Shown: positions 1-25,849 of the stretch, in pieces
How positions within the stretch are numbered: position 1 is the first letter of the stretch
How the letters are laid out: every line of letters begins with the position of its first letter
Source: a virus
Lineage: Duplodnaviria > Heunggongvirae > Uroviricota > Caudoviricetes
IMG/VR virus record: IMGVR_UViG_2909246061_000004
Length of the DNA stretch: 25,849 nt
Reading direction: 5' to 3' (one strand)
Made by a program: the position numbers and the translations under genes
The notes under the pieces: generated by a model
What the model saw: the letters and a program-made list of their open reading frames with translations, nothing else
Database searches by the model: none
Told to the model about the DNA's origin: nothing

Positions 1-92
1 TTTGTTTTACCTCATTACAGATTTAAGGGTGAACAAATCCCTGCCATTGCTGGCATATAAGAATGAAATCGGATGTTTATTACGGAACTGTT

Positions 93-284
93 TTAAAGAC
101 CTGCCGGGATTTCGTTATTATCCTGGTGAATAACTTTATCGACCGGGTAACAGTTACCGGGAATTTTCTGTTCGGTTGCTGCAGTCATACACTCCTGCAT
201 TGTCCTGTGAACACTGACTGCAATATCAACTGGCTCTCCGGAAACAAGAAAAACTGTCAGAACAAGCGCAAATGCTGAATTCAT
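93..284 (-). CDS. ydfD: YdfD-like small lysis protein (63 aa), last gene of the dicB operon
   Basis: Internal ATG of ORF 93..338 gives MNSAFALVLTVFLVSGEPVD... with an N-terminal hydrophobic segment; its start overlaps the dicB stop in an ATGA arrangement; position matches ydfD downstream of dicB in Qin (recalled from memory). Confidence 0.55.
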   Translation of the reverse strand: MNSAFALVLTVFLVSGEPVDIAVSVHRTMQECMTAATEQKIPGNCYPVDKVIHQDNNEIPAGL

Positions 285-469
285 TGTGCACATCCTTTTG
301 GCATCAGACGTAAACGAGCCAGCATTGAAACAATGCATATTTTATTTAATAGCTCCCGTTCTTGTTTTCTCTTGTTAATGGCATCTTCAGTAAATACAGG
401 GTTACTGATAGTGACACCAATTTCAAAACAACCTTCAGACGTATTAACGTTTGGTAATAACGTTTTCAT
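281..469 (-). CDS. dicB: DicB cell-division inhibitor (62 aa)
   Basis: Internal ATG at 469 of ORF 281..574 gives a 62-aa product MKTLLPNVNTSEGCFEIG...MPKGCAQ matching remembered DicB length and sequence; lies immediately downstream of the DicF sRNA. Confidence 0.75.
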   Translation of the reverse strand: MKTLLPNVNTSEGCFEIGVTISNPVFTEDAINKRKQERELLNKICIVSMLARLRLMPKGCAQ

Positions 470-640
470 TATCGCGTCCTCAACAATGAATTTTGTGATG
501 CAGTGCCTGGTGCCTCTAGGTGACGTTAACCAGTTAACAATTAACGCCGGATACAGAGAATCCACCCATAACACTGTTTTTGGTTTTAACTGTTCCGCGT
601 GCGCTTAGCCGCATTCACCGCATCACAAAATTCACTTTAA

Positions 641-696
641 AAACGGCGGCAGAGCAGTCACGGAGTAAAACTGATACCGCCAAACGTCACCAGAAA
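641..696 (-). ncRNA. dicF: DicF small regulatory RNA with 3' terminator U-tract
   Basis: Reverse complement of 645..696 reads TTTCTGGTGACGTTTGGCGGTATCAGTTTTACTCCGTGACTGCTCTGCCGCC, matching remembered DicF, followed by TTTTTAAAG on the minus strand. Confidence 0.8.
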
Positions 697-727
697 ATTG
701 ATAACAGAGGGCGTTGCAGCGGGGTTG

Positions 728-919
728 TCACTTAAGCGTATGGTCAACCTGACAACTCGGTGTCCTCAACGGGGAAGGAATAACCCCGCCATACTTACCG
801 CCGCGCCATTTCGCGGGTTGCCACAACCGGAAGCGCACGGTCGAATTAAATTTAACGACACCGTACAGTGAGACGAACTTCGCCGTGCGCTTTCGTGTTG
901 TGTGCCTGCTTTTAACCAC
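728..919 (-). CDS. Small basic protein in the ydfC position of the dicB operon
   Basis: ORF-track entry directly upstream of dicF on the same strand; positional inference only, and a second overlapping minus-strand ORF (766..951) cannot be excluded. Confidence 0.3.
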   Translation of the reverse strand: MVKSRHTTRKRTAKFVSLYGVVKFNSTVRFRLWQPAKWRGGKYGGVIPSPLRTPSCQVDHTLK

Positions 920-955
920 GTCAGGCGAGGTGGTATCCTTAAAATCACCACAGTT

Positions 956-1573
956 TTAAGGATTCATTAAGCAATGTCGCAACCACCAATAAATCCGCTT
1001 AAGAACATGAAAATTGATTGCTGGTATAAAGCGCTTACAGTTGTTGGCGCTGCGTTGTTTGTCTTTAATGGAACGTCTTTTTTTGACAGATATCCCGTTG
1101 TTCCATTGGGTTTTTTGTCCTCCGGCATCTTTTTTATTGGTTTGGGGGAGTGGATTAATCACCCTCTCAAAGTGAGATTTATTGGTCCTGGAGTTTGGAC
1201 TCGTGGATATAATCGTTCTTAGTGCGCACTCGGTATCATCTTCGACATACTTGGTTGTTTCCTGATTGTTACAGGAGTCGTCAAGTTCTTCTGATGTAAA
1301 ACCGCAAATGGGGCACGTAACGGGAATTTTGAAAAGCGTTTCTCCGGGTTCCAGAACAAAATTTTCTGCGGTCTGATTTTGCTTCTCATATTTGTGCTCC
1401 GCGTCATTGTGAGAGCACATTCTTATTCTGAGTGCCTGTTTAAACTCACTGAAGCTGAGAGCTTCTTCGCCTTCGGCAAGACCTTCGAAGTATTCTTCGT
1501 AAGCCTTTTCCATGATTGTGTCGAAATCCATATCACTCACCTGAGTTTCTTTCCAGCCAGCGACGGGCACCAT
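956..1573 (-). CDS. Hypothetical protein; N-terminal ~118 aa look protein-like with CPICG...C...C cysteines, C-terminal part is low complexity and may not be coding
   Basis: Open frame with no stop down to 956; start overlaps ydfA end; the downstream half overlaps a convergent plus-strand membrane-protein-like ORF (974..1222). Confidence 0.3.
   Translation of the reverse strand: MVPVAGWKETQVSDMDFDTIMEKAYEEYFEGLAEGEEALSFSEFKQALRIRMCSHNDAEHKYEKQNQTAENFVLEPGETLFKIPVTCPICGFTSEELDDSCNNQETTKYVEDDTECALRTIISTSPNSRTNKSHFERVINPLPQTNKKDAGGQKTQWNNGISVKKRRSIKDKQRSANNCKRFIPAINFHVLKRIYWWLRHCLMNP
974..1222 (+). CDS. Hypothetical small membrane protein (two hydrophobic helices); alternative reading of the same DNA as the 3' half of minus ORF 956..1573
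   Basis: ORF-track translation contains two clear hydrophobic stretches (ALTVVGAALFVF, FLSSGIFFIGLG); its stop at 1220..1222 coincides with where the minus-strand ORF stops looking protein-like. Confidence 0.25.
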   Translation: MSQPPINPLKNMKIDCWYKALTVVGAALFVFNGTSFFDRYPVVPLGFLSSGIFFIGLGEWINHPLKVRFIGPGVWTRGYNRS

Positions 1574-1688
1574 TTTCGGTTTTAAACGTTTTGCTTTTGG
1601 TATACGTCATCGCGGTGAACGTACCGTCCTGGTTGGGGAACACGCCACATACCGGAGATTCGCTGTTGCCAAGATCGATAGTATCCAT
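1533..1688 (-). CDS. ydfA: YdfA-like 51-aa protein, first gene of the dicB operon
   Basis: ATG at 1688 gives exactly 51 aa (MDTIDLGNSESPVCGVFPNQ...); sits immediately downstream of the repressor gene on the same strand, as ydfA follows dicA in Qin (recalled). Confidence 0.5.
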   Translation of the reverse strand: MDTIDLGNSESPVCGVFPNQDGTFTAMTYTKSKTFKTENGARRWLERNSGE

Positions 1689-1870
1689 GCTGACCTCATT
1701 TCCCCTTAACGCCGGGGTAGCGGAACAAAAACCTGCTGCATAGTTATTAAAGTTGAACCCTGCCGTCATGTTCTTACGCCTCGGGCTGGCTACTTAACCC
1801 CTGACCACTGCCTGGTAACTCGAAGTATTGCCCTGCATTCTGTGGGGCGGGGTGGGTGGCAGGCATATAA

Positions 1871-1909
1871 TGTACTTTGCGTTCATTGTTGTAAAGTACT
1901 TTTAGTACA
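1871..1909. promoter_or_regulatory. Operator-like palindrome GTACTTT-N14-AAAGTAC plus an extra AGTACA, between the repressor stop and the dicB-operon start
   Basis: Inverted repeat seen directly; the same TGTACT hexamer recurs in the repressor-cro intergenic region. Confidence 0.3.
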
Positions 1910-1985
1910 TTTTGTGTGTAAAAAAATGAGATGGGATAAAGTGAAGCACAAACCCGGAGGAAGGCGCTACCGGATTTATGCTGGT

Positions 1986-2405
1986 TTAAGAGGCTTTTTG
2001 TTTTTTCTTTCGTGCTAACTCTTCGTAAATTGCATTGTACTTCTGTTTTTTCTCTTCAAGAGTTTTTAAAAGTTCATCTGTCTCACTGTCAGGGAGCTCG
2101 TCCAGAAGGTCAATGATGATTTTTTGTCTTGGATTTAACTCCTGATAGAAACGTACCTGTCCACTTTCTTCTGTATCCTCTCCCAAAAGATAGGTTGGTG
2201 TTGTTCCTATTAGTGTTGCTAATTCCCTTAATTTCTCCCGGCGAGGAATTGTTTCGCCATTAAACCATTTGCTAACCGCTTTTGGTGTTAATTTCATTCG
2301 ACGGGCAATTTCTGCCTGCCTTCCATGTTGTTCATAACCAGCGTTTTCACAGGCTAGCGCAAGCCTACTGGCGAACTCTTTACGCGCTTTATCTTCATGA
2401 ACCAT
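1986..2405 (-). CDS. Prophage repressor, DicA-like HTH (XRE-family) protein
   Basis: ATG at 2405; N-terminal HTH-like segment (QAEIARRMKLTPKAVSKWFNGETIP) and acidic/coiled C-terminus; divergent from a Cro-like gene. Confidence 0.7.
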   Translation of the reverse strand: MVHEDKARKEFASRLALACENAGYEQHGRQAEIARRMKLTPKAVSKWFNGETIPRREKLRELATLIGTTPTYLLGEDTEESGQVRFYQELNPRQKIIIDLLDELPDSETDELLKTLEEKKQKYNAIYEELARKKKQKAS

Positions 2406-2408
2406 AAG

Positions 2409-2460
2409 TTCAATGATATTCGCTCTTGAATGTACTGTCAGTTCTGTTATAGCATGTACT
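2409..2460. promoter_or_regulatory. Divergent promoter/operator region between repressor and cro-like gene: TTCAA-N12-TTGAA and two TGTACT hexamers
   Basis: Repeats seen directly in the 79-bp intergenic spacer between divergent immunity genes. Confidence 0.3.
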
Positions 2461-2484
2461 CAAAGTTCACATTGTGAGGGTGAT

Positions 2485-2739
2485 ATGAACCAGAAAACAC
2501 TTGAAGATGTAATCAAAACCGTTCGCGTTGCTGTTGTGGCCGACGTTTGTGGTGTCAGCCAAAGAGCAATCTATAAATGGATGGATAACGGAAAATTGCC
2601 TCGCACAGAATATACCGGCGAAACAAATTACGCTGAAAAAATCGCTCTTGCATCAAACGGATTATTTTCTGCCGATGCAATTTTAACTATTGGCAGGAAT
2701 AAAACTACTACGAAAAAGCTGATGGGAGTTGATTCATGA
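2485..2739 (+). CDS. Cro/DicC/YdaS-like small DNA-binding regulator
   Basis: ATG at 2485 preceded by GAGGG; motif CGVSQRAIYKWM typical of YdaS/Cro-like prophage regulators; divergent from repressor. Confidence 0.6.
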   Translation: MNQKTLEDVIKTVRVAVVADVCGVSQRAIYKWMDNGKLPRTEYTGETNYAEKIALASNGLFSADAILTIGRNKTTTKKLMGVDS

Positions 2740-3161
2740 AAATCAAGCATGAACACATCCGCATGGCGATGAATGCCTGGGCGCATCCGGACGGCGAAAA
2801 AGTACCGGCTGCGAAAATTACCAAAGCGTATTTCGAGCTGGGAATGACGTTCCCGGAACTGTATGACGACAGCCATCCGGAAGCCCTGGCTCGCAATACT
2901 CAGAAAATTTTCCGCTGGGTGGAGAAAGACACCCCTGATGCGGTTAAAAAAATTCAGGCGTTGTTACCAGCTATCGAAAAAGCAATGCCACCTCTGCTGG
3001 TGGCCCGAATGCGCAGTCATAGCTCAGCCTATTTTCGGGAACTAGTGGAGACGCGGGAACGACTGGTGAGAGACGCTGATGATTTTGTCGCAGTGGCGAT
3101 CGCTGGTTTCAACCAGATGAATCGTGGTGGCCCTGCAGGAAATATTGTGGCTGTGCATTGA
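2736..3161 (+). CDS. YdaT-like protein (CII-position gene)
   Basis: ATG at 2736 with GGGAG RBS; begins MKIKHEHI and ends ...VAVH as remembered for Rac YdaT-family proteins (memory only). Confidence 0.4.
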   Translation: MKIKHEHIRMAMNAWAHPDGEKVPAAKITKAYFELGMTFPELYDDSHPEALARNTQKIFRWVEKDTPDAVKKIQALLPAIEKAMPPLLVARMRSHSSAYFRELVETRERLVRDADDFVAVAIAGFNQMNRGGPAGNIVAVH

Positions 3162-3232
3162 CTCGCAATATTCATACCGGATCACTTCCGGCAATTTGTG
3201 AGTAAAAAGATTCGGTATCAAAAGAGGTGAGT

Positions 3233-4303
3233 ATGGCTAACGCCTGGCTCAGATTATGGCATGACATGCCAAATGACCCTAAGTGGCGAACAATTGCCAG
3301 GGTGTCAGGGCAGCCAATTGCAACAGTGATGGCAGTGTATATCCACCTCTTGGTGAGCGCGTCACGAAATGTCACGCGAGGTCACATTGATGTCACGACA
3401 GAAGATTTGGCAAGTGCGCTCGACGTGACAGAAGAGGTAATTGATTCAATTTTGCAGACGATGCAGGGGCGGGTACTTGATAGTGATTTAATCACTGGAT
3501 GGGAAAAACGCCAGGTGCTTAAAGAGGACAACGGCAATATTTCGCAAACCGCAAAATCTCCTGCAGAGCGCAAGAGGGCGCAGCGAGAGAGGGAAAGAAA
3601 GCGGGAACAAAATGGCGATTGTCACGGCGCGTCACGAAATGTCACGCACATGTCACGACGAGTCACGACAGATAAAGATACAGATAAAGATACAGATCAA
3701 GAAGATCAAAACACTATGGTCCATGGCGTAAAAAACGCCACGAACCAGGCAGGGGATGTTCAGACCGTCAATCTTGGTCAGCCAGCAGGCACGACACCGG
3801 AAGCCGATTCAGCGTATGCGCTGAAAGCCGATTCGGGCGCTGTGCAGCAGGTGATGACCGCAAGGCCGGAGCAATCACACCAACTGCAGCAGCCCGAAGC
3901 CGATTCCGCCATTCAGCGGGAAGCCTATCCGGTAGTCCCGGAAAACACCGGGCAGTCTGTGGGACGAGTGGATTATCCGGATGTGTTCGAACAGGTCTGG
4001 CGGGAGTACCCGTTGCGTGCCGGAGCAAACCCGAAGAAATCCGCTTTCAGTGCCTGGAAGGCCAGATTACGCGAGGGGGTGCCACCAGAGGCCATGCTGG
4101 ATGGCGTGAGGCGTTACGCAAGATACTTGGCGGCTACCGGGAAAACGGGAACGGAATTTGTTCAGCGAGCGACGACGTTTTTTGGACCGGACCGGAATTT
4201 TGAGAACCCCTGGTTGCTCCCGGTAAGCGGCACGAACAACCAGCGTTGTGTGAATCATATTTCTGAACCGGATAACGAAATTCCGCCGGGCTTCAGGGGG
4301 TAA
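3233..4303 (+). CDS. Phage replication initiation protein (O-like) with iterons inside its coding sequence
   Basis: ATG at 3233 with AGAGGTG RBS; N-terminus MANAWLRLWHDMPNDPKWRTIARVSG typical of prophage replication proteins; phased GTCACG repeats inside the gene. Confidence 0.55.
   Translation: MANAWLRLWHDMPNDPKWRTIARVSGQPIATVMAVYIHLLVSASRNVTRGHIDVTTEDLASALDVTEEVIDSILQTMQGRVLDSDLITGWEKRQVLKEDNGNISQTAKSPAERKRAQRERERKREQNGDCHGASRNVTHMSRRVTTDKDTDKDTDQEDQNTMVHGVKNATNQAGDVQTVNLGQPAGTTPEADSAYALKADSGAVQQVMTARPEQSHQLQQPEADSAIQREAYPVVPENTGQSVGRVDYPDVFEQVWREYPLRAGANPKKSAFSAWKARLREGVPPEAMLDGVRRYARYLAATGKTGTEFVQRATTFFGPDRNFENPWLLPVSGTNNQRCVNHISEPDNEIPPGFRG
3361..3397 (+). repeat. Iteron cluster 1: four GTCAC(G/A) copies at ~10-bp spacing
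   Basis: GTCACGAAATGTCACGCGAGGTCACATTGATGTCACG read directly. Confidence 0.5.
3621..3666 (+). repeat. Iteron cluster 2: five GTCACG copies at exact 10-bp spacing, followed by a GATAAAGATACA tandem duplication
   Basis: GTCACGGCGCGTCACGAAATGTCACGCACATGTCACGACGAGTCACG read directly. Confidence 0.55.
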
Positions 4304-4343
4304 GTATTAATTTCTGGTCATGAGGTAATTTTCAGGAGGGCTT

Positions 4344-4766
4344 GTGGCAAAAGTTTTTACACAAGAAGAGCGGGAAAAAATTAAAGGGCAGGTTGTTGAA
4401 CTCGTACGCCAGAGTGGGCGCGAGACGTTACGACAACTGGAAACTAAAACTGGGGCAACAAGATATCTGATGAGCGTTCTGGCCAGAGAGCTGGTTGCCA
4501 GTGGCGATGTATACAACTCTGGTTACGGGTTATTCCCGTCTGAACAGGCGCGTAAGGACTGGCAAAATGCCCGTAAAAAGCTCTCAAGGGCAAAGCTGAA
4601 GAAACCATCTGCGGTTGATCCGGACCTTATCTGGTCATTACCTGATGGAGAAATACGTCGTTACGACAGGCGTCATAATATGATTTGTACTGAGTGTCGT
4701 AAAAGCGAAGTTATGCAGCGCATATTGTCGTTTTATCAGGGGGATGTTCGGTATTTATTGAAGTGA
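4344..4766 (+). CDS. Hypothetical protein (140 aa), GTG start
   Basis: GTG at 4344 with AGGAGG 5 nt upstream; no family recognised. Confidence 0.45.
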   Translation: MAKVFTQEEREKIKGQVVELVRQSGRETLRQLETKTGATRYLMSVLARELVASGDVYNSGYGLFPSEQARKDWQNARKKLSRAKLKKPSAVDPDLIWSLPDGEIRRYDRRHNMICTECRKSEVMQRILSFYQGDVRYLLK

Positions 4767-6050
4767 CGAGATTAAAGTGCATTAGTTCAGATGCAAATTG
4801 ACATTTTGTGGCACAGGGTAGAGCTAGCGTGGTTGTCCGCTTTGTGCCAACAGCGGACATTATGGAAGGTCAGAGTTAAAGATTAAAATGGGATGCTGTG
4901 TGTTTTCTCCAGGTTTTGCTCTATACCTTTCGGGATACTCCACCGACAGAATACGAAAATCAACATTATCAACGGCTCGAAGTGTCTAGATTATCCATGG
5001 CAATTCATGGGAAATCCCATCCAACGGCTTATGCTTCATGTTGCTTTTTGAGATCGCTTCTAGCATAGCTCCACTCAATAATGTTGTCGGGTCGTTGCTG
5101 ATCGAAAAGGATACGGGATTCAATACCATTACCTAAAAAGCTGGTATTCCCATCTACGTAAGAAGCTATCCCTTGTGAACCAACACGAAGAATATTTTCT
5201 AATGGCTGTTTTGTTCTTGCTGCATCGCTAAGGAGATATAAACCCGGGTACGTTTTGTTAGCACGGTGAAAAAAAAGTTCATTGTCAAAACACATGACGA
5301 TGATTATTTGTCCCGACATGAGATCGGAGAGCATTTCAGTTGGCAGATGCAAACTCATAAATGGTCGAGACAAAGGGTCAAAGAATGAATCATTTATATT
5401 CACAACAGGGCTTTTTATACCGAGACTATCCATCCATCCATTGAAGGCAACAAAGCCCATTTCAGAATCACGGTACATACCTAAGAACAAACATTCATCA
5501 ATAGTATCAATTGCCCAATTTTTTCCTCCGCGAATAATCTCCCACATTTTAACTAAGCGGTGGGTATAAAATTCAGACGGATGATCTATCTCATTGATTT
5601 TAACTTTAGACTGATGAAAGTTGTCAAAGCCCTCGCCAGTATTAATCGCCTCCAGAACATTCATGCCACGAATGATTTGCCTTTTTATGCGATTAAATTG
5701 CTTAACATCATTATCAGGCATATTGTTAATGAAGTTTTCTTCAAAGTGCGGACATTCTGAGATAACAGAAAATTCAGCAGCTTCATAAAGCTCATTATTC
5801 TTTTCACCTGTTTTAACTTCCACGAGCTGGAAGCCATCCAGTAGATTAAAGGTGACTAAATCTCCCACATGAACAAATGTGCTCATGTCAGAGACAATCG
5901 CTACGGAGTGTTTGTCCTGGTTGATAAGATCGGCTGCGACCATAGAATCAATTATGTTATCTTCTGATAGATTGTCATTGCTTGCATTAATAGGTAAACG
6001 CCGCAAACTAGAGTGTTCTTCATCAAGAATGCTCCAAATTATTGAGTCAA

Positions 6051-6059
6051 TACAACGGC
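6051..6059. repeat. IS1 target-site duplication, left copy (TACAACGGC)
   Basis: Identical 9-mer at 6828..6836 directly flanking the other IS1 end. Confidence 0.85.
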
Positions 6060-6074
6060 GGTAATGACTCCAAC

Positions 6075-6578
6075 TTATTGATAGTGTTTTATGTTCAGAT
6101 AATGCCCGATGACTTTGTCATGCAGCTCCACCGATTTTGAGAACGACAGCGACTTCCGTCCCAGCCGTGCCAGGTGCTGCCTCAGATTCAGGTTATGCCG
6201 CTCAATTCGCTGCGTATATCGCTTGCTGATTACGTGCAGCTTTCCCTTCAGGCGGGATTCATACAGCGGCCAGCCATCCGTCATCCATATCACCACGTCA
6301 AAGGGTGACAGCAGGCTCATAAGACGCCCCAGCGTCGCCATAGTGCGTTCACCGAATACGTGCGCAACAACCGTCTTCCGGAGCCTGTCATACGCGTAAA
6401 ACAGCCAGCGCTGGCGCGATTTAGCCCCGACATAGCCCCACTGTTCGTCCATTTCCGCGCAGACGATGACGTCACTGCCCGGCTGTATGCGCGAGGTTAC
6501 CGACTGCGGCCTGAGTTTTTTAAATGGCGGAAAATCGTGTTGAGGCCAACGCCCATAATGCGGGCGGTTGCCCGGCAT
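6075..6578 (-). CDS. insB: IS1 InsB (transposase C-terminal frame)
   Basis: 167-aa ORF matching remembered IS1 InsB. Confidence 0.9.
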
Positions 6579-6772
6579 CCAACGCCATTCATGGCCATAT
6601 CAATGATTTTCTGGTGCGTACCGGGTTGAGAAGCGGTGTAAGTGAACTGCAGTTGCCATGTTTTACGGCAGTGAGAGCAGAGATAGCGCTGATGTCCGGC
6701 AGTGCTTTTGCCGTTACGCACCACCCCGTCAGTAGCTGAACAGGAGGGACAGCTGATAGAAACAGAAGCCAC
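6497..6772 (-). CDS. insA: IS1 InsA
   Basis: 91-aa [43 protein letters not shown]... matching remembered IS1 InsA. Confidence 0.9.
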
Positions 6773-6827
6773 TGGAGCACCTCAAAAACACCATCATACA
6801 CTAAATCAGTAAGTTGGCAGCATCACC

Positions 6828-6836
6828 TACAACGGC
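6828..6836. repeat. IS1 target-site duplication, right copy (TACAACGGC)
   Basis: Identical to 6051..6059. Confidence 0.85.
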
Positions 6837-7286
6837 GAAGAATAAGAATTTCAAATTTTTTTAAACTTATTTCATCAATACACTTTTCTTTATTTTCTTT
6901 ATCCTTGTTTCGATGGTGCTCTTTTTTTTCAGTTTTCAATCTTTTTATATCTCTCAGCCGAATAATAATCTCAAAAGATATGATTTTTTGTGAGTCTTTC
7001 CAATTTTTGAGACAGGTTTCATACTCTGCAAGAAAATCCTCATCATTGGAAGGTAGTTCTTGAATTGGATTCCCTCCCCTTATCATTTTGGCAAGTGCAT
7101 GCATTAAAGATACATAATGAGGTGATAAAATTGTCCAAAACTTCCTAAACGGTTTGTACTTTTCAAGAAAAGTTGACTCATCAGTATAATTCATCATAAC
7201 CAAACCTCATTCCTCTTATCTATTTTCCTCAAGGTATAAAATACCAGCCTTTTTTACATAATTATAGTTATAATATGAAGTCTCAT

Positions 7287-8156
7287 TCAGATATCTTCAT
7301 ACTGTACGTAAGAAATATTTGAGCCTCTGATACCATAATCTTCTAAACTGCCTGATTTTTTCTCACCTCTATATAAAGCAACTATCCATCGAGCATTTTC
7401 TTGGATGCTTTTATTTATTTCAGTAAAGTATTCACCGTCAACTTCGGCGAGCGAGTGGCCTAAAACGATGACCTCGTCCACATTTTTAAGCGATGAGAAA
7501 AAAACGTTTTCTTCTTTAATTATGTCTTCGCTGGGCTTGAATGTATTACCGAAGTATTCGTTTATTCTGTCGTATGCCTCTGCTATTCTTGTATCTTGAT
7601 CCGGTCCTATATATGGATTTAGTGACTTTTCCACCCTAAAACTATGACCAAGTATGAGATCGTCATCGTAACTACAATTGCCGTGAATATGTATGATTTG
7701 CTCGTCTGGAACGGCATAGATCTGCTGCAAGGTATTTGTATAATTAAATGAAAAATAGATGCTTTCTCTTGGTATGGGCGGGATGTATTGCTTAGGATTG
7801 TAAGCATCGGCTATGTTAATCCCTTTAACCCAATCAGCGAATTGCTCCTTCAAACGAGCTGACAGCATTTGTGTGATTTTATTTACTTCATATTGGTAAT
7901 CGTGATGATAAGCATCGCTCCAATCATCGGTATTGTATGAAGCCAAAAATATCTCACTGTTTTGAAGGATAAGCTCATAATCAATTTCACCTAAAGCATT
8001 TTCTAACTCATTCCACTCGTCCCCAGCAGGAATGTATTCTTCTATCGCGTCATATAGATCTTGGTCATTTTTTTCTACATACGACTTAAAGTGCTTGTAT
8101 CCTGTTGGTAAGCCATGACGCATGTCAAATCCATTTCCTATTATGTAAAGCCTCAT
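7287..8156 (-). CDS. AbiH-like abortive-infection protein (290 aa)
   Basis: Start at the ATG at 8156 with AAGGGA RBS 8 nt upstream; N-terminus MRLYIIGNGFDMRHGLPTGY carries the IGNGFD-x-HGL motif remembered for the AbiH family; AT-rich gene inside a prophage. Confidence 0.5.
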   Translation of the reverse strand: MRLYIIGNGFDMRHGLPTGYKHFKSYVEKNDQDLYDAIEEYIPAGDEWNELENALGEIDYELILQNSEIFLASYNTDDWSDAYHHDYQYEVNKITQMLSARLKEQFADWVKGINIADAYNPKQYIPPIPRESIYFSFNYTNTLQQIYAVPDEQIIHIHGNCSYDDDLILGHSFRVEKSLNPYIGPDQDTRIAEAYDRINEYFGNTFKPSEDIIKEENVFFSSLKNVDEVIVLGHSLAEVDGEYFTEINKSIQENARWIVALYRGEKKSGSLEDYGIRGSNISYVQYEDI

Positions 8157-8470
8157 TGTTTTTCCCTTAGTCGAATTGTATAAAAATACTAACATGGCCT
8201 GCTCCACGTTGACTACTATCCCCTCCTTTGAGTAATGCCTTCATCAGATGTAACAACATTTGCGAGCTTCCACAGTTCGCTCAAAGCGGACTAGAAGGTT
8301 AGCTTGCGTCGGACTTGGCGTATTTAAAGAAGTGCTGGTGGAGACTGGTTGTTGTGTTCCATTTCTACAGAACAAAATCACAGAAACTATACCCAATAGT
8401 TATATTGAATCAATGATGAGACAGCCTCATATTTATCAGGACTGGTGTACGTCCAATACAGGAGGTTGTC

Positions 8471-8560
8471 GTGCTGGTTCTCAAATGTGCGCTAGCTATT
8501 GCGGCTGTAATGGCAATTTATTGTCTTGCTGTTGTTCTTACGGATCGCCTTTCTGATTGA
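8471..8560 (+). CDS. Candidate small hydrophobic peptide (29 aa, MLVLKCALAIAAVMAIYCLAVVLTDRLSD), GTG start
   Basis: AGGAGG at 8460..8465 sits 5 nt before the GTG at 8471; possible promoter TTGAAT-N17-CATATT at 8405..8433; product is one transmembrane-length hydrophobic helix; too short for the ORF track. Confidence 0.25.
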   Translation: MLVLKCALAIAAVMAIYCLAVVLTDRLSD

Positions 8561-8771
8561 TTTTATATTGGCGAGGTGACGTGAGTTAAGTAGAATTGCT
8601 GCGGGTGCTTGAGGCTATCTGCCTCAGGCATGAACACCAAAGGCAGATAGAGAAAAGCCCCAGTTAACATTACGCGTCCTGCAAGACGCTTAACATTAAT
8701 CTGAGGCCAATTTCATGCTAGACACATGTAGGTTAGCCTCTTACGTGCCGAAAGGCAAGGAGAAGCAGGCT

Positions 8772-8927
8772 ATGAAGCAGCAAAAGGCGATGTTAATCGC
8801 CCTGATCGTCATCTGTTTAACCGTCATAGTGACGGCACTGGTAACGAGGAAAGACCTCTGCGAGGTACGAATCCGAACCGGCCAGACGGAGGTCGCTGTC
8901 TTCACAGCTTACGAACCTGAGGAGTAA
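8772..8927 (+). CDS. hokD: Hok-family type I toxin (51 aa), HokD/RelF-like
   Basis: MKQQKAMLIALIVICLTVIVTALVTRKDLCEVRIRTGQTEVAVFTAYEPEE matches remembered HokD; AAGGAG RBS; structured leader upstream and terminator downstream. Confidence 0.85.
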   Translation: MKQQKAMLIALIVICLTVIVTALVTRKDLCEVRIRTGQTEVAVFTAYEPEE

Positions 8928-8997
8928 GAGACCAGGCGAGGGAGAAATCCCTCGCCACCTCTGATGTGTCAGGCATCCTCAATGCACCCGCACTTAA

Positions 8998-9020
8998 CCC
9001 GCTTCGGCGGGTTTATTTTA
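8998..9020 (+). terminator. Rho-independent terminator after hok
   Basis: CCCGC-TTCG-GCGGG hairpin followed by TTTATTTTA. Confidence 0.6.
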
Positions 9021-9385
9021 TCTGTAAATATTTTTATAAAAATAATGCCCACACACAGCATAAAACAAAAAGTATCACAGATAAAAAAGGAGCGTAATGT
9101 GCAGATTTGTTGTTTTCCATATTTACTCACTTTAACATAATCAATATTGATATGGTTGTTGTTTTGGTGGTTTCAAACGAGATGTTATGGTGATCTGGTA
9201 AAATTGCATAACATTAAAATTTAATTTATCTAATCGCTTTTAATAATAAGCGTTGTGTTTATCCCAACAATCTGTTGTTTGACTTTTATTCCATTAATGT
9301 AGGGGCTTTACACTGGAACCAGTTTATTTATACTTTATACGCCAGCCTGAACAACTGGCACCTGCTGCGCCAGCAGAGACAACCG

Positions 9386-9664
9386 ATGGCGCACGATACC
9401 AAATTACACAATTCTGATGATTCTGCCGTCTTTGCCAGCAGGTGCGGACGGCGTTTTCATGCATTCAAATCGGACTGGTTCCAGCATCCACCATGCACTG
9501 AAGAGCAGGCTGAATGGATAATTCAGTGTTACCGCAGGCGCGGATACGAGGTTAAAAAAGCCCTTAGCCTCGACTACCGTCACTGGATAATCTCAGTCAG
9601 ATTGCCTTACTCCGAACGCCCACCGCGTCCGTCCCGTACATTCCAGCAACGCCTCTGGAGGTAA
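9386..9664 (+). CDS. Hypothetical protein (92 aa), rem-position gene
   Basis: Internal ATG of ORF 9275..9664; stop overlaps the RBS of the next gene; assignment is positional only. Confidence 0.35.
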   Translation: MAHDTKLHNSDDSAVFASRCGRRFHAFKSDWFQHPPCTEEQAEWIIQCYRRRGYEVKKALSLDYRHWIISVRLPYSERPPRPSRTFQQRLWR

Positions 9665-9665
9665 C

Positions 9666-10715
9666 GTGCGGGTATTACTTCGACCTGTTCTGGTACCGGA
9701 ACTCGGGCTGGTGGTCGTTAAGCCGGGCCGTGAATCCATGCCGGTATTCCACAATACCCGGGTACTGGTGGAGCCGGAACCGAAAAGCATGCGTAATCTG
9801 CCGTCCGGGGTCGTTCCTGCCGTTCGCCAGCCGCTGGTGGAAGACAAAACATTGCTGCCGTTTTTCAGTAACGCACGGGTAATTCGTGCTGCTGGTGGTG
9901 CTGGTGCATTGTCTGACTGGCTGTTGCGCCATATTAAATCCTGCCAGTGGCCACACGGCGATTATCATCACAGCGAAACCGTTATTCACCGATATGGTAC
10001 CGGCGCAATGGTGTTGTGCTGGCACTGCGACAACCAGCTGCGTGACCAGACATCCGAATCACTCGAGCAACTTGCTCATCAAAACCTGTCAGCATGGATG
10101 ATTGACGTCATCGGTCACGCAATAAGCGGTACGCAGGAGCGTGAATTATCTCTGGCTGAATTATCCTGGTGGGCGGTCCGCAATCAGCTGGCGGACGCGC
10201 TACCGGAAGCGGTATTACGTCGCTCGCTGGGATTACCAGCGGAAAAAATCTGCTCGGTGTACCGCGAAAGCGACATCGTACCGGGAGAGCAGACCGCCAC
10301 CAGCATATTGAAACAGCGCACAAAAAATCTTGCACCGTTGCCTCACGCCCACCAGCAACAAAACCCATCACAGGAAAAGACGGTGGTAAGCATCACCGTT
10401 GATCCAGAGTCTCCGGAATCTTTCATGAAGCTGCCTAAACGTCACCGGTGGGTTAAGGAGAAATACACACGCTGGGTTAAGACACAGCCGTGTGCTTGCT
10501 GCGGTATGCCAGCCGACGATCCGCATCATCTGATTGGTCACGGGCAGGGCGGAATGGGAACCAAAGCACATGATCTCTTTGTTTTGCCTTTGTGCAGAAA
10601 GCATCACGACGAGTTGCATACGGATACCGTGGCATTTGAAGAGAAGTATGGCTCCCAACTGGAGCTGATTTTTCGATTTATCGATCGCGCGCTGGCAATT
10701 GGTGTGCTGGCCTAA
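9666..10715 (+). CDS. DUF968-type nin-region protein (YdfU-like, 349 aa), GTG start
   Basis: GGAGG RBS before the GTG at 9666; C-terminal Cys/His cluster ([18 protein letters not shown]...CRKHHDELH) typical of DUF968; same length as remembered YdfU. Confidence 0.55.
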
Positions 10716-10732
10716 TTTTGTGGAGTAAGTTG

Positions 10733-11110
10733 ATGCGTGATATTCAGATGGTTCTTGAGCGTTGGGGGGCATGGGCGGCTAATAATCATGAAGATGTGAC
10801 CTGGTCGTCCATTGCCGCCGGTTTTAAGGGATTAATTCCTTCAAAAGTAAGATCTCGTCCGCAATGCTGTGACGATGACGCGATGATCATTTGTGAATGT
10901 ATGGCTCGCCTGAAAAAAAACAACAGCGATTTACATGATTTATTGGTGGACTATTATGTCGGCGGCATGACTTTTATGGCGCTTGCACATAAGCATGGGC
11001 GATCTGATTGTTGGGTTGGCAGGATGCTCCAGAAAGCTGAGGGCGTAGTGGAGGGCATGCTGATGGTGTTGGATCTCCGATTGGAGATGGATGCTGATTG
11101 TTCGAAATAA
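10733..11110 (+). CDS. Late-gene antiterminator Q (phage 82/21-type, QuuD-like)
   Basis: [31 protein letters not shown]... matches the remembered Q-family N-terminus; located immediately before a terminator and the lysis region. Confidence 0.7.
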
Positions 11111-11122
11111 TTAAAGGAAAAG

Positions 11123-11151
11123 TTGCTGTCTGATTTTCATTAGTCTAACAT
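11123..11151 (+). promoter_or_regulatory. Candidate late promoter pR' (TTGCTG-N17-TAACAT)
   Basis: Sigma70-like hexamers between the Q stop and the downstream terminator; positional analogy to lambda pR'. Confidence 0.2.
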
Positions 11152-11210
11152 TTTAAATGTTGGAATCGCAACGTAGTTATTATCATATAACAGCTTGTTT
11201 CCTGATTTAG

Positions 11211-11237
11211 CCAGCCTCCCCAAAGGCTGGTTTTTTT
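11211..11237 (+). terminator. Rho-independent terminator, likely tR' (target of Q antitermination)
   Basis: CCAGCCT-CCCCAA-AGGCTGG hairpin followed by TTTTTTT, about 100 bp after the Q stop. Confidence 0.5.
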
Positions 11238-11265
11238 CTAATAAGTATCATTTCGGGTGGGGATT

Positions 11266-11790
11266 TTATTGTTTAACCCATAATAGTTCATTGACATTGA
11301 ATCCCAACTTTTGAGCGGTACGCACATAGTCTGCTTTTACATTATCTGGAATAGTTTGGGTCCTTGCCAGAATCCATAGGTATTCTCTGTTCGGACCACT
11401 GACAAGAGCATACTTATACTCATCATCCAGTTTGATTACATTATAGCCACCATAGAAGGGGCCAAAAAACGAAACTTTCAACGCTGCAGTTTTAGTATCT
11501 CCAGTAAAGTATGCTTTACCTTCGCTCTCGCTCCATTTGTTTTTCGTTGGATCGTATCCACGGTTAAGTACGCGAATCCCTCCGTCGTTCCGTTTTTCAT
11601 AAGTAGCGCTGACCTGTTCCAGACCACGTTCGAACCAGTTCTCGAGGCGAGCTATTTCATACCATTTTCCGAGGTAGCGGTTGGCGTCAAAATTTGTAAT
11701 CGGCTGCACACCTTTAGGTGGTGTCGGGGCCTTACATGCTATAAGAGTGAAAGAGAGTGCAATGCCAGTCAACACAGGCCATAACTTCAT
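11266..11790 (-). CDS. blc: Outer-membrane lipocalin Blc-like lipoprotein (cargo gene)
   Basis: Signal peptide with lipobox LIAC, then NFDANRYLGKWYEIARLENWFERGLE and SFFGPFYGGYNVI motifs matching remembered E. coli Blc. Confidence 0.7.
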   Translation of the reverse strand: MKLWPVLTGIALSFTLIACKAPTPPKGVQPITNFDANRYLGKWYEIARLENWFERGLEQVSATYEKRNDGGIRVLNRGYDPTKNKWSESEGKAYFTGDTKTAALKVSFFGPFYGGYNVIKLDDEYKYALVSGPNREYLWILARTQTIPDNVKADYVRTAQKLGFNVNELLWVKQ

Positions 11791-11982
11791 AATAAATCCT
11801 GTACTTTTGATAGTTGAGAGTAAGTATGAAAGATAGATGAGTACGACCGATCACTTAAAGAACTTTCCTACTATATTAGGAATAGTCAATAACAGAAAAA
11901 TTGTCAGTGATGAAGCCAGAAAGGCAATTTAGTCCGTGCACTACAAAGTTTATGTGTTAATGAATTAGTCAAGGGGGAGGAA

Positions 11983-12942
11983 ATGATAAAAAAACCTGTG
12001 ATTGGGATCAGCGGTTGTTTGGGCGGTTCTGCTGTTCGTTTTGATGGTGGTCACAAAAGAGATGACTTTTTAATGGACAAATTAGTGGAATGGGTAACAT
12101 TCAGACCAGTATGTCCGGAAATGGCTATAGGGCTGCCAGTTCCGCGTCCTGCTCTACGACTTGTGCGCTCGAAGCAAGGAAATATACGGATGTGTTTCAG
12201 CCACGACCAGAATGAGGATGTGACAGAGAGAATGACAGAGTTTAGTCGTTCTTATATGGACAAATTAAAGGATGTATCGGGGTTTGTGGTTTGTGCTAAA
12301 TCTCCCAGCTGTGGCATGGAGCGCGTGCGTGTCTATGATGAAAATGGTAATCGAGGTCGTAAAGATGGAGTGGGACTATTTACGAGCACTTTGATGGAAA
12401 AGTTTTCCTGGCTACCGGTTGAAGAGGATGGGCGATTACATGATCCAGTGCTTCGTGAGAATTTTATTGAAAGAGTTTTTGCTTTGCATGAGCTCAATCA
12501 CCTTTACAAGGAGAAATTATCAAGAAGAGAGTTATTAGCTTTTCATAGTCGTTATAAGCTTCAGTTGTTGGCGCATAGCCAGGCAGGCTATAAAGATATG
12601 GGACCATTTGTGGCTGCAATACACGAGTGGGCGGACCTTGAATCATACTTTGAGGTGTATCGTGATAATCTGATGGCGATTCTCAGAAAACCAGCATCAC
12701 GTAAAAATCACACGAATGTGCTGATGCATATACAGGGGTATTTTAGTAATTACTTAAGTACACGCCAGCGTAAAGAGTTGAGCGAGGTTATACTTAACTA
12801 TCGCTTTGGCACATTGCCTCTTCTTGCGCCGTTGACTCTGCTGAAGCATTATCTGGGTGAGTATCCTAATGATTACTTGCTTACACAGAATTACTTCGAT
12901 CCCTATCCGGAAGAACTGGCTCTAAGACTGATGGTGAATTAA
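11983..12942 (+). CDS. DUF523-DUF1722 two-domain protein (TudS/RudS-like putative thiouridine desulfidase)
   Basis: ATG with GGGGGAGG RBS; N-terminus IGISGCLGG..VRFDGGHK typical of DUF523, C-terminal half resembles YbgA-like DUF1722; domain call from memory. Confidence 0.5.
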   Translation: MIKKPVIGISGCLGGSAVRFDGGHKRDDFLMDKLVEWVTFRPVCPEMAIGLPVPRPALRLVRSKQGNIRMCFSHDQNEDVTERMTEFSRSYMDKLKDVSGFVVCAKSPSCGMERVRVYDENGNRGRKDGVGLFTSTLMEKFSWLPVEEDGRLHDPVLRENFIERVFALHELNHLYKEKLSRRELLAFHSRYKLQLLAHSQAGYKDMGPFVAAIHEWADLESYFEVYRDNLMAILRKPASRKNHTNVLMHIQGYFSNYLSTRQRKELSEVILNYRFGTLPLLAPLTLLKHYLGEYPNDYLLTQNYFDPYPEELALRLMVN

Positions 12943-13348
12943 CTGTATGCGATATCATCTGAAAGTGATGAGTTCCTGTATGCAGGATATTTACAATCGT
13001 AAAAACTACGCTATGATGCTCATAGTGTCAGTTTTTATAAAAATCCTGTTCACGCTAAAGAAAACATTGAGATGCAATTTAATGTTGGTAAACATACCAG
13101 CCCCAAAAGATTTTATTCAATCTGTTTTTATATGAAGATATTTCAAGTGAATATAAAGAGCATATAATATTATTATTGCACGCAGCTATTATAATATAAC
13201 AGATTAGTTTAATGATTTGTTTTTTGTGAGTTAAACACATGGTTTTATAGTTGTGATGCAATGAGATTTTCCTTATTGTTGAACTGGCGAATATTGATTT
13301 TCCACCTATACTTACCTGGTGTAACCCCAATGATATCAGGTGGATAAT

Positions 13349-14062
13349 ATGTCATACATATGTTCTATCATTTTGGTGTTGAACTCGTTTGGTGTCCGAA
13401 TTGGTAAAGAAGATATTTTGTTTAAAAAAGGAAATGCTGTCCTCATTGAATACAATTTAAAAGATCTTTTTTCGTCAAATACAGATCATCTAATGATCGT
13501 AGATGTTGAGGAGAAAACAGTTAATGATTTCTTTAAAAACTACACACTCTCACCTTTTTCTGTAAGAAGGTTTTATCCGTCATACTTGATAGTAGAATGT
13601 GAAGATTTTTCATTGTTAAAGAACTTGGTTGCATGCTTGAATTGTGATAGCAAAACCGTGGATGTAGTTAGAAATCAAATATCACTTGCATGTCTTGCTG
13701 TCTTATCTTCAGAGAAAATAGTGCAAAGTTTTTTGTTCGGAAGTCTTAATAGCTTAGGTTGTAAAGTTAAGGCTATTATTCACTCGGATATCTCAGCGTC
13801 ATGGAGACTTTGTGATATATCTTCAAGATTATATATGAGCGAGAGTTTGTTAAAAAGAAAATTAAAAGACGAAGGATTATCGTTTAGTAAATTAATTCTT
13901 GAAGAACGAATGATGATGGCGCAAAGATTATTGATCTACAGTAACCATACTGTCGGCAAGGTGGCGGGAATATGCGGGTATGACAATGCATCATATTTTG
14001 TAAGTGTTTTTAGAGGATATTTTGGTGTGCCTCCGCACCAATATTTATCAAGATTTTCTTAG
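13349..14062 (+). CDS. AraC/XylS-family transcriptional regulator, AppY/GadX/Rns-like
   Basis: ATG at 13349 with AGGTGG RBS; N-terminus MSYICSIILV resembles AppY; C-terminal double-HTH region (KVAGICGYDNASYFVSVFRGYFGVPPHQY); very AT-rich upstream region and AT-rich coding sequence. Confidence 0.7.
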   Translation: MSYICSIILVLNSFGVRIGKEDILFKKGNAVLIEYNLKDLFSSNTDHLMIVDVEEKTVNDFFKNYTLSPFSVRRFYPSYLIVECEDFSLLKNLVACLNCDSKTVDVVRNQISLACLAVLSSEKIVQSFLFGSLNSLGCKVKAIIHSDISASWRLCDISSRLYMSESLLKRKLKDEGLSFSKLILEERMMMAQRLLIYSNHTVGKVAGICGYDNASYFVSVFRGYFGVPPHQYLSRFS

Positions 14063-14131
14063 AAGATATGATGTGATGGCATTTTATAAAGTTATTTTTT
14101 GAAGTGTAAGATTATACGATATTTTTAGCTA

Positions 14132-14160
14132 CGCCAGAATAATTGCTGGCGTTTTTCTTT
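14132..14160 (+). terminator. Rho-independent terminator after the AraC-family gene
   Basis: CGCCAG-loop-CTGGCG hairpin followed by TTTTTCTTTTT. Confidence 0.45.
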
Positions 14161-14252
14161 TTGAATAGATGTTCGGGCCTTACGCTAATGTAACTTCTTT
14201 CCTTCTTCGAACCAAACCGTGTACACCATCCGTTATCTGCGGAGGTGAGGCT

Positions 14253-14468
14253 ATGAAATCCATGGATAAGTTAACAACGGGCATCGCCTACAGCACCTCT
14301 GCAGGCAGTGCTGGCTACTGGTTTTTACAGTTGCTCGATAAAGTCACGCCCTCACAGTGGGCGGCAATAGGTGTATTGGGTAGTCTGGTATTTGGCATGC
14401 TGACGTATCTGACAAATCTTTATTTCAAGATTAAAGAAGACAGGCGTAAGACTGCGAGAGGAGAGTAA
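14253..14468 (+). CDS. Pinholin (phage 21 S21-like), dual-start MKSM motif
   Basis: [66 protein letters not shown] closely matches remembered S21; GGAGGTGAGG RBS. Confidence 0.8.
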
Positions 14469-14472
14469 TCCA

Positions 14473-14780
14473 ATGACTCAAGACTATGAACTGGTTGTGA
14501 AAGGAGTCCGTAATTTTGAGAATAAAGTTACGGTAACTGTAGCCTTACAGGACAAAGAACGCTTTGACGGTGAAATTTTTGGCCTGGATGTCGCCATGGA
14601 CCGTGTTGAAGGAGCTGCGCTGGAGTTTTATGAGGCAGCAGCCAGAATGAGCGTCCGGCAAGTCTTCCTGGAAGTAGCAGAAAAATTGTCAGAAAAAGTT
14701 GAGTCTTATCTGCAGCATCAGTACTCCTTTAAGATTGAAAATCCTGCCAATAAGCACGAGCGTCCTCATCATAAATATCT

Positions 14781-14784
<4 letters not shown>
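14473..14784 (+). CDS. YdfR-like protein between holin and endolysin (103 aa)
   Basis: Position and length match remembered Qin ydfR; no function inferred. Confidence 0.45.
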
Positions 14785-15808
<1,024 letters not shown>

Positions 15809-16171
15809 GGTAATATTAAATCGGAACATTTACATCGCGGAATGTAAAATTTAAATAAAAAGGACTCTTCCATGAGCCAAAATTCCTGAAATCTTAAGGG
15901 TAAGATAAAAGGTCTTAATCAGAATGACACGTTATTATTAATAAATAAAGCTATTCTTTCATTGCTGTGTTTTTCTTTACAAAAGTAATCCTTGCTATGG
16001 GTGGTTAATCATGCGTTAATGGTGTTCTGGTTTGTTACAAATTTATCTGAAGCAGTCATTGTTATAATTTTATTATTTGTACCTCTTGAGATTTCCTTGT
16101 TGGTTTTTCTCTCTGATATTTTTTTTCGGACCATTCTGCCCAAGGGCTAATTTCTTCAAAAGGTAATAATT

Positions 16172-16384
16172 ATGTCTAACAAAATGACTGGTTTAGTGAA
16201 ATGGTTTAACCCTGAAAAAGGTTTTGGTTTCATCACGCCGAAAGATGGCAGCAAAGATGTGTTTGTCCATTTCTCAGCAATTCAGAGCAACGATTTCAAA
16301 ACATTAACTGAGAATCAGGAAGTTGAATTTGGTATTGAGAACGGACCTAAAGGTCCTGCCGCTGTTCATGTAGTGGCGCTTTGA
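16172..16384 (+). CDS. cspI: Cold-shock protein CspI
   Basis: [53 protein letters not shown]... matches remembered CspI; long AT-rich 5' leader typical of csp genes. Confidence 0.85.
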
Positions 16385-16591
16385 GGTAGACAATATTACA
16401 AACCATATTCACTTTAGATGCCCGTGTTGTCATGGTTCCCAGTATAGAACATCATCTTTTGATGTTTCTGACATGAATCCTTTCGGGGCAAAATGTATCT
16501 TTTGTAAATCAATGATGATTACATTTGATAATATTTCACAATACTTAAATGCCAGCCGTCTGTCGTTGGATTTAAAAAAGTGAAAATGAAG

Positions 16592-16612
16592 GCTCCTTCG
16601 GGAGCTTTTTTG
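16592..16612 (+). terminator. Rho-independent terminator downstream of cspI
   Basis: GCTCC-TTCG-GGAGC tetraloop hairpin followed by TTTTTT. Confidence 0.5.
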
Positions 16613-16655
16613 CTTGGTATCTATTCGATGGATACTCACATACTACGGTAACATC

Positions 16656-16886
16656 ATGAAAAAAATCATAGTTTTTTTTAACTCTGAACCAGCAGTGGTA
16701 GTGCCAGCGATGACTGGAGTTAACACCATCATGCGTGAATATCCAAATGGCGAAAAAACACACCTTACTGTAATGGCCGCAGGGTTTCCATCTCTGACCG
16801 GAGATCATAAAGTCATTTATGTAGCAGCGGATCGACATGTAACTTCAGAAGAAATTCTGGAAGCAGCAATGAGACTCTTGAATTGA
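16656..16886 (+). CDS. Hypothetical small protein upstream of gnsB
   Basis: Internal ATG (MKKIIVFFNSEP...) of ORF 16614..16886; weak RBS; no family recognised. Confidence 0.35.
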   Translation: MKKIIVFFNSEPAVVVPAMTGVNTIMREYPNGEKTHLTVMAAGFPSLTGDHKVIYVAADRHVTSEEILEAAMRLLN

Positions 16887-17058
16887 TTTGATTCTAATGC
16901 ATTGATAATAAATGATAATCATCTTTATCTGTTTGTGTGAAATTTAGACCGTCGTATGTTGATTATTGCGATGTTTCATCTTATCTTTTATACGTTTGCT
17001 CCATATAATTGACACTACTGTGTACCAGGACAGTCATAACAGACTAAAAGAGGAAATG

Positions 17059-17232
17059 ATGAACATTGAAGAGTTAAAAACAAAAACAGAAGCAGATATT
17101 TCTGAATATATAACAAAAAAAATCATTGAGCTTAAGAAAAAGACCGGGAAAGAAGTTACCAGTATCCAGTTTACTGCACGGGAAAAAATGACTGGTCTTG
17201 AAAGCTATGATATCAAGATTGATTTAATCTAG
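17059..17232 (+). CDS. gnsB: GnsB (GnsA/GnsB family, 57 aa)
   Basis: MNIEELKTKTEADISEYITKKIIELKKKTGKEVTSIQFTAREKMTGLESYDIKIDLI matches remembered GnsB; AGAGGA RBS. Confidence 0.8.
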   Translation: MNIEELKTKTEADISEYITKKIIELKKKTGKEVTSIQFTAREKMTGLESYDIKIDLI

Positions 17233-17527
17233 CATGTTTATAGTATTAGCATCAATTTCTCATCAGATGCTATTCAACAATACAAATTACCCATAAACCT
17301 CGTTTTTACGGGGTTTTGTTATATTTAAACATTACCGAATAGATATAAATCTCGATTGTCGATGGTATTGGTTATGTGACAATACCTAGTCTTTCCGGTA
17401 TGCCTGAAGAGAATACAAACGACAGATTATGTAAGGGAAACGCGCTGAAACTTTCACTCTTTCATGCTGAGTGATTTGACGTTATATTTTTAGCCGCAAG
17501 TGAAGAGCAAACGAATGGAGCGACAAA

Positions 17528-17734
17528 ATGCATAAAGATCAATACACTGATGCCCCCTCCCAGGAGCAGGTTCGTGTAAAAACTATGCTTAATAGCACCA
17601 TTTCGATGGGTTACCCGGATGTTGTAATTGCATGTATAGAACATCAAGTATCTCTGGAAGCATTCAGGGCAATTGAGGCCGCGTTAGTAAAGCACGATAA
17701 GAATACGAAGGATTATTCCCTGGTGGTTGACTGA
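17528..17734 (+). CDS. Hypothetical small prophage protein (68 aa)
   Basis: ATG with ATGGAG-like RBS; no family recognised. Confidence 0.35.
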
Positions 17735-18100
17735 TCACCATAACTGCTAACCATTCTGACCATTTCACAAGTGACAGAGTCAATATCGTATTCTGTCACT
17801 GTAAGGCTAATACAGTACTGCAATTCAACTACAGCAATGCCTCGTATTTAGGTGAATTTACAATATCGTCCAGTTCGGATGCCGGCTGCATTTCTGAAGA
17901 TAAGGCATTTCGGTTCGCGTATTTTCCCCTCATGCTCGTCAGTCCTGCGCGTAGTAAGAAACAGGACACTCACACTAATTTGTGTGGGCATGCTGTGATG
18001 TCCTTCTGAATTATCCCCATGCCATTATGTAAAGCTCTGTTTCAGATGCTCGTCACGGTTGTCAGGCTGTCGGGTCCTCCCAGTGGGGGTCCCTGCCACG

Positions 18101-18112
18101 GGGCGGGAGCGT
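18101..18112 (+). other. cosN-like cohesive-end site (GGGCGGGAGCGT) about 190 bp upstream of the small terminase gene
   Basis: ACGGGGCGGGAGCGTCGCGG resembles remembered lambda cos ACGGGGCGGCGACCTCGCGG, at the same distance from the Nu1-like start as in lambda. Confidence 0.45.
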
Positions 18113-18296
18113 CGCGGAAAAAGGCTAGTTTTTGCATTTCCATGGCGGCGGCAGCATGTTTGGTAATTTATTGATAATTAAAAGTTATTTCTCTTTTCAC
18201 CTGTACAATATTTTTTTCTCCCTGTCATTAGACCAGTTTGCAATTAATTGAAATATATAAATAAACATGATTTTCACCTGCCAGATGGAGTTGCTT

Positions 18297-18824
18297 ATGT
18301 CAAATGTGAGCGGGATCGGTGATGCTTATTACTGGAGTGTTTTTAAAATCGCTGAGGCCTTTGGGCTTCACCGGGACACAGTAAAAAAACGGCTCCTCGC
18401 GGCCAACACTCCTGTGGCTGCGACTATCAGGGGGAACCCCGTTTACGCCCTGCAGCATGTCGGGCCAGCCCTGTTTAGTGTGAAGCATGAGGCAGCAGAC
18501 TCTGTTCATGATCCATCCCGTATGGAGCCGAAAGAGAGAAAGGACTGGTACCAATCTGAAAATGAAAGGATCAAGCTGGAAAAGGAGCAGCGAAAACTCA
18601 TCCCCGTTGATGAAGTAGTCATCGTCTATTCGTCCATGAGAAAGGCTGTCGTCCAGGTTCTGGAGACAATTCCGGATGTTCTTGAACGCGATTGCGCCCT
18701 GACTCCTCAGGCCGTCGGCGTTGTACAGCAGGCCATTGATGACCTGCGATACACTCTTCAGGAAAAATCCTACGAGGCTTGTGCTGCTGAATTAATTCCT
18801 GATGAGGAAGGAGAGAGTCTCTAG
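18297..18824 (+). CDS. Terminase small subunit (Nu1-like)
   Basis: Start at the ATG at 18297 with GGAG RBS; N-terminal HTH-like segment (AEAFGLHRDTVKKRLL); immediately upstream of the large terminase gene. Confidence 0.6.
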   Translation: MSNVSGIGDAYYWSVFKIAEAFGLHRDTVKKRLLAANTPVAATIRGNPVYALQHVGPALFSVKHEAADSVHDPSRMEPKERKDWYQSENERIKLEKEQRKLIPVDEVVIVYSSMRKAVVQVLETIPDVLERDCALTPQAVGVVQQAIDDLRYTLQEKSYEACAAELIPDEEGESL

Positions 18825-18832
18825 GAGGAATA

Positions 18833-20383
18833 ATGGGTTTTTCATCAGCCCGAAATTTGGGAAGGGACATATCGGCAGGATTTTCCCCACCACGTCGCAT
18901 GCCGATTTCGGAGGCTGTTAAAAAATTCATGCGTGTTCCCAAGGGGGCTGGTAACTCGGTGCCATGGGATCCTGAACTGACACCCTACATCATTGAGCCC
19001 ATGAACTGCCTGGCATCGCGTGAATACGATGCGGTGATTTTTGTTGGTCCTGCGCGAACAGGGAAGACCATTGGTCTGATCGATGGATGGATTGTCTATA
19101 CCATCGTTTGCGATCCTTCGGACATGCTCGTTGTGCAGATGACCGAAGATAAGGCCCGCGAGCATTCTAAAAAGCGCCTCGACAGAACGTTCAGAAGCAG
19201 TGCGGCGGTAAAGAAAAGAATGAGTCCACGTCGTAACGACAATAATGTCCATGATAAGACGTTCAGGGATGGCTCGTTCCTTAAAATTGGTTGGCCCTCG
19301 GTAAACATTATGTCGTCGTCGGATTACCGGTTTGTCGCCTTAACCGATTACGACCGTTTTCCGGAGAATATCGACAGCGAGGGTGATGGTTTCTCCCTGG
19401 CCTCAAAACGTACCACCACATTTATGTCCGCCGGGATGACTCTGGTGGAGAGCTCGCCGGGACGTGACATCTGCGACAGCAAATGGCGACGTAAGTCGCC
19501 TCATGAAGCGCCACCGACGACTGGTATTCTTTCCCTTTACAATCGTGGTGACCGCCGCCGCTGGTACTGGTCATGTCCGCACTGCGGTGAATATTTTCAG
19601 CCAGCCATGGATGCCATGACCGGCTACCGTAATGAACCGGATCCCTTTAAAGCCAGTGAGGCGGCGCATCTACTTTGCCCGCACTGCAGCGGCATTATCA
19701 CTGCGGAGAAAAAGCGTGAGCTCAATAGTGCAGGAGTCTGGTTGCGTGAAGGTCAGGTCATTGATCGTAACGGCAACGTTTCCGGTGAACCGCGCCGCTC
19801 CCGTATCGCCAGTTTCTGGATGGAAGGGCCAGCTGCTGCGTATCAGACCTGGGCGCAACTGGTTTACAAATTACTGACTGCAGAACAGGAGTATGAAGCG
19901 ACAGGAAGCGAAGAAACACTCAGGGCGGTTATCAACACCGACTGGGGATTGCCTTATCTTCCTCGTGCCAGCATGGAGCAACGAAAAAGTGAACTGCTTG
20001 AGCAGCGGGCAGAGCTAGTTCCTTCCCGCAGTGTGCCGGATGGCGTTAATTTCCTTGTGGCGACAGTGGATGTGCAGGCGGGACGTCATCGCCGTTTTGT
20101 GGTTCAGGTAACGGGCTATGGCAGTCGTGGCGAACGCTGGATTATTGATCGTTACAACATCACGCAGTCATTGCGCAGTGACTGCGACGGGGAGAGCCAG
20201 CGAATTGATCCGGCCAGCTATCCGGAAGACTGGGATGTCCTGCTGACGGATGTTTTTCATAAAAGCTGGCCGCTGGCCTCCGATCCTTCTCAACAAATGC
20301 GACTGATGGCAATGGCGGTGGACTCCGGCGGTGAAGACGGGGTCACTGATACCGGCTGGCGAGGTTCTGATGGCAATTCTTGA
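18833..20383 (+). pseudogene. Terminase large subunit (lambda gpA-like), C-terminally truncated at ~516 codons
   Basis: AGGAGG RBS; CPHCG zinc-ribbon and gpA-like motifs; ends ...DSGGEDG where remembered lambda gpA (641 aa) continues; portal-like coding sequence follows in another frame. Confidence 0.65.
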
Positions 20384-20567
20384 TGATGTGATTGGCGTTT
20401 TTTCACCAGGATGGAAAGCGGCAAGGCTGCGTTCCCGTGCGGTGATCCAGGCTTATGAGGCCGTAAAAACGACGCGGACACACAAAGCCCGACGGGAGAA
20501 CCGAACTGCCGACCAGTTAAGCCAGTACGGGGCCGTGTCGTTACGTGAGCAGGCCCGTTATGGGTGA
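20370..20567 (+). pseudogene. Portal protein N-terminal fragment (about 65 codons)
   Basis: [52 protein letters not shown] resembles remembered lambda-family portal N-termini; frame ends after ~65 codons. Confidence 0.5.
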
Positions 20568-21966
20568 TCAGCAGCGGCAGCGATATCAGGTACAACTGAG
20601 TCTTCGCCAGAAATACCAGCAACAGCTGGAGCAGTTGAGGCGGGATAGTGAGCAGAAAGGGACATATAACACGGATGACTACAGAAAGGCCGAGCAGGCG
20701 CTGACGGAGAGCCTGAACCGACAACTGAATGAGAATCGCCGTTACTGGCAACAGCTTGAAGTTGTGCAGGGTAACTGGAAAAACGGAGTCCTGCGTGCAT
20801 TTCAGGATTTTACCGTGGATGCAGACAATACGGCAGGAACAGCAGAACAGGTGTTCTCATCAGCCTTCAGCAACATGGGAAATGGCCTGGCAACTTTTGT
20901 CACTACCGGCAAACTCAACTTCAAATCCTTCACCTCTTCGGTGCTGTCAGATATGGCGAAAATCCTGGCGCAGGCAACCATGATGAAATCGATAAAAGGG
21001 ATTGGCAGTGTAACCGCGCTGACAGACAATACGCAGGGGGCAACAGGTCTTGAGTTATACGAGGTGTATAACAACGGATATCCAACAGCGTATGGAAATA
21101 TCATTCACCTGAAAGGGATGACAGCCGTTGGCGAAGGTGAGTTACTCATCGGCTGGAGTGGTACAAGCGGTGCTCATGCTCCGGCATTTATTCGTTCACG
21201 ACGGGATACGACCGACGCAAACTGGTCGCCGTGGGCGCAGCTTTACACCTCGGCTCATCCTCCTGCAGAGTTTTATCCAGTCGGTGCACCAATCCCGTGG
21301 CCATCAGATACCGTTCCGTCTGGCTATGCCCTGATGCAGGGGCAGACTTTTGACAAATCTGCATACCCGAAACTTGCAGCGGCTTATCCGTCAGGCGTGA
21401 TCCCTGATATGCGTGGCTGGACGATTAAGGGCAAACCCGCCAGTGGTCGTGCCGTATTGTCTCAGGAACAGGACGGCATTAAATCGCACACCCACAGCGC
21501 CAGCGCATCCAGTACGGATTTGGGGACGAAAAACACATCGTCGTTTGATTACGGAACCAAATCCACGAATAACACCGGGGCGCATACCCATAGTATTAGC
21601 GGGACTGCAAATAGTGCCGGTGCGCACCAACACAAGAGTTCCGGTGCATTTGGTGGCACGAACACGAGCATTTTCCCTAATGGTTATACCGCGATTTCAA
21701 ATCTAAGCGCGGGGATTATGAGCACAACAAGCGGTAGTGGCCAGACTCGTAATGCAGGGAAGACATCATCAGATGGTGCTCATACCCACTCGCTGTCCGG
21801 CACTGCTGCAAGCGCAGGCGCACATGCACATACTGTCGGTATTGGTGCTCATACGCACTCCGTTGCGATTGGTTCACATGGACACACCATCACCGTTAAC
21901 GCTGCTGGTAACGCGGAAAACACCGTCAAAAACATCGCATTTAACTATATTGTGAGGCTTGCATAA
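20545..21966 (+). CDS. Side tail-fibre protein with a probably unrelated coiled-coil N-terminus (chimeric)
   Basis: C-terminal half carries repeated G-A-H-x-H-S/T motifs and matches remembered Stf C-terminal domains; starts 23 nt before the portal stub ends. Confidence 0.65.
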
Positions 21967-22541
21967 TGGCATTCAGAATGAGTGAACAACCACAGACCAT
22001 AAAAATTTATAATCTGCTGGCCGGAACTAATGAATTTATTGGTGAAGGTGACGCATATATTCCGCCTCATACAGGTCTGCCAGCAAACAGTACCGATATT
22101 GCACCGCCAGATATTCCGGCAGGCTTCGTGGCTGTTTTCAACAGTGATGAGGCATCGTGGCATCTCGTTGAAGATCATCGGGGAAAAACCGTCTATGACG
22201 TGGCTTCCGGCGACGCGTTATTTATTTCTGAACTCGGTCCGTTACCGGAAAATGTTACCTGGTTATCGCCGGAAGGGGAGTTTCAGAAGTGGAACGGCAC
22301 AGCCTGGGTGAAGGATACGGAAGCAGAAAAACTGTTCCGGATCCGGGAGGCGGAAGAAACAAAAAACAACCTGATGCAGGTAGCCAGTGAGCATATTGCG
22401 CCGCTTCAGGATGCTGCAGATCTGGAAATTGCAACGGAGGAAGAAATCTCGTTGCTGGAAGCATGGAAAAAGTATCGGGTATTGCTGAACCGTGTTGATA
22501 CGTCAACTGCACAGGATATTGAATGGCCAGCACTGCCGTAG
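21966..22541 (+). CDS. Tail-fibre assembly protein Tfa
   Basis: [43 protein letters not shown]... typical Tfa; its start overlaps the tail-fibre stop by 1 nt. Confidence 0.8.
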
Positions 22542-22638
22542 GGTAAAACATATAAATTCTATAATTAGATGTATCTTTCCATTTACGGCAAGGAAGGGGG
22601 CTTGGAACACGTAAAGCATCTCACACCGAGATTATTTT

Positions 22639-23229
22639 TTATATGTCAGGTGTCTGAAGTTTTGCTTTGGCTCTTAAAATGGTTTGCCGCGAGGTTTTGA
22701 ATTCCCGGGCAATGGCACTTATACTTACACCTGACTTAATTCGTTCGAATACCACCTGTTTCTGTTCTTCATTTAACACAGGTGGTCGACCAAAACGTTT
22801 CCCTGCGCCGCGGGCTCTTACTATCCCGGAATGAGTGCGTTCAAGTAAAAGGTCTCGTTCAAATTCAGCGACTGCTGAAATTACTTGCATCATCATTTTT
22901 CCTGTTGGACTGGTCAGGTCAATGCCACCCAATGCTAAGCAATGCACTCTGATACCTGTTTCGGTCAGTTGTTCCACTGTTTTCCTGATATCCATTGCAT
23001 TACAACCAAGGCGATCCAGTTTTGTCACAATCAATTGATCACCACATTTCAGGCGAGCAAGCAACCGGTTAAAACCAGGACGCTCACTGGTTGCTGCTGA
23101 GCCGCTAATGTGTTCTTCGATTATTTGCTGAGGTTTGATTTTAAAACCTGCACTTTCGATTTCCCGGCGTTGATTTTCGGTGGTCTGATCCAGCGTTGAT
23201 ATCCGACAGTAAGCAAAAATTCGAGACAT
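22639..23229 (-). CDS. Pin/Hin/Gin-family serine DNA invertase
   Basis: [20 protein letters not shown]... with catalytic serine motif and C-terminal HTH ([18 protein letters not shown]). Confidence 0.85.
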
Positions 23230-23546
23230 AGTGAGACTCTATTCGAAATTGGTGTTCATATCATAATGCATCTCAGAAAATAATTATGATTATTTTTGTG
23301 CATATTTGTATGTACACGTTCGAAAATAAACGAATGCGTATGCAACCCCGTAATTTTTGGTGAGACCCAAAATCGATTTTGTGAAAAATGGCTTTAACTC
23401 GGTTTGTTTTTCGAGTTCCGGGCGGGCTCAAGGAAGAAGAATAGTGTTGCGTGTTATTTTAACCAGATTTCAAGTTGTTTGGACGTGGAAAAGTGGAGCA
23501 AAATGTTGTTAAAGTGGAAAAATGATAAAAAAGTAAGTTTATTATA

Positions 23547-23813
23547 TTACATTTTACCATTTAAATTTTGGTTGTCTTTAAGAACTGATATCGCTGTTTG
23601 TAATAATTCTTTGTTATCCAGCCATGATTTTTTCTTTATGTTTCCTTCAATGTAATCAAGCAATGTTCTGGTATTAATAGGTCTTCCCTGTTTTGCTACT
23701 TCCACTACAGCATCCCCTAGGATAATTCTTACTTCAGGAAGCTGCGCAGGGAACCACTTTAGGGTGTCTTTTGATTTCATGAAGATATTCCTTAAAATAT
23801 TATTGATTTTCAT
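23547..23813 (-). CDS. ydfK: YdfK/YnaE-family cold-shock-induced prophage protein
   Basis: 88-aa ORF starting MKINNILRNIFMKSKDTLKWFPAQLPEV, matching remembered YdfK/YnaE; lies next to pin as in Rac and Qin. Confidence 0.6.
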   Translation of the reverse strand: MKINNILRNIFMKSKDTLKWFPAQLPEVRIILGDAVVEVAKQGRPINTRTLLDYIEGNIKKKSWLDNKELLQTAISVLKDNQNLNGKM

Positions 23814-24565
23814 TGCGATATTGTATGTCTGATTCAGGATATGTTGACTTATACATCGGTTTTGTCTGGGTTATTGGATATGCCAATCCCTAATTTTATT
23901 AGGGCATGACTAAAAATGCTGAATATGATAAGGAGAGAAGTGATTATCAGTATGCTGTTCATATAGCCTCGAATTAGTAATGTGTTATATATGATATAGT
24001 TGACAATTTTTATCTTGGGTGTTTTTAAAGTTCGTAGATAAACATTGTCGTTTCAGGTATACAGGAATGCTAGCAGGTGGCAGCAAAAATCAGGCGGTTT
24101 ATGGCGCAAGCTGAAGCGGCAACTGCAAACTATCTTATGCAGAGACTCTACACGGATTGGGTTTAAAAGTATACATAGATAACAGTTTTTATCTGAAAAA
24201 GAAAAATATCAAGGTGATATAGCCTATATGCCTTTGATGCGGAGGAATGACTGTGATGGGAGTGATGTATCTGAATAGTTGAAAAAACGCAGACACGCCT
24301 TATGCAAGAACGTGCTGCGGTTGGCTGGTAAATTTTTCGATAGTGTGAGTATTGAATGATTTCCAGCCGTTCTTGATTTTACGCATAAATCCATGAAAAA
24401 ACTACTTATCTGTTGGGGAGTTTTTTTGGGGCATATATGGGACAGAAATAGGCCCCAGATAGACACTGAGATCGAACTTAGGATGCTTTTTAAAAAATGC
24501 AACTATCTGAAAAAACCTAGAAAACGCCAAGGAAACCACAGGATGGGAAAAAACACCTGTGAATT

Positions 24566-25849
24566 ATGGATTTCCAGTTATATTCGCTCGGCGCAGCGTT
24601 AGTGTTTCATGAAATATTTTTTCCTGAATCATCAACGGCAATGGCGTTAATTCTGGCATTGGGAACCTACGGTGCAGGTTATGTGGCGCGTATTGTCGGA
24701 GCATTTATTTTCGGCAAAATGGGCGACAGAATAGGGCGTAAAAAAGTGCTCTTTATTACCATCACCATGATGGGGATCTGTACCACCTTAATTGGTGTGT
24801 TACCGACCTATGCACAGATTGGTGTTTTTGCACTCATCTTGCTGGTGACGTTGCGTATTATTCAGGGGTTGGGTGCAGGTGCGGAAATTTCCGGTGCCGG
24901 TACGATGCTGGCGGAATATGCGCCAAAAGGTAAGCGCGGAATTATCTCCTCATTTGTGGCTATGGGAACTAACTGCGGAACCTTGAGCGCAACGGCAATC
25001 TGGGCCTTTATGTTCTTCATTCTCAGTAAAGAGGAACTGCTGGCGTGGGGATGGCGTATACCGTTCCTGGCGAGCGTTGTCGTGATGGTCTTTGCTATCT
25101 GGTTGCGTATGAATCTGAAAGAAAGCCCGGTCTTTGAGAAGGTTAACGACAGTAACCAACCGACAGCAAAACCTGCACCTGCTGGTAGCATGTTCCAGAG
25201 CAAATCCTTCTGGCTGGCAACAGGGCTGCGTTTTGGTCAGGCGGGTAACTCCGGGTTAATTCAGACTTTCCTTGCAGGCTATTTAGTGCAGACGTTATTG
25301 TTTAACAAAGCAATTCCAACAGATGCATTGATGATCAGTTCGATTCTCGGCTTTATGACCATTCCGTTCCTTGGTTGGTTATCCGATAAAATTGGTCGCC
25401 GGATCCCGTATATTATTATGAATACCTCCGCGATTGTGCTGGCATGGCCAATGCTTTCTATCATTGTAGATAAAAGCTATGCCCCGAGCACCATTATGGT
25501 TGCACTGATTGTGATTCATAACTGTGCGGTGCTGGGATTATTTGCTCTGGAAAACATTACCATGGCAGAAATGTTCGGCTGTAAAAACCGCTTTACCCGG
25601 ATGGCTATTTCTAAAGAAATTGGTGGTCTTATCGCTTCCGGTTTTGGTCCTATCCTGGCGGGTATTTTCTGCACCATGACGGAATCCTGGTATCCGATCG
25701 CCATTATGATCATGGCATATTCAGTGATTGGTTTAATCTCTGCGCTGAAAATGCCAGAGGTGAAAGACCGTGATTTAAGTGCGCTGGAAGACGCTGCGGA
25801 AGATCAACCGCGTGTTGTAAGAGCTGCGCAACCTTCCAGAAGTCTGTAA
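24566..25849 (+). pseudogene. ydfJ: MFS metabolite:H+ symporter YdfJ, 5'-truncated (first ~35 codons missing)
   Basis: 12-helix MFS-like sequence aligning to ProP-family transporters from about residue 37 (DFQLYSLG versus ProP WFDFGVYG); in-frame stop immediately upstream at 24560; complete C-terminus with stop at the window end. Confidence 0.7.

Follow-up and report, generated by a model that had tools for sequence, protein, structure and literature searches.

Two phased arrays of the hexamer GTCACG, together with an adjacent A+T-rich tract, were identified inside the replication initiator gene of a Qin-like lambdoid E. coli prophage, and the sequence data indicate that these elements very probably constitute the replication origin of the prophage, located within the gene that encodes its initiator. 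This interpretation is favored because repeats spaced by a helical turn and an adjoining meltable tract occur together in a replication gene, where conservation acts on the DNA and not on the protein. With somewhat greater confidence still, the arrays are considered to represent a functional protein-binding DNA element. An origin at this location had been suggested in a preliminary description of the same DNA, and every sequence-level test run was in agreement with that suggestion.

The DNA analyzed was a 25.8-kb stretch of the prophage (referred to as the window), in which positions 3100–4400 are 100% identical to E. coli strain ECCWS199, where the region separates int, xis, exo, dicB and ydfD from hokD, ydfU and Q. 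Local gene order comprises a CI-like repressor (1986–2405, minus strand), a Cro-like HTH protein (2413–2739), a YdaT/cII-like protein (2736–3161), the replication initiator gene (3233–4303, plus strand) and a DUF977/Ren-like protein (4344–4766). The 356 amino acid translation of the initiator ORF matched phrog_3729 ('replication initiation protein') from end to end (E 4.9e-255) and is labelled 'phage replisome organizer' by NCBI. No phage-encoded, P-like loader gene was present after the initiator gene in the prophage module, and the same is true of phage Tritos. Of 5426 complete E. coli genomes, 1645 have a copy with a query coverage of 80% or more, indicating that the module is common, and relatives were also found in phages and prophages whose hosts include Pseudomonas, Bordetella, Serratia, Aeromonas and Ralstonia. 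Relatives of the N-terminal 170 amino acids numbered 961 in the protein database, from gamma- and betaproteobacterial phages and prophages, and 43 loci were fetched, taking one genome per species.

Nine same-strand copies of the hexamer, one inverted copy and the A+T-rich tract all lie within the initiator ORF. Array 1 (3361–3397, plus strand) consists of four GTCAC(G/A) copies at 3361, 3371, 3381 (GTCACA) and 3392, with spacings of 10, 10 and 11 bp. Array 2 (3621–3667, plus strand), approximately 260 bp further downstream, consists of five GTCACG copies at 3621, 3631, 3641, 3652 and 3662, with spacings of 10, 10, 11 and 10 bp. The preliminary description had listed nine GTCAC(G/A) copies in two same-strand clusters, which was confirmed, although array 2 ends at 3667 and not at 3666 and a single inverted GTCACG at 3424–3429 (minus strand) had been missed; the uniform spacing of 10 bp given there holds for most gaps, with one gap of 11 bp in each array. 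A 19-nt string, GCGTCACGAAATGTCACGC, occurs in exact form at both 3359 and 3629. The total number of hexamers in the whole window was not enriched (24 compared with 19.9 expected); their clustering was non-random, with five same-strand copies in 50 bp compared with a maximum of two in 300 first-order Markov simulations. No further phased hexamer cluster was found elsewhere in the 25.8-kb window, and a group of GTCAC copies at 657–731 was taken as chance because its spacings, 29 and 41 bp, are not phased.

At the protein level, array 1 encodes the end of a helix (aa 29–45) and the loop that follows it (aa 46–55) (SRNVTRGHIDVT), whilst array 2 encodes aa 130–145, corresponding to the end of a basic helix and the start of a disordered interdomain linker. 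The inverted copy is read as Val65 (GTG) and Thr66 (AC), residues forming the turn between helices aa 56–63 and 67–77. The repeated SRNVT and VTT peptides remarked on earlier were located precisely, with ASRNVT encoded at aa 43–48 and 133–138 and VTT at aa 54–56 and 144–146. No DnaA boxes or IHF sites were present in the origin region, the sole perfect DnaA box being at 4355 in the next gene. A promoter and terminator scan of positions 1900–4900 returned counts equal to the shuffled expectation, and no evidential weight was given to the one promoter-like match in array 2 (minus strand, 9/12 matches).

The A+T-rich, A-skewed tract at 3668–3715 directly follows array 2, and together they encode aa 130–161. 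It comprises 2.9 copies of ACAGATAAAGAT at 3668–3702, as detected by Tandem Repeats Finder and in line with the tandem duplication previously noted after array 2, and then GATCAAGAAGATCAAAAC, with GATC at 3695 and 3704. Over 3660–3720 the GC content is 0.33–0.35 with a strong A skew. Among the 40-mers of the immunity and replication module (1900–4800), that at 3671–3710 has the lowest stability, at -44.7 kcal/mol, the next lowest value within the gene being -51.1 kcal/mol, and lies at the 98th percentile of the 25.8-kb window. Codon choice was counted in the 36 nt following the last copy of array 2 in 26 loci, and here GAT was used over GAC in a ratio of 82:2, compared with 246:299 in the rest of the same genes (p 4e-23), and AAA over AAG in a ratio of 68:12, compared with 184:190 (p 1e-9). 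The resulting AGATAAAGATAAAGA-like sequence has a GC content of 0.17–0.43, even in a gene of 0.69 GC. The tract at 3668–3715 is a probable DNA unwinding element. Directly 3' of it, the terminator scan detected an imperfect palindrome, TGGTCCATGGCG-TAAAAA-CGCCACGAACCA (3717–3747), with a stem of 13 pairs when G-T pairs are allowed, which may represent a third origin element. Hairpin-capable repeats after the A+T-rich tract were modestly enriched across 96 distinct genes (6.44 compared with 5.95 pairs, Wilcoxon p 0.001).

Close to 25 of the 43 loci, from both gamma- and betaproteobacteria, carry GTCAC at identical gene offsets, in genes with a GC content of 0.42–0.69. In these loci array 1 copies are located at gene offsets 128, 138, 148 and 159, and array 2 contains three to six copies starting at approximately 370–410 (later in loci L014 and L027). 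The bases between hexamer copies vary freely, and across homologues 134 of 149 inter-copy gaps measure 10 or 11 bp. The distance between the two arrays shifts from locus to locus in steps of approximately 10 bp, an observation that fits helical phasing and iteron gain or loss alike. About 13 lineages have no phased array 1 by the criterion used yet retain array 2, and nearly all lineages keep both array 2 and the A+T-rich tract. For this last reason array 2 and the tract look like the core origin, with array 2 as the predicted and probable core initiator-binding site, whilst the lineages lacking a phased array 1 suggest that this array is probably auxiliary; it might act as a looping enhancer, as an autoregulator or in copy control.

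An alternative is that both arrays bind the initiator mainly for control, either through autoregulation by transcription block or through copy number control by handcuffing, the origin itself being elsewhere in the prophage. The location of array 1 in transcribed coding sequence, 260 bp from the A+T-rich tract and with no A+T-rich neighbor of its own, would suit such a role, and the lineages that keep array 2 but have no phased array 1 by the criterion used indicate that the two arrays need not share a job. However, array 2 is always found directly before the least stable, DNA-conserved A+T-rich tract, which is the signature of an unwinding element and not of an operator; there is no further phased hexamer cluster within the window, and the placement of array 2 and the tract in the interdomain linker matches that of proven origins. 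A mainly regulatory function of the arrays is, on this evidence, unlikely, and an origin at array 2 and its A+T-rich tract is preferred.

The structure of the initiator was modeled with AlphaFold2 from 62 aligned sequences, with pLDDT values >85 over most of aa 11–90. The model contains a predicted N-terminal DNA-binding domain (aa 1–125; 3233–3607, plus strand) with helices at aa 2–10, 16–25, 29–45, 56–63 and 67–77, of which the last two form a helix-turn-helix, followed by a beta hairpin (aa 78–87). A basic helix (aa 110–130) and a disordered linker (aa 138–239, pLDDT below 50) connect this to an exchangeable C-terminal domain (aa 245–356; 3965–4303, plus strand), which is helical over aa 245–335 with helices given at aa 249–317. 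As modeled, the N-terminal domain resembles a winged helix with a DnaD-NTD/RepA_N-like fold. Neither Foldseek against the PDB nor a profile search of PDB sequences produced a significant match, and none of the Pfam-A families, including Phage_rep_O and RepA_N, matched the 356 amino acid protein at E <= 0.01. Membership of the lambda O family was rejected in the absence of a profile match, the annotation 'DNA replication protein O', given in certain phage records, having no profile match behind it. The TIGR01714 model phage_rep_org_N aligned to aa 5–125 (model positions 1–119; E 0.009) with a score of 16.2 bits compared with a cut-off of 49.8; membership was rejected with the score so far under the cut-off, and a distant kinship to this family is possible.

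The C-terminal domain matched phrog_1701 ('DnaD-like helicase loader') with an E of 9e-62. The last 25 residues of the protein are nearly identical to the C-terminus of the host E. coli DnaT (QRCVNHISEPDNEIPPGFRG in the alignment with 6aep_A, E 2.8e-4), and the DnaT profile NF002770 was matched at its positions 156–179 with 19.3 bits compared with a cut-off of 201. Identity of the initiator as a DnaT was rejected, the profile being matched only by the last 21–25 residues. The DnaT DNA-binding domain PF17948 is absent from the window protein and present in sister proteins with another C-terminal domain. The presumed role of the C-terminal domain is to bring in the machinery with which the host loads its helicase.

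The arrays are inherited only together with the N-terminal domain, and with no other gene of the window. Homologues of the CI, Cro, YdaT-like and DUF977 proteins and of the C-terminal domain were each found at 1–6 of the 43 loci and the N-terminal domain at 43 of 43. Some E. coli prophages matched query positions 1–591 only (window 3100–3690); these encode a DnaT-like C-terminal domain and then a P-like loader, and have kept GTCACG arrays of six and five copies. Other records matched query positions 609–1203 only. In Shigella phage 75/02 Stx, gp15 consists of the window protein's C-terminal domain joined to an unrelated N-terminal domain and is followed by a DnaC-like loader, and the gp15 gene contains no GTCACG. 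The mosaic recombination joint, as marked by partial matches ending at 591 or starting at 609, falls inside the A+T-rich tract, and therefore the N-terminal domain and the arrays move as one unit.

Homologous replication genes had been named in the preliminary description as the place to look for the same repeats, and in these the repeats were either kept or replaced by a different phased hexamer in the same places, an outcome in favor of the suggested origin. Diverged lineages without GTCAC carry GTAACG, CGAACG, GCAACG, GTGACG, GAAACG or ACTACG at the same two locations and with the same 10–11 bp spacing, and the hexamer types seen number seven, all of the form NNNACG. A scan of viral contigs with the family alignment had yielded only 99%-identical E. 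coli copies and no added diversity, whilst contigs added by later scans seeded with divergent members gave a set of 97 distinct genes. Array words were called independently in each region, and a phased word was obtained in both regions of 77 of these 97 genes. The words of array 1 and array 2 were the same or overlapping in 75 of the 77, and in the other two the same unit was inverted or shifted. These data show that both arrays switch specificity in concert.

Enterobacterales phages carry both GTCACG and GTAACG, and Pseudomonas phages both GTCACG and CGAACG. As different types share host groups, the reader of the hexamer is taken to be phage-specific and not a fixed host factor. This bears on the proposal that some protein besides the initiator binds the hexamers, whether another phage regulator (CI, Cro, the YdaT-like protein or DUF977) or a host factor, in a function unrelated to the N-terminal domain. 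The proposal could draw on the motif AMQGRV, located in the recognition helix and wing of that domain, which is constant across hexamer types. However, the arrays persist where these regulators do not, homologues of CI, Cro, the YdaT-like protein and DUF977 having been found at just 1–5 of the 43 loci, and a fixed host factor is difficult to reconcile with differing hexamer types within the same host groups. Binding by such a protein is very unlikely, and the initiator itself is the preferred reader, with indirect support from the concerted change of hexamer in both arrays, from co-inheritance with the N-terminal domain alone and from the predicted winged helix.

The arrays are under selection as DNA. 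The family-invariant residues of the initiator are S44, V47, T48, R49, G50, H51, V54, T55, V65, T66, S134, R135, V144 and T145, most of which have their codons within hexamer copies. Three reading frames are used for the hexamer, giving Ser-Arg (tCA CGn), Val-Thr (GTC ACG) and Gly-His (gGT CAC; GH/CH). In 21 non-identical genes of the GTCAC type the codons used were fixed or nearly so: TCA in 20/21, GTC in 21/21 at Val47 and again at Val54, ACG in 21/21 and 20/21 and, for the Gly-His frame, GGT in 21/21 and CAC in 20/20. Val65, encoded by the inverted copy, was GTG in 18/18 loci, compared with the GTC of Val47 and Val54. Synonymous entropy was 1.5–2.2 bits for invariant Val, Thr, Gly, Ser and Arg codons elsewhere in the gene and 1.76 bits for the spacer codon R49. 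For the GTCAC type, mean synonymous entropy was 0.32 bits within the array compared with 1.46 outside (p 3.5e-5). The same freezing of synonymous sites was replicated in the CGAACG type (0.26 compared with 1.34 bits, p 2.4e-5, 16 sequences) and in the GCAACG type (0.23 compared with 0.92 bits, p 5e-4, 11 sequences). That the repeats are a by-product of a protein-level peptide motif or of mRNA selection for structure or translation speed, with no function as double-stranded DNA, might be argued from the invariance or near-invariance of the hexamer-encoded residues and from the retention of R49-G50 in every hexamer type, but is extremely improbable since one hexamer read in three frames encodes different peptides (SR, VT and GH), synonymous sites are frozen inside it and free at neighboring invariant residues, both arrays switch hexamer together, and RNA folding of the arrays was no better than that of shuffled sequence (z -1.43 and +0.12).

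In the mechanism proposed, monomers of the initiator would each bind one GTCACG hexamer through the winged helix of the N-terminal domain, at one per helical turn and on a single face of the DNA, forming one protein filament on array 2 (3621–3667) and a second on array 1 (3361–3397). The nucleoprotein complex, aided by supercoiling and rightward transcription, would then melt the (GATAAA)n-type tract at 3668–3715, and the C-terminal domain with its DnaT-like tail would bring in the host helicase-loading machinery. Recruitment of host machinery is proposed because the module is without a phage-encoded loader, and a DnaT-like tail fits the absence of a loader gene both here and in phage Tritos. 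Array 2 and the A+T-rich tract would form the core origin in this scheme.

Array 1 overlaps the code for a surface loop (aa 44–55) positioned directly before the helix-turn-helix of the same DNA-binding domain, and therefore a change of iteron rewrites this loop. Its sequence differs by hexamer type, with SRNVTRGHxDVT, SNATERGRTQ and ATQCNADATRGN as examples, and all types have the 3' ACG half of the hexamer in common. A speculative and rather doubtful proposal is that this loop recognizes the hexamer's variable 5' half, such that the site and its specificity determinant reside in the same nucleotides. If true, initiator and origin would be physically coupled in a manner that could cause new replicon specificities, compatible with one another, to arise rapidly.

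No description of the repeats or of the putative origin was found in the literature that could be searched, papers on the replication regions of non-lambdoid Stx phages among it, with a 7-mer being too common to search informatively. Location of the origin provides a target for studies of how prophages are induced and of their copy number, Stx-phage relatives with the same N-terminal domain included. The hexamer type could predict replicon incompatibility between co-resident prophages, and small phage-derived replicons are a possible use. The arrays would also represent a clean natural example of a single DNA stretch selected simultaneously for what it encodes in three frames and for the binding of a protein. 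Interest in the system rests on this overlapping-code signal, on the switchable hexamer family and on the frequency of the module in E. coli.

In lambda ori, iterons bound by the initiator lie midway along gene O and are followed by an A+T-rich tract, an arrangement shared by the Stx phages P27 and 933W (PMC7466680). In Stx phages two extra iterons add 13 amino acids to the O protein (PMC7466680), and iteron number similarly alters protein length here, where 7 amino acid (21-bp, two-iteron) indels are found. Array 2 and the A+T-rich tract lie in the code for the interdomain linker, as in lambda O (PMC7466680). Common to both systems are also a place behind cro and cII-like genes in the early rightward operon and the exchange of the N-terminal half and origin as a single module. 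The parallel with lambda ori drawn in the preliminary description therefore stands with respect to organization, but the gene is not O-like as had been stated there, having no Pfam match and a predicted DnaD-NTD-like fold. For the same reasons the likeness is considered one of organization and not of descent. Lambda iterons are longer, at about 19 bp, whereas the repeats described here have a 6-bp core, are 10–11 bp apart and are without an internal dyad. Further differences are the presence of two arrays 260 bp apart, one of them inside the code for the DNA-binding domain, and the lack of a P-like loader gene after the initiator in this prophage.

The oriL of the Bacillus phage SPP1, located in gene 38, consists of repeated AB boxes bound by G38P and an adjacent A+T-rich unwinding element (PMC5737612). 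Like the elements described here, these repeats and A+T-rich tract are embedded in the initiator gene, and the NCBI name of the present protein, 'phage replisome organizer', is also the term applied to G38P; the present protein in addition has the weak match to TIGR01714, at a score too low for membership. In contrast, SPP1 has genes for a loader and a helicase of its own (G39P and G40P), of which there are none here, and G38P binds a second, distant site, oriR, whereas the window is without another cluster.

The Rep protein of pSK41, one of the RepA_N plasmid initiators of Gram-positive bacteria, has a winged-HTH N-terminal domain that binds Rep boxes located centrally in rep, a linker encoded by the origin and a host-specific C-terminal domain (PMC5703833), and in pPR9 the N-terminal domain and origin have been swapped as a module (PMC5703833). 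Array 2 and the A+T-rich tract similarly lie at the start of the interdomain linker (PMC5703833). The present protein differs in having no Pfam RepA_N match, in being encoded by a phage of Proteobacteria and not a plasmid of Firmicutes, in the additional array within the code for its N-terminal domain, and in a C-terminal domain with a DnaT-like tail where that of pSK41 Rep contacts DnaG. On the best reading of these comparisons, the prophage origin would belong, with an initiator from an unstudied family, to the same class as lambda ori, SPP1 oriL and the pSK41 origin, in which iterons and a DNA unwinding element lie in the initiator gene. The features of this class found here are a repeat array, an adjacent, easily melted tract, and a location in the linker-coding part of the initiator gene.

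Length differences among homologues of the replication initiator in both iteron arrays (3361-3397 and 3621-3667) amounted to seven amino acids (TCHGVSL and HMSRRVT; columns 49-55 and approximately 150-156 of alignment A1; homologous loci L002 and L046). An insertion or deletion of this size corresponds to 21 bp, equal to two iterons of 10 and 11 bp, and the reading frame is therefore kept when two iterons are gained or lost. All hexamer types, GTCACG and the words that replace it in other lineages, end in ACG at the 3' side (L001-L225), and the AMQGRV motif (aa 76-82), where the putative recognition helix ends and the wing starts, was near-invariant across them. Joint variation between hexamer types in these loci was confined to the loop at aa 44-55 and the three 5' bases of the hexamer. 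Copies of this proteobacterial phage initiator gene were also observed on short contigs assigned to unrelated phyla, namely a Collinsella MAG (L043), an Anaerolineaceae MAG (L023) and a Staphylococcus saprophyticus record (protein P0044). L043 and P0044 show 98-100% identity to the E. coli gene and L023 is almost the same as the L019 locus of Castellaniella. These copies most likely represent contamination or mis-binning of those assemblies.

The A+T-rich tract that directly follows array 2 has two GATC (Dam) sites at its distal end (3695-3698 and 3704-3707), and GATC occurs at the same place after array 2 in several enterobacterial and other loci (L005, L013, L021, L025, L026 and L035), a hint that the candidate origin may be controlled by methylation or SeqA. 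No DnaA box was present within the candidate origin itself; a perfect box, TTTTACACA (4355-4363), which sits where the DUF977 gene begins, approximately 650 bp from the tract, may have arisen by chance. Immediately 3' of the tract many loci (L003, L010, L013, L014, L017, L020, L024 and L042) carry a G+C-rich inverted repeat, such as TCTCTCTCTCC-TGAC-GGAGAGAGAGA in L017 and CCCCCC...GGGGGG in L014, L024 and L042. The position of these repeats is constant and their sequence varies, with modest enrichment relative to background windows (p 0.001).

Further downstream, within 5029-7203, an IS1 element (transposase ORF 6075-6578; PF03400, E 2e-78) appears to interrupt a hypothetical gene, leaving the two parts 5029-6006 and 6823-7203; in strain ECCWS199 (L044 7930-9321) the same gene is unbroken, encodes 463 aa and adjoins an AbiH gene.

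Over its final 25 residues (4229-4300, aa 333-356) the initiator is a near-copy of the C-terminus of the E. coli primosomal protein DnaT, with the string QRCVNHISEPDNEIPPGFRG aligned to it (6aep_A, E 2.8e-4) and a further match to NF002770 positions 156-179. The PGFRG ending is also present in homologues with different C-domains (P0040, P0045, P0046 and P0056), and the tail may mimic a DnaT contact with a host partner. Downstream regions were compared for helicase-loader genes (window 4303-5029; L045 1989-2729; L046 2667-3128). Downstream of the initiator in the window and in phage Tritos no loader gene was found, only DUF977; in mosaic relatives sharing the window's C-domain or N-domain, a DnaC-like or lambda P-like loader comes after it.

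Follow-up and report, generated by a model that had tools for sequence, protein, structure and literature searches.

AbiH and DS-37 beside hokD in a Qin-like lambdoid prophage: a probable stack of two independent single-gene defence systems

Introduction

AbiH of Lactococcus lactis was reportedly described by Prevots et al. in 1996. The family has been related to the SIR2/SIRim clade (PMC13064643; bioRxiv 10.1101/2024.09.18.613514), and a mechanism has been demonstrated for none of the AbiH proteins (PMC13064643). Our literature search found no phage phenotype for an enterobacterial AbiH protein; AbiH is unmentioned in the domain-centric discovery paper (PMC13069673), and its N-terminal motif is absent from the hit-protein table of DefensePredictor (PMC13092281).

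DS-37 (working id SC24; WP_000982358.1, sequence in Table S8) comes from the DefensePredictor study (Science 2026, PMC13092281), in which it was cloned alone as a single CDS (Table S6; defensive TRUE, replicated flag TRUE). It protects E. coli MG1655 against the phages Bas69 and SECphi27, with −log(EOP) values of 4.32 and 1.94, respectively (Table S7, PMC13092281). With regard to mechanism, that study gives only a low-probability PDDEXK/NERD label; its authors' HHpred match of residues 154–204 to NERD/PDDEXK has a probability of 0.47 (PMC13092281). Literature searches by accession and by peptide strings found DS-37 in no main text and only in the supplements of PMC13092281.

Here we analyse a stretch of 25,849 nucleotides of viral DNA (IMG/VR record IMGVR_UViG_2909246061_000004; hereafter the window), in which a first-pass annotation made from the sequence alone had proposed an undescribed two-gene defence module formed by an AbiH-like gene and a conserved partner. 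We put a probability of about 0.85 on a different reading, namely a defence stack in which two independent single-gene systems, AbiH and DS-37, are carried as cargo beside hokD in a Qin-like lambdoid prophage.

Results

Layout of the cassette

The cassette lies between the prophage replication genes and hokD/sok and comprises two co-oriented ORFs on the minus strand, abiH followed by the DS-37 gene. Its GC content without IS1 is 0.367, compared with 0.445 for the whole window and 0.50–0.51 for the flanks. The features, in the order in which the cassette is read, are as follows.

8603–8927, plus strand: hokD/sok type I toxin–antitoxin (Rfam sok RF01794, 119.9 bits; RefSeq hokD CDS)
7287–8156, minus strand: abiH, single-gene abortive-infection protein of the AbiH family (SIR2-like, SIRim, according to the literature), 289 aa from the ATG at 8156, apparently intact
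7198–7286, minus strand: intergenic spacer of 89 bp, from the abiH stop codon to the DS-37 start codon
6828–7197, minus strand: DS-37 5′ fragment, codons 1–123 plus one base, encoding most of the N-terminal helical hairpin (ORF 6823–7203)
6828–6836 and 6051–6059, minus strand: copies of the target-site duplication GCCGTTGTA, a 9-bp direct repeat flanking IS1
6060–6827, minus strand: complete IS1 (IS1B-type) with insA/insB, 768 bp, splitting DS-37 at codon 124
5029–6050, minus strand: DS-37 3′ fragment, running from within codon 124 to the stop, encoding the conserved alpha/beta region (ORF 5029–6006)
5812–5889, minus strand: codons for D178, D187 and E201-x-K203, a PD-(D/E)xK-like motif, followed by R244 and Q248 (Q248 at 5677–5679)
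4835–4858, minus strand: hairpin GTCCGCTGTTGGCACAAAGCGGAC downstream of DS-37

The first-pass description of two co-oriented genes in an AT-rich block, separated by 89 bp and by no terminator, agrees with this layout: a consensus terminator scan of the spacer found no terminator-like site, and the sole promoter-like match within the spacer overlaps the DS-37 start codon. Its comparison with the relBE slot of Qin also proved correct, as relB-relE directly adjoin hokD in the Qin prophage of K-12 MG1655, that is, in the equivalent slot. hokD/sok is a conserved landmark adjoining the cargo slot.

In loci that carry AbiH only, homology with the cassette stops 10–27 bp past the abiH stop codon. Comparison of the cassette with two other loci (L047 and L051) across this junction showed that the hairpin at 4835–4858 is common to AbiH-only loci; lacking a downstream T-run, it went uncalled in the terminator scan. 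The first ~10 bp of the spacer are part of the abiH module, the remainder being DS-37 module, and the hairpin delimits the DS-37 insertion/deletion on the right. Since the abiH stop codon and the hairpin of AbiH-only loci bracket the DS-37 module, abiH and DS-37 may be co-transcribed in the window.

The abiH gene

The abiH product starts with MRLYIIGNGFDMRHGL at position 8156, with longer forms possible from 8195 (PGAP, 302 aa) and 8207. Profile searches bore out the proposed AbiH assignment: the protein matched Pfam PF14253 over profile positions 1–258 of 260 (E = 6.6e-69; 233.3 bits against a cut-off of 30.9), PADLOC AbiH (1.3e-27) and phrog_19951 (5.5e-181), and RefSeq names the window-type gene AbiH family protein. 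The family is large, with >1,371 clusters versus 48 close DS-37 clusters. Among 30 homologues, down to 42% identity, G7-N8-G9-F10-D11, N138 and H158-G159 are invariant, and we infer that the GNGFD loop, N138 and the HG pair correspond to SIR2 catalytic residues. An AbiH profile search of PDB sequences returned no SIR2 protein and no other match, and the link to SIR2 is made here on account of the literature cited above. If it acts as other SIR2 proteins of defence systems do, AbiH would deplete NAD+ upon infection and so abort the infection.

The second gene matches DS-37 and is split by IS1

The second gene runs on the minus strand from an ATG at 7197 to a stop codon at 5029–5031 and is interrupted by IS1, whose products matched DDE_Tnp_IS1 (2.3e-78), HTH_Tnp_IS1 (1.7e-30) and Zn_ribbon_InsA (3e-21) in Pfam. 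In the RefSeq annotation of strain E308, which is identical, the insertion appears as an IS1B family transposase and the two halves of DS-37 as two hypothetical proteins. In silico excision of IS1 and one repeat copy yielded a single frame of 463 codons (465 if counted from a TTG). The repaired protein had no match in Pfam, NCBIfam, PADLOC or PHROGs, in keeping with the first-pass remark that the ~465-aa product belongs to no recognized family, and ten distant relatives had none in Pfam or PADLOC.

Once repaired, the protein matches WP_000982358.1 at 462 of 463 residues, the lone change being K88E, and in strain FUJ80154 WP_000982358.1 is likewise encoded next to abiH and hokD, at the same place in this cassette. 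On this sequence match, the second gene of the window is the already described single-gene system DS-37, and the suggestion that the module was undescribed is not supported.

The window copy contains no uninterrupted ORF and is a disrupted allele. Intact homologues of the 463-aa protein do exist, for example in strain ECCWS199, whose gene is 100% identical over residues 1–123. Because IS1 splits the gene at codon 124, DS-37 is presumably inactive in the window strain, and abiH is seemingly intact. Further inactivated alleles include a frameshift (locus L085) and deletions in other strains. Several IS knock-outs and deletions have arisen independently, which suggests that the cassette may be costly to carry.

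DS-37 family and its nuclease-like motif

The DS-37 family comprises ~686 clusters at 50% identity and is thus far larger than the close enterobacterial clade. DS-37 itself starts with a helical hairpin, after which comes an alpha/beta region bearing the pattern D...D...ExK...R...Q; D178, D187, E201, K203, G205, R244 and Q248 are 100% invariant among 137 full-length family members with a median identity of 23%. Helix-flanked strands are predicted at residues 188–192 and 196–200, with D187 preceding the first and E201 and K203 directly following the second, so that the invariant residues and the predicted strands are arranged as in a PD-(D/E)xK motif. The family profile had no match among PDB sequences, and no solved structure fits the predicted fold. 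Given the invariant motif, DS-37 is a putative PD-(D/E)xK-type nuclease and would act as a nuclease effector; the seven invariant residues are evident targets for mutagenesis.

AbiH and DS-37 are distributed independently

Among 5,426 complete E. coli genomes, 65 contain the cassette at >99% identity, for the most part uninterrupted, as in ECCWS199, where it lies at 2321003–2323392 of NZ_CP032237. DS-37 was found paired with AbiH only within a clade of at least 85% identity, which spans lambdoid prophages of E. coli and Klebsiella, and in ~20 distinct contexts examined no relative below 85% identity adjoins AbiH. Thus, the first-pass expectation that homologues of the partner would co-occur with AbiH-like genes holds inside the ≥85% clade and fails everywhere outside it. 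The majority of distant relatives are solitary cargo genes, located in P2-like, Mu-like and siphovirus-like prophages, beside integrases, on a small Mob plasmid, in a satellite-like element and in Pseudomonas and Aeromonas islands. In other cases the relative comes after a PD-T4-5/Abi_2 or PDC-S19/DUF3644 gene, on its downstream side. A scan of GTDB representative genomes contributed one locus only (Pseudomonas bubulae).

AbiH is likewise found without DS-37. Proteins 91–92% identical to the window AbiH stand alone in Morganellaceae (L056–L060), in at least two different defence islands, and locus L047 retains AbiH and both cassette flanks and lacks the DS-37 module. Close AbiH homologues therefore do not always have the partner, and the notion of DS-37 as a conserved partner of AbiH is not sustained. 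DS-37 qualifies as a single-gene system both by its published one-CDS unit and by its mostly solitary homologues; AbiH, judged by its distribution, also appears to work as a single gene. Together, these distributions indicate that neither gene requires the presence of the other, and one locus occurs naturally in AbiH-only and AbiH-plus-DS-37 versions.

Discussion

The candidate new system thus resolves into two known ones, the classical AbiH and DS-37, the latter predicted, cloned and validated in 2026. The first-pass annotation was right that both are phage-defence genes, AbiH by its family match and DS-37 by its published phenotype. Little here is new; what we add on DS-37 is the size of the family and its invariant residues, together with its recurrence throughout as solitary cargo, whether of a prophage, a satellite-like element or a plasmid.

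An obligate two-gene system, in which the 463-aa protein would serve AbiH exclusively as sensor or co-effector, has in its favour the co-orientation, the 89-bp gap and the lack of a predicted terminator, as well as the conservation of the pair at 85–90% protein identity in lambdoid prophages of E. coli and Klebsiella; moreover, complete E. coli genomes with either full gene always have both (65 of 65). This last figure, however, counts as a single observation, because it describes one cassette at >99% identity. DS-37 is defensive by itself (PMC13092281), AbiH 91–92% identical to that of the window is found alone, the same site also exists with AbiH but no DS-37, and no DS-37 relative below 85% identity adjoins AbiH in ~20 distinct contexts, all of which makes an obligate pair very unlikely. 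Even less credible is the suggestion that the 463-aa gene is selfish or non-defensive prophage cargo, such as a mobile nuclease gene, whose proximity to AbiH is incidental. Its discrete insertion or deletion at many different sites, whether phage, satellite-like or plasmid-borne, its nuclease-like motif and its frequent inactivation (by IS1 in the window, by frameshift in L085 and by deletion in other strains) would suit such an element, but published plaque assays record protection of up to ~4 log (PMC13092281), the module junction has neither repeats nor target duplications, and the neighbours are known defence genes. A selfish homing endonuclease was rejected because DS-37 has a published defence phenotype and the module junction lacks repeats.

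The stack of independent systems has a closer competitor, which we nevertheless regard as unlikely: both systems would be autonomous, and DS-37 would recurrently insert immediately 3′ of AbiH, PD-T4-5 and PDC-S19 genes and be carried as a passenger in the transcription unit of such a single-gene defence gene, giving additive or synergistic cover or backing up an upstream system that has been inhibited. In three unrelated lineages a DS-37 homologue does come straight after a single-gene defence gene in the same orientation, a different one each time, with gaps of 89 bp (AbiH), 16–18 bp (PD-T4-5) and 17 bp (PDC-S19); the placement of the DS-37 module ahead of the hairpin common to AbiH-only loci and the lone spacer promoter-like match overlapping the DS-37 start codon point the same way. 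Against this, only three junctions of this kind are known, most family members are solitary and so must have their own promoters, and stacks of unrelated systems are normal for defence islands. Were it true, AbiH and DS-37 would be co-expressed, synergistic or mutual back-ups in a facultative two-layer system; synergy between them is not predicted by the evidence. We therefore retain the stack of two independent single-gene systems as the preferred reading.

Each component of the stack has a described counterpart. The window AbiH resembles AbiH of Lactococcus lactis in its full-length match to PF14253, in being a single gene carried on a mobile element and in the SIR2-like fold that the literature assigns to AbiH, and differs from it as an enterobacterial homologue in a lambdoid prophage. 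The second gene shares with validated DS-37 both its sequence and, in FUJ80154, its position beside abiH and hokD; the window copy differs in being split and presumably non-functional. DS-37 resembles PD-(D/E)xK (restriction-endonuclease-like) nucleases such as NERD-domain proteins in the succession of its predicted elements: an invariant Asp ahead of one strand, ExK directly after the next, then a helix with invariant R and Q.

With regard to location, the window and the relBE slot of K-12 Qin share a hokD-adjoining site whose toxin or defence cargo differs by strain, and relatives of DS-37 likewise occupy variable slots in P2-like prophages, a satellite-like element and plasmids, as in P2/P4-type cargo hotspots. 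Unlike the K-12 Qin relBE slot and the P2/P4 hotspots, the window slot carries a tandem pair of defence genes, and, in contrast to other prophage-slot stacks, one of these genes may have been gained or lost within the other's transcription unit.

Structure of the cassette

The cassette comprises two minus-strand open reading frames (ORFs), flanked by replication genes (replisome organiser, DUF977) on one side and by hokD/sok on the other. Every detail of the first-pass annotation's description (co-oriented genes, an 89-bp gap without a terminator, an AT-rich block) was confirmed in the sequence: no terminator-like site was found in the 89-bp abiH–DS-37 spacer, and the two genes, IS1 excluded, have a GC content of 0.367, against 0.445 for the whole window and ~0.50 for the flanks. 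The relBE slot is also real, as relB–relE occupy the same position beside hokD in K-12 Qin. Across the 3.9 kb queried, the window matches E. coli strain E308 at 100% identity, and the matching stretch of that strain sits in a Qin-like lambdoid prophage. Removal of IS1 and one repeat copy in silico gives one 463-codon DS-37 frame.

Cassette features, and Rfam matches in the window above gathering score
8156 to 7287, minus strand: abiH ORF, N-terminus MRLYIIGNGFDMRHGL
ATG 7197, stop 5029-5031, minus strand: DS-37 gene, interrupted by IS1
6060-6827: complete IS1, 768 bp, flanked by a 9-bp duplication, GCCGTTGTA
644-695, minus strand: DicF sRNA (Rfam)
8603-8777, plus strand: sok antitoxin RNA of hokD (Rfam)
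16026-16411, plus strand: cspA-type thermoregulator 5′ UTR (Rfam)
22309-22507, plus strand: IS009 RNA (Rfam)

Further AT-rich prophage blocks (GC 0.30-0.37) occur at 13001-14000, 16001-17500 and 23501-24000. In the E308 RefSeq annotation, the first of them overlaps a gene with a helix-turn-helix domain that lies downstream of cargo genes for lipocalin and YbgA.

Identity of the two genes

By profile search, the upstream gene is AbiH, as had been proposed from its N-terminus: it matches Pfam PF14253 over the entire profile (E=6.6e-69) and PADLOC AbiH (1.3e-27), with an end-to-end match to a PHROG of unknown function. Among 30 AbiH homologues with identity down to 42%, there is no variation in the GNGFD loop, at N138 or at H158-G159. 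AbiH proteins 91–92% identical to that of the window are found in Providencia, Morganella and Dickeya. In Morganellaceae, abiH is solitary in at least two different islands, where cassette homology runs from ~135 bp upstream of the ATG to 27 bp past the stop codon.

The downstream gene had been described as lacking a known family, and the repaired 463-aa protein did look unknown because it has no match in Pfam, NCBIfam, PADLOC v2 or PHROGs; it has nevertheless already been published, as a peptide-string search of paper supplements identified it as DS-37. In the DefensePredictor paper (PMC13092281, Science 2026), Table S8 ('hit_proteins') lists WP_000982358.1 (463 aa, working id SC24), and Table S6 gives the DS-37 unit as one CDS (NZ_QOXM01000003.1, 26984-28375), 'defensive TRUE', in the category 'Predicted novel defense gene'. 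The FUJ80154 gene (RefSeq WP_000982358.1, same cassette), when translated, differs from the repaired window protein only by K88E. The DefensePredictor log-odds are 6.43 and the HHblits log-odds -2.24, that is, without remote homology to known defence proteins (PMC13092281). The defence reading was correct: in MG1655 with pCV1-SC24, DS-37 is protective against phages Bas69 (-log(EOP) 4.32) and SECphi27 (1.94; Table S7), and is marked 'replicated TRUE' in the system table (PMC13092281). Since the AbiH N-terminal motif was not found in the hit-protein table of that paper, the DS-37 phenotype was obtained without AbiH.

AbiH and DS-37 as tandem systems

abiH and DS-37 are separate single-gene systems in tandem, both previously described. 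The proposal that AbiH has a new, conserved partner and so forms a two-gene system is not supported, as AbiH adjacency occurs only in the DS-37 clade at 85–100% identity, and relatives at 61% identity or less have no adjacent AbiH in the contexts examined (members of the 48 close clusters plus viral-contig relatives). In E. coli, both genes co-occur perfectly in 65 genomes, which count as a single observation because they carry one cassette at >99% identity.

Genomic contexts of DS-37 and its relatives (identity to the window protein)
E. coli and Klebsiella lambdoid prophages, 85-100%: AbiH upstream, 89-bp gap in every case
Closest outgroup, 61%: solitary, small Mob plasmid
Pantoea, plasmid-like contigs, 52-56%: 16-18 bp downstream of Abi_2 protein, PADLOC PD-T4-5 (1e-31)
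Dickeya, 48%: 17 bp downstream of DUF3644 protein, PADLOC PDC-S19 (8e-71)
Aeromonas, 49%: solitary; Gabija (GajA/GajB) on one side, Argonaute-associated nuclease on the other
Morganella, 47%: behind two unknown genes
About 15 other loci, 26-49%: solitary, their slots varying as in the five entries that follow
P2-like prophages: solitary, in the gpU-fibre gene interval, the gpV-gpS interval or directly after integrase
Satellite-like element: solitary, adjoining integrase and primase
Mu-like prophage: solitary
Siphovirus tail module: solitary, between chaperone and tape-measure genes
Pseudomonas bubulae: solitary, adjoining purC

A natural AbiH-only version of the locus (L047:4841-5000 versus window 4835-7286), whose AbiH is 88.6% identical to that of the window, keeps both cassette flanks. 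Cassette homology reaches 10 bp past the abiH stop, breaks off, and returns at the hairpin GTCCGCTGTTGGCACAAAGCGGAC, ~130 bp past the DS-37 stop, with ~36 unrelated bases in place of the entire DS-37 module. As these junctions show the module replaced and the flanks kept, DS-37 is an insertion/deletion unit inside the AbiH locus. A cooperative reading, in which AbiH and DS-37 would be co-transcribed or synergistic, is improbable, even though the module lies upstream of a hairpin common to AbiH-only loci and three different single-gene defence genes each have a DS-37 homologue immediately downstream. The position 3′ of PD-T4-5/Abi_2 and PDC-S19/DUF3644, as with AbiH, could be recurrent docking or simply defence-island stacking.

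At L003:4918-7395, L062:3920-6386 and L012:3685-6458, the homologues are co-oriented with the upstream PD-T4-5/Abi_2 (Pantoea) or PDC-S19/DUF3644 (Dickeya) gene. In Klebsiella prophages (L051:2503-3864), a dGTPase defence gene (PADLOC 2.6e-142) lies on the opposite strand ~1.1 kb from the AbiH–DS-37 cassette, so this slot carries at least three defence genes.

Decay of the cassette

Damage to the cassette has arisen repeatedly, in independent events, across E. coli genomes. In the window, IS1 breaks DS-37 at codon 124 and abiH is uninterrupted; strain PSS-10 carries the same IS1 allele. Two genomes have IS1 in DS-37, and at least four have it in abiH, including FUJ80154 (L093) and relatives. 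In the ETEC-type genome inspected, F5656C1 (L094), abiH is truncated by IS3 at nucleotide 527, with loss of DS-37 and the replication genes. The 527-nt remnant recurs in other E. coli genomes, and 51 of the 116 genomes with any abiH trace retain a remnant only. Either a cost of carriage or the ordinary erosion of a cryptic prophage may account for such decay. In LR-27 (L092), IS3 sits between abiH and hokD and breaks neither gene; a DS-37-family gene in the gpV-gpS interval of a P2-like prophage (L085:3872-5448) is a decayed copy, in which a frameshift or stop separates two ORFs.

The DS-37 family and its predicted fold

A word-indexed search found only 48 close DS-37 clusters, all from Enterobacterales or Aeromonas, far fewer than the >1,371 AbiH clusters at E≤1e-20. 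When the family profile was used in an exhaustive HMM search, 686 clusters (50% identity representatives) matched at E≤1e-3, against 180 at E≤1e-30, most of them 430–500 aa long and matched over nearly their full length. Some distant members of 669–690 aa (P0283, P0285, P0287 and P0306) are extended at the N-terminus by ~240 aa that match nothing in Pfam or PADLOC.

Among 137 full-length members (median 23% identity to the reference), D178, D187, E201, K203, G205, R244 and Q248 are invariant, and N208 is conserved in 98%. The published domain sheet labels DS-37 PDDEXK, with an HHpred match to NERD (PF08378) at residues 154-204 (probability 0.47; PMC13092281). In the AlphaFold model (pLDDT 84.7, pTM 0.85), a pair of long helices (52-96 and 100-131) precedes helix-strand-strand-strand-helix; D187 opens one strand and E201-x-K203 comes immediately after the next. 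As modelled, this placing would be the arrangement expected of a PD-(D/E)xK core.

Follow-up and report, generated by a model that had tools for sequence, protein, structure and literature searches.

An IS1 element interrupts a gene that lies directly downstream of abiH in an Escherichia coli prophage (IMG/VR record IMGVR_UViG_2909246061_000004; the whole stretch analysed, 25,849 nucleotides, is called the window here). The locus raises the question of whether a single gene was split, what became of its two parts, and whether the loss was selected or came about by chance. The reading to which we give a probability of about 0.88 is that a young IS1 insertion created a simple loss-of-function allele, with a chance event in a dispensable region of the prophage as its most economical cause. 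Features are listed in Table 1.

The window corresponds to a defective Qin-like lambdoid prophage at ydfJ. The prophage carries dicB, DicF, ydfA, a replication module, hokD/sok, ydfU, Q and lysis genes. It is regarded as defective because the large terminase, portal and tape-measure genes (18833-21966) are truncated and fused remnants, which are pseudogenes in the annotation of strain PSS-10. The two-gene abiH module sits between the replication genes and hokD, and the disrupted gene is its distal member, on the minus strand. Four Rfam families matched the window above their gathering scores: the sok antitoxin RNA beside hokD, the DicF sRNA, a cspA-type thermoregulator upstream of cspI, and IS009 RNA.

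Table 1. Coordinates of features in the window and of insertion sequence damage at related loci
Feature	Position	Strand	Remarks
Target-site duplication, copy 1, TACAACGGC	6051..6059	.	single copy at the empty site of ECCWS199
IS1 (IS1B-like), complete, 768 bp	6060..6827	-	53.5% GC; IRR end at 6060, IRL end and insA promoter at 6827
insA / insAB' transposase coding region	6075..6772	-	insA 6497-6772, insB' 6075-6578
A6C -1 frameshift motif in IS1	6515-6521	-	single AAAAAAC motif
Target-site duplication, copy 2, TACAACGGC	6828..6836	.	directly abuts the IS1 end
5' fragment of the disrupted gene	6823..7197	-	native start kept; PGAP CDS WP_233309033.1
3' remainder of the disrupted gene, residues 121/122-463	5029..6059	-	PGAP CDS WP_141094377.1; all family-invariant residues inside
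AbiH-family gene, intact	7287..8195	-	Pfam PF14253 E = 6.6e-69; PADLOC AbiH E = 1.3e-27
sok antitoxin RNA (Rfam)	8603-8777	+	
DicF sRNA (Rfam)	644-695	-	
cspA-type thermoregulator (Rfam)	16026-16411	+	
IS009 RNA (Rfam)	22309-22507	+	
ISVsa5 insertion in the same gene	4882-6220 of NZ_CP046009.1		E. coli 1919D62 (L014); abiH intact there
Loci showing IS damage to abiH (IS1-interrupted or IS3-cut)			L019 (20AR0192), L017 (F5656C1), L018 (ECONIH4)

The insertion and the gene that it interrupts

The element has all the hallmarks of the IS1 family. Its length is as expected (~768 bp), its termini are imperfect inverted repeats (GGTAATGACTCCAACTTA... / GGTGATGCTGCCAACTTA...) of about 23 bp starting with GGTRATG, and insA and insB' are both open and joined via the A6C -1 frameshift. 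The 9-mer TACAACGGC is present twice in the window and once in the empty site of strain ECCWS199. The first-pass annotation had described an IS1 with a perfect 9-bp target duplication, and this description was borne out by the exact copies that abut both ends of the element; a perfect 9-mer at both exact ends is expected by chance with a probability of about 4e-6. In the colinear RefSeq/PGAP record of PSS-10, the element is annotated as an IS1B-family transposase with a programmed frameshift and a joined CDS. The PSS-10 genome holds IS1 at no fewer than 38-40 places. One of these copies, 26 kb away near ydeJ, has a 9-bp duplication of its own and is identical to the window element at 767 of 768 positions. 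No unusual feature was seen in the window element, which shares with the IS1B-like copies of E. coli the size, the imperfect inverted repeats, the insA/A6C/insB' organization, the 9-bp duplication, an AT-rich target and a multicopy state in the host, and has one mismatch to the copy near ydeJ. IS1 favours AT-rich target DNA. Over 50 bp on either side of the target, the GC content is 28%, which is consistent with this preference; the values are 36.6% for the disrupted gene, 37.6% for abiH and 44.5% for the window.

When the element and one repeat were removed (6060-6836), ORF 6823..7203 was joined to ORF 5029..6006 in frame and without a stop. The restored minus-strand ORF has 463 codons from the ATG at 7197, which is the PGAP start, or 465 codons from a TTG at 7203. 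It had been proposed earlier that one gene of about 465 codons was hit at codon ~126. Retranslation of the junction showed neither a stop codon nor a frameshift, and the proposal of a single split gene holds. The position needs correction: the figure of ~126 is the length of the 5' ORF counted from the TTG, and in ATG numbering the duplication begins at base 2 of codon 121 and ends at base 1 of codon 124. The restored protein is 100% identical to WP_112911107.1, which E. coli ECCWS199 encodes in one 1392-bp CDS at its IS-free site, and the excised 2,924-bp locus differs from that of ECCWS199 by one synonymous mismatch. The same protein is annotated as one gene in approximately 60 other complete E. 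coli genomes, and the exact protein was found on 73 public contigs under the label 'hypothetical protein'. The empty site sought in related strains was thus present in many IS1-free genomes as a single uninterrupted 1392-bp CDS, and two separate genes were seen at the locus in none of the IS-free genomes examined. The notion of two originally distinct genes was rejected because the IS-free loci all hold one 1392-bp CDS and the relatives in other genera are 440-495 aa long.

The gene is carried by 66 of 5,426 complete E. coli genomes, and IS1 was found at codons 121-124 only in PSS-10. The window and PSS-10 are colinear, share the insertion and differ by 15 SNPs; the insertion was therefore inherited within a small lineage. 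With IS1 removed, the window differs from ECCWS199 by only 2 SNPs in 13.6 kb. As the allele occurs in one of 5,426 genomes and its flanks are nearly identical to the empty site, the insertion is real, young and limited to the PSS-10 lineage. The earlier suggestion of a recent event is upheld by this rarity, by the divergence from the empty site (1 nt in 2,924 and 2 nt in 13.6 kb), by the intact state of the IS1 and by its near-identity to the other copy. What was observed directly is the insertion with its duplication, the reading frame restored by excision, the presence of empty sites and how rare the allele is. An assembly artefact was rejected because the duplication is exact and the insertion is common to the window and the complete PSS-10 genome, in spite of the SNPs between them.

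Of the 15 SNPs that separate the window from PSS-10, ten are clustered at 3866-4443, in about 600 bp of the replisome-organizer gene. This cluster suggests a small recombination patch, and it shows that the PSS-10 assembly itself is not the origin of the window.

Fate of the two gene fragments and the question of selection

Because the duplication lies at codons 121-124, the disrupted allele encodes 123 native residues followed by Arg and a TGA stop codon inside the IRL of IS1. The stretch between the 5' fragment and abiH showed no terminator. In the 3' remainder, the frame coming from IS1 is closed, the first in-frame start is a TTG at 6006 (residue 139), and no Shine-Dalgarno-like motif precedes any of the in-frame starts. 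It had been asked whether the IS1 end provides an outward promoter for the 3' fragment. A consensus scan with a shuffle control gave a negative answer: no site points at the 3' fragment from the IRR end, and promoter-like sites in the region are no more common than in shuffled sequence. IS1 insertions are polar. Judging from the consensus scans, the 3' fragment is probably silent; weak transcription, or read-through from the insAB' message, is possible. From the closed frame, the starts that lack a Shine-Dalgarno motif and the absence of a facing promoter at the IRR end, we infer that the IS1 allele is null. The upstream abiH gene is intact and untouched by IS1, and its protein is identical to that of the ECCWS199 allele. 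The effect is confined to the 463-aa gene, since abiH is unchanged and no further gene follows in the transcription unit.

A weak match resembling a hybrid promoter was also seen on the plus strand at 6814-6843. It agrees at 9 of 12 positions and consists of TTGGCA in the IRL of IS1 and, after an 18-bp spacer, AAGAAT in the flanking DNA. The match points out of IS1, antisense to the 5' fragment and abiH, and is no better than chance in shuffled sequence.

On the favoured reading, the course of events is as follows. A resident IS1 transposed into codons 121-124 of the 463-codon gene, and the usual staggered cut of 9 bp followed by repair produced the duplication of TACAACGGC. Translation from the native start then ends after 123 residues and an Arg, with simple loss of function as the result, and the 3' two-thirds of the gene is stranded behind a polar element with no recognisable promoter or ribosome-binding site. 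The gene lost in this way was probably a phage-related accessory gene, possibly anti-phage, nuclease-like and able to work alone.

The insertion is not the only damage to this module. In strain 1919D62, the same gene carries an ISVsa5 (IS10-like, 1329 bp) at codon ~168-171 with a 9-bp duplication, TACGGAGTG. The abiH gene is interrupted by IS1 in four genomes, and in approximately 50 further genomes it is reduced to an IS3-truncated 5' piece, and deletion has removed the 463-aa gene together with the replication genes. The module composed of abiH and the 463-aa gene is an IS sink in the Qin-like prophage. IS1 and IS10 have been reported as the insertion sequences that predominate in the inactivation of cas genes and of 12 further defence systems, both in nature and in experiments (PMC10359306). 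The event described here belongs to this known phenomenon, since the same two elements, IS1 in the window and ISVsa5/IS10 in 1919D62, have entered one gene of a defence-type module. However, in contrast to the targets of Sheng et al. 2023 (PMC10359306), the recognised defence gene at this locus is the neighbouring abiH and not the gene that was struck.

An earlier suggestion was that the insertion possibly reflects selection against a toxic or costly defence gene. On this account, either the 463-aa protein by itself or its combination with AbiH would be costly or autotoxic or would block the uptake of useful mobile DNA, and an IS that destroys the gene would be favoured. The independent ISVsa5/IS10 insertion in the same gene argues for such an effect, as do the IS1 hits and IS3 truncations of abiH and the existing record of IS1/IS10 knock-outs of defence genes under selection (PMC10359306). 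The insertion has also persisted through some divergence, being common to the window and PSS-10. The repeated independent insertions in the module could thus reflect selection rather than chance. On the other hand, both genes are colinear, of exact length and at least 99.8% identical in 47 of the 60 carriers listed, which is unlike what is expected of a strongly toxic gene. The closest relatives have insertion sequences elsewhere in the same prophage (ISVsa5 in ECCWS199; IS3 in E3, EC21Z-063 and LR-27), and neutral accumulation of such elements is to be expected at an AT-rich site in a defective prophage. We therefore consider an adaptive knock-out unlikely. With an AT-rich site, a defective Qin-like prophage and a genome rich in IS1, neutral IS-driven decay explains the insertion equally well, and selection against a toxic or costly gene is not separable from it. 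Chance entry of an abundant element into an AT-rich and dispensable prophage region is the most economical explanation, in which selection is possible and unneeded. In itself, the IS1 insertion is a textbook event of an already known kind.

In the census of the module, a few copies differ by 1-4 bp in length. Some of these are in CM-accession assemblies, where the differences may be sequencing errors.

The interrupted protein and its family

The 463-aa protein had no match in Pfam, PADLOC, NCBIfam, PHROGs or PDB by phmmer and profile search. No component model of PADLOC-DB v2 matched it at E <= 0.1, and its relatives gave scattered single weak matches. Its close relatives form 48 clusters at 41-96% identity, with lengths of approximately 460-490 aa, in Enterobacterales and Aeromonas. 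An exhaustive profile search detected 685 representatives at E <= 1e-3, mostly of 440-490 aa, and the family numbers at least 685 clusters at 50% identity; no Pfam-annotated relatives were found when a set of 5.8 billion proteins was searched with the profile. Among the distant relatives, P0158, P0166, P0167 and P0186 (669-690 aa) have an extra N-terminal region of about 250 aa, and P0140 (569 aa) has one of about 100-150 aa; none of these extra regions has a Pfam or PADLOC match.

In 126 members with a median identity of about 23%, residues D178, D187, E201, K203, G205, R244 and Q248 are invariant. The acidic and lysine residues of the PD-(D/E)xK motif (D178, D187, E201 and K203) are therefore all conserved across these sequences. 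The AlphaFold model of the full protein is confident (pLDDT 82.6, pTM 0.82) and predicts a long helical hairpin at residues 52-132, near the end of which IS1 cuts, followed by an alpha/beta region in which D187 opens one strand and E201-x-K203 comes after the next. This predicted layout of residues is typical of PD-(D/E)xK nucleases. A Foldseek search returned nothing significant, and the alpha/beta part was left with no fold match. The PD-(D/E)xK proteins, including Shedu SduA (DUF4263/SduA_C) and type II restriction endonucleases, share with the 463-aa protein an invariant D178, a G-D187 and, 13 residues on, an E201-x-K203. In the 463-aa protein the motif lies on a predicted helix-strand-strand-strand-helix that, as in Shedu, has a variable helical region N-terminal to it. 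Sub-threshold matches to SduA_C, SduA and REase_II were given by a few distant members. The query itself had no match to SduA_C or to the PADLOC SduA model; of 71 relatives, two matched SduA_C (best E = 0.013) and one matched SduA (E = 0.0069). The protein thus appears to be nuclease-like by its motif and is assigned here to no family.

AbiH and other neighbours of the family

The upstream gene is a clear member of the AbiH family described from Lactococcus (PF14253; 233 bits against a gathering cut-off of 30.9, model positions 1-258 of 260). AbiH, an abortive-infection protein of lactococci, is predicted to be Sir2-like (PMC13064643). The lactococcal AbiH is a single-gene system (PMC13064643), whereas abiH is followed here by the conserved 463-aa ORF. 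The disrupted gene lies 86 bp downstream of abiH in the same orientation. The distance is 83-89 bp in the other E. coli-type loci, depending on the start codon, and in these loci the family gene is always behind abiH. A pair of abiH and a 463-aa gene was not described in the literature searched on the protein accessions and on E. coli AbiH two-gene systems.

In other genera the neighbours differ. The loci were sampled by a scan of genome contigs, which gave 3 loci, and from IMG/VR, which gave 36 useful loci. In Pantoea, Erwinia and Rahnella (L004-L007, L021-L022), the family gene is 16-18 bp behind a HEPN-type Abi_2 gene, and in Dickeya (L003) it is 17 bp behind a DUF3644 (HEPN) gene. In Morganella (L020), it is 19 bp behind an unannotated 315-aa gene by ORF call, or 97 bp from the called gene start. 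Gaps of 16-19 bp behind differing genes suggest a conserved module that recombined with different Abi effectors. The family gene stands alone in Aeromonas, Raoultella, Yersinia and many IMG/VR prophages, where it directly follows an integrase gene, follows P2 gpU or gpD, or has a Gabija-like pair next to it. The sites of the family are prophage hot spots: integrase-adjacent positions, the P2 tail-gene hot spot and the lambdoid stretch between the replication genes and Q. In the IMG/VR prophages L046-L050 (2976-5464), the family gene begins 2 bp past the stop codon of a tyrosine integrase gene or overlaps it by 4 bp, a typical position for prophage-end cargo.

This pattern fits a prophage hot-spot gene that is able to work by itself and at times follows one of several interchangeable Abi effectors. 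The name 'partner gene' given in the first-pass annotation is apt as far as adjacency and co-orientation with abiH are concerned; an exclusive pairing did not stand, because the homologues are often alone or behind other Abi genes. As a tentative suggestion, the disrupted gene may be the first member to be noticed of an undescribed and widespread family in prophage defence hot spots, and this family could be a new anti-phage nuclease that acts alone or as an add-on to Abi effectors, which we regard as possible though not probable.

The two genes might also form a pair similar to a toxin-antitoxin system, in which one of the two proteins, the 463-aa protein or the Sir2-like AbiH, neutralises or gates the other, so that the insertion would deregulate AbiH. 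In favour of this, the two genes share an orientation, no terminator-like site separates them, homologues lie 16-18 bp behind other effector-type Abi genes (HEPN Abi_2 and HEPN DUF3644), and AbiH is predicted to be Sir2-like (PMC13064643). However, each gene exists in broken form next to an intact copy of the other. The 463-aa gene is broken and abiH is intact in the window, PSS-10 and 1919D62, and abiH is broken and the 463-aa gene is intact in FUJ80154, 2021CK-00607, 20AR0192 and N4220121. As judged from the genes and not from their expression, loss of one member is thus tolerated with the other intact. These natural single knock-outs argue, short of proof, that neither gene is needed to tolerate the other, with the caveat that AbiH carries missense changes in PSS-10 and 1919D62, although not in the window. 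Many homologues have no Abi neighbour at all, and the co-occurrence of the AbiH and 463-aa families is not obligate. We regard such a pair as quite improbable.

The AbiH changes are private to each strain (G277D in PSS-10, L023; V239M in 1919D62, L014), and the window has the common allele. Their presence in both complete genomes with a broken 463-aa gene could be a coincidence or a secondary change.

It is very improbable that the insertion brought a gain of function, in which an IS1 end drives an N-terminally truncated protein (residues 139-463) that keeps the motif and has lost a regulatory helical domain: IS1 ends are able to form hybrid promoters, the 3' fragment holds every invariant residue and the insertion strips most of the predicted hairpin, but at the IRR end no promoter-like match faces the fragment and sites in the region are as numerous as in shuffled sequence, the frame from the polar element is closed ahead of a TTG that lacks a Shine-Dalgarno motif, and the isolated C-terminal fragment is modelled less well (pLDDT 76, pTM 0.61) than the full protein.

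The insertion adds one more natural case of IS1 and IS10 eroding phage-defence-associated accessory modules in cryptic prophages. In practice the allele can mark a small E. coli lineage and serve as a null that arose naturally. Its target is the more useful lead: a conserved and fully unannotated family that occupies prophage hot spots and is paired with varied Abi effectors. Intact alleles, alleles null for the 463-aa gene and alleles null for abiH exist naturally in nearly identical backgrounds. If the family does prove to be an anti-phage nuclease, the natural IS1/IS10 knock-outs and the abiH knock-outs would be ready near-isogenic strains.

Follow-up and report, generated by a model that had tools for sequence, protein, structure and literature searches.

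A candidate 29-codon membrane microprotein gene immediately upstream of hokD in lambdoid prophages of Escherichia and Shigella

Between an AbiH gene and the hokD/mok/sok locus of a Caudoviricetes sequence (IMG/VR record IMGVR_UViG_2909246061_000004; the whole stretch of 25,849 nucleotides is referred to as the window herein), we found a 29-codon open reading frame (ORF) preceded by promoter hexamers and a Shine-Dalgarno (SD) sequence of its own. We conclude that this ORF is a real protein-coding gene in a compact cassette, and consider it fairly probable that its product acts in the lysogen as a single-pass inner-membrane modulator rather than as a self-acting toxin. The cassette is located in the early-right region (replication to nin) of Qin-like lambdoid prophages of Escherichia and Shigella. 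While the existence of the gene is already recorded in high-throughput tables, its promoter, its family relations, and its linkage to hok are described below.

Architecture of the cassette and its predicted product

The features of the region, in order of their coordinates in the window, are the following.

7287-8195, reverse strand: AbiH gene, the upstream neighbor (PADLOC AbiH, E=1.7e-27)
8405-8410, + strand: -35 hexamer TTGAAT (read from the sequence)
8428-8433, + strand: -10 hexamer CATATT, 17 nt past the -35 hexamer (read from the sequence)
8438-8470, + strand: predicted 5′ leader of ∼30-33 nt (from the predicted transcription start)
8460-8465, + strand: SD AGGAGG, separated from the GTG by the 5-nt spacer ttgtc (read from the sequence)
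8471-8560, + strand: microprotein coding sequence, GTG start, 29 codons plus TGA (stop codon 8558-8560), encoding MLVLKCALAIAAVMAIYCLAVVLTDRLSD (ORF read)
8568-8596, + strand: hok promoter TTGGCG-N17-TAGAAT, starting 8 nt after the microprotein stop (promoter scan)
8603-9021, + strand: hokD/mok/sok locus (Rfam RF01794, 8603-8777, 119.9 bits)
8603-8771, + strand: hok leader
8715-8927, + strand: mok ORF
8772-8927, + strand: hok coding sequence
8996-9013, + strand: hok terminator, followed by a T-run (terminator scan)

An earlier, sequence-only reading of this DNA had placed a promoter (TTGAAT-N17-CATATT) ∼40 nt upstream of the ORF, an AGGAGG, and a GTG start at 8471, all between an AbiH-like gene and hok. 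Each of these elements was confirmed at its position, and the hexamers and their spacing proved to be conserved. In six otherwise diverged upstream contexts, the -35 hexamer reads TTGAAT, TTGAAG, TTGAGT, or TTGCTG at a fixed distance; CATATT and the 17-nt spacing are invariant in all contexts, and the spacer sequence and flanks have diverged. From this conservation, we infer a promoter of the sigma-70 type, which is missing from the list of a simple consensus scan because CATATT falls under the scan threshold. Transcription is predicted to start at ∼8438-8441, and a conserved motif, GTGTACGTC, occupies positions 8445-8453 of the predicted leader. Inverted repeats that flank the cassette (8402-8414 and 8556-8568) are absent in other contexts and are therefore probably due to chance.

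The SD of the 29-codon ORF is more than a chance match. AGGAGG occurs four times on the + strand of the window, three of them 4 to 5 nt 5′ of a start codon, and these three starts belong to two long ORFs (140 and 516 codons) and to the 29-codon ORF. Variants of the cassette carry AGGAGG, GGGAGG, CAGGAG, or GGGGG at unchanged spacing, such that the SD and start codon are kept within a surrounding leader that diverges. In the fold of the leader, the SD and start codon lie in an open loop, with a z-score of only -1.7. A candidate stem between the leader and codons 5 to 8, 90% of which is paired, was rejected because covariation is absent: zero compensatory pairs were found, and the observed value equaled that of shuffled sequences.

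The peptide MLVLKCALAIAAVMAIYCLAVVLTDRLSD has one predicted transmembrane helix at approximately residues 2 to 24, followed by the short polar tail DRLSD. Its hydrophobicity (GRAVY of 1.72 for the 29 residues, 2.56 for the best 19-mer) agrees with the single membrane-spanning helix and polar tail proposed in the sequence-only reading. The helix, composed largely of Ala and Val, presents a small-xxx-small face (A7, A11/A12, and A15). Tyr17 and a juxtamembrane Asp-Arg are conserved, and the charge of the tail is neutral to acidic. The ORF occurs as two related types, A and B; type A has a basic N terminus and type B an acidic one, so that the two give no consistent indication of topology. Residues L2, L8, A9, V13, Y17, C18, L19, and L23 are invariant among 16 aligned type A and type B sequences, and the otherwise conserved Cys18 is Gly in one variant.

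Coding constraint, translation, and annotation status

We found ∼45 nucleotide variants that keep the GTG (or ATG-GTG), the SD spacing, and the reading frame with no indel and no nonsense change, as would be wanted of a frame conserved in related prophages; the stop codon is lost in one of them. In variants derived from BLAST searches (NADC1036, ST70), the ORF is kept through many synonymous changes. Within types, we counted 13 synonymous and 13 nonsynonymous changes, with 8 synonymous changes expected (p=0.03), and these changes are distributed 6/6/14 over codon positions 1, 2, and 3. Pooled pN/pS is 0.47 in the ORF frame and 0.64 and 0.98 in the other two; likewise, a comparison of type A with type B by NG86 gave a dN/dS of 0.35 for the ORF frame, versus 0.59 and 1.55 for the remaining frames. 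The synonymous-site analysis thus found coding constraint, with pN/pS clearly below 1 only in the ORF frame, and the constraint is moderate. Selection on the ORF appears to be only moderately purifying (∼0.46), our own statistics being modest (p ∼0.03), which is as expected if any hydrophobic helix suffices. We set aside a 98-codon frame (8260-8556) that overlaps the ORF; it is open in all type A copies, but its pN/pS is 1.0 to 1.5, with 6 synonymous versus 20 nonsynonymous changes.

Type B is the 34-residue homolog ECs_5710/XECs145 of prophage Sp6 in E. coli O157:H7 Sakai, a protein predicted to reside in the inner membrane and annotated only as hypothetical. The alignment of types A and B is gapless, with 60 to 68% nucleotide and 45 to 59% amino acid identity, and their differences number 13 to 17 at third codon positions versus 5 to 7 at second positions. 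Like the window ORF, ECs_5710/XECs145 encodes a single-helix protein; the two can be aligned from the start of the helix through the tail, and both types end just 5′ of the hok promoter. It differs in having an ATG start preceded by AAGGAGG, five extra, acidic N-terminal residues (MSDDI), and a 22-bp palindrome between gene and hok promoter. Being located downstream of another small ORF in an operon, it also lacks an immediately preceding promoter of its own. In the phage collection, tblastn with type B returned nothing and blastn returned only the hok-promoter part; type B is rare in cultured-phage records.

Homologs were sought with degenerate DNA patterns. The first pattern scan of IMG/VR was biased, since its pattern forced the residues AVMAIYCL; the scan anchored on hok and the BLAST variants are unbiased but redundant. 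A pattern scan of genome contigs gave 14 loci that are real only in Escherichia ruysiae and Shigella flexneri, and the remaining matches are chance occurrences inside unrelated genes. When the window peptide was compared by phmmer with 1.84 billion representative proteins, nine matches were obtained, all at least 83% identical. These are the same ORF with differently called starts, and hence no remote relatives are among them. No family matching the peptide was found in Pfam, NCBIfam, PHROG, or PADLOC, and a profile search against PDB gave nothing.

Published ribosome profiling and initiation mapping support translation of the BL21 allele (79% identical to the window peptide) and of the Sakai homolog (∼50% identical). 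In a retapamulin dataset, the BL21 ORF (NC_012971.2:1591437-1591524, minus strand) has 13 initiation-site (TIS) counts (fraction 1) and 38 RPF counts (0.90) (PMC11188072 Table S4). It is listed there as class Entero67K in cluster Escherichia_98807, with 389 members, and as predicted coding sequence with a dN/dS of 0.46 (Fesenko et al., "The Cryptic Bacterial Microproteome," PMC11188072 Table S4). This cluster is the same gene: its BL21(DE3) member, VLVLKCTLAIVAVMAIYCLVIVLMDHLSD, has the same GTG start and the same position 5′ of hokD, 42 nt from the hok leader as in the window, and shares 23 of 29 residues with the window allele, with 8 nucleotide differences in 87. It differs from the window in that its own promoter is deleted in BL21, whereas the window has the complete cassette, and the entry is a supplementary-table row that carries no name, promoter, family relations, hok linkage, or function (PMC11188072). 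For XECs145 in LB, an RNA RPKM of 79, a RIBOseq RPKM of 346, an RCV of 4.35, and a coverage of 0.99 were reported (Hucker et al. 2017, PMC5597208 S2 Table); short annotated genes have an average RCV of 1.55 (PMC5597208). By extension from these two, we infer translation of the window allele.

The description of the ORF as unannotated, also part of the sequence-only reading, holds for RefSeq, where no feature lies under the match among the 40 matches listed, of 2649 E. coli records with a match. It does not hold for older GenBank records, which call the product "membrane protein" or "conserved hypothetical protein" (REL606 ACT39199.1, BL21 ACT43394.1), nor for the published microprotein catalog. 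A literature search for the peptide string returned nothing. Approximately one third of complete E. coli genomes (1745 of 5426) have this locus nearly complete, with a match that spans 80% or more of 8380-8600.

Linkage to hok and competing explanations

The hok mRNA 5′ end, as placed from the Rfam alignment, lies at ∼8603, and RefSeq annotates hokD in identical loci. As a linkage sample, we used 155 prophage loci anchored on the hok promoter. A type A or type B ORF ends 8 to 60 nt before the hok -35 hexamer in 70% of them, and in most type A copies the hok leader begins exactly 42 nt past the stop codon. Upstream of an identical Hok protein, we observed type A (86 loci), type B (23), an unrelated type C (18), type A remnants (14), and unrelated sequence (14). 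The ORF is truncated or replaced in ∼18% of the sampled loci, and a gene that can be missing at this frequency is dispensable for the prophage. Conversely, intact promoter and ORF cassettes exist where a reverse-strand DUF1971 gene and a terminator replace hok. Judging from these arrangements, the ORF is linked to hok, yet neither gene appears to depend on the other. The 3′ end of the ORF stays with the hok module even where the 5′ part is replaced. A scan found no terminator between the microprotein stop and the hok promoter, and a transcript of the cassette therefore probably runs through hok.

Several other explanations were weighed against a translated membrane modulator. A conserved noncoding intergenic region in which the ORF is open by chance is hardly credible. 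The ORF is very short, it is not called by RefSeq/PGAP, its selection signal is only moderate, and the overlapping 98-codon frame is also open in all type A copies. Against these points, the initiation-site peak in BL21 falls on the same GTG (PMC11188072) and the Sakai homolog is translated (PMC5597208), the differences between types are biased to third positions in a gapless type B alignment, pN/pS is lowest in the ORF frame and ∼1 or more in the overlapping one, and the SD and start codon are kept within a diverging leader. The sequence-only reading had likened the architecture to type I toxin or small membrane-protein genes. The latter half of this comparison stood, since the conserved frame, start, SD, and promoter hexamers, the pN/pS values, and the published profiling describe a membrane-protein gene with its own promoter and SD. 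The former half found no support, and we consider it unlikely that the ORF encodes a new type I-like toxin, a second one beside hok, whose synthesis would damage the inner membrane. Such a toxin would fit a 29-residue single-helix peptide of a narrow, phage-borne family in a region of toxin and defense genes (abiH upstream, hok/sok downstream, and SIR2 in another genome). Yet the mismatch to Hok, Ldr, Ibs, TisB, ZorO, and RelE noted in that reading was borne out by profile searches: in Pfam and NCBIfam, none of the models for Hok/Gef, Ldr, TisB, Ibs, ShoB, or other toxins matched at E<=10, PADLOC gave no match, and BLASTP against the window HokD gave no alignment at E<=100. A search for an antisense sRNA found no antisense RNA, conserved antisense promoter, or terminator. 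Rfam, searched on both strands of 8380-8600, returned only a chance-level sok match of 18 bits; the sole antisense promoter-like site (8589 to 8560) loses the critical A2 of its -10 hexamer in many variants; and the scan found no antisense terminator before 8210. No real complementarity between the ORF and the hok/sok leader emerged from a repeat search, and an apparent duplex between the mRNA of the ORF and the strand antisense to the hok leader (RNAduplex, -54 kcal/mol versus -43 ± 4.7 for shuffles) was dismissed as a long, loop-ridden artifact. Pore-forming toxins typically have a basic or amphipathic tail, unlike the neutral to acidic tail seen here, and type I toxins are expected to be under tight translational repression. 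The leader of the ORF is in contrast only ∼30 nt long with an exposed consensus SD, and the efficient translation of the homolog in ordinary growth is the opposite of this expectation (RCV of 4.35 in plain LB, PMC5597208; BL21 initiation peak without stress, PMC11188072).

The linkage data bear on three further readings. In one, the microprotein is a dedicated partner of Hok, a membrane modulator or protein-level antidote of the toxin whose gene lies 200 nt downstream, in what would be a three-part hok/sok system. No such partner is known for K-12 hokD, plasmid hok, or other chromosomal hok loci, which counts against this reading, and we judge it improbable in spite of the adjacency in 70% of the 155 loci, the exact 42-nt distance in most type A copies, and the lack of an intervening terminator, by which one transcript could carry both genes for two single-pass membrane peptides. 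An identical Hok is found with type A, type B, type C, remnants, or no small ORF, so that the test for covariation and co-occurrence in these loci was negative and no dependence is seen; the ORF and its promoter also persist where hok is absent, and the two genes may be neighbors simply because genes are densely packed where morons insert. Alternatively, the peptide could be irrelevant and the upstream ORF or promoter could act in cis, tuning hok mRNA expression or folding. With the ORF stop 8 nt before the hok -35 hexamer and no terminator, the transcript should reach hok, and the ORF 3′ end does travel with the hok module despite replaced 5′ parts. We nonetheless find action in cis very unlikely, for types A and B, at 60% nucleotide identity, share amino acid sequence and not position alone, hok is served by a separate, conserved promoter, the cassette is intact without hok, and identical hok modules function without the ORF. 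A broader version, to which we give only a slim chance, makes the microprotein (types A and B) a component of the hok module, either as a modulator or antidote of Hok or through read-through that gives a 5′-extended hok mRNA escaping tac/fbi/Sok control. The linkage of ∼70% and the missing terminator favor it, and the occurrence of identical Hok without the ORF and of the ORF without hok appears to weaken it.

Proposed function and relation to known systems

Returning to the membrane modulator that we favor, the gene is very likely transcribed and translated in ordinary lysogenic growth, from a promoter recognized by its conservation. Its product is likely an inner-membrane protein inserted by way of a single helix, as the hydrophobicity of the peptide suggests. 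Tentatively, we propose that the protein packs this helix against a host or phage membrane protein and modulates that protein, as opposed to acting as a toxin by itself. Since the transcript probably continues through hok, the two genes may be viewed as a physically linked moron cassette.

The gene is of an ordinary kind, and its value lies in annotation and follow-up rather than in a new concept. Because RefSeq leaves it uncalled, it is invisible in most analyses of prophage cargo, defense hotspots, and hok/sok loci. Its recognition would extend the known morons of lambdoid prophages by a membrane protein expressed in the lysogen, and it sets right some phage records in which calls were placed on the wrong strand or in the wrong frame (for instance, HannyBb CDS0048/0049). 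It is also a candidate to be considered in experiments on prophage hok/sok, in which the upstream 160 bp may be part of some constructs and missing from others. Were the hok-module reading true, hok/sok, classically a system of two parts, would in lambdoid prophages be a cassette of three.

Among known systems, the type I toxins (Hok/Gef, Ldr, TisB, IbsC, ShoB, ZorO, and DinQ) resemble the microprotein in size, in their single hydrophobic helix, and in their occurrence in prophages and chromosomal loci beside other toxin and defense genes. The microprotein differs from them in that no sequence match, antisense RNA, or long, structured, SD-hiding leader was found for it and in that it appears to be constitutively translated. 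A further parallel is to the small inner-membrane regulators AcrZ, MgtS, MgrB, KdpF, and CydX, whose established action is the packing of a helix against a larger membrane protein. Homology to this class was not detected, the profile matches being confined to sub-threshold ones of composition (KdpF, ATP synthase c, and SecE; E of 0.007 to 0.07), such as 14.7 bits against a cut-off of 26.85 for KdpF and 16 bits against 116 for ATP synthase c. The likeness is instead one of design: these proteins have at most 50 residues, comprise little beyond one transmembrane helix, and have a strong ribosome-binding site of their own, as does the microprotein, the difference being that they are core-genome proteins whereas the microprotein is phage-borne.

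Cassette anatomy and prophage setting

In the Qin-like lambdoid prophage of E. coli represented by the window, the small ORF lies between a reverse-strand abiH gene and a complete hokD/mok/sok locus. The sequence-only reading had placed it there, and its promoter hexamers, Shine-Dalgarno (SD) sequence, GTG start, and 29-codon frame are all present exactly where that reading put them.

Features of the microprotein cassette and its surroundings (window coordinates)
5029-6006 and 6823-7203: halves of a 463-aa hypothetical gene, next after abiH, split by IS1
6007-6822: IS1 (insA/insB ORFs at 6075-6772)
7287-8195, minus strand: abiH, upstream of the microprotein (PADLOC AbiH, E=1.7e-27)
8260-8556, plus strand: 98-codon Cys-rich ORF in the +2 frame, overlapping the microprotein ORF
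8386-8413, minus strand: promoter-like TTGATT-N16-TATAGT, its -35 overlapping the plus-strand -35 of the microprotein promoter
8405-8410, plus strand: -35 hexamer TTGAAT, read from the sequence, with a 17-nt spacer to the -10
8428-8433, plus strand: -10 hexamer CATATT, read from the sequence
8445-8453: leader motif GTGTACGTC
8460-8465, plus strand: SD AGGAGG, read from the sequence, 5 nt before the GTG
8471 (GTG) to 8558-8560 (TGA), plus strand: microprotein ORF, 29 codons, MLVLKCALAIAAVMAIYCLAVVLTDRLSD
8568-8596: hok promoter TTGGCG-N17-TAGAAT, between the microprotein stop and the hok leader
8603-8777: Rfam RF01794 match (119.9 bits) to the hokD/mok/sok locus, which is complete
8996-9013: hok terminator

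AGGAGG occurs four times on the plus strand of the window, and three of these copies sit 4-5 nt 5′ of a start codon, two before long ORFs and one before the microprotein ORF. The minus-strand site at 8386-8413 may be a divergent promoter driving abiH; elsewhere its -35 is the weaker GTGATT. Both halves of the IS1-split gene are 99% identical to intact WP_000982358.1 (strain G3/10). Gathering-level Rfam matches to DicF RNA (644-695, minus), the cspA thermoregulator (16026-16411, plus), and IS009 (22309-22507, plus) are consistent with a Qin-like prophage. The reverse-strand gene upstream of the cassette varies by genome, being AbiH with its 463-aa partner in the window, a SIR2-family gene in NADC1036 (L222:1-1022), and unknown proteins of 319-333 aa elsewhere (including the loci L114 and L028), so that this slot looks like a defence-gene hotspot.

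Conservation, coding signature, and translation

A near-complete copy of 8380-8600 was found in 1745 of 5426 complete E. coli genomes, and in a scan of one genome per species, Escherichia ruysiae and Shigella flexneri were the only two in which the ORF turned up. The description of the ORF as unannotated held for RefSeq, where nothing is annotated under the match in all 40 matches listed of 2649 E. coli records, but not for older GenBank records, where it appears as "membrane protein", at 34 aa from another start, or as "conserved hypothetical protein" (REL606, BL21). In phage HannyBb, two reverse-strand "hypothetical" calls cover it instead. The exact peptide is present in public protein collections; a phmmer search of 1.84 billion representative proteins gave nine matches, all copies of the same ORF, and no family match was found in Pfam, NCBIfam, PHROGs, PADLOC, or PDB.

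We assembled ∼45 distinct ORF versions from BLAST-derived E. coli variants and two IMG/VR scans, one anchored on the ORF and hence biased toward the residues AVMAIYCL, the other free of bias for the ORF because its anchor was the hok promoter. Frame conservation in related prophages, proposed earlier as a check, was evident: all versions keep the reading frame, the start (GTG, sometimes GTG-GTG or ATG-GTG), and the SD at fixed spacing (AGGAGG, GGGAGG, CAGGAG, or GGGGG), with no indels or nonsense codons, and the stop is lost in one. In the hok-anchored set, per-site variability was 1.2-1.9 upstream of the SD versus 0.30 within the ORF. The 26 variant alleles of this set fell 6/6/14 by codon position and comprised 13 synonymous and 13 nonsynonymous changes, where 8 synonymous were expected (p=0.03); read in the +1 frame, the split was 5 to 18 with 3 stop codons. 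The 98-codon +2-frame ORF, open in all copies of the 29-aa form (type A), showed no constraint (6 synonymous to 20 nonsynonymous, pN/pS 1.0-1.5) and was rejected as a gene.

The hok-anchored scan also found a 34-aa homolog (type B), MSDDISLAMEGALAVIAVVGVYCLVVFLMDRLGN, with an ATG start behind AAGGAGG. The two forms align gap-free, with 60-68% of nucleotides and 45-59% of amino acids identical, and their differences cluster at third codon positions. NG86 dN/dS between them was 0.35 in the microprotein frame versus 0.59 and 1.55 in the others, and pooled pN/pS over five diverse alleles was 0.47 versus 0.64 and 0.98; the synonymous-site check thus points to coding constraint in the ORF's own frame. 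Eight residues (L2, L8, A9, V13, Y17, C18, L19, and L23) were invariant in 16 aligned sequences; one further BLAST-found variant has Gly at position 18.

Across six upstream contexts, the -35 is kept as TTGAAT, TTGAAG, TTGAGT, or TTGCTG and the -10 CATATT persists; the two hexamers are always 17 nt apart and always equally far from the start codon, while spacers and flanks are diverged or unrelated. We infer from this conservation that the microprotein has its own promoter. In BL21(DE3), a deletion (L220:1938-2060, minus) removes that promoter and joins a DUF977 gene to a point 23 nt 5′ of the GTG; as annotated, the DUF977 CDS extends into the small ORF for 40 nt, in a different frame.

Published data supplied the ribosome-profiling evidence that had been called for. 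The BL21(DE3) allele, VLVLKCTLAIVAVMAIYCLVIVLMDHLSD, is tabulated by Fesenko et al. at NC_012971.2:1591437-1591524(-) (PMC11188072, Table S4), with 38 footprints and a retapamulin initiation-site signal of 13 counts (fraction 1). The allele belongs to cluster Escherichia_98807 (389 members, dN/dS 0.46) of Entero67K, a collection made up of intergenic ORFs that were predicted to code (PMC11188072). We confirmed that the tabulated ORF is the same locus, 42 nt 5′ of the hok leader; the Ribo-RET initiation signal is still present there although the ORF's own promoter is gone. The type B copy of O157:H7 Sakai is XECs145 of Hucker et al., with an RNA RPKM of 79.1, a RIBOseq RPKM of 346.1, an RCV of 4.35, and coverage of 0.99 in LB, where short annotated genes have a mean RCV of 1.55 (PMC5597208). 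The current Sakai record lists it under ECs_5710 as a hypothetical protein of 34 aa, in prophage Sp6 and immediately 5′ of the mok/hok gene.

Linkage to hok

Microprotein-hok linkage is strong: of 155 prophage loci sampled by way of the hok promoter, 86 have type A immediately 5′ of it, 23 have type B, 18 have a 27-aa ORF that seems unrelated (type C), 14 keep only a shortened 3′ piece of type A, and 14 have other sequence there. Yet the commonest Hok protein sequence is identical across all of these classes, and full promoter-plus-ORF cassettes occur without hok in Shigella flexneri, in E. coli ST70, and at IMG/VR loci, where a terminator and a DUF1971 gene on the reverse strand take its place. 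The two genes thus sit side by side at a moron/defence insertion site and are not an obligate pair.

Several further features mark these loci. In ∼10% of sampled hok loci (L139, L137, L166, L169, and L213 from IMG/VR), only the last 5-12 type A codons are left, joined to unrelated upstream sequence; this implies recombination breakpoints inside the ORF, which also account for many E. coli matches spanning only 8538-8600. Type C, a single-helix ORF family (MTWPEAFTTVGIAMAVALVVYSICRWG; Sakai copy MIWPEAFAITGVAIAIDFLVYVICRWG at L221:2344-2427), follows a DUF551 gene and is placed directly 5′ of the hok promoter, or else 5′ of the type A or B ORF; it also occurs in L143, L149, L154, and others, and some records name it only "bacteriophage protein". 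Between the type B stop and the hok promoter of Sakai lies a perfect 22-bp palindrome, CGATATGGGAATTCCCATATCG (L221:2576-2597). At other hok loci the palindrome, exact or nearly so, also follows upstream genes that are unrelated. Lacking a T-run, it does not obviously resemble a terminator and may be a protein-binding site.

Nature of the microprotein

The likeness to type I toxins that was suggested earlier extends to size and hydrophobicity (GRAVY 1.72); no further likeness was seen. The microprotein belongs to no toxin family by Pfam, NCBIfam, or HokD BLASTP, and the proposed search for an antisense RNA yielded no Rfam family match, no conserved antisense promoter or terminator, and no complementarity of the ORF to the sok/hok leader. 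Its leader is only ∼30 nt with an exposed SD, and its fold (z=-1.7) is no more stable than shuffled sequence. The leader motif, kept with one or two changes across otherwise diverged leaders, can pair with codons 5-8 in a candidate stem that is 90% paired, but no covariation was seen there. Translation is also efficient in unstressed cultures (Sakai type B and the BL21 allele). On these grounds, a toxin is unlikely.

Three other readings were weighed. Linkage would favor a partner of Hok, but hok-less cassettes and a Hok sequence indifferent to its upstream neighbour make this improbable, about as much so as a toxin. The microprotein stop lies 8 nt before the hok -35 and no terminator was found between that stop and the hok promoter; still, a reading in which the ORF or its promoter acts on hok in cis seems less probable again. 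Given the coding signature and the ribosome data, a chance ORF is the least credible reading, and the ORF is very probably a real translated gene.

Taken together, this is an uncharacterised prophage-borne membrane microprotein. The existence of the ORF family, its translation, and its coding signature are already on record in two high-throughput supplementary tables and scattered "hypothetical protein" entries. The present analysis adds the full cassette anatomy, places the 29-aa and 34-aa forms in a single family, puts figures on a hok linkage that is not obligate, and rejects a type I toxin. The microprotein's interest would rise only with a functional tie to Hok or phage defence, should one be shown.

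The gene is very probably expressed in lysogens, and its product is probably a membrane helix, which would span the inner membrane once. One helix face is Ala/Val-rich with a small-xxx-small pattern; the helix also has a conserved Tyr, and a conserved Asp-Arg would sit at the membrane boundary. By analogy with its class, such a helix would most likely pack against another membrane protein, and a role as a non-toxic modulator is tentatively suggested. Packing against another membrane protein is the established action of the bacterial membrane microproteins AcrZ, MgtS, and MgrB.

Follow-up and report, generated by a model that had tools for sequence, protein, structure and literature searches.

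The late operons of lambdoid phages contain a slot between the 3' end of the antiterminator gene Q, with its terminator, and the ribosome-binding region of the holin gene, and the content of this slot varies between otherwise homologous prophages. K-12 Qin holds cspF, cspB, and ynfU in this gap, DLP12 holds nmpC, Sakai Sp4 holds a CAAX protease gene, psrA, and tRNA genes, and phage phiSTEC1575-Stx2k holds a PsrA-like AraC gene, tRNA genes, stx2AB, and iraM. Genes that could reside in such a slot have been described separately. Mathieu et al. counted blc among the morons of infant-gut lambda phages, >50% of which carry it (Nat Commun 2020, PMC6969025). Overexpression in E. coli of RudS_vir, the RudS enzyme of phage 1H12 (H3V29_gp66), lowers the 4-thiouridine (s4U) content of tRNA (Jamontas et al., NAR 2024, PMC11417400). 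This enzyme was the least active on tRNA among the RudS enzymes tested, with activity known from overexpression only, and RudS overexpression shortened the UVA growth delay (PMC11417400). Finally, a review (PMC10877973) names the regulators PatE and PsrB as activators of gadE and hdeA.

The Q-to-holin gap of a defective Qin-type prophage

We analyzed a stretch of 25,849 nucleotides (IMG/VR record IMGVR_UViG_2909246061_000004; hereafter, the window) in which three intact genes occupy positions 11266-14062, between Q and its terminator (11209-11238) on one side and a P21-type holin gene (14253) on the other. Both edges of this segment are ORF stops, that of a minus-strand lipocalin gene at 11266 and that of an AraC-family gene at 14062, and many strains with identical DNA have the same genes in their RefSeq annotation. 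The initial annotation had placed three genes between antiterminator Q, its tR'-like terminator, and the holin, an arrangement that was borne out by ORF coordinates, domain matches, and a terminator scan. It had also taken these genes to be cargo rather than structural or lysis genes. Homology searches (Pfam, NCBIfam, and PHROGs) agreed with this reading, as they returned a lipocalin, a desulfidase, and an AraC regulator only, and no structural or lysis family match for the three proteins; their PHROG assignments are to families of unknown function. No tRNA genes were found in the cassette, and no known RNA family matched it at gathering score, the one weak match (11196-11239) being the terminator itself. 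The protein family matches support reading the segment as phage moron, or lysogenic-conversion, cargo in a defective Qin-type E. coli prophage. In a near-identical strain, the terminase, portal, and tape-measure genes of this prophage are truncated. That strain's annotation also shows an AbiH-family gene in this prophage, some 3 kb upstream.

The Q gene (10733..11110, plus strand; start by mapped RefSeq annotation) belongs to the Q21 family. Its product matches Pfam PF06530 (Phage_antitermQ, E = 1.6e-50) and the PDB Q21 structure 6p18 (E = 4e-9) and, by BLASTP, is 86% identical to QuuD of DLP12 and 79% identical to Q of Sp4. The tR'-like intrinsic terminator (11209..11238, plus strand) lies 99 nt past the Q stop and 28 nt from the 3' end of blc. 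It consists of a 9-bp GC-rich stem, a 6-nt loop, and seven U residues, folds at -14.9 kcal/mol (z = -4.28), and is also kept in phages IdasGreatGrand and Lambda_2E9. Candidate PR' promoters lie at 11082-11111 (promoter scan, 9/12) and 11123-11151 (read by eye, 8/12).

At the other end of the gap, the terminator scan located an intrinsic terminator after the regulator gene (14131..14162, plus strand), 91 nt ahead of the holin start, with a 7-bp stem containing five GC pairs and the tail TTTTCTTTTT (-11.3 kcal/mol, z = -2.4). This terminator would shield the lysis genes from cargo transcription in a lysogen. The P21-type class II holin gene (14253..14468, plus strand; Pfam PF04971), which has an MKSMDK dual start, forms the right border of the variable segment. 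Its product is 93% identical to EssD and 90% identical to EssQ, and the downstream ORFs run from this holin through DUF1327 and lysozyme to a DUF2514 protein (rzpQ in RefSeq).

Homology to K-12 Qin ends at 10715 (the end of ydfU) and picks up again at 14224, while homology to DLP12 ends at 11092 and picks up again at 14233. Comparison with the maps of Qin, DLP12, and Stx phages, which had been proposed as a check on the cargo reading, showed that related prophages lack the three genes or hold other cargo there. The direct comparison also upheld the statement that this is the position occupied by Stx genes, since phiSTEC1575-Stx2k has stx2AB in the gap.

The three cargo genes

The first gene, blc (11266..11790, minus strand), is antisense to late transcription and encodes a 174-aa outer-membrane lipoprotein lipocalin of the Blc subfamily. 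Its product matches Lipocalin_2 (E = 7.5e-43) and PDB Blc 3mbt (E = 8e-67) and passes the curated Blc subfamily cut-off (NCBIfam NF007786, 312.6 bits vs 267). The N-terminus, read straight from the sequence, is MKLWPVLTGIALSFTLIAC followed by KAP and comprises a signal peptide and the lipobox LIAC with Cys19. The reverse-oriented Blc-like lipoprotein that had been noted at this position is thus confirmed by its minus-strand ORF, its NF007786 score, and its lipobox cysteine. This protein is only 58.6% identical to the chromosomal Blc of K-12, which is encoded next to ampC, but is closer (76-80% identical) to the lipocalin paired with chromosomal rudS in Enterobacter, Leclercia, and Citrobacter, and it is 96% identical to the Lambda_2E9 copy. 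The blc moron of infant-gut lambda phages likewise encodes a Blc-subfamily lipoprotein lipocalin (PMC6969025).

The middle gene, rudS (11983..12942, plus strand), encodes a 319-aa fusion of a TudS-type [4Fe-4S] desulfidase domain (DUF523; PF04463, 2-thiour_desulf, residues 7-149, E = 5.8e-40) to DUF1722 (PF08349, residues 192-309, E = 9.4e-40). These matches sustain the DUF523-DUF1722 assignment made initially and allow it to be refined to a RudS tRNA s4U desulfidase. The catalytic residues are all kept (Cys12, Cys44, Cys110, Glu46, Arg55, Ser107, and Ser109); the cysteines align with Cys10, Cys43, and Cys104 of TudS 6z92, and the numbering agrees with Table 1 of PMC11417400. The protein is 91.9% identical to that of Lambda_2E9, and phages 1H12 and Lambda_2E9 give the same DNA match to the window, 91.1% over the same 1,941 bases. 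RudS_vir of 1H12 shares with the window protein the TudS-DUF1722 fusion, the length of 319 aa, the Cys triad, and Glu46/Arg55/Ser107/Ser109, and rudS of the 1H12 group has the same neighbors, Q and blc upstream and an AraC gene and the holin downstream. The window copy, about 8% diverged, resides in a defective Qin-type prophage, whereas RudS_vir is encoded by an infectious lambda-like phage. Judged by its sequence, the product of the middle gene is a tRNA 4-thiouridine desulfidase, that is, a de-modifying enzyme.

The terminator scan also found a hairpin terminator after rudS (12999..13038, plus strand), preceded by an A-tract and followed by a U-tract (-17.6 kcal/mol, z = -6.97). The divergent intergenic region between blc and rudS (11791..11982, 192 bp) is the presumed site of both promoters. 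A promoter scan of this region returned no consensus-like sigma-70 site at 9/12 or better, and conservation of the region extends across phage copies but not to the Citrobacter chromosomal ones. In Salmonella, an MlrA-type operator mediates repression of orf319 (RudS_ST). The corresponding sequence, TGTACA-N12-TGTACA with at most three mismatches, was absent from the blc-rudS intergenic region, and in the whole window such sites were fewer than expected by chance. We dropped MlrA/MlrB control of rudS because this search was empty and the intergenic region was not alignable with the chromosomal Citrobacter copies.

The third gene (13349..14062, plus strand; GC 0.31-0.35) encodes a 237-aa AraC-family regulator of the PatE/Psr type, with Pfam matches to HTH_18 (E = 3.1e-16) and HTH_AraC. 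Its start is most likely the ATG at 13349, behind the Shine-Dalgarno (SD) sequence AGGTGG (13338-13343), and not the GTG at 13340. The initial annotation had called this protein an AppY-like AraC regulator. The AraC family membership stands on both HTH matches, but the likeness to AppY does not: the protein shows no close full-length similarity to K-12 AppY (29% identity), and PatE, GadW, and PsrA are all closer. The nearest relative with a known role is PatE of EHEC: the protein aligns with Sakai ECs_0287, which we take to be PatE, at 48% identity over 237 aa (E = 2e-77), with 34% identity in the N-terminal half. Full-length identity to PsrA is 37%, and in the DNA-binding half the identities are 65% to PatE, 54% to PsrA, and 38% to AppY. 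The best NCBIfam match was YdeO, at 114 bits, below the cut-off of 348. Homology to the PatE/PsrA/PsrB type is full-length and includes both the N-terminal domain and the C-terminal double-HTH AraC domain. Because overall identity is only 48% to PatE and 37% to PsrA, sequence comparison places the regulator as a third PatE/Psr subgroup and not as an orthologue. By analogy with PatE and PsrB, and from the 65% identity to PatE in the DNA-binding half, it is predicted to turn on the host acid-resistance genes gadE and hdeAB; its targets may nevertheless differ from those of PatE, given the 48% overall and 34% N-terminal identity. Salmonella SPI-2 orf242 was also considered as a counterpart of this gene and set aside, as it is the MerR-type MlrB and hence non-homologous.

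The region upstream of the regulator gene (13039..13348, plus strand) is AT-rich (GC about 0.29-0.31), and the promoter scan proposed a candidate promoter in it, with a -35 element at 13224-13229 and a -10 element at 13246-13251. Small ORFs at 12947-13135 and 13079-13330 fall within the AT-rich spacer, lack a family match, and were treated as spurious. In an alignment of diverged phage copies, the last ~100 nt before the regulator are conserved. A hairpin pairing the SD sequence (13338-13343) with an anti-SD at 13301-13307 or 13312-13322 can be drawn there, with fold energies no better than those of shuffles (z = -0.3 to -1.7), and the 80 viral loci are too alike for covariation to be informative. 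We therefore leave SD sequestration as a hint only.

Two modules, their linkage, and their distribution

The cargo block is composite. One module is the divergent pair blc and rudS, and the other is the AT-rich regulator with its own upstream region and terminator. GC content is 0.42-0.47 in blc-rudS and 0.29-0.35 in the regulator region, compared with 0.45-0.55 in the flanks. Relative to Lambda_2E9, dS reaches 0.60 for the regulator, against 0.17-0.29 for blc-rudS; by this sequence measure, the regulator module diverges faster than blc-rudS. In the DNA alignment to the same phage, a block of 90% identity ends at 13173 and a block of 79.8% identity starts at 13254, which defines a break region at 13100-13250, and the rudS terminator (12999..13038) approximately marks the right edge of the blc-rudS module.

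In other Enterobacterales, a divergent blc homologue lies 0.2-1.6 kb upstream of rudS in 41 of 62 rudS loci, and neither a Q nor an AraC gene was found beside any of these 41 chromosomal pairs. The synteny suggests that blc-rudS is probably an ancestral Enterobacterales chromosomal pair that was captured jointly. Our search for a close chromosomal donor of the pair found none, and we infer joint capture from synteny, not from a traced event, because the best chromosomal RudS match is only 76%.

The order Q+ blc- rudS+ araC+ holin+ was found in 70 of 80 IMG/VR contigs, the remaining ones being cut by contig ends, and also in the viable phages IdasGreatGrand and the Lambda_2E9/1H12 group. Moreover, the cassette occurs on a lambda-like backbone with rusA-ylcG upstream. 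Q was detected upstream of the cassette in 71 of the 80 IMG/VR loci and is 95-99% identical across those 71. As far as these sequences indicate, Q always accompanies the cargo, and the cassette is tied to one Q allele.

Of 5426 complete E. coli genomes, 888 (~16%) contain 80% or more of the cassette, at several chromosomal positions. A phage-borne rudS copy is found in 16-21% of complete genomes of this species, which the RudS literature describes as lacking RudS. The four plasmid matches fall in records of 0.28 to 4.9 Mb, which are the size of a chromosome or very large for a plasmid, and leave ordinary plasmid carriage unsupported. In some strains, BL21 among them, the cassette has suffered IS insertions and truncations, and the regulator is frameshifted or lost to IS elements in some. 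BL21, the expression host of the RudS work, has only a truncated rudS. Variation between strains in tRNA s4U, in the UVA growth delay, and in how 4-thiouracil is handled may therefore be prophage-dependent. All three genes are under purifying selection, with dN/dS of 0.08-0.25 overall (blc, 0.08-0.23; rudS, 0.11-0.24; regulator, 0.21-0.25).

Expression, alternative explanations, and known systems

The best explanation for this locus, and one we consider probable, is a composite moron block, made of the blc-rudS and regulator modules, that fills the space between Q and the holin gene in a lambdoid late operon. Blc would be exported as an outer-membrane lipoprotein lipocalin. RudS, with its [4Fe-4S] cluster held by three cysteines, would turn s4U at position 8 of host tRNA into uridine, and with s4U8 lost, the chromophore responsible for tRNA cross-linking and delayed growth under UVA would be gone. 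The prediction for a lysogen is that PR' transcripts halt at the tR'-like terminator, and the cargo genes would be read from their own presumed promoters. Because the rudS and regulator transcripts would each end at their own terminator, the lysis genes are predicted to stay silent. Upon induction, Q-modified polymerase would pass all three terminators and reach the holin gene, a read-through that would yield sense transcripts of rudS and the regulator gene and an antisense transcript of blc. The anatomy is consistent with expression either from own promoters or by Q read-through, the two routes proposed initially, although read-through may never occur in the window's own prophage because it is defective. 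The analysis itself establishes the gene identities, catalytic residues, terminators, position, linkage, distribution, and purifying selection, and from these we infer the promoters, the expression pattern, the regulator targets, and the benefit to the host.

Alternatively, these could be auxiliary late genes that serve the phage, in which case Q read-through would be the main route of expression for rudS, and perhaps for the regulator, as the leading sense genes on the late transcript. Removal of s4U from host tRNA would sustain translation in sunlight- or UV-damaged cells and so permit late proteins to be produced. This explanation is partly compatible with the best one. Both genes lie on the late strand in the orientation of the late operon, directly behind PR' and tR'; the constant linkage to one Q allele, the retention of the cassette in viable phages, the lack of a convincing rudS promoter in the promoter scan, and the shorter UVA growth delay upon RudS overexpression (PMC11417400) all speak for it. 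However, an own terminator after each sense gene is the layout of an autonomous moron, and blc, on the opposite strand, is antisense to the late transcript. Moreover, RudS prevents only future cross-links and cannot repair old ones, which would make expression at the late stage too late to help, and the cassette is intact in defective prophages incapable of a burst. We thus regard a late-gene role as quite unlikely.

Functionless DNA that hitch-hikes and decays in a cryptic prophage would fit the truncated terminase, portal, and tape-measure genes of the near-identical strain and the disrupted cassettes of BL21 and other strains, but it is very improbable in view of three intact ORFs with dN/dS of 0.08-0.25, a gene order fixed in 70 of 80 viral contigs, the presence of the cassette in infectious phages, and a RudS with every catalytic residue in place. 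We give equally little credence to an anti-phage defence or superinfection-exclusion island, in which RudS might for example alter tRNA against incoming phage: defence genes are frequent in prophage accessory slots and the AbiH-family gene lies nearby, but none of the three proteins matches PADLOC-DB, all have housekeeping-type chromosomal homologues outside phage contexts, and the domain matches include no nuclease, ATPase, or toxin.

A bolder and in our view unlikely reading is that phage RudS acts as a virus-encoded eraser of a host tRNA modification and thereby alters the sunlight response of the lysogen. A link between s4U, growth delay, and SOS was reportedly made in earlier studies by Caldeira de Araujo and Favre. 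If this reading is true, removal of s4U8 would do away with both stringent arrest and the growth delay under UVA, and SOS, prophage induction, and late protein synthesis could proceed in irradiated cells. The s4U content of tRNA and UVA behavior would then be prophage-determined and, because about one sixth of E. coli genomes carry rudS, strain-variable, and blc, as the ancestral neighbor of rudS, would be part of the same light or envelope-stress response.

As a case of phage-borne host-fitness genes, this locus is ordinary and largely documented, its parts having been published piecemeal. It confirms the textbook rule that the lambdoid Q-to-lysis gap is a slot for host-affecting genes and provides precise names for three genes that are vaguely annotated in thousands of genomes. 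What appears to be new is blc-rudS as an ancestral Enterobacterales chromosomal pair and the AT-rich regulator as a separate module. The regulator represents an uncharacterised third branch, common in commensal and extraintestinal strains, of the PatE/Psr family, whose EHEC members reprogram acid resistance and type III secretion. PatE (Z0321/ECs_0287), PsrA (Z1789/ECs_1087), and PsrB (Z2104) are, like the window protein, prophage-encoded AraC-like regulators, in their case of EHEC O157:H7, and the group shares with it a length of ~237-247 aa, a C-terminal AraC HTH, and the N-terminus M..CS[VI]I. While psrA and its homologue in the Stx2k phage occupy the same Q-to-holin gap, the PatE gene lies at a prophage end. 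AppY of DLP12 is also a prophage-borne AraC-family protein of the GadW/YdeO clade and of similar length, but its gene lies at the prophage end beside ompT and not at the Q-lysis junction. Stx-phage cargo, nmpC of DLP12, and cspB/cspF of K-12 Qin fill the same slot as the genes described here. In contrast to the Stx-phage cargo, the window cargo includes no toxin and no tRNA genes and has one gene antisense, and its sense genes end in terminators of their own, whereas stx relies largely on Q read-through for its expression.

The cargo cassette and its slot in a Qin-type prophage

The initial annotation had placed three cargo genes at 11266-14062, between antiterminator Q with its terminator and the holin, in the position that Stx genes occupy in Stx phages. 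Its coordinates are exact, 11266 being the stop of a minus-strand lipocalin ORF and 14062 that of an AraC-family ORF. To the left lies Q (Phage_antitermQ in Pfam, 1.6e-50), a distant member of the Q21 family with 86% protein identity to DLP12 QuuD, followed by a terminator at 11209-11238; to the right lie a P21-type holin, DUF1327, a lysozyme, and a DUF2514 protein (rzpQ in RefSeq).

Comparison with other phages and prophages bore out the Stx position. DNA homology to K-12 Qin stops where ydfU ends (10715) and returns at 14224, 29 nt ahead of the holin start; Qin has a different 250-aa Q and then ynfS, cspF, cspB, and ynfU in between. Homology to DLP12 stops at the Q 3' end (11092) and returns at 14233, with nmpC occupying the Q-to-holin slot. 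In Sakai Sp4 this slot contains a CAAX protease, psrA, and ileZ-argN-argO, and phage phiSTEC1575-Stx2k carries, in order, DUF968, Q, a PsrA-like gene (89% to PsrA), three tRNAs, stx2A, stx2B, iraM, and the holin. Together, these comparisons directly verify that the slot of the cassette is the slot of the Stx genes.

The window is an E. coli cryptic prophage of the Qin type, and its segment 10500-15000 matched many complete genomes at 100% identity in a megablast search. In strain ECCWS199, the annotated map begins with dicB/DicF, continues through replication genes, hokD, ydfU, Q, the three accessory genes, and essQ-type lysis genes to cspI and to truncated packaging and tail genes, and finishes at ydfJ. 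The window is collinear with it, has one extra IS1 (6061-6828), and is without the ISVsa5 in the lysozyme gene. Segment 6061-6828 is an insertion of 768 bp when set against ECCWS199, which is identical in other respects; its ORFs of 91 and 167 aa we take to be InsA and InsB, by which we identify it as an IS1 copy. It interrupts a hypothetical gene adjoining an AbiH-family abortive-infection gene (about 7287-8195, minus strand). Outside the cassette, Rfam gathering-level matches were obtained for DicF sRNA (644-695), the sok antitoxin RNA of hokD (8603-8777), a cspA-type thermoregulator leader before cspI (16026-16411), and IS009 RNA (22309-22507).

Identity of the three genes

The initial annotation was correct in substance, and this kind of cassette is already known: two of its three genes had already been reported from phages that carry the same cassette. 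The lipocalin gene blc (11266-11790, minus strand; Pfam Lipocalin_2, 7.5e-43) encodes the predicted Blc-like lipoprotein. The protein passes the NCBIfam Blc subfamily cut-off (312.6 versus 267 bits). The solved structures of E. coli Blc match it at about 1e-66, and its N-terminus has a signal peptide with lipobox LIAC. K-12 Blc, encoded next to ampC, is only 58.6% identical to it. Mathieu et al. had listed blc as a moron of more than half of their infant-gut lambda phages (PMC6969025).

The middle gene (11983-12942, plus strand), annotated as a DUF523-DUF1722 protein, carries both Pfam domains (DUF523/2-thiouracil desulfurase and DUF1722) at about 1e-40 each. Proteins with this fusion have been named RudS, desulfidases that de-modify tRNA 4-thiouridine (s4U), and overexpressed RudS_vir of Escherichia phage 1H12 reduced tRNA s4U (PMC11417400). 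Phage 1H12 and its near-identical relatives have the same cassette, the Lambda_2E9 copy is 91.9% identical to the window protein, and Cys12, Cys44, Cys110, Glu46, Arg55, Ser107, and Ser109 are all kept; K-12 YbgA is a counterpart of the DUF1722 half only (49% identity). We add here the naming of this gene as a predicted RudS. The RudS study, which worked in BL21(DE3), describes E. coli as without RudS (PMC11417400), a statement corrected by the prevalence figure that we add here: phage-borne rudS is carried by 888-1152 of the 5426 complete E. coli genomes. BL21 itself (NZ_CP010816.1, 1557354-1558243) retains blc and, of rudS, just the first ~150 nt. In Salmonella, MlrB/MlrA represses the orthologue orf319; a search of the blc-rudS intergenic region of the window for an operator of this type found none.

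For the third gene (13349-14062, plus strand; 237 aa from ATG), the AraC family stands (HTH_18/HTH_AraC, 3e-16) and the proposed likeness to AppY proved imprecise. The top NCBIfam model is YdeO, with a score far under its cut-off. Overall identity is 48% to Sakai ECs_0287, presumably PatE (Z0321, on OI-8/Sp1), 37% to full-length PsrA, 33% to GadW, 29% to AppY, and 28% to YdeO; the DNA-binding half is 65% identical to PatE, 54% to PsrA, and 38% to AppY. On these values we place the regulator in a third subgroup of prophage-encoded PatE/Psr regulators, a placement new to this analysis. PatE and PsrB switch on gadE and hdeAB, and type III secretion is repressed by PsrA and PsrB via GadE (review, PMC10877973).

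The regulator SD AGGUGG (13338-13343) can pair with UCCACCU at 13301-13307 or UUACCUGGUGU at 13312-13322. Both anti-SD stretches are unchanged across diverged phage copies, with a variable loop, and fold energies of the hairpin (13301-13343) are no better than those of shuffles. SD pairing might thereby exert translational (thermo)control. Sakai Sp4 psrA (ECs_1087; 28677-29390 of our Sp4 locus, L069) is annotated as 195 aa. The frame continues without a stop to an upstream ATG that would give 237 aa, and the resulting N-terminus, MVVVCSVIM..., matches the conserved start of the whole family, which suggests that the true start lies upstream of the annotated one.

Transcription layout between Q and holin

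Three plus-strand terminators are predicted in this interval. The one after Q, 99 nt past its stop, has a 9-bp stem and seven U (-14.9 kcal/mol, z = -4.3) and is kept in related phages; the second follows rudS (12999-13038; -17.6 kcal/mol, z = -7.0), and the third, from terminator scan and folding, follows the regulator gene (14131-14162). Two weak candidates for the late promoter PR' lie at 11082-11111 and 11123-11151, and a candidate regulator promoter at 13224-13251; a search for consensus-level promoters of blc and rudS found none. From this anatomy and known lambdoid Q systems, we infer that in a lysogen the terminators would hold PR' and cargo transcripts in bounds and prevent holin expression. 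Polymerase modified by Q would pass all three, giving sense transcripts of rudS and of the regulator gene and antisense transcripts of blc. The leader between Q and the terminator (11111-11238), which matches no Rfam family, would yield in lysogens a short transcript, about 80-120 nt long, that corresponds in position to lambda 6S RNA and to StxS, an sRNA of Stx phages.

Spread, modules, and probable chromosomal ancestry

The order Q (plus), blc (minus), rudS, araC, and holin (all plus) recurs in IdasGreatGrand (94% DNA identity), the Lambda_2E9/1H12 group, strain EC974 (lambda-like backbone, rusA-ylcG upstream), and 70 of 80 IMG/VR contigs, the remaining ten being interrupted by contig ends. 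Where detected, Q is 95-99% identical across loci versus 87-100% for the holin, which points to Q, terminator, and cargo as the mobile unit. Part of the cassette is present in 1152 of 5426 complete E. coli genomes and at least 80% of it in 888, at several chromosomal positions; in some strains the regulator is lost or frameshifted via IS elements. Two short contigs of a 'Candidatus Nanosynbacter' Saccharibacteria MAG (L057 and L062) also contain Q, blc, rudS, the AraC gene, and the holin (RudS and Blc 92-97%, AraC protein 85% identical) and are almost certainly misbinned E. coli phage DNA.

By composition and divergence, the cassette falls into two modules of apparently different histories, a structure that, with its boundaries, is also added here. 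GC is 0.42-0.47 in blc-rudS and 0.29-0.35 in the regulator with its 400-bp upstream spacer, dS against Lambda_2E9 is 0.17-0.29 for blc and rudS and 0.60 for the regulator, and Lambda_2E9 DNA homology is interrupted between 13173 and 13254. All three genes are under purifying selection (dN/dS 0.08-0.25). A late-gene role serving the phage is possible for rudS; gene-specific terminators, antisense blc, and retention in defective prophages fit it less well. A defence function found no support in PADLOC, and purifying selection and synteny contradict the view that the cassette is junk.

Scanning one genome per species, we found chromosomal rudS (66-76% identity) in Citrobacter, Enterobacter, Leclercia, Klebsiella, Pectobacterium, and others. 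A divergent blc homologue (68-80%) lies 0.2-1.6 kb upstream in 41 of these 62 loci, and none has Q or the AraC gene nearby. Citrobacter sedlakii and one other Citrobacter have blc immediately next to rudS, which is the phage arrangement, within ordinary chromosomal surroundings; Enterobacter has two genes between them, one for an MlrA-like MerR regulator and the other transthyretin-like. From this synteny, a further addition of the present analysis, the phage most likely captured a pre-existing blc-rudS pair without the MerR regulator. Locus L026 (3021-5960) and other Enterobacter/Leclercia loci carry, in this order, blc (minus strand), the MlrA-like MerR gene, a transthyretin/HIUase-like gene, and rudS. 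Such a conserved set of four neighbours may respond as a unit to light or stress, in which case it would be comparable to the LitR-phrB-rudS operon of Pseudomonas.

Follow-up and report, generated by a model that had tools for sequence, protein, structure and literature searches.

The open reading frame at positions 11983-12942 of the 25,849-nt stretch of viral DNA analyzed here (the window; IMG/VR record IMGVR_UViG_2909246061_000004) very probably encodes, judging from its domains and conserved residues, a RudS-type tRNA 4-thiouridine (s4U) desulfidase, in which a TudS catalytic domain is fused to DUF1722. Together with the genes for a Blc-like lipocalin and an AraC-like regulator, rudS forms a moron of lambdoid phages located between the late antiterminator gene Q and the lysis genes (Table 1). 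The finding is correct but not new, because both the RudS family and a phage member 92% identical to the protein studied here have been published already. The remaining interest lies in the high prevalence of the gene in E. coli and in the reason why temperate phages carry it with a lipocalin.

Table 1 Features of the rudS locus, with positions in the window
Feature	Position	Strand	Evidence
Q-family late antiterminator, upstream boundary of the moron site	10733..11110	+	PF06530 Phage_antitermQ, E 1.6e-50; PGAP CDS
tR'-like intrinsic terminator just 3' of Q, G+C-rich stem of 9 bp, then T7	11209..11240	+	terminator scan
Blc-like outer-membrane lipocalin lipoprotein, divergent from rudS	11266..11790	-	PF08212, E 7.5e-43; NF007786
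blc-rudS divergent intergenic region	11791..11982	.	alignment of 17 intergenic regions
rudS (TudS-DUF1722 fusion, predicted tRNA 4-thiouridine desulfidase)	11983..12942	+	ORF, Pfam, phmmer, alignments, Foldseek
TudS/DUF523 catalytic domain, residues 7-149	12001..12429	+	PF04463, phmmer 6Z92, Foldseek, conservation
DUF1722 helical domain, residues 192-309	12556..12909	+	PF08349, AF2; tRNA anticodon-arm role from PMC11417400
Long intrinsic-terminator-like hairpin with A-tract and U-tract, about 60 nt past the rudS stop	12999..13038	+	terminator scan, fold
AraC-family (YdeO/GadX-like) regulator, third cassette gene, AT-rich	13349..14062	+	PF12833, PF00165
Terminator-like hairpin separating the AraC-like gene from the holin gene	14131..14152	+	terminator scan; weak fold
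essQ-type class II holin, opens the lysis cassette and bounds the moron site downstream	14253..14468	+	PF04971, E 9.8e-34; PGAP essQ
Lysozyme	14781-15314		
Rz-like gene	15311-15808		

The gene is a single uninterrupted reading frame, which opens with an ATG at 11983, closes with a stop codon ending at 12942, encodes 319 amino acids and has a strong Shine-Dalgarno sequence, GGGGGAGG, just upstream at 11973-11980. An earlier note, made from the sequence alone, had described the product as a prophage-borne protein with a cysteine-containing, TudS-type DUF523 half at the N-terminus and a YbgA-like DUF1722 half at the C-terminus, and had suggested a Pfam search as a check; that search returned both predicted domains. 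PF04463 (2-thiouracil desulfurase, formerly DUF523) matches residues 7-149 with an E-value of 5.8e-40 (137 bits against a cutoff of 34.7), and PF08349 (DUF1722) matches residues 192-309 with an E-value of 9.4e-40 (136 bits against a cutoff of 22.5). Both matches span the full models, of 141 and 117 positions, respectively, and are far beyond chance; the IGISGCLGG motif singled out in the note corresponds to residues 7-15. In E. coli genomes of identical sequence, the PGAP annotation at these coordinates reads 'YbgA family protein' or 'DUF523 and DUF1722 domain-containing protein'. Identity with E. coli's own ybgA was rejected, because the NCBIfam YbgA equivalog model NF007549 matches residues 161-315 only, with a score (189.1 bits) below its cutoff of 237, and because a TudS domain is present. 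Nor does the protein belong to the stand-alone TudS class, which comprises single-domain proteins of about 150-166 amino acids, given its length of 319 amino acids and the additional DUF1722.

The catalytic site expected of such an enzyme is fully represented. In a phmmer search against PDB sequences, TudS (6Z92) was the sole match, and in the resulting alignment C12, C44, and C110 pair with the cluster ligands C10, C43, and C104 of TudS; the numbering of these cysteines is identical in the phage and Salmonella orthologs RudS_vir and RudS_ST. Conservation was assessed in an alignment of 141 sequences, namely the query and 140 full-length representatives of 50%-identity clusters that are 35-56% identical to it. 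The three predicted Fe-S ligands, the presence of which the earlier note had proposed to verify, are all in place and are conserved in 139 (C12), 139 (C44), and 137 (C110) of the 141 homologs, as are E46 and S107 (140 each), R55 and R19 (139 each), and S109 (134). These eight residues are invariant across 27 Enterobacterales homologs, and so is, in the Enterobacterales homologs, the DUF1722 Ser-Arg pair S239/R240, which matches S243/R244 of the Pseudomonas ortholog RudS_KT by spacing. An AF2 model, computed from 27 sequences, reached only moderate confidence (pLDDT 67.6; loops 13-25 and 107-109, which bind the cluster, are below 50) and was used for the TudS fold match only, not for geometry. 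Its N-terminal half matches the TudS crystal structures 6z96/6z92 with a Foldseek probability of 1.0 and a TM-score, relative to the target, of 0.65-0.67, and the model is all-helical from residue 155 onward; for this helical C-terminal DUF1722 half, Foldseek found no matching solved structure in the PDB.

The name RudS for the TudS-DUF1722 fusion comes from Jamontas et al. (NAR 2024; PMC11417400), who over-expressed six orthologs in E. coli and observed a 4.7- to 26-fold decrease of s4U in tRNA with 2-thiocytidine unchanged, and no effect of stand-alone TudS or E. coli YbgA on tRNA s4U. In the same study, cysteine and catalytic mutants of RudS_KT (C17/C49/C114, E51, R60, S111, and S113) lost tRNA desulfidation, and anticodon-arm binding was attributed to DUF1722 (PMC11417400). 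One of the six orthologs, RudS_vir, is gp66 of Escherichia phage 1H12 (YP_009909557.1; PMC11417400). The earlier note had presented this architecture as that of a reported tRNA 4-thiouridine de-modifying enzyme, which is RudS, and its interpretation is supported because the window protein is 92% identical to the s4U-lowering RudS_vir. It should be noted that tRNA desulfidation by RudS_vir was lower than its protein level predicts and that, in a uracil auxotroph, the lag on free 4-thiouracil was shorter with RudS_vir than with any other RudS enzyme tested (PMC11417400). Thus, the phage lineage may be less tRNA-specific.

These two properties of RudS_vir are also what would be expected if the enzyme served mainly in nucleobase or nucleotide salvage in the manner of TudS, acting on free 4-thiouracil, 4-thiouridine, and s4UMP released by tRNA turnover, with tRNA de-modification as a side activity. 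The catalytic domain is, after all, a TudS domain, and TudS enzymes recycle 4-thio-UMP and thiouracil, as described in PMC10611767. We nevertheless consider this explanation improbable: stand-alone TudS left tRNA s4U unchanged, whereas all RudS fusions, including RudS_vir, lowered it (PMC11417400), the DUF1722 domain is under purifying selection, and S239/R240, the spacing match to the mutationally important S243/R244 of RudS_KT, are invariant in Enterobacterales homologs. Desulfidation of tRNA therefore remains the preferred molecular reading of the gene.

The element that carries rudS is a Qin-type E. coli prophage, as shown by the DicF RNA, sok/hokD, and a leader of the cspA type. In a genome whose matching stretches show 100% identity, the annotation lists dicB, ydfU, Q, essQ, ydfR, lysozyme, rzpQ, and cspI, as well as gnsB, tfaQ, pinQ, ydfK, and ydfJ. 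The prophage is defective, its head and tail genes having been lost. The large terminase reading frame ends within its nuclease domain, the reading frame at 20545-21966 reads as a tape-measure/tail-fiber fusion because a tape-measure C-terminal domain is followed by tail-collar and tail-fiber repeat domains, and in the PGAP annotation the terminase, portal, and tape-measure genes are all marked partial. Hence, the prophage-borne location proposed in the earlier note, here between the Q antiterminator gene and the holin/lysozyme/Rz lysis cassette of a defective Qin-type remnant, is borne out, while its wording of a phage carrying the gene holds for the intact phages with the same cassette and not for the present copy, which is a fixed chromosomal remnant.

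Within the cassette, the Blc-like protein scores 312.6 bits against the NCBIfam Blc model NF007786 (cutoff 267), and an N-terminal lipobox, ...TLIAC, is visible in its translation. The AraC-like regulator has its best NCBIfam matches to YdeO, HilD, and GadX, all below their respective cutoffs, and may be related to PatE, PsrA, or PsrB, given 48% identity to one O157:H7 protein. The gene has a GC content of 32-36%, and its product is 76-85% identical in amino acid sequence in other phage copies. No RNA genes were detected in 10900-14300 by Rfam and tRNA scans. The assignment of the three genes as a moron follows from their accessory nature, their position between Q and the holin gene, and their behavior as an exchangeable block among related phages. 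In other lambdoid phages, the Q-holin site holds Shiga toxin genes.

The gene is widespread in E. coli. Of 5426 complete E. coli genomes, 1135 (about 21%) have rudS at a nucleotide identity of at least 90%, nearly always as a chromosomal gene, and in 1063 of the 5426 the match covers at least 80% of the query; HS-type strains are among the natural carriers, and some genomes hold IS-interrupted or shortened copies (H36, H72-H75). The statement that E. coli is without RudS (PMC11417400) is thus true of the core genome but not of about a fifth of sequenced strains. The cassette resides in Qin-type and DLP12-type prophages and in inducible lambdoid phages with complete genomes of 46-48 kb, represented by the isolated phages 1H12, with its relatives, and IdasGreatGrand. 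Gene order is well preserved: among the 80 IMG/VR loci listed, 62 display the order Q (+), blc (-), rudS (+), AraC (+), holin (+), and 8 more have a partial AraC gene, and the distance from the start of blc to the start of rudS is 193 nt in 77 of the 79 loci listed. Nearly all phage loci have rudS linked with the Blc-like gene. Among IMG/VR viral contigs, a search with an alignment of 8 sequences identified 140 relatives versus 126 obtained with the single protein, the additional ones lying outside the 80 loci listed, which indicates that IMG/VR contains few distant phage RudS genes. Comparison of three prophage rudS alleles, with dS of up to 0.30, yielded dN/dS values of 0.11-0.21, indicating that the gene is maintained by purifying selection.

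The nearest relatives outside E. coli are chromosomal, 66-76% identical, and encoded in Citrobacter, Enterobacter, Klebsiella, Kluyvera, Leclercia, Pectobacterium, and other genera. A Blc homolog (68-80% identity) is encoded upstream of rudS, in the opposite orientation, at 41 of 62 species-representative chromosomal loci. Citrobacter sedlakii and Citrobacter sp. JGM124 have blc directly adjoining rudS, as in the phage, and in Enterobacter, Leclercia, and Lelliottia, a MerR/MlrA-like regulator gene and a transthyretin-like gene are located between the two. A tblastn search of the window and the phage loci detected neither a MerR/MlrA-like nor a transthyretin-like gene. The prophage blc-rudS pair matches the chromosomal arrangement of Enterobacter and Citrobacter but has lost the MerR-type regulator. 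The light-responsive context with a MerR/LitR regulator and photolyase, which is frequent in the RudS family and not defining for it, is likewise absent around the window gene, the neighbors of which are blc-like and AraC-like. Blc-like genes may occur in light-induced clusters; nothing usable on lipocalins in connection with LitR light regulons emerged from a search of the literature.

Transcription signals were sought throughout the cassette. The hairpin just past Q (dG -14.9 kcal/mol, z -4.3) may, from its position, play the role of tR'. The long hairpin past the rudS stop codon has a dG of -17.6 kcal/mol and a z of -7.1, with 0 of 200 shuffled sequences equally stable, and the one preceding the holin gene a dG of -11.3 kcal/mol and a z of -2.4. 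Megablast homology to the 1H12 cassette stops at query position 1961, that is, at about position 13060 of the window, just past the post-rudS hairpin, and blc-rudS and the AraC-like gene therefore behave as separate modules. Alignment of the intergenic regions anchored at the blc start uncovered a block, TA(C/G)TATATT(A/G)(G/A)GA, which is common to the phage and the chromosomal blc-merR intergenic regions and lies no more than ~110 nt from blc, on the side facing rudS. The TATATT within it (11872-11877) is a candidate -10 element, with a poor -35 region. When the blc-rudS intergenic region was aligned directly with the sequences preceding chromosomal rudS genes, no usable homology emerged upstream of rudS, and a consensus scan detected no sigma-70 sites in 11791-11982; overall, the scan returned 13 sites against 9.7 expected from shuffled sequence, which is no excess. 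With the MerR-type regulator absent and no good sigma-70 promoter upstream, expression of rudS in the lysogen is uncertain and, because the prophage is defective, expression from the late operon depends on whether Q is still made.

These considerations bear on the view that rudS is a silent passenger, captured together with blc from an enterobacterial chromosome and now unexpressed in a defective prophage with no current effect on the host. Such an outcome would fit the loss of the head and tail genes, the native MerR regulator left behind, the failure of the scan to find a strong promoter, and the IS-interrupted or shortened copies in some genomes. It is hard to reconcile, however, with dN/dS values of 0.11-0.21 among alleles whose divergence at synonymous sites reaches 29%, with a reading frame that is full-length (at least 80% coverage) in 1063 genomes, with retention of the cassette in complete phage genomes of 46-48 kb, and with the strong Shine-Dalgarno sequence and the gene's own terminator-like hairpin, and we regard it as unlikely.

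If rudS is instead expressed as a functional desulfidase, a mechanism can be proposed by homology. In the TudS domain, C12, C44, and C110 would ligate a [4Fe-4S] cluster, and the one iron left free, the fourth, would bind the sulfur of 4-thiouridine at tRNA position 8 or 9. E46, oriented by R55, S107, and S109, would activate a water molecule that replaces the sulfur, producing uridine and sulfide, and docking of the helical DUF1722 domain on the anticodon arm would make tRNA preferred over free thiouracil. In the lysogen, a weak promoter belonging to the gene itself might drive its transcription; once the prophage is induced, Q-antiterminated late transcription might also reach it, and either or both of these routes may operate. 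The decrease of s4U may blunt near-UV cross-linking of host tRNA and the ensuing growth delay and stringent response. In this way, E. coli, the core genome of which encodes only the DUF1722 protein YbgA, would gain an activity that is chromosomally encoded in Enterobacter, Citrobacter, and Salmonella.

The physiological role is, however, much less certain than the molecular assignment. An effect of the kind suggested in the earlier note, on UV or stress signaling, has been demonstrated only with over-expressed RudS_KT from Pseudomonas, which cut the growth delay caused by UVA from about 105 minutes to about 60 (PMC11417400). We can only tentatively suggest, as a possibility that we find doubtful rather than probable, that lambdoid phages use blc-rudS, as a cassette for lysogenic conversion or late expression, to edit the tRNA epitranscriptome of the host, with erasure of the photo-crosslinkable s4U disabling the sensor for near-UV growth delay and the stringent response. 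Were this the case, the sensor would be off either constitutively in roughly one in five E. coli strains or only after UV-triggered induction, and in the latter case translation would be kept running for virion production. Furthermore, the pairing of rudS with a lipocalin, which also occurs on chromosomes, would mark an unrecognized two-gene module for near-UV or oxidative stress. Since about 21% of E. coli genomes carry prophage rudS, strain differences in s4U, UVA growth delay, and s4U-based RNA labeling may follow prophage content. That removal of s4U during lytic growth would rather be a counter-defense or takeover measure, altering tRNA stability, recognition by tRNA nucleases, or the stringent response in favor of phage protein synthesis, is very unlikely: although the location of rudS in the late operon, past Q and ahead of the holin gene, puts it within reach of Q-antiterminated transcription, loss of s4U shifts the abundance of tRNA-Ser and tRNA-Tyr, and prophage induction is typically set off by UV and the SOS response, known anticodon nucleases recognize the anticodon loop, outside of which s4U8 lies, and the cassette resembles a lysogenic-conversion moron with its own signals, the lipocalin and regulator partners of which fit host-fitness genes better.

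Among known systems, the closest is RudS_vir, which, like the window protein, consists of 319 amino acids and is 92% identical to it over all 319 residues without gaps; none of the 26 substitutions affects a family-conserved position. Its locus has the same placement, in the order Q, blc (-), rudS, AraC-like gene, holin. The two differ in that the AraC-like neighbor of phage 1H12 is only 76% identical to that in the window, and in that 1H12 is a complete genome of 46.7 kb, whereas the window copy resides in a defective Qin-type prophage. The RudS proteins of Salmonella (RudS_ST; STM1389/ORF319) and E. cloacae (PMC11417400) are chromosomally encoded and equal to the window protein in length and cysteine numbering; chromosomal RudS proteins of Citrobacter, Enterobacter, Klebsiella, and Salmonella are 70-76% identical to it. 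RudS_KT of Pseudomonas putida (PP_0741) has the two-domain architecture in common with the window protein and is distant in sequence. Mapped by motif spacing, C17/C49/C114, E51, R60, S111, and S113 of RudS_KT correspond to C12/C44/C110, E46, R55, S107, and S109 of the window protein, and R24, G27, E152, R155, S243, and R244 correspond to R19, G22, E148, R151, S239, and R240. RudS_KT is encoded in a light-inducible operon with LitR and photolyase genes, a context that the window gene does not have. TudS (6Z92) shares with the window protein the fold of the catalytic domain and the three-cysteine [4Fe-4S] site but, unlike it, is only about 150-166 amino acids long, carries no DUF1722, and does not lower tRNA s4U in vivo. 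Conversely, E. coli YbgA (b0707) is a stand-alone DUF1722 protein that resembles residues 161-315 of the window protein, lacks the catalytic domain and has no effect on s4U.

In the phage cassette, the gene for the Blc-like outer-membrane lipocalin is transcribed divergently from rudS, which encodes the RudS-type tRNA 4-thiouridine desulfidase. The same divergent linkage was found on enterobacterial chromosomes, at 41 of the 62 loci carrying rudS homologues, where the two are often separated by genes for a MerR/MlrA-like regulator and a transthyretin-like protein. Its recurrence in both settings suggests that blc and rudS form a conserved functional module, one absent from discussion in the RudS literature examined. 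Genes for Q, Blc, RudS, the AraC-like regulator and the holin, at 84-97% amino-acid identity, were also recovered from a metagenome-assembled genome that bears the label 'Candidatus Nanosynbacter sp.', on its short contigs JARKOR010000151.1 (locus L055) and JARKOR010000135.1 (locus L060); both contigs almost certainly represent E. coli phage DNA assigned to the wrong bin.

The AraC-like product of the cassette has YdeO, HilD and GadX as its top NCBIfam matches, each scoring far under its cutoff. Over its full length it is 48% identical to WP_000246059.1, an AraC-family protein from a prophage-like element of O157:H7. Because the gene for the latter maps near 0.31 Mb in genomes of the O157 type, WP_000246059.1 may correspond to PatE, a prophage-encoded acid-resistance regulator (reviewed in PMC10877973).

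The prophage itself is defective, as is evident from positions 18833-21966 (plus strand). The large terminase ORF stops inside the nuclease domain, covering profile positions 1-156 of 294, and in the ORF that follows, the C-terminal domain of a tape-measure protein is fused with tail-collar and tail-fibre repeats; no head genes are left in the prophage and most tail genes are gone. Four features recognized by Rfam, namely DicF, sok with hokD, the cspA-type leader and IS009, are hallmarks of the Qin prophage (see the table). The AbiH-family gene adjoins a gene without a Pfam match (region 5029-8207, minus strand). This neighbour is a single coding sequence of 463 aa in strain ECCWS199; in the window, an IS1 element divides it into ORFs at 5029-6006 and 6823-7203.

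Features of the prophage, with positions in the window
Feature	Position	Strand	Basis or remark
DicF sRNA	644-695	-	Rfam, above gathering threshold
IS1 transposase ORF	6075-6578		inside the AbiH neighbour gene
AbiH-family abortive-infection gene	7287-8207	-	PF14253, E 8e-69
sok antitoxin RNA, with hokD	8603-8777	+	Rfam, above gathering threshold
Blc-like outer-membrane lipocalin gene	11266-11790	-	divergent from rudS
AraC-family regulator gene	13349-14062	+	cassette gene no. 3; AT-rich, about 32-36% GC
cspA-type thermoregulator leader	16026-16411	+	upstream of cspI; Rfam, above gathering threshold
IS009	22309-22507	+	Rfam, above gathering threshold

Among the RudS homologues, a single E. coli record of 403 aa (P0002) combines DUF523 and DUF1722 with a GGDEF domain (PF00990). 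Since the prophage in the DLP12-type context is bordered by a gene for a diguanylate cyclase (locus L067, 14506-14960), this fusion probably arose by deletion or as an artefact of assembly and does not represent a new architecture. At the level of single residues, codon 142 of rudS (12406-12408) specifies Ser, and the corresponding position is Pro in at least 95% of the 141 diverse homologues (the query and 140 cluster representatives). Ser142 is a phage-lineage-specific substitution: it is shared by RudS_vir, the gp66 protein of Escherichia phage 1H12, whereas nearly all chromosomal homologues from Enterobacterales carry Pro at this position.

Follow-up and report, generated by a model that had tools for sequence, protein, structure and literature searches.

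An AppY/PatE/Psr-subfamily AraC regulator gene behind an AT-rich region in a Qin-like lambdoid prophage of Escherichia coli

AraC regulators borne by prophages (AppY, PatE and PsrA/B) are well-established phage cargo by which central stress and virulence circuits are rewired. AppY is an AraC/XylS protein encoded at the distal end of DLP12 in E. coli K-12, beside ompT. PatE (Z0321, OI-8) is prophage-borne in EHEC O157:H7, and PatE-type genes lie at the tail-fibre end of the phage, unlinked to lipocalin or ybgA genes. The EHEC genes for PsrA and PsrB (Z1789, Z2104) are AT-rich, are located downstream of Q and upstream of lysis or stx genes, and are tied to tRNA genes, Pch regulators and effector loci in LEE-positive strains. 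PatE and PsrB activate gadE and hdeAB, PatE activates gadBC too, and PsrA/B act through GadE and YhiF and repress type III secretion via GadE (PMC10877973). Activation of the GAD acid-fitness-island promoters (gadE, hdeAB) is known for AppY as well (PMC10877973, PMC10057817). Several regulators act on appY, H-NS among them, and acid resistance is influenced by AppY (PMC10057817). ECs_1087 has been named psrA, and psrA was up on pulse expression of the sRNA HnrS, a repressor of hha translation (PMC13502914).

The locus described here lies in a Qin-like lambdoid prophage of E. coli, on a 25,849-nt stretch of DNA that was analysed whole (the window). It holds a further, unstudied member of this prophage regulator group, on a branch that may be one of the six further Psr homologues of Tree et al. 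2011. The branch is unnamed, and searches returned no study of it and no paper citing the accessions of the regulator or its neighbouring genes. The genes and terminators of the module and its surroundings were assigned as follows.

10733..11110, + strand: late antiterminator Q (Pfam Phage_antitermQ, 170 bits; RefSeq)
11209..11241, + strand: tR'-like intrinsic terminator directly 3' of Q (terminator scan)
11266..11790, - strand: Blc-like outer-membrane lipocalin lipoprotein, 174 aa (Pfam Lipocalin_2; NCBIfam Blc subfamily, 312.6 bits, cut-off 267)
11983..12942, + strand: YbgA-family protein, 319 aa, 2-thiouracil desulfurase/DUF523 plus DUF1722, co-inherited with the regulator (Pfam; RefSeq)
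12943..13348, + strand: AT-rich intergenic/upstream region, 406 bp, 31% GC (composition; three-way alignment)
13338..13343, + strand: Shine-Dalgarno sequence AGGTGG, 5 nt 5' of the ATG, kept in relatives
13349..14062, + strand: AraC/XylS regulator coding sequence including the TAG stop, 237 aa, PatE/Psr clade (ORF list; RefSeq WP_000120340.1; Pfam)
14131..14162, + strand: intrinsic terminator closing the module, with a 7-bp GC-rich stem, 8-nt loop and T-run (terminator scan)
14253..14468, + strand: class II holin, first lysis gene (Pfam Phage_holin_2_1; RefSeq essQ)

The regulator, its product and its relatives

The preliminary description had named an AraC-family regulator gene, and this was upheld, the gene being intact. 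The ORF list gave a GTG start and 240 aa (13340..14062); the ATG at 13349 is the start in RefSeq (WP_000120340.1) and in all relatives, yielding a 237-aa frame that runs undisrupted to the stop at 14062. An AraC/XylS helix-turn-helix (HTH) domain was detected with Pfam as HTH_18 (59.9 bits, cut-off 33.6, residues 161-237) and HTH_AraC (42.6 bits, cut-off 26.6). The paralogues are 243 aa long, 6 aa more than the protein; the DNA diverges at the extreme 3' end of the gene, and the shortened C-terminal tail lies beyond the end of the HTH domain. dN/dS values against three paralogues were 0.22, 0.22 and 0.16, indicating purifying selection at about 0.2. The short tail, and a prophage that is defective in many carriers (IS insertions, truncated structural genes), would suit a decaying, non-functional remnant. 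However, the frame is full-length with a complete HTH domain, dN/dS is low, 316 genomes carry the regulator at 99% identity or more, the same allele class occurs in viable phages, and frequent frameshifts across carriers were not seen; decay is regarded as highly improbable.

The AF2 model of the regulator (pLDDT 87.5) has an N-terminal domain rich in beta-strands, followed by helices. Its C-terminal domain was superposed on the DNA-binding domain of GadX (3mkl; TM 0.87-0.90, rmsd 1.2-1.5 Å) and also fits those of MarA, SoxS and AraC. The best full-length structural matches in Foldseek were the two-domain proteins CsvR and Rns of ETEC and ToxT of Vibrio cholerae (E 1e-10 to 1e-7), in agreement with phmmer against the PDB. 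The TM score to these is about 0.44 because the domain orientation differs; identity is 17-21%, and the regulator has no sign of a fatty-acid pocket. The model predicts both parts of an AraC/XylS protein, a C-terminal domain of ~100 aa with two helix-turn-helix motifs and an N-terminal companion (dimerisation or ligand) domain. No defence model in PADLOC was matched by the regulator or the YbgA-family protein.

Sakai ECs_0287, the sole AraC gene of Sp1, is presumed from synteny to be PatE/Z0321; no AraC gene was found in the Sakai Sp9 region, where PsrB was looked for. Full-length BLASTP identity of the regulator was 47.7% to ECs_0287, 38% to ECs_1087 (PsrA), 33% to GadW, and 30% to both AppY and YdeO, with alignments over residues 1-235. 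The presumed PatE, at 247 aa, is by sequence the closest characterised relative. Identity to ECs_0287 is 65% in the C-terminal DNA-binding domain, where the helix SESLLKRKLK-EG-SFS is shared (the first recognition helix being near-identical), and 34% in the N-terminal domain, so the signal input may differ from that of PatE. PatE and the regulator also share the N-terminal motif M..CS(V/I)I and an upstream TATACT at equal distance from the ATG. The C-terminal domains of the chromosomal GadW, GadX and YdeO are 40-45% identical to that of the regulator (30-33% over full length); unlike these acid-resistance genes, the regulator gene lies outside the GAD island. The subfamily hallmarks, an N-terminal M..CS(V/I)I(L/M) strand and a SESLLK(R/K)KL recognition helix, are present, and full-length homology places the regulator in the GadW/AppY/YdeO/PatE/Psr subfamily. 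Equivalog models in NCBIfam were failed for YdeO (114 bits, cut-off 348) and GadX (89.9 bits, cut-off 500). The family is narrow, since 10 clusters were found in 1.84 billion representatives at E <= 1e-30.

The preliminary description had proposed a prophage-encoded AraC-family regulator akin to AppY, Psr and Pat, and the subfamily (AppY, GadX/GadW, YdeO, PatE, PsrA/B) agrees with this. Its term AppY-like is loosely apt: the subfamily is that of AppY, but identity is 30%. The phylogeny it had suggested, against AppY, GadX, PsrA/B and PatE, was run as a panel tree with PsrA for the Psr pair, in which the regulator is sister to the PatE group and then to PsrA; AppY groups with GadW, apart from the window protein. 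Orthology with AppY was ruled out by the 30% identity and by a locus other than the distal DLP12 end beside ompT, and orthology with PatE by the 47.7% identity, the sister clade and the different phage position.

The cargo slot between Q and the holin gene

The regulator sits in a cargo slot between the antiterminator Q and the holin, whereas PatE-type genes occupy the tail-fibre end. Late transcription has to read past the tR'-like terminator before it arrives at the cassette and lysis genes. Elsewhere the slot holds nmpC (K-12 DLP12) or stx (L021), and in another strain the content is replaced by IS1; in K-12 Qin it holds cspB and cspF. The corresponding interval, from Q to holin or stx, also houses the relatives at 59%, 50% and 38% identity, next to Q genes of three different families. 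By sequence, the module has the atypical composition, 32% GC against 43-47% on either side, and the variable presence between phage modules that mark a phage moron, that is, self-contained lambdoid prophage cargo. It has a clear terminator (14131..14162) and conserved promoter-like candidate blocks upstream.

The cassette of three genes (regulator, Blc-like lipocalin and YbgA/TudS-family gene) is conserved in prophages of the Qin-like and DLP12-like types as well as in free phages; 1150 genomes carry the lipocalin-ybgA pair and 973 carry the regulator. AraC regulators often control adjacent genes, and the modelled N-terminal domain is similar to the domains with which Rns and ToxT bind ligands. 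These points would suit an activator of the divergent lipocalin gene, the YbgA/TudS-family gene or both, possibly triggered by a small molecule, in place of a regulator of host acid resistance. Against such local control, neither a lipocalin nor a ybgA gene adjoins the relatives at 59%, 50%, 48% and 38% identity. Regulator alleles were exchanged independently of the neighbouring genes, the same lipocalin-ybgA pair (91-99% identical) being joined to 85% or 76% alleles with a junction near 13060. An inverted repeat upstream of the regulator, described below, has no second copy between the lipocalin and ybgA genes. Local control is considered unlikely.

The AT-rich region upstream of the regulator

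An extremely AT-rich leader of ~400 bp had been described upstream of the gene. The composition stands: 12943-13348, which spans exactly the sequence from the end of the ybgA-family gene (stop codon at 12942) up to the regulator start codon, is 406 bp at 31.0% GC. The word leader goes too far, as it presupposes transcription as a 5' UTR. GC falls to 27.9% over 13000-13300, equally AT-rich 406-bp windows make up 1.6% of all those in the 25.8-kb window, and the window-wide minimum (29.1%) is at 13076. The coding sequence is 33.3% GC, whereas the genes on either side (Q, lipocalin, ybgA, holin) have 43-47%; a GC of 31-33% extends across 1.2 kb (upstream region plus coding sequence), against 44.5% for the window. 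GC of the E. coli genome is about 51%, and the locus is AT-rich relative to it, as an H-NS-silenced locus should be.

When aligned with the 85% and 76% paralogue loci together, the region showed conserved blocks between divergent or deleted sequence. In other phages, ybgA is accompanied by the leftmost 80-120 bp of the region (from 12943 to about 13060). The following elements were distinguished.

12990..13028, + strand: invariant block, near-invariant in three allele classes with diverging flanks (promoter/terminator scan)
13103..13156, + strand: 54-bp segment (indel), in the window allele and absent from DLP12-type and phage alleles
13179..13217, + strand: 38-nt copy of the post-Q sequence (11170-11208), holding a consensus TATAAT at 13190-13195
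13260..13277, + strand: imperfect inverted repeat AATGAGA-TTTT-CCTTATT, kept in all three allele classes
13284..13312, + strand: candidate proximal core promoter, with -35 CTGGCG (13284-13289), a 17-bp spacer and -10 TATACT (13307-13312) (conservation)

The promoter scan found 13 matches in total against 12.6 expected by chance, and two of 12 promoter-like hexamer matches stood out. The proximal -35 element is weak. The spacing between its TATACT and the ATG is roughly constant across the window, the 85%, 76%, 59% and 50% relatives, ECs_0287 and ECs_1087 (there TATAAT), and in the more distant relatives TTGGCA or TTGGTA was read from the sequences 17-18 bp upstream of the -10. Positions 13251-13351 are identical to the 85% allele, and the flanks differ by 6-15%. 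The inverted repeat within this stretch is unique in the window and is a perfect palindrome in phage Lambda_ev203; it is a candidate operator or small hairpin. The invariant block can be read in two ways, as the best sigma-70-like match (TTTACA-16-TATGAT, 12990-13017) or as a hairpin and T-run (13008-13028) forming a candidate ybgA terminator.

The invariance of the promoter-like block at 12990-13017 would allow a leader of about 325 nt, and the 406 bp could then act as a cis-regulatory RNA, for example with CCACCT (13302-13307) pairing with AGGTGG (13338-13343) in an anti-Shine-Dalgarno hairpin or thermometer. This complementarity is retained in the 85% and 76% alleles, and the virulence regulator LcrF has such an RNA thermometer. 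However, predicted folds were no better than shuffles (z = -1.6, -0.6 and -0.3), and CCACCT is missing in the 59% and 50% relatives and ECs_0287, where the spacer of a good promoter occupies the position. The RNA reading was rejected as the main one because the folds equal shuffles and CCACCT is missing in distant relatives. No Rfam family reached its gathering score in the module, which also speaks against a regulatory RNA of this kind, and that account is judged quite improbable.

The 38-nt copy aligned locally to the post-Q sequence with a score of 41 (shuffles: mean 19.3, maximum 30; 0 of 500 reached 41). A related motif was found after quuD of K-12 DLP12, and the copy is possibly a remnant of a late-promoter region. 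A structural preprint on Q21 contained no QBE or pause-element sequences for comparison with the repeat. In a rival account the regulator would be made mainly off the Q-dependent late transcript and serve the phage, tuning lysis or late genes, or host physiology in lytic growth, and the copy, with its -10-like element, would be a second Q-responsive element. Family members do occupy the Q-to-holin position beside three unrelated Q families, and in two relatives no ORF intervenes between Q and the regulator gene, which lies 200-240 bp further on. The Q-to-S interval is nevertheless a general cargo slot (stx in L021, nmpC in K-12 DLP12), PatE-type copies are at the far end of their phages, the 38-nt copy is not kept in the 76% allele, and the gene is kept in defective prophages no longer capable of lytic growth. 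A role in serving the phage is therefore doubtful. With similarly little confidence, the copy (13179-13217 = 11170-11208) may be a late-promoter/pause element that still works, giving a Q-dependent burst on induction and a low level in the lysogen. Were this so, in roughly one in five E. coli strains, commensals among them, AraC regulators in the Shiga-toxin slot would couple prophage induction to the acid-resistance and virulence regulons of the host.

Two further candidates lie in this region. A small ORF (12947 or 12968 to 13135) is annotated in one phage record and is probably no gene; in paralogues a 1-nt indel shifts its upstream ATG into another frame, its C-termini differ, and its dN/dS is 0.46 from 15 substitutions. 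An Rfam match to IS128 (12993-13148, 23 vs 80 bits) was taken as chance, with no IS128 near the K-12 relatives.

Predicted silencing, acid resistance and distribution

The explanation preferred here is considered, as a whole, somewhat probable: the module would be a moron with its own promoter, silenced by H-NS and acting on GAD, its expression, binding and phenotype being argued by analogy. H-NS silencing is plausible from the relatives and from composition, which is the same as that of appY (coding sequence 31.7%, upstream 27.6% GC, approximately matching the regulator locus). The high-affinity H-NS motif TCGATAAATT gave one weak match in the module (two mismatches, at 14042), which is uninformative. 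Control of the GAD acid-resistance regulon by the regulator is likewise plausible by analogy.

In a lysogen, the module would be transcribed from its own promoter or promoters, the candidates being TATACT (13307-13312) and TTTACA-16-TATGAT (12990-13017). H-NS (and Hha) on the AT-rich DNA would keep it low, as happens with appY, psrA and the gad regulators, with release under particular conditions, for example in stationary phase. The regulator would then bind AT-rich GAD acid-fitness-island promoters (gadE, hdeAB) in the manner of PatE and PsrB, and acid resistance would rise. After induction, Q-modified RNA polymerase coming from downstream of Q would pass both terminators and co-transcribe the regulator with the late operon. 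Action on GAD would extend a known theme and not open a new one. If it holds as in the relatives, the regulator would be a widespread modifier of acid resistance that varies among strains, with relevance to gut passage and to differences in stress phenotype among strains.

The regulator module was found in 973 of 5426 complete E. coli genomes (about 18%), commensals included, on a branch whose relatives have so far been studied only in K-12 and EHEC. Carriers include the commensal strain HS, in which the gene occupies NC_009800.1 1670401-1671114, extra-intestinal strains and strains from human blood; unlike PsrA/PsrB, the regulator is widespread in commensal and extra-intestinal strains. It also occurs in isolated lambdoid phages (IdasGreatGrand and Lambda_ev phages). 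A scan of genome contigs with two peptide patterns yielded three confirmed loci, one on a mis-binned E. coli contig and two matching in the DNA-binding domain only.

Regulator gene and prophage setting

The AraC/XylS-family regulator is intact and under selection. Its AT-rich module occupies the late-region cargo slot, is bounded by terminators and moves independently. Complete E. coli genomes were searched with the 1220-bp module (12943-14162), which was found at 100% identity in many chromosomes. In strain ECCWS199 it lies inside a Qin-like lambdoid prophage, surrounded by dicB, ydfD, hokD, ydfU, essQ, ydfR, rzpQ, cspI, pinQ, ydfK and ydfJ. Rfam matches within the window (DicF, sok, cspA thermoregulator and IS009) agree with such an origin. 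The local order was as follows.

10733-11110, Q antiterminator
11209-11241, tR'-like terminator, after Q
11266-11790, minus strand, Blc-like lipocalin
11983-12942, plus strand, YbgA-family protein
406-bp gap between the YbgA-family and AraC genes
13349-14062, plus strand, AraC gene (237 aa)
14131-14162, terminator downstream of the AraC gene
from 14253, holin, after this terminator

In the YbgA-family protein (319 aa), a 2-thiouracil desulfurase (TudS/DUF523) domain is fused to DUF1722; the outer-membrane lipocalin is encoded divergently to it, and the pair is phage cargo. The pair was found in 1150 of 5426 E. coli genomes, as well as in viable lambdoid phages. Each protein belongs to a PHROG family without assigned function, and a PADLOC scan of the YbgA-family protein, the only member scanned, gave no match.

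A preliminary description had proposed an AppY-like AraC regulator behind an extremely AT-rich leader of ~400 bp. The regulator gene was confirmed, and the interpretation given to it was borne out in part. Its reading frame is already open from GTG 13340, and RefSeq and all homologues place the start at ATG 13349 (N-terminus MSYICSIILV, typical of the family), with an AGGTGG Shine-Dalgarno sequence 5 nt ahead. The protein scored above the gathering score for both Pfam HTH_18 and HTH_AraC. Its AlphaFold model (pLDDT 87.5, pTM 0.81) combines an N-terminal domain rich in strands with a C-terminal domain of seven helices; the latter fits the DNA-binding domain of GadX (3mkl) with a TM of 0.87-0.90, an rmsd of 1.2-1.5 Å and 40% identity. 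In a structure search the full-length model matched CsvR, Rns and ToxT at E 1e-10 to 1e-7, in agreement with phmmer against the PDB. The open frame, Pfam scores and structural matches together show that the gene is not disrupted, and dN/dS values of 0.22, 0.22 and 0.16 against three paralogues indicate that the protein is kept by selection. At the extreme 3' end (14040-14070), past the HTH domain, the DNA diverges from that of the paralogues; the window allele stops at ...SRFS, and the paralogues run on through ...SR(F/L)FLEK... to 243 aa.

Relationship to known regulators

Reference proteins were taken from K-12 and O157 Sakai. Identity to the window protein was 47.7% for ECs_0287, 38.4% for ECs_1087, 33.5% for GadW, 29.8% for AppY and 29.6% for YdeO; AdiY, EnvY and GadX were similar mainly within the C-terminal domain, and YbcM was hardly related. 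ECs_0287, the sole AraC-type gene that Sakai prophage Sp1 (at thrW) carries, was taken by synteny to be PatE (Z0321, OI-8; PMC10877973). It shares 34% identity with the window protein in the N-terminal and 65% in the C-terminal domain, including the first recognition helix SESLLKRKLK-EG-SFS. ECs_1087 is named psrA in PMC13502914; reviews equate PsrA with Z1789 (PMC10877973, PMC8565820).

By neighbour joining, the window protein was sister to the PatE group, followed by PsrA and then YdeO and GadW/AppY, and it scored far under the equivalog cut-offs of the NCBIfam YdeO, GadX and HilD models. On these grounds "AppY-like" holds for the subfamily and fails as a close likeness, and "PatE-like paralogue" is the better label. 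The regulator, common in E. coli, is uncharacterised and adds an ordinary member to the prophage group already known from PatE, Psr and AppY. It falls in phrog_1450, function unassigned there, and the subfamily is narrow (10 representative clusters of 1.84 billion at E <= 1e-30).

In the Sakai locus, psrA-type ECs_1087 (L002, 18678-19391) is annotated by RefSeq as 195 aa (18804-19391). The frame can be extended to 237 aa and then begins with MVVVCSVIMV, an N-terminus typical of the family; the true start thus probably lies upstream of the annotated one.

Upstream region

The AT-rich stretch of the preliminary description was recovered as the 406-bp gap, which has a GC content of 31.0% (27.9% over 13000-13300) and contains the window-wide minimum, at 13076; only 1.6% of 406-bp intervals in the window are as low. 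Since the regulator CDS is itself at 33.3% GC, against 43-47% in neighbouring genes, the AT-rich island is the entire 1.2-kb module. When the window allele was aligned with the 85% and 76% alleles (labelled by identity), conserved blocks stood out from sequence otherwise divergent or deleted.

12990-13017, block 1, TTTACA-16-TATGAT, almost invariant, best sigma-70 match of the promoter scan
13008-13028, hairpin with T-run, overlapping block 1
13260-13277, block 2, AATGAGA-TTTT-CCTTATT, a perfect palindrome in Lambda_ev203
13284-13312, block 3, including TATACT
block 4, the Shine-Dalgarno sequence

Between 13251 and 13351 there were zero differences from the 85% allele, against 6-15% in the flanks. 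The TATACT of block 3 recurs at a similar distance from the ATG in the 59% and 50% relatives, ECs_0287 and ECs_1087 (there TATAAT). Distant relatives have a good -35 (TTGGCA or TTGGTA) 17-18 bp upstream of the -10-like element; that of the window, CTGGCG, is weak. Promoter-like sites overall were as numerous as expected by chance. Judged by these motifs, block 3 is likely the core promoter, with an expected UTR of ~30 nt, and block 1 is an alternative candidate distal promoter; the hairpin may be the terminator of ybgA. An apparent anti-Shine-Dalgarno pairing (CCACCT/AGGTGG) found no support, as it folded no better than shuffles and its conservation was limited to close alleles.

A 38-nt direct repeat links 13179-13217 with 11170-11208, after Q and just before the tR'-like terminator (alignment score 41; maximum of 500 shuffles, 30). 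The 76% allele lacks it, and a related motif, TA(A/T)ATATAACAG, follows quuD in K-12 DLP12. The repeat may be left over from an ancestral order of Q, promoter and regulator as in the distant relatives, or could represent a relic or copy of the late-promoter pause region.

A 55-aa ORF (12968-13135, plus strand; MSSCMQDIYNRKNY...) also remains open at the loci of the paralogues, and the phage IdasGreatGrand record annotates it; its C-terminus is not constant, and dN/dS was 0.46 on 15 substitutions. A weak, sub-threshold match to the Rfam IS128 sRNA (12993-13148, plus strand; 23 bits, gathering score 80; E 0.016-0.044) has its first hairpin at the conserved hairpin of 13008-13028.

Exchange of the module and proposed role

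The module was carried by 973 of 5426 complete E. coli genomes, 316 at >=99% identity and 578 at 80-90%. The latter class is the 243-aa paralogue WP_001146309.1 (85% amino-acid identity), found in DLP12-like prophages with the same Q / lipocalin / ybgA / AraC / holin layout. Lambda_ev phages carry the 76% allele with neighbours as in the window, isolated phage IdasGreatGrand an 86% allele, and commensal strain HS the lipocalin-YbgA-AraC cassette. Compared with the DLP12-type locus, the window showed 0-7 differences per 100 nt in Q, lipocalin and ybgA and 6-31 in the regulator module; high similarity to Lambda_ev phages ends near 13060. The regulator is thus exchanged as a unit of its own, with a left edge that falls inside the "leader". 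The 59% and 50% relatives stand directly between Q and holin, beside other Q families; PatE-type genes are located at the tail-fibre end, and the PsrA-like gene of an Stx2k phage ahead of tRNAs and stx2.

By analogy with relatives, the module would be silenced by H-NS/Hha and released conditionally. The base composition of appY is the same as that of the module, and H-NS is one of its regulators (PMC10057817); pulse expression of HnrS, an sRNA repressing hha translation, raises psrA and gadE (PMC13502914). Once released, the regulator would activate gadE- and hdeAB-type promoters through a DNA-binding domain very similar to those of PatE and PsrB (PMC10877973). The main alternative, local action on the lipocalin and ybgA genes, agrees with their linkage to the regulator but is weakened by the relatives without such neighbours and by the independent exchange of regulator alleles. 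Besides the proposed H-NS/Hha-controlled expression, phage biology suggests that on induction Q-modified polymerase would read through 11209-11241 and 14131-14162, so that the gene would be transcribed together with the late operon.

In the Stx2k phage (phiSTEC1575-Stx2k; L021, 3001-5324), the PsrA-like gene is flanked by Q on one side and by the tRNA genes and stx2AB on the other, and an iraM-like anti-adaptor gene is just downstream. A 3.2-kb contig binned as 'Candidatus Nanosynbacter' (L016, JARKOR010000151.1) encodes an 85%-identical copy of the regulator; it is almost certainly a fragment of an E. coli prophage placed in the wrong bin. Elsewhere in the window the following were noted.

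5029-7203, minus strand, IS1 transposase ORF (6075-6578) between ORF fragments
7287-8207, minus strand, AbiH

At the IS1-split locus ECCWS199 has one intact 463-aa hypothetical gene beside the AbiH abortive-infection gene, which suggests that IS1 has broken a possible two-gene defence locus in the window.

Follow-up and report, generated by a model that had tools for sequence, protein, structure and literature searches.

Three probable internal deletions in the late genes of a Qin-type cryptic prophage, and a recurrent breakpoint in its side-tail-fibre gene

A terminase-like reading frame, a very short portal-like frame and a tail-fibre frame overlap in succession in the window, the 25,849-nt stretch of DNA analysed here. 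How did this arrangement arise, and do the leftover frames require a function? A first-pass annotation had read them as the footprint of two deletions lying within positions 20290-20600. The window is, on its gene content, an E. coli Qin-type cryptic prophage adjoining ydfJ. The annotation of a 100% identical locus (strain LR-27) gives the Qin gene set in Qin order (dicB, hokD, ydfU, Q, essQ, rrrQ, rzpQ, cspI, gnsB and onward to tfaQ, pinQ, ydfK and a truncated ydfJ), and the segments in common with K-12 Qin are 95-99% identical at the DNA level. The 11-bp direct repeat GAAATCCATAA found at both ends of K-12 Qin recurs, as its complement, at the right boundary of the prophage. This allele is present in 10 of 5,426 complete genomes and is essentially clonal; in other Qin alleles the same ancestor has undergone different deletions. 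The terminase, portal and tail-fibre genes are all already flagged as pseudogenes by NCBI's PGAP. The coordinates of the features are collected in Table 1.

Table 1. Features of the late-gene region and right end of the prophage, in window coordinates.
Feature	Position	Strand	Remarks
Small terminase subunit gene, DUF1441 type, apparently intact	18267..18824	+	Pfam DUF1441, 4.6e-44
Large terminase pseudogene, 516 aa	18833..20383	+	506 native codons (to 20351) and 10 out-of-frame codons from the adaptor/portal region
Junction J1	20350..20351	.	TA common to both parents; three-way alignments
Head-tail adaptor (W-like) gene, last six codons and stop	20352..20370	+	Matches APEC O78 locus 8924-8942
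Portal stub	20370..20567	+	64 native codons, one altered codon, then stop (TGA 20565-20567)
In-frame fusion ORF	20545..21966	+	Start GTG 20545 or ATG 20560; tape-measure residues 741-891 and C-terminal 317 residues of side tail fibre
Junction J2	20559..20560	.	TA common to both parents; mEp460 3019-20 joined to 11706-07
Junction J3	21011..21012	.	TA common to both parents; tape measure (mEp460 12158-59) to stf codon 707 (ev081 21211-12)
tfaQ, tail-fibre assembly gene, intact	21966..22541	+	Pfam Caudo_TAP, 3.6e-43; annotated tfaQ
pinQ, small serine recombinase gene, intact	22639..23229	-	Pfam Resolvase and HTH_7; annotated pinQ
Qin attachment core TTATGGATTTC	24564..24574	.	Right prophage boundary, at the start of truncated ydfJ
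stf-site sequence TAACCGCGCTGACAG			Junction partners lie to its left

The packaging genes begin with a small terminase gene in the same position as that of phage mEp460 (NC_019716); PGAP places its start at 18297, and the product is called a DUF1441 family protein in the LR-27 locus. The gpA-like frame that follows ends after 516 codons, as the first-pass annotation had it. Its ATPase domain is complete (GpA_ATPase, PF05876, 2-247 of 247, 1.3e-80), whereas the nuclease domain is represented by positions 1-156 of 294 (GpA_nuclease, PF20454), and the remnant thus falls short of a functional enzyme with a complete C-terminal endonuclease and about 700 aa (699-700 aa in relatives). Compared with the 699-aa protein of the APEC O78 allele (NC_020163), 502 of 506 residues are identical up to residue 506, where the sequences part after ...GVTD and ten foreign residues follow; PGAP likewise describes the terminase as incomplete, with the C-terminus missing. 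At J1, 771 bp are absent relative to APEC O78, namely terminase codons 507-699 and adaptor codons 1-64, the left parent reading ...CACTGA TA ATGCC and the right parent ...CCCGGG TA CCGGCTGG. Almost all of the small W-like adaptor gene, annotated at 8730-8942 in APEC O78 (70 aa), was taken by this deletion.

The portal stub was correctly counted at 65 codons in the first-pass annotation, although the distance from its ATG to the final base of the terminase stop codon is 14 rather than 13 nt. Its native residues are identical (64/64) to the N-terminus of the 502-aa mEp460 portal, and PGAP calls it a phage portal protein lacking its C-terminus. Against a portal fold of about 500 aa, only these first 64 residues are present, with no detectable Pfam domain. 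At J2, 8.69 kb are absent, from portal codon 65 to tape-measure codon 740 (left parent ...GCCCGT TA CCTTG, right parent ...GGTGGG TA TGGGTG), and the lost genes comprise the rest of the portal, the protease/capsid, head-tail and tail-tube genes, and tape-measure codons 1-740. A scan of IMG/VR returned no other partners for the right-hand site of J2.

From its GTG, the tail-fibre ORF overlaps the final 23 nt of the portal stub in a third frame, and the earlier suspicion that its first 150 or so residues derive from a tape-measure gene is borne out. The 454 nt from 20559 to 21012 are 99.1% identical to codons 741-891 of mEp460 gene H, residues 6-157 of the ORF match TIGR01541 (2.9e-42, above cut-off) and residues 76-150 match Tape_meas_lam_C (PF09718, 1.1e-22). 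The remainder carries Collar and Phage_fiber or fibre-repeat domains (Pfam), and positions 21010-21602 are 97.8% identical to stf of mEp460_ev081 (LR597641). The ORF therefore holds a fragment of a tape measure that has about 1,021 aa in mEp460. It also holds a third scar, beyond the interval first pointed out: at J3 about 9.05 kb are absent between tape-measure codon 892 and side-tail-fibre codon 706. The deletion reading thus stands, with three scars in place of two. The terminase, portal and fusion ORFs occupy three different frames, and since each piece is 96-99% identical at the DNA level to annotated phage genes, the pattern of ORFs is not due to chance.

Alignment to intact relatives gave precise collinear breakpoints, with sharp-edged matches to APEC O78, mEp460 and ev081, and the base-level alignments place TA in both parents at J1, J2 and J3; this dinucleotide is the only microhomology at every junction. 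The region thus very probably represents what decay has left of the morphogenesis genes of a lambdoid prophage integrated within ydfJ, the Qin site, after three internal deletions. The ancestor would have resembled mEp460_ev081, with a DUF1441 small terminase, a gpA-like large terminase, adaptor, portal, ClpP-protease/capsid and tail genes, followed by tape measure, tip genes, lom, stf, tfa and pin. Three separate deletions of 0.77, 8.7 and ~9.05 kb (about 18.5 kb in total), sizes that are estimates from relatives as no single sequenced phage is the exact parent, would have joined collinear pieces at TA. They would have left a terminase without half of its nuclease domain, a 64-codon portal stub and an in-frame chimera of tape measure and tail fibre. 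No remnant can build a virion, and the prophage is therefore locked in. The joins may have formed by homology-independent (2-bp) break-and-join or by copy-choice, with no dedicated recombinase, and the stf end of J3 would be fragile, its TA lying in the loop that a small G+C hairpin forms, with a CGG/CCG stem and an outer TCTGTC/GACAGA stem. The late operon would supply a common transcript for the leftover ORFs, which overlap start to stop, and these might also be translated together; we infer that no function is needed to explain them.

The stf side of J3, GGTCGGG TA ACCGCGC, is not peculiar to this allele. In other E. coli prophages, among them K-12 Qin, at least 16 different partners meet it at the same base. 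Among the 15 stf-site partners with a matched parent, TA is also present in the partner in 14 (p~1.5e-20), and all 15 junction types with a matched parent are deletions, with no inversions, the partners lying on the same strand and in phage gene order. The deleted spans range from about 0.8 to 20 kb. At all five reused sites TA lies in a predicted hairpin loop, compared with 40% of background TAs (post hoc, p~0.01), and the flanks of the partners show a weak palindromic relation to the retained arm (p=0.001). A strong flank consensus at the partner sites was sought and rejected: once the sequence context of the full set of 1,224 TAs had been corrected for, what remained was a weak enrichment of C at -4 (p=0.006, uncorrected). 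Even where a longer match adjoins it (e.g. GTCGGnTA in locus L032), TA is still the crossover point. Because 14 of 15 partners have exactly TA and the crossover remains there beside longer matches, plain microhomology deletion is insufficient, and some sequence- or structure-specific step appears to be needed at the stf site.

Several candidate origins of the fixed end were rejected. Exchange of cassettes carrying alternative fibre ends does not fit, as the left half is followed by its usual right half in 92 of the 93 loci that have it, and the remaining locus, L112, carries a deletion into tfa. An origin in integrase action at a secondary att site was set aside, the Qin core GAAATCCATAA being unrelated to the stf site. 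No second copy of the site was found in any of about 115 loci, the exact site is absent from K-12 stfR, and the mosaic boundary between mEp460 and ev081 stf lies elsewhere than the breakpoint. The tape-measure fragment of K-12 Rac gave no DNA match to the reference phages, and hence no junction was mapped there. A full-length stf query usually found another prophage as the best match in each genome, and a census of truncation points made in this way was uninformative.

Literature searches turned up no earlier description of the stf hot spot, and it may be new. As a tentative proposal, which we regard as possible rather than probable, the TA in this site and a few other hairpin-loop TAs in lambdoid late genes might be targets of an unrecognised break-and-join activity, specific to sequence or structure and with a 2-bp TA core (a recombinase, a nuclease with ligation, or a fork-stalling structure), that repeatedly excises head and tail genes and would thereby be a major, quasi-programmed means of disarming lambdoid prophages in E. 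coli.

The exact reuse of one breakpoint, the shared central dinucleotide and the weak palindromy of the partner flanks would also be expected if a serine-type recombinase, PinQ/PinR or another, had made the TA joins, with TA as the 2-bp core of a crossover site, genuine or quasi, in stf and the partners as quasi-sites sharing that core. pinQ lies 1.6 kb downstream, and PinQ is reportedly active in vivo, where it was reported to invert the P segment of e14 (PMC12529663). We nevertheless consider this explanation unlikely. PinQ reportedly acts on canonical sites of the AAACCnnGGTTT/TTCTCCCAAACC type, and such pix- or gix-like sequences, clear in e14, are absent at and near the stf site; scans with AAACCnnGGTTT and TTCTCCCAAACC gave matches at chance level, none of them near stf or pin, and Pin acting on pix was rejected as the cause of the fixed stf end. 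Paired inverted sites with the AAACCnnGGTTT core, which flank alternative fibre cassettes in Din-family invertible segments of the G, C or P type and appear in e14 as the expected 21-nt sites, were not found here, nor was an inverted-repeat partner of the junction in 20950-22700. The dyad symmetry of the stf site reaches only 5/12 by inspection, and no inverted partner site was found. The 15 partners with a matched parent all give deletions, although a palindromic TA core should permit inversions too. No pin was found in the examined sequence of loci L131, L032 and L083, where action in trans is possible. PinQ itself is 38% identical to PinE and, by E-value, about as near to the gamma-delta/Tn3 resolvases as to Gin.

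The in-frame fusion at J3, together with intact tfaQ and pinQ, could suggest a domesticated module under selection, in which the chimera and TfaQ would be retained because the fibre-like product benefits the host, perhaps by blocking receptors against other phages. K-12 StfQ is also an in-frame fusion, from the terminase ATG (ATGAATATA/ACC), and a chimeric e14 Stf is reported to block T2 adsorption (PMC12529663). Across the collection scan, however, L040 alone of 12 distinct junction types is in frame, the other 11 having stops 2-32 codons upstream, and the allele of the window is rare and essentially clonal. Selection at the protein level for in-frame fusions was rejected, most junction types being out of frame, and a domesticated module is an improbable account of the locus.

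Identity to mEp460 is uneven along the region, only 79% in the 5' part of the terminase as compared with 96-99% in the portal and tape-measure pieces, as might be seen if recombination between different prophages, rather than deletions within one ancestor, had brought the pieces together. At the same chromosomal site, the APEC O78 allele runs without a break from this terminase, via adaptor and portal, to the protease gene, and all pieces keep phage gene order and orientation, which makes this reading very improbable. The ancestor itself, as far as sequence comparison tells, was mosaic, and because the APEC O78 allele has the same mosaic pattern, the mosaicism is older than the deletions. That the short terminase and portal are native, which the first-pass annotation would have concluded had intact relatives shared them, or that the joins are sequencing artefacts, has virtually no probability and is already refuted by the halved nuclease domain, by mEp460, mEp460_ev081 and APEC O78, which have a terminase of 699-700 aa, an adaptor of 70 aa and a portal of 502 aa in the same order, and by the identical joins in 10 independently sequenced complete genomes, which show that the joins are not assembly errors.

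Three internal deletions in one mosaic ancestor thus remain the favoured history. The gutted late-gene region is ordinary prophage decay; its three scars record how one Qin-type prophage lost particle production, and existing annotation already flags the pieces. The wider point is that independent prophages whose late regions are of lambda, mEp460 and Rac type have all been truncated at one stf base, nearly always at TA. If a specific activity or a specific fragile structure is responsible, the domestication of prophages would be in part a directed process and not a random one, and the stf hot spot would offer a simple, testable assay for it.

Among the closest counterparts is K-12 Qin (nohA'-'stfQ-tfaQ-pinQ-ydfK-ydfJ'), which has the same chromosomal site, att core, early, lysis and cold-shock genes and stf breakpoint base, and a right-hand module that is 99.2% identical from window position 21011 to the end. 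The two differ in that K-12 Qin has a lambda-type Nu1 homologue (nohA) and a single join linking terminase codon 3 directly to stf, whereas the window has a DUF1441/gpA-type packaging module, three joins, and retained fragments of terminase, portal and tape measure. The APEC O78 Qin allele lies at the same locus with a terminase region 96-99% identical and the same stf breakpoint; it differs in keeping terminase, adaptor and portal whole and in having just one join, between the ClpP-protease gene and stf. The temperate phages mEp460 and mEp460_ev081 share the gene order of the window, the former matching the portal stub (100%, protein) and the tape-measure fragment (99%, DNA) and the latter the stf C-terminus, tfa, pin and ydfK-like genes (98-99%), but both have complete genomes of about 44.5-45.9 kb that retain every head and tail gene, and their 5' terminase region is only ~79% identical.

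The K-12 cryptic prophages e14 and DLP12 contain packaging and portal fragments that we take to have been left by internal deletions in defective lambdoid prophages; they belong to different phage lineages and loci from those of the window. beeE and jayE are listed K-12 cryptic-prophage pseudogenes of the terminase/portal type. Iida and Hiestand-Nauer reportedly described Cin recombination at quasi-cix sites in the 1980s, and such Din-family recombination resembles the stf site in its one fixed site, many partners, common 2-bp central dinucleotide and weak flank similarity. The stf site differs from it in having no canonical invertase sequence and showing no inversions, and it is not invariably accompanied by pin in cis. 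Deletion hot spots with short homology, located at palindromes or at sites of replication arrest, are said to have been described by Glickman and Ripley in 1984 and by Bierne, Ehrlich and Michel in 1991. The stf hot spot is like these in its one-sidedness, its restriction to deletions, the very short repeats at the join and the complementary flanks of the end points, and unlike them in its spans of about 0.8-20 kb, its constant dinucleotide and an end point that is exact to the base.

The three overlapping reading frames that the first-pass annotation had described, a terminase running into a portal stub and on into a tail-fibre ORF, were matched by the ORF listing and the raw sequence, with the stub starting 14 nt before the end of the gpA-like ORF. 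Pfam places a complete GpA ATPase domain in the terminase together with no more than positions 1-156 of the 294 in the GpA nuclease, and finds no domain in the stub. In the third ORF, residues 76-150 match the lambda tape-measure C domain, Collar and fibre repeats come after it, and the NCBIfam model TIGR01541 spans residues 6-157.

The genes are full-length, and in the same order, in three relatives. The less decayed Qin allele of APEC O78, at the same chromosomal site, encodes a 699 aa terminase, a 70 aa product and a 502 aa portal, after which a ClpP-type protease begins; phage mEp460 has every gene up to and including a 1,021 aa tape measure and the side tail fibre (stf), and mEp460_ev081 (ev081) has the same set plus the stf C-terminus of the window, tfa, serine recombinase and ydfK-like genes. 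BLAST against these relatives yielded collinear blocks with sharp ends, and base-level three-way alignments placed three joins, J1 to J3, each at a TA common to both parents. Over its first 506 residues the terminase is identical to its APEC O78 counterpart at 502, and 10 foreign codons follow; the stub is identical to the mEp460 portal (64/64), and the tape-measure piece shares 99.1% identity with mEp460 gene H over 454 nt. The window has lost ~18.5 kb of head and tail genes. The deletions proposed in the first-pass annotation are thus real, and the full-length genes of the relatives speak against a native short arrangement, but the scars number three rather than two, J3 lying beyond the interval first considered. 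Identity to mEp460 falls to ~79% in the 5' terminase region, against 96-99% in the adjoining pieces; APEC O78 has the same mosaic pattern with continuous genes, so the ancestor was already mosaic and the joins reflect deletions rather than splicing between phages.

Features of the window and of the loci compared (window coordinates unless another sequence is named)
Feature	Position	Description
gpA-like ORF	18833-20383	516 aa
Stub ORF	ATG 20370, stop 20567	65 aa; second frame
Third-frame ORF	GTG 20545 or ATG 20560 to 21966	473 aa
Tail-fibre assembly gene, intact		downstream of third ORF
Serine recombinase gene		downstream of third ORF, opposite strand
Small cold-shock-type gene		downstream of third ORF
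MFS transporter gene		downstream of third ORF
J1	20350-51	left terminase ...CACTGA TA ATGCC; right ...CCCGGG TA CCGGCTGG, near adaptor gene end; 771 bp missing
J2	20559-60	left portal ...GCCCGT TA CCTTG; right tape measure ...GGTGGG TA TGGGTG; 8.69 kb missing (mEp460 coordinates)
J3	21011-12	left tape measure ...GGCAGTG TA CTGGG; right stf ...GGTCGGG TA ACCGCGC; ~9.05 kb missing (ev081 coordinates)
stf site	21011-21012; K-12 Qin (L005) ~7841	GGTCGGG TA ACCGCGCTGACAG
stf-site loci		L016, L022, L023, L029, L032, L040, L055, L058, L062, L071, L106, L125, L128, L132
Lambda partners	Nu1 695; A 717; A 953; B 3909; E 6319; E 6986; Z 8062; K/I 15275	
mEp460-type partners	terminase (window 20219); portal 3293; protease 5117; terminator after major tail gene 8759; gpL 13439; tape measure 12157; end of lom	
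Rac-type partner		ynaK/ydaY region
Reused late-gene sites	L131:3451-3452 and 3799-3800; L132:2320-2321; L134:2319-2320	
stf-tfa join	L112:~9171	
Portal-stf fusion	L133:4563	
pinQ (the serine recombinase gene above), intact	22639-23229	(-)
pinQ flanks	22542-22638; 23230-23546	
AbiH-family pair	3284-5673	(-)
IS3 copies	6163-7325; 12258-13420	from the identical LR-27 locus, offset 1801
AraC-family/HTH gene fragments	~12088-12192; 13451-14062	
Lipocalin- and YbgA-family genes	10005-11681	
Absent DUF1398 (ydfO-like) segment	17362-17369	
11-bp core	24564-24574	

The right-hand side of J3 is a recurrent breakpoint. The stf gene is broken at the identical base in the window, K-12 Qin and APEC O78, but the left partner differs: K-12 joins stf to terminase codon 3, and APEC O78 joins it to the protease gene. 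Scanning IMG/VR with the 29 nt right of the join recovered 100 loci: ~87 with the intact gene (...CTTCAAAAGGTCGGG TA ACCGCGC...), and 14 others that make up a dozen junction types, every one joined at the same base. Further types came from metagenome contigs and additional complete genomes, and at least 16 partner types are now seen across lambda-type, mEp460-type and Rac-type prophages. All 15 reference-matched partners share the strand of stf and precede it in phage gene order, with no inversion among them, so these events are deletions. The parental partner was itself TA at the join in 14 of the 15, whereas 3.2% of positions across these regions are TA (p~1.5e-20). Among complete genomes, ~1,240 have the right-hand stf segment and ~685 the intact site; a large share is therefore truncated or diverged there, a figure inflated by clonal inheritance. 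Two further arrangements involve stf. L112 retains the left half of the stf site (...GGTCGGG TA), which at the same TA continues into the 3' part of tfa; this reciprocal-type event removes the fibre tip and most of tfa. In strain SCU-115, which has another Qin allele, an in-frame fusion links the portal to stf at a more distal position, through a 1-nt overlap outside the hot spot; its 632 aa product carries the annotation 'portal protein'.

Late-gene sites are also reused. The right-hand site of J1 (CCCGGG TA CCGG, adaptor/portal) is joined to another terminase position in L131, and the terminator-loop site after the major tail gene is the left partner in L062 and the right partner in L131. 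Terminase position 20219 of the window is joined to the stf site in L132 (TA), and one base from it L134 has a join (CT) to gpJ. Independent deletions have thus made repeated use of these TA sites. Other dinucleotides or overlaps occur as well (TG, GGAA, CT, A), and TA accounts for four of the eight joins away from the stf site (p~6e-5).

Set against all 1,224 TAs in the late regions of lambda and mEp460, the partner sites have only weak flank preferences. The two retained flanks tend modestly to be reverse complements of each other, the right one being ACCGCGC (p=0.001); the lost flanks behave likewise (p=0.005). With DNA folding parameters, a small hairpin with a G+C stem is predicted to hold the TA in its loop at 5/5 reused sites versus 40% of background TAs (post hoc, p~0.01); ordinary partners are no different from background. 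We read the stf site as a structure-prone fragile site, which would join any TA through a 2-bp overlap, although an end point this exact could also reflect a specific enzyme. By analogy with the fibre switches of Mu, P1 and e14, the obvious suspect would be a Pin-type invertase, but the results oppose this. No core or half-site resembling pix occurs near stf or pin, whereas e14 shows clear 21-nt sites; the window, pinQ flanks included, lacks both pix/gix-like crossover sites and alternative fibre cassettes. The stf site has no inverted partner, no inversions were seen among the stf junctions, and pin was not found within the examined sequence of L131, L032 and L083. PinQ and PinE share only 38% identity, and PinQ is about equally close to gamma-delta/Tn3 resolvases and Gin. 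A 2025 paper describes inversion of the e14 P segment by PinQ in trans at canonical sites, and no site within Qin (PMC12529663). Protein-level selection does not account for the fixed stf end, since the collection scan gave 12 distinct junction types and 11 of them are out of frame (L040 is the exception); the integrase is rejected because the Qin att core bears no relation to the stf site. The recurrent TA breakpoint, on which nothing was found in the searchable literature, might be the sole new item here.

We infer that the element, whose nuclease domain is halved and which lacks portal, capsid, tail tube and tip genes, cannot package or build particles. The start-to-stop overlaps of the three leftover ORFs, and a weak Shine-Dalgarno-like CAGG 6 nt before ATG 20560, suggest that the late transcript could serve for their translation; scans for promoters and terminators gave nothing above chance bearing on this, and no function need be invoked.

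The prophage has further traces of gain and loss. Of its two IS3 copies, the second interrupts an AraC-family/HTH gene. An AbiH-family abortive-infection gene and an adjoining 463 aa hypothetical gene, between the replication genes and the first IS3, look like defence cargo absent from K-12 Qin at that position, and the lipocalin-family and YbgA-family genes downstream of the Q antiterminator gene look like moron-type cargo of the late region. Relative to APEC O78, and similarly to K-12, ~590 bp with a DUF1398 gene is absent; the flanking alignments share 8 nt there, suggesting another short-homology deletion.

The 4.4 kb around the feature is 100% identical to 10 complete E. coli chromosomes. 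In one of them, LR-27, the locus is annotated as the Qin cryptic prophage, with the order dicB, ydfA, hokD, ydfU, Q antiterminator, essQ, ydfR, rrrQ, rzpQ, cspI, gnsB, then packaging genes, tfaQ, pinQ, ydfK and a truncated ydfJ, and the window carries the 11-bp core that flanks K-12 Qin. NCBI's pipeline calls three genes incomplete, the terminase and portal without C-termini and the tape measure without its N-terminus. The flagged feature is real, and is that of an ordinary defective Qin-type prophage with three internal deletions, for which a pseudogene annotation already exists.
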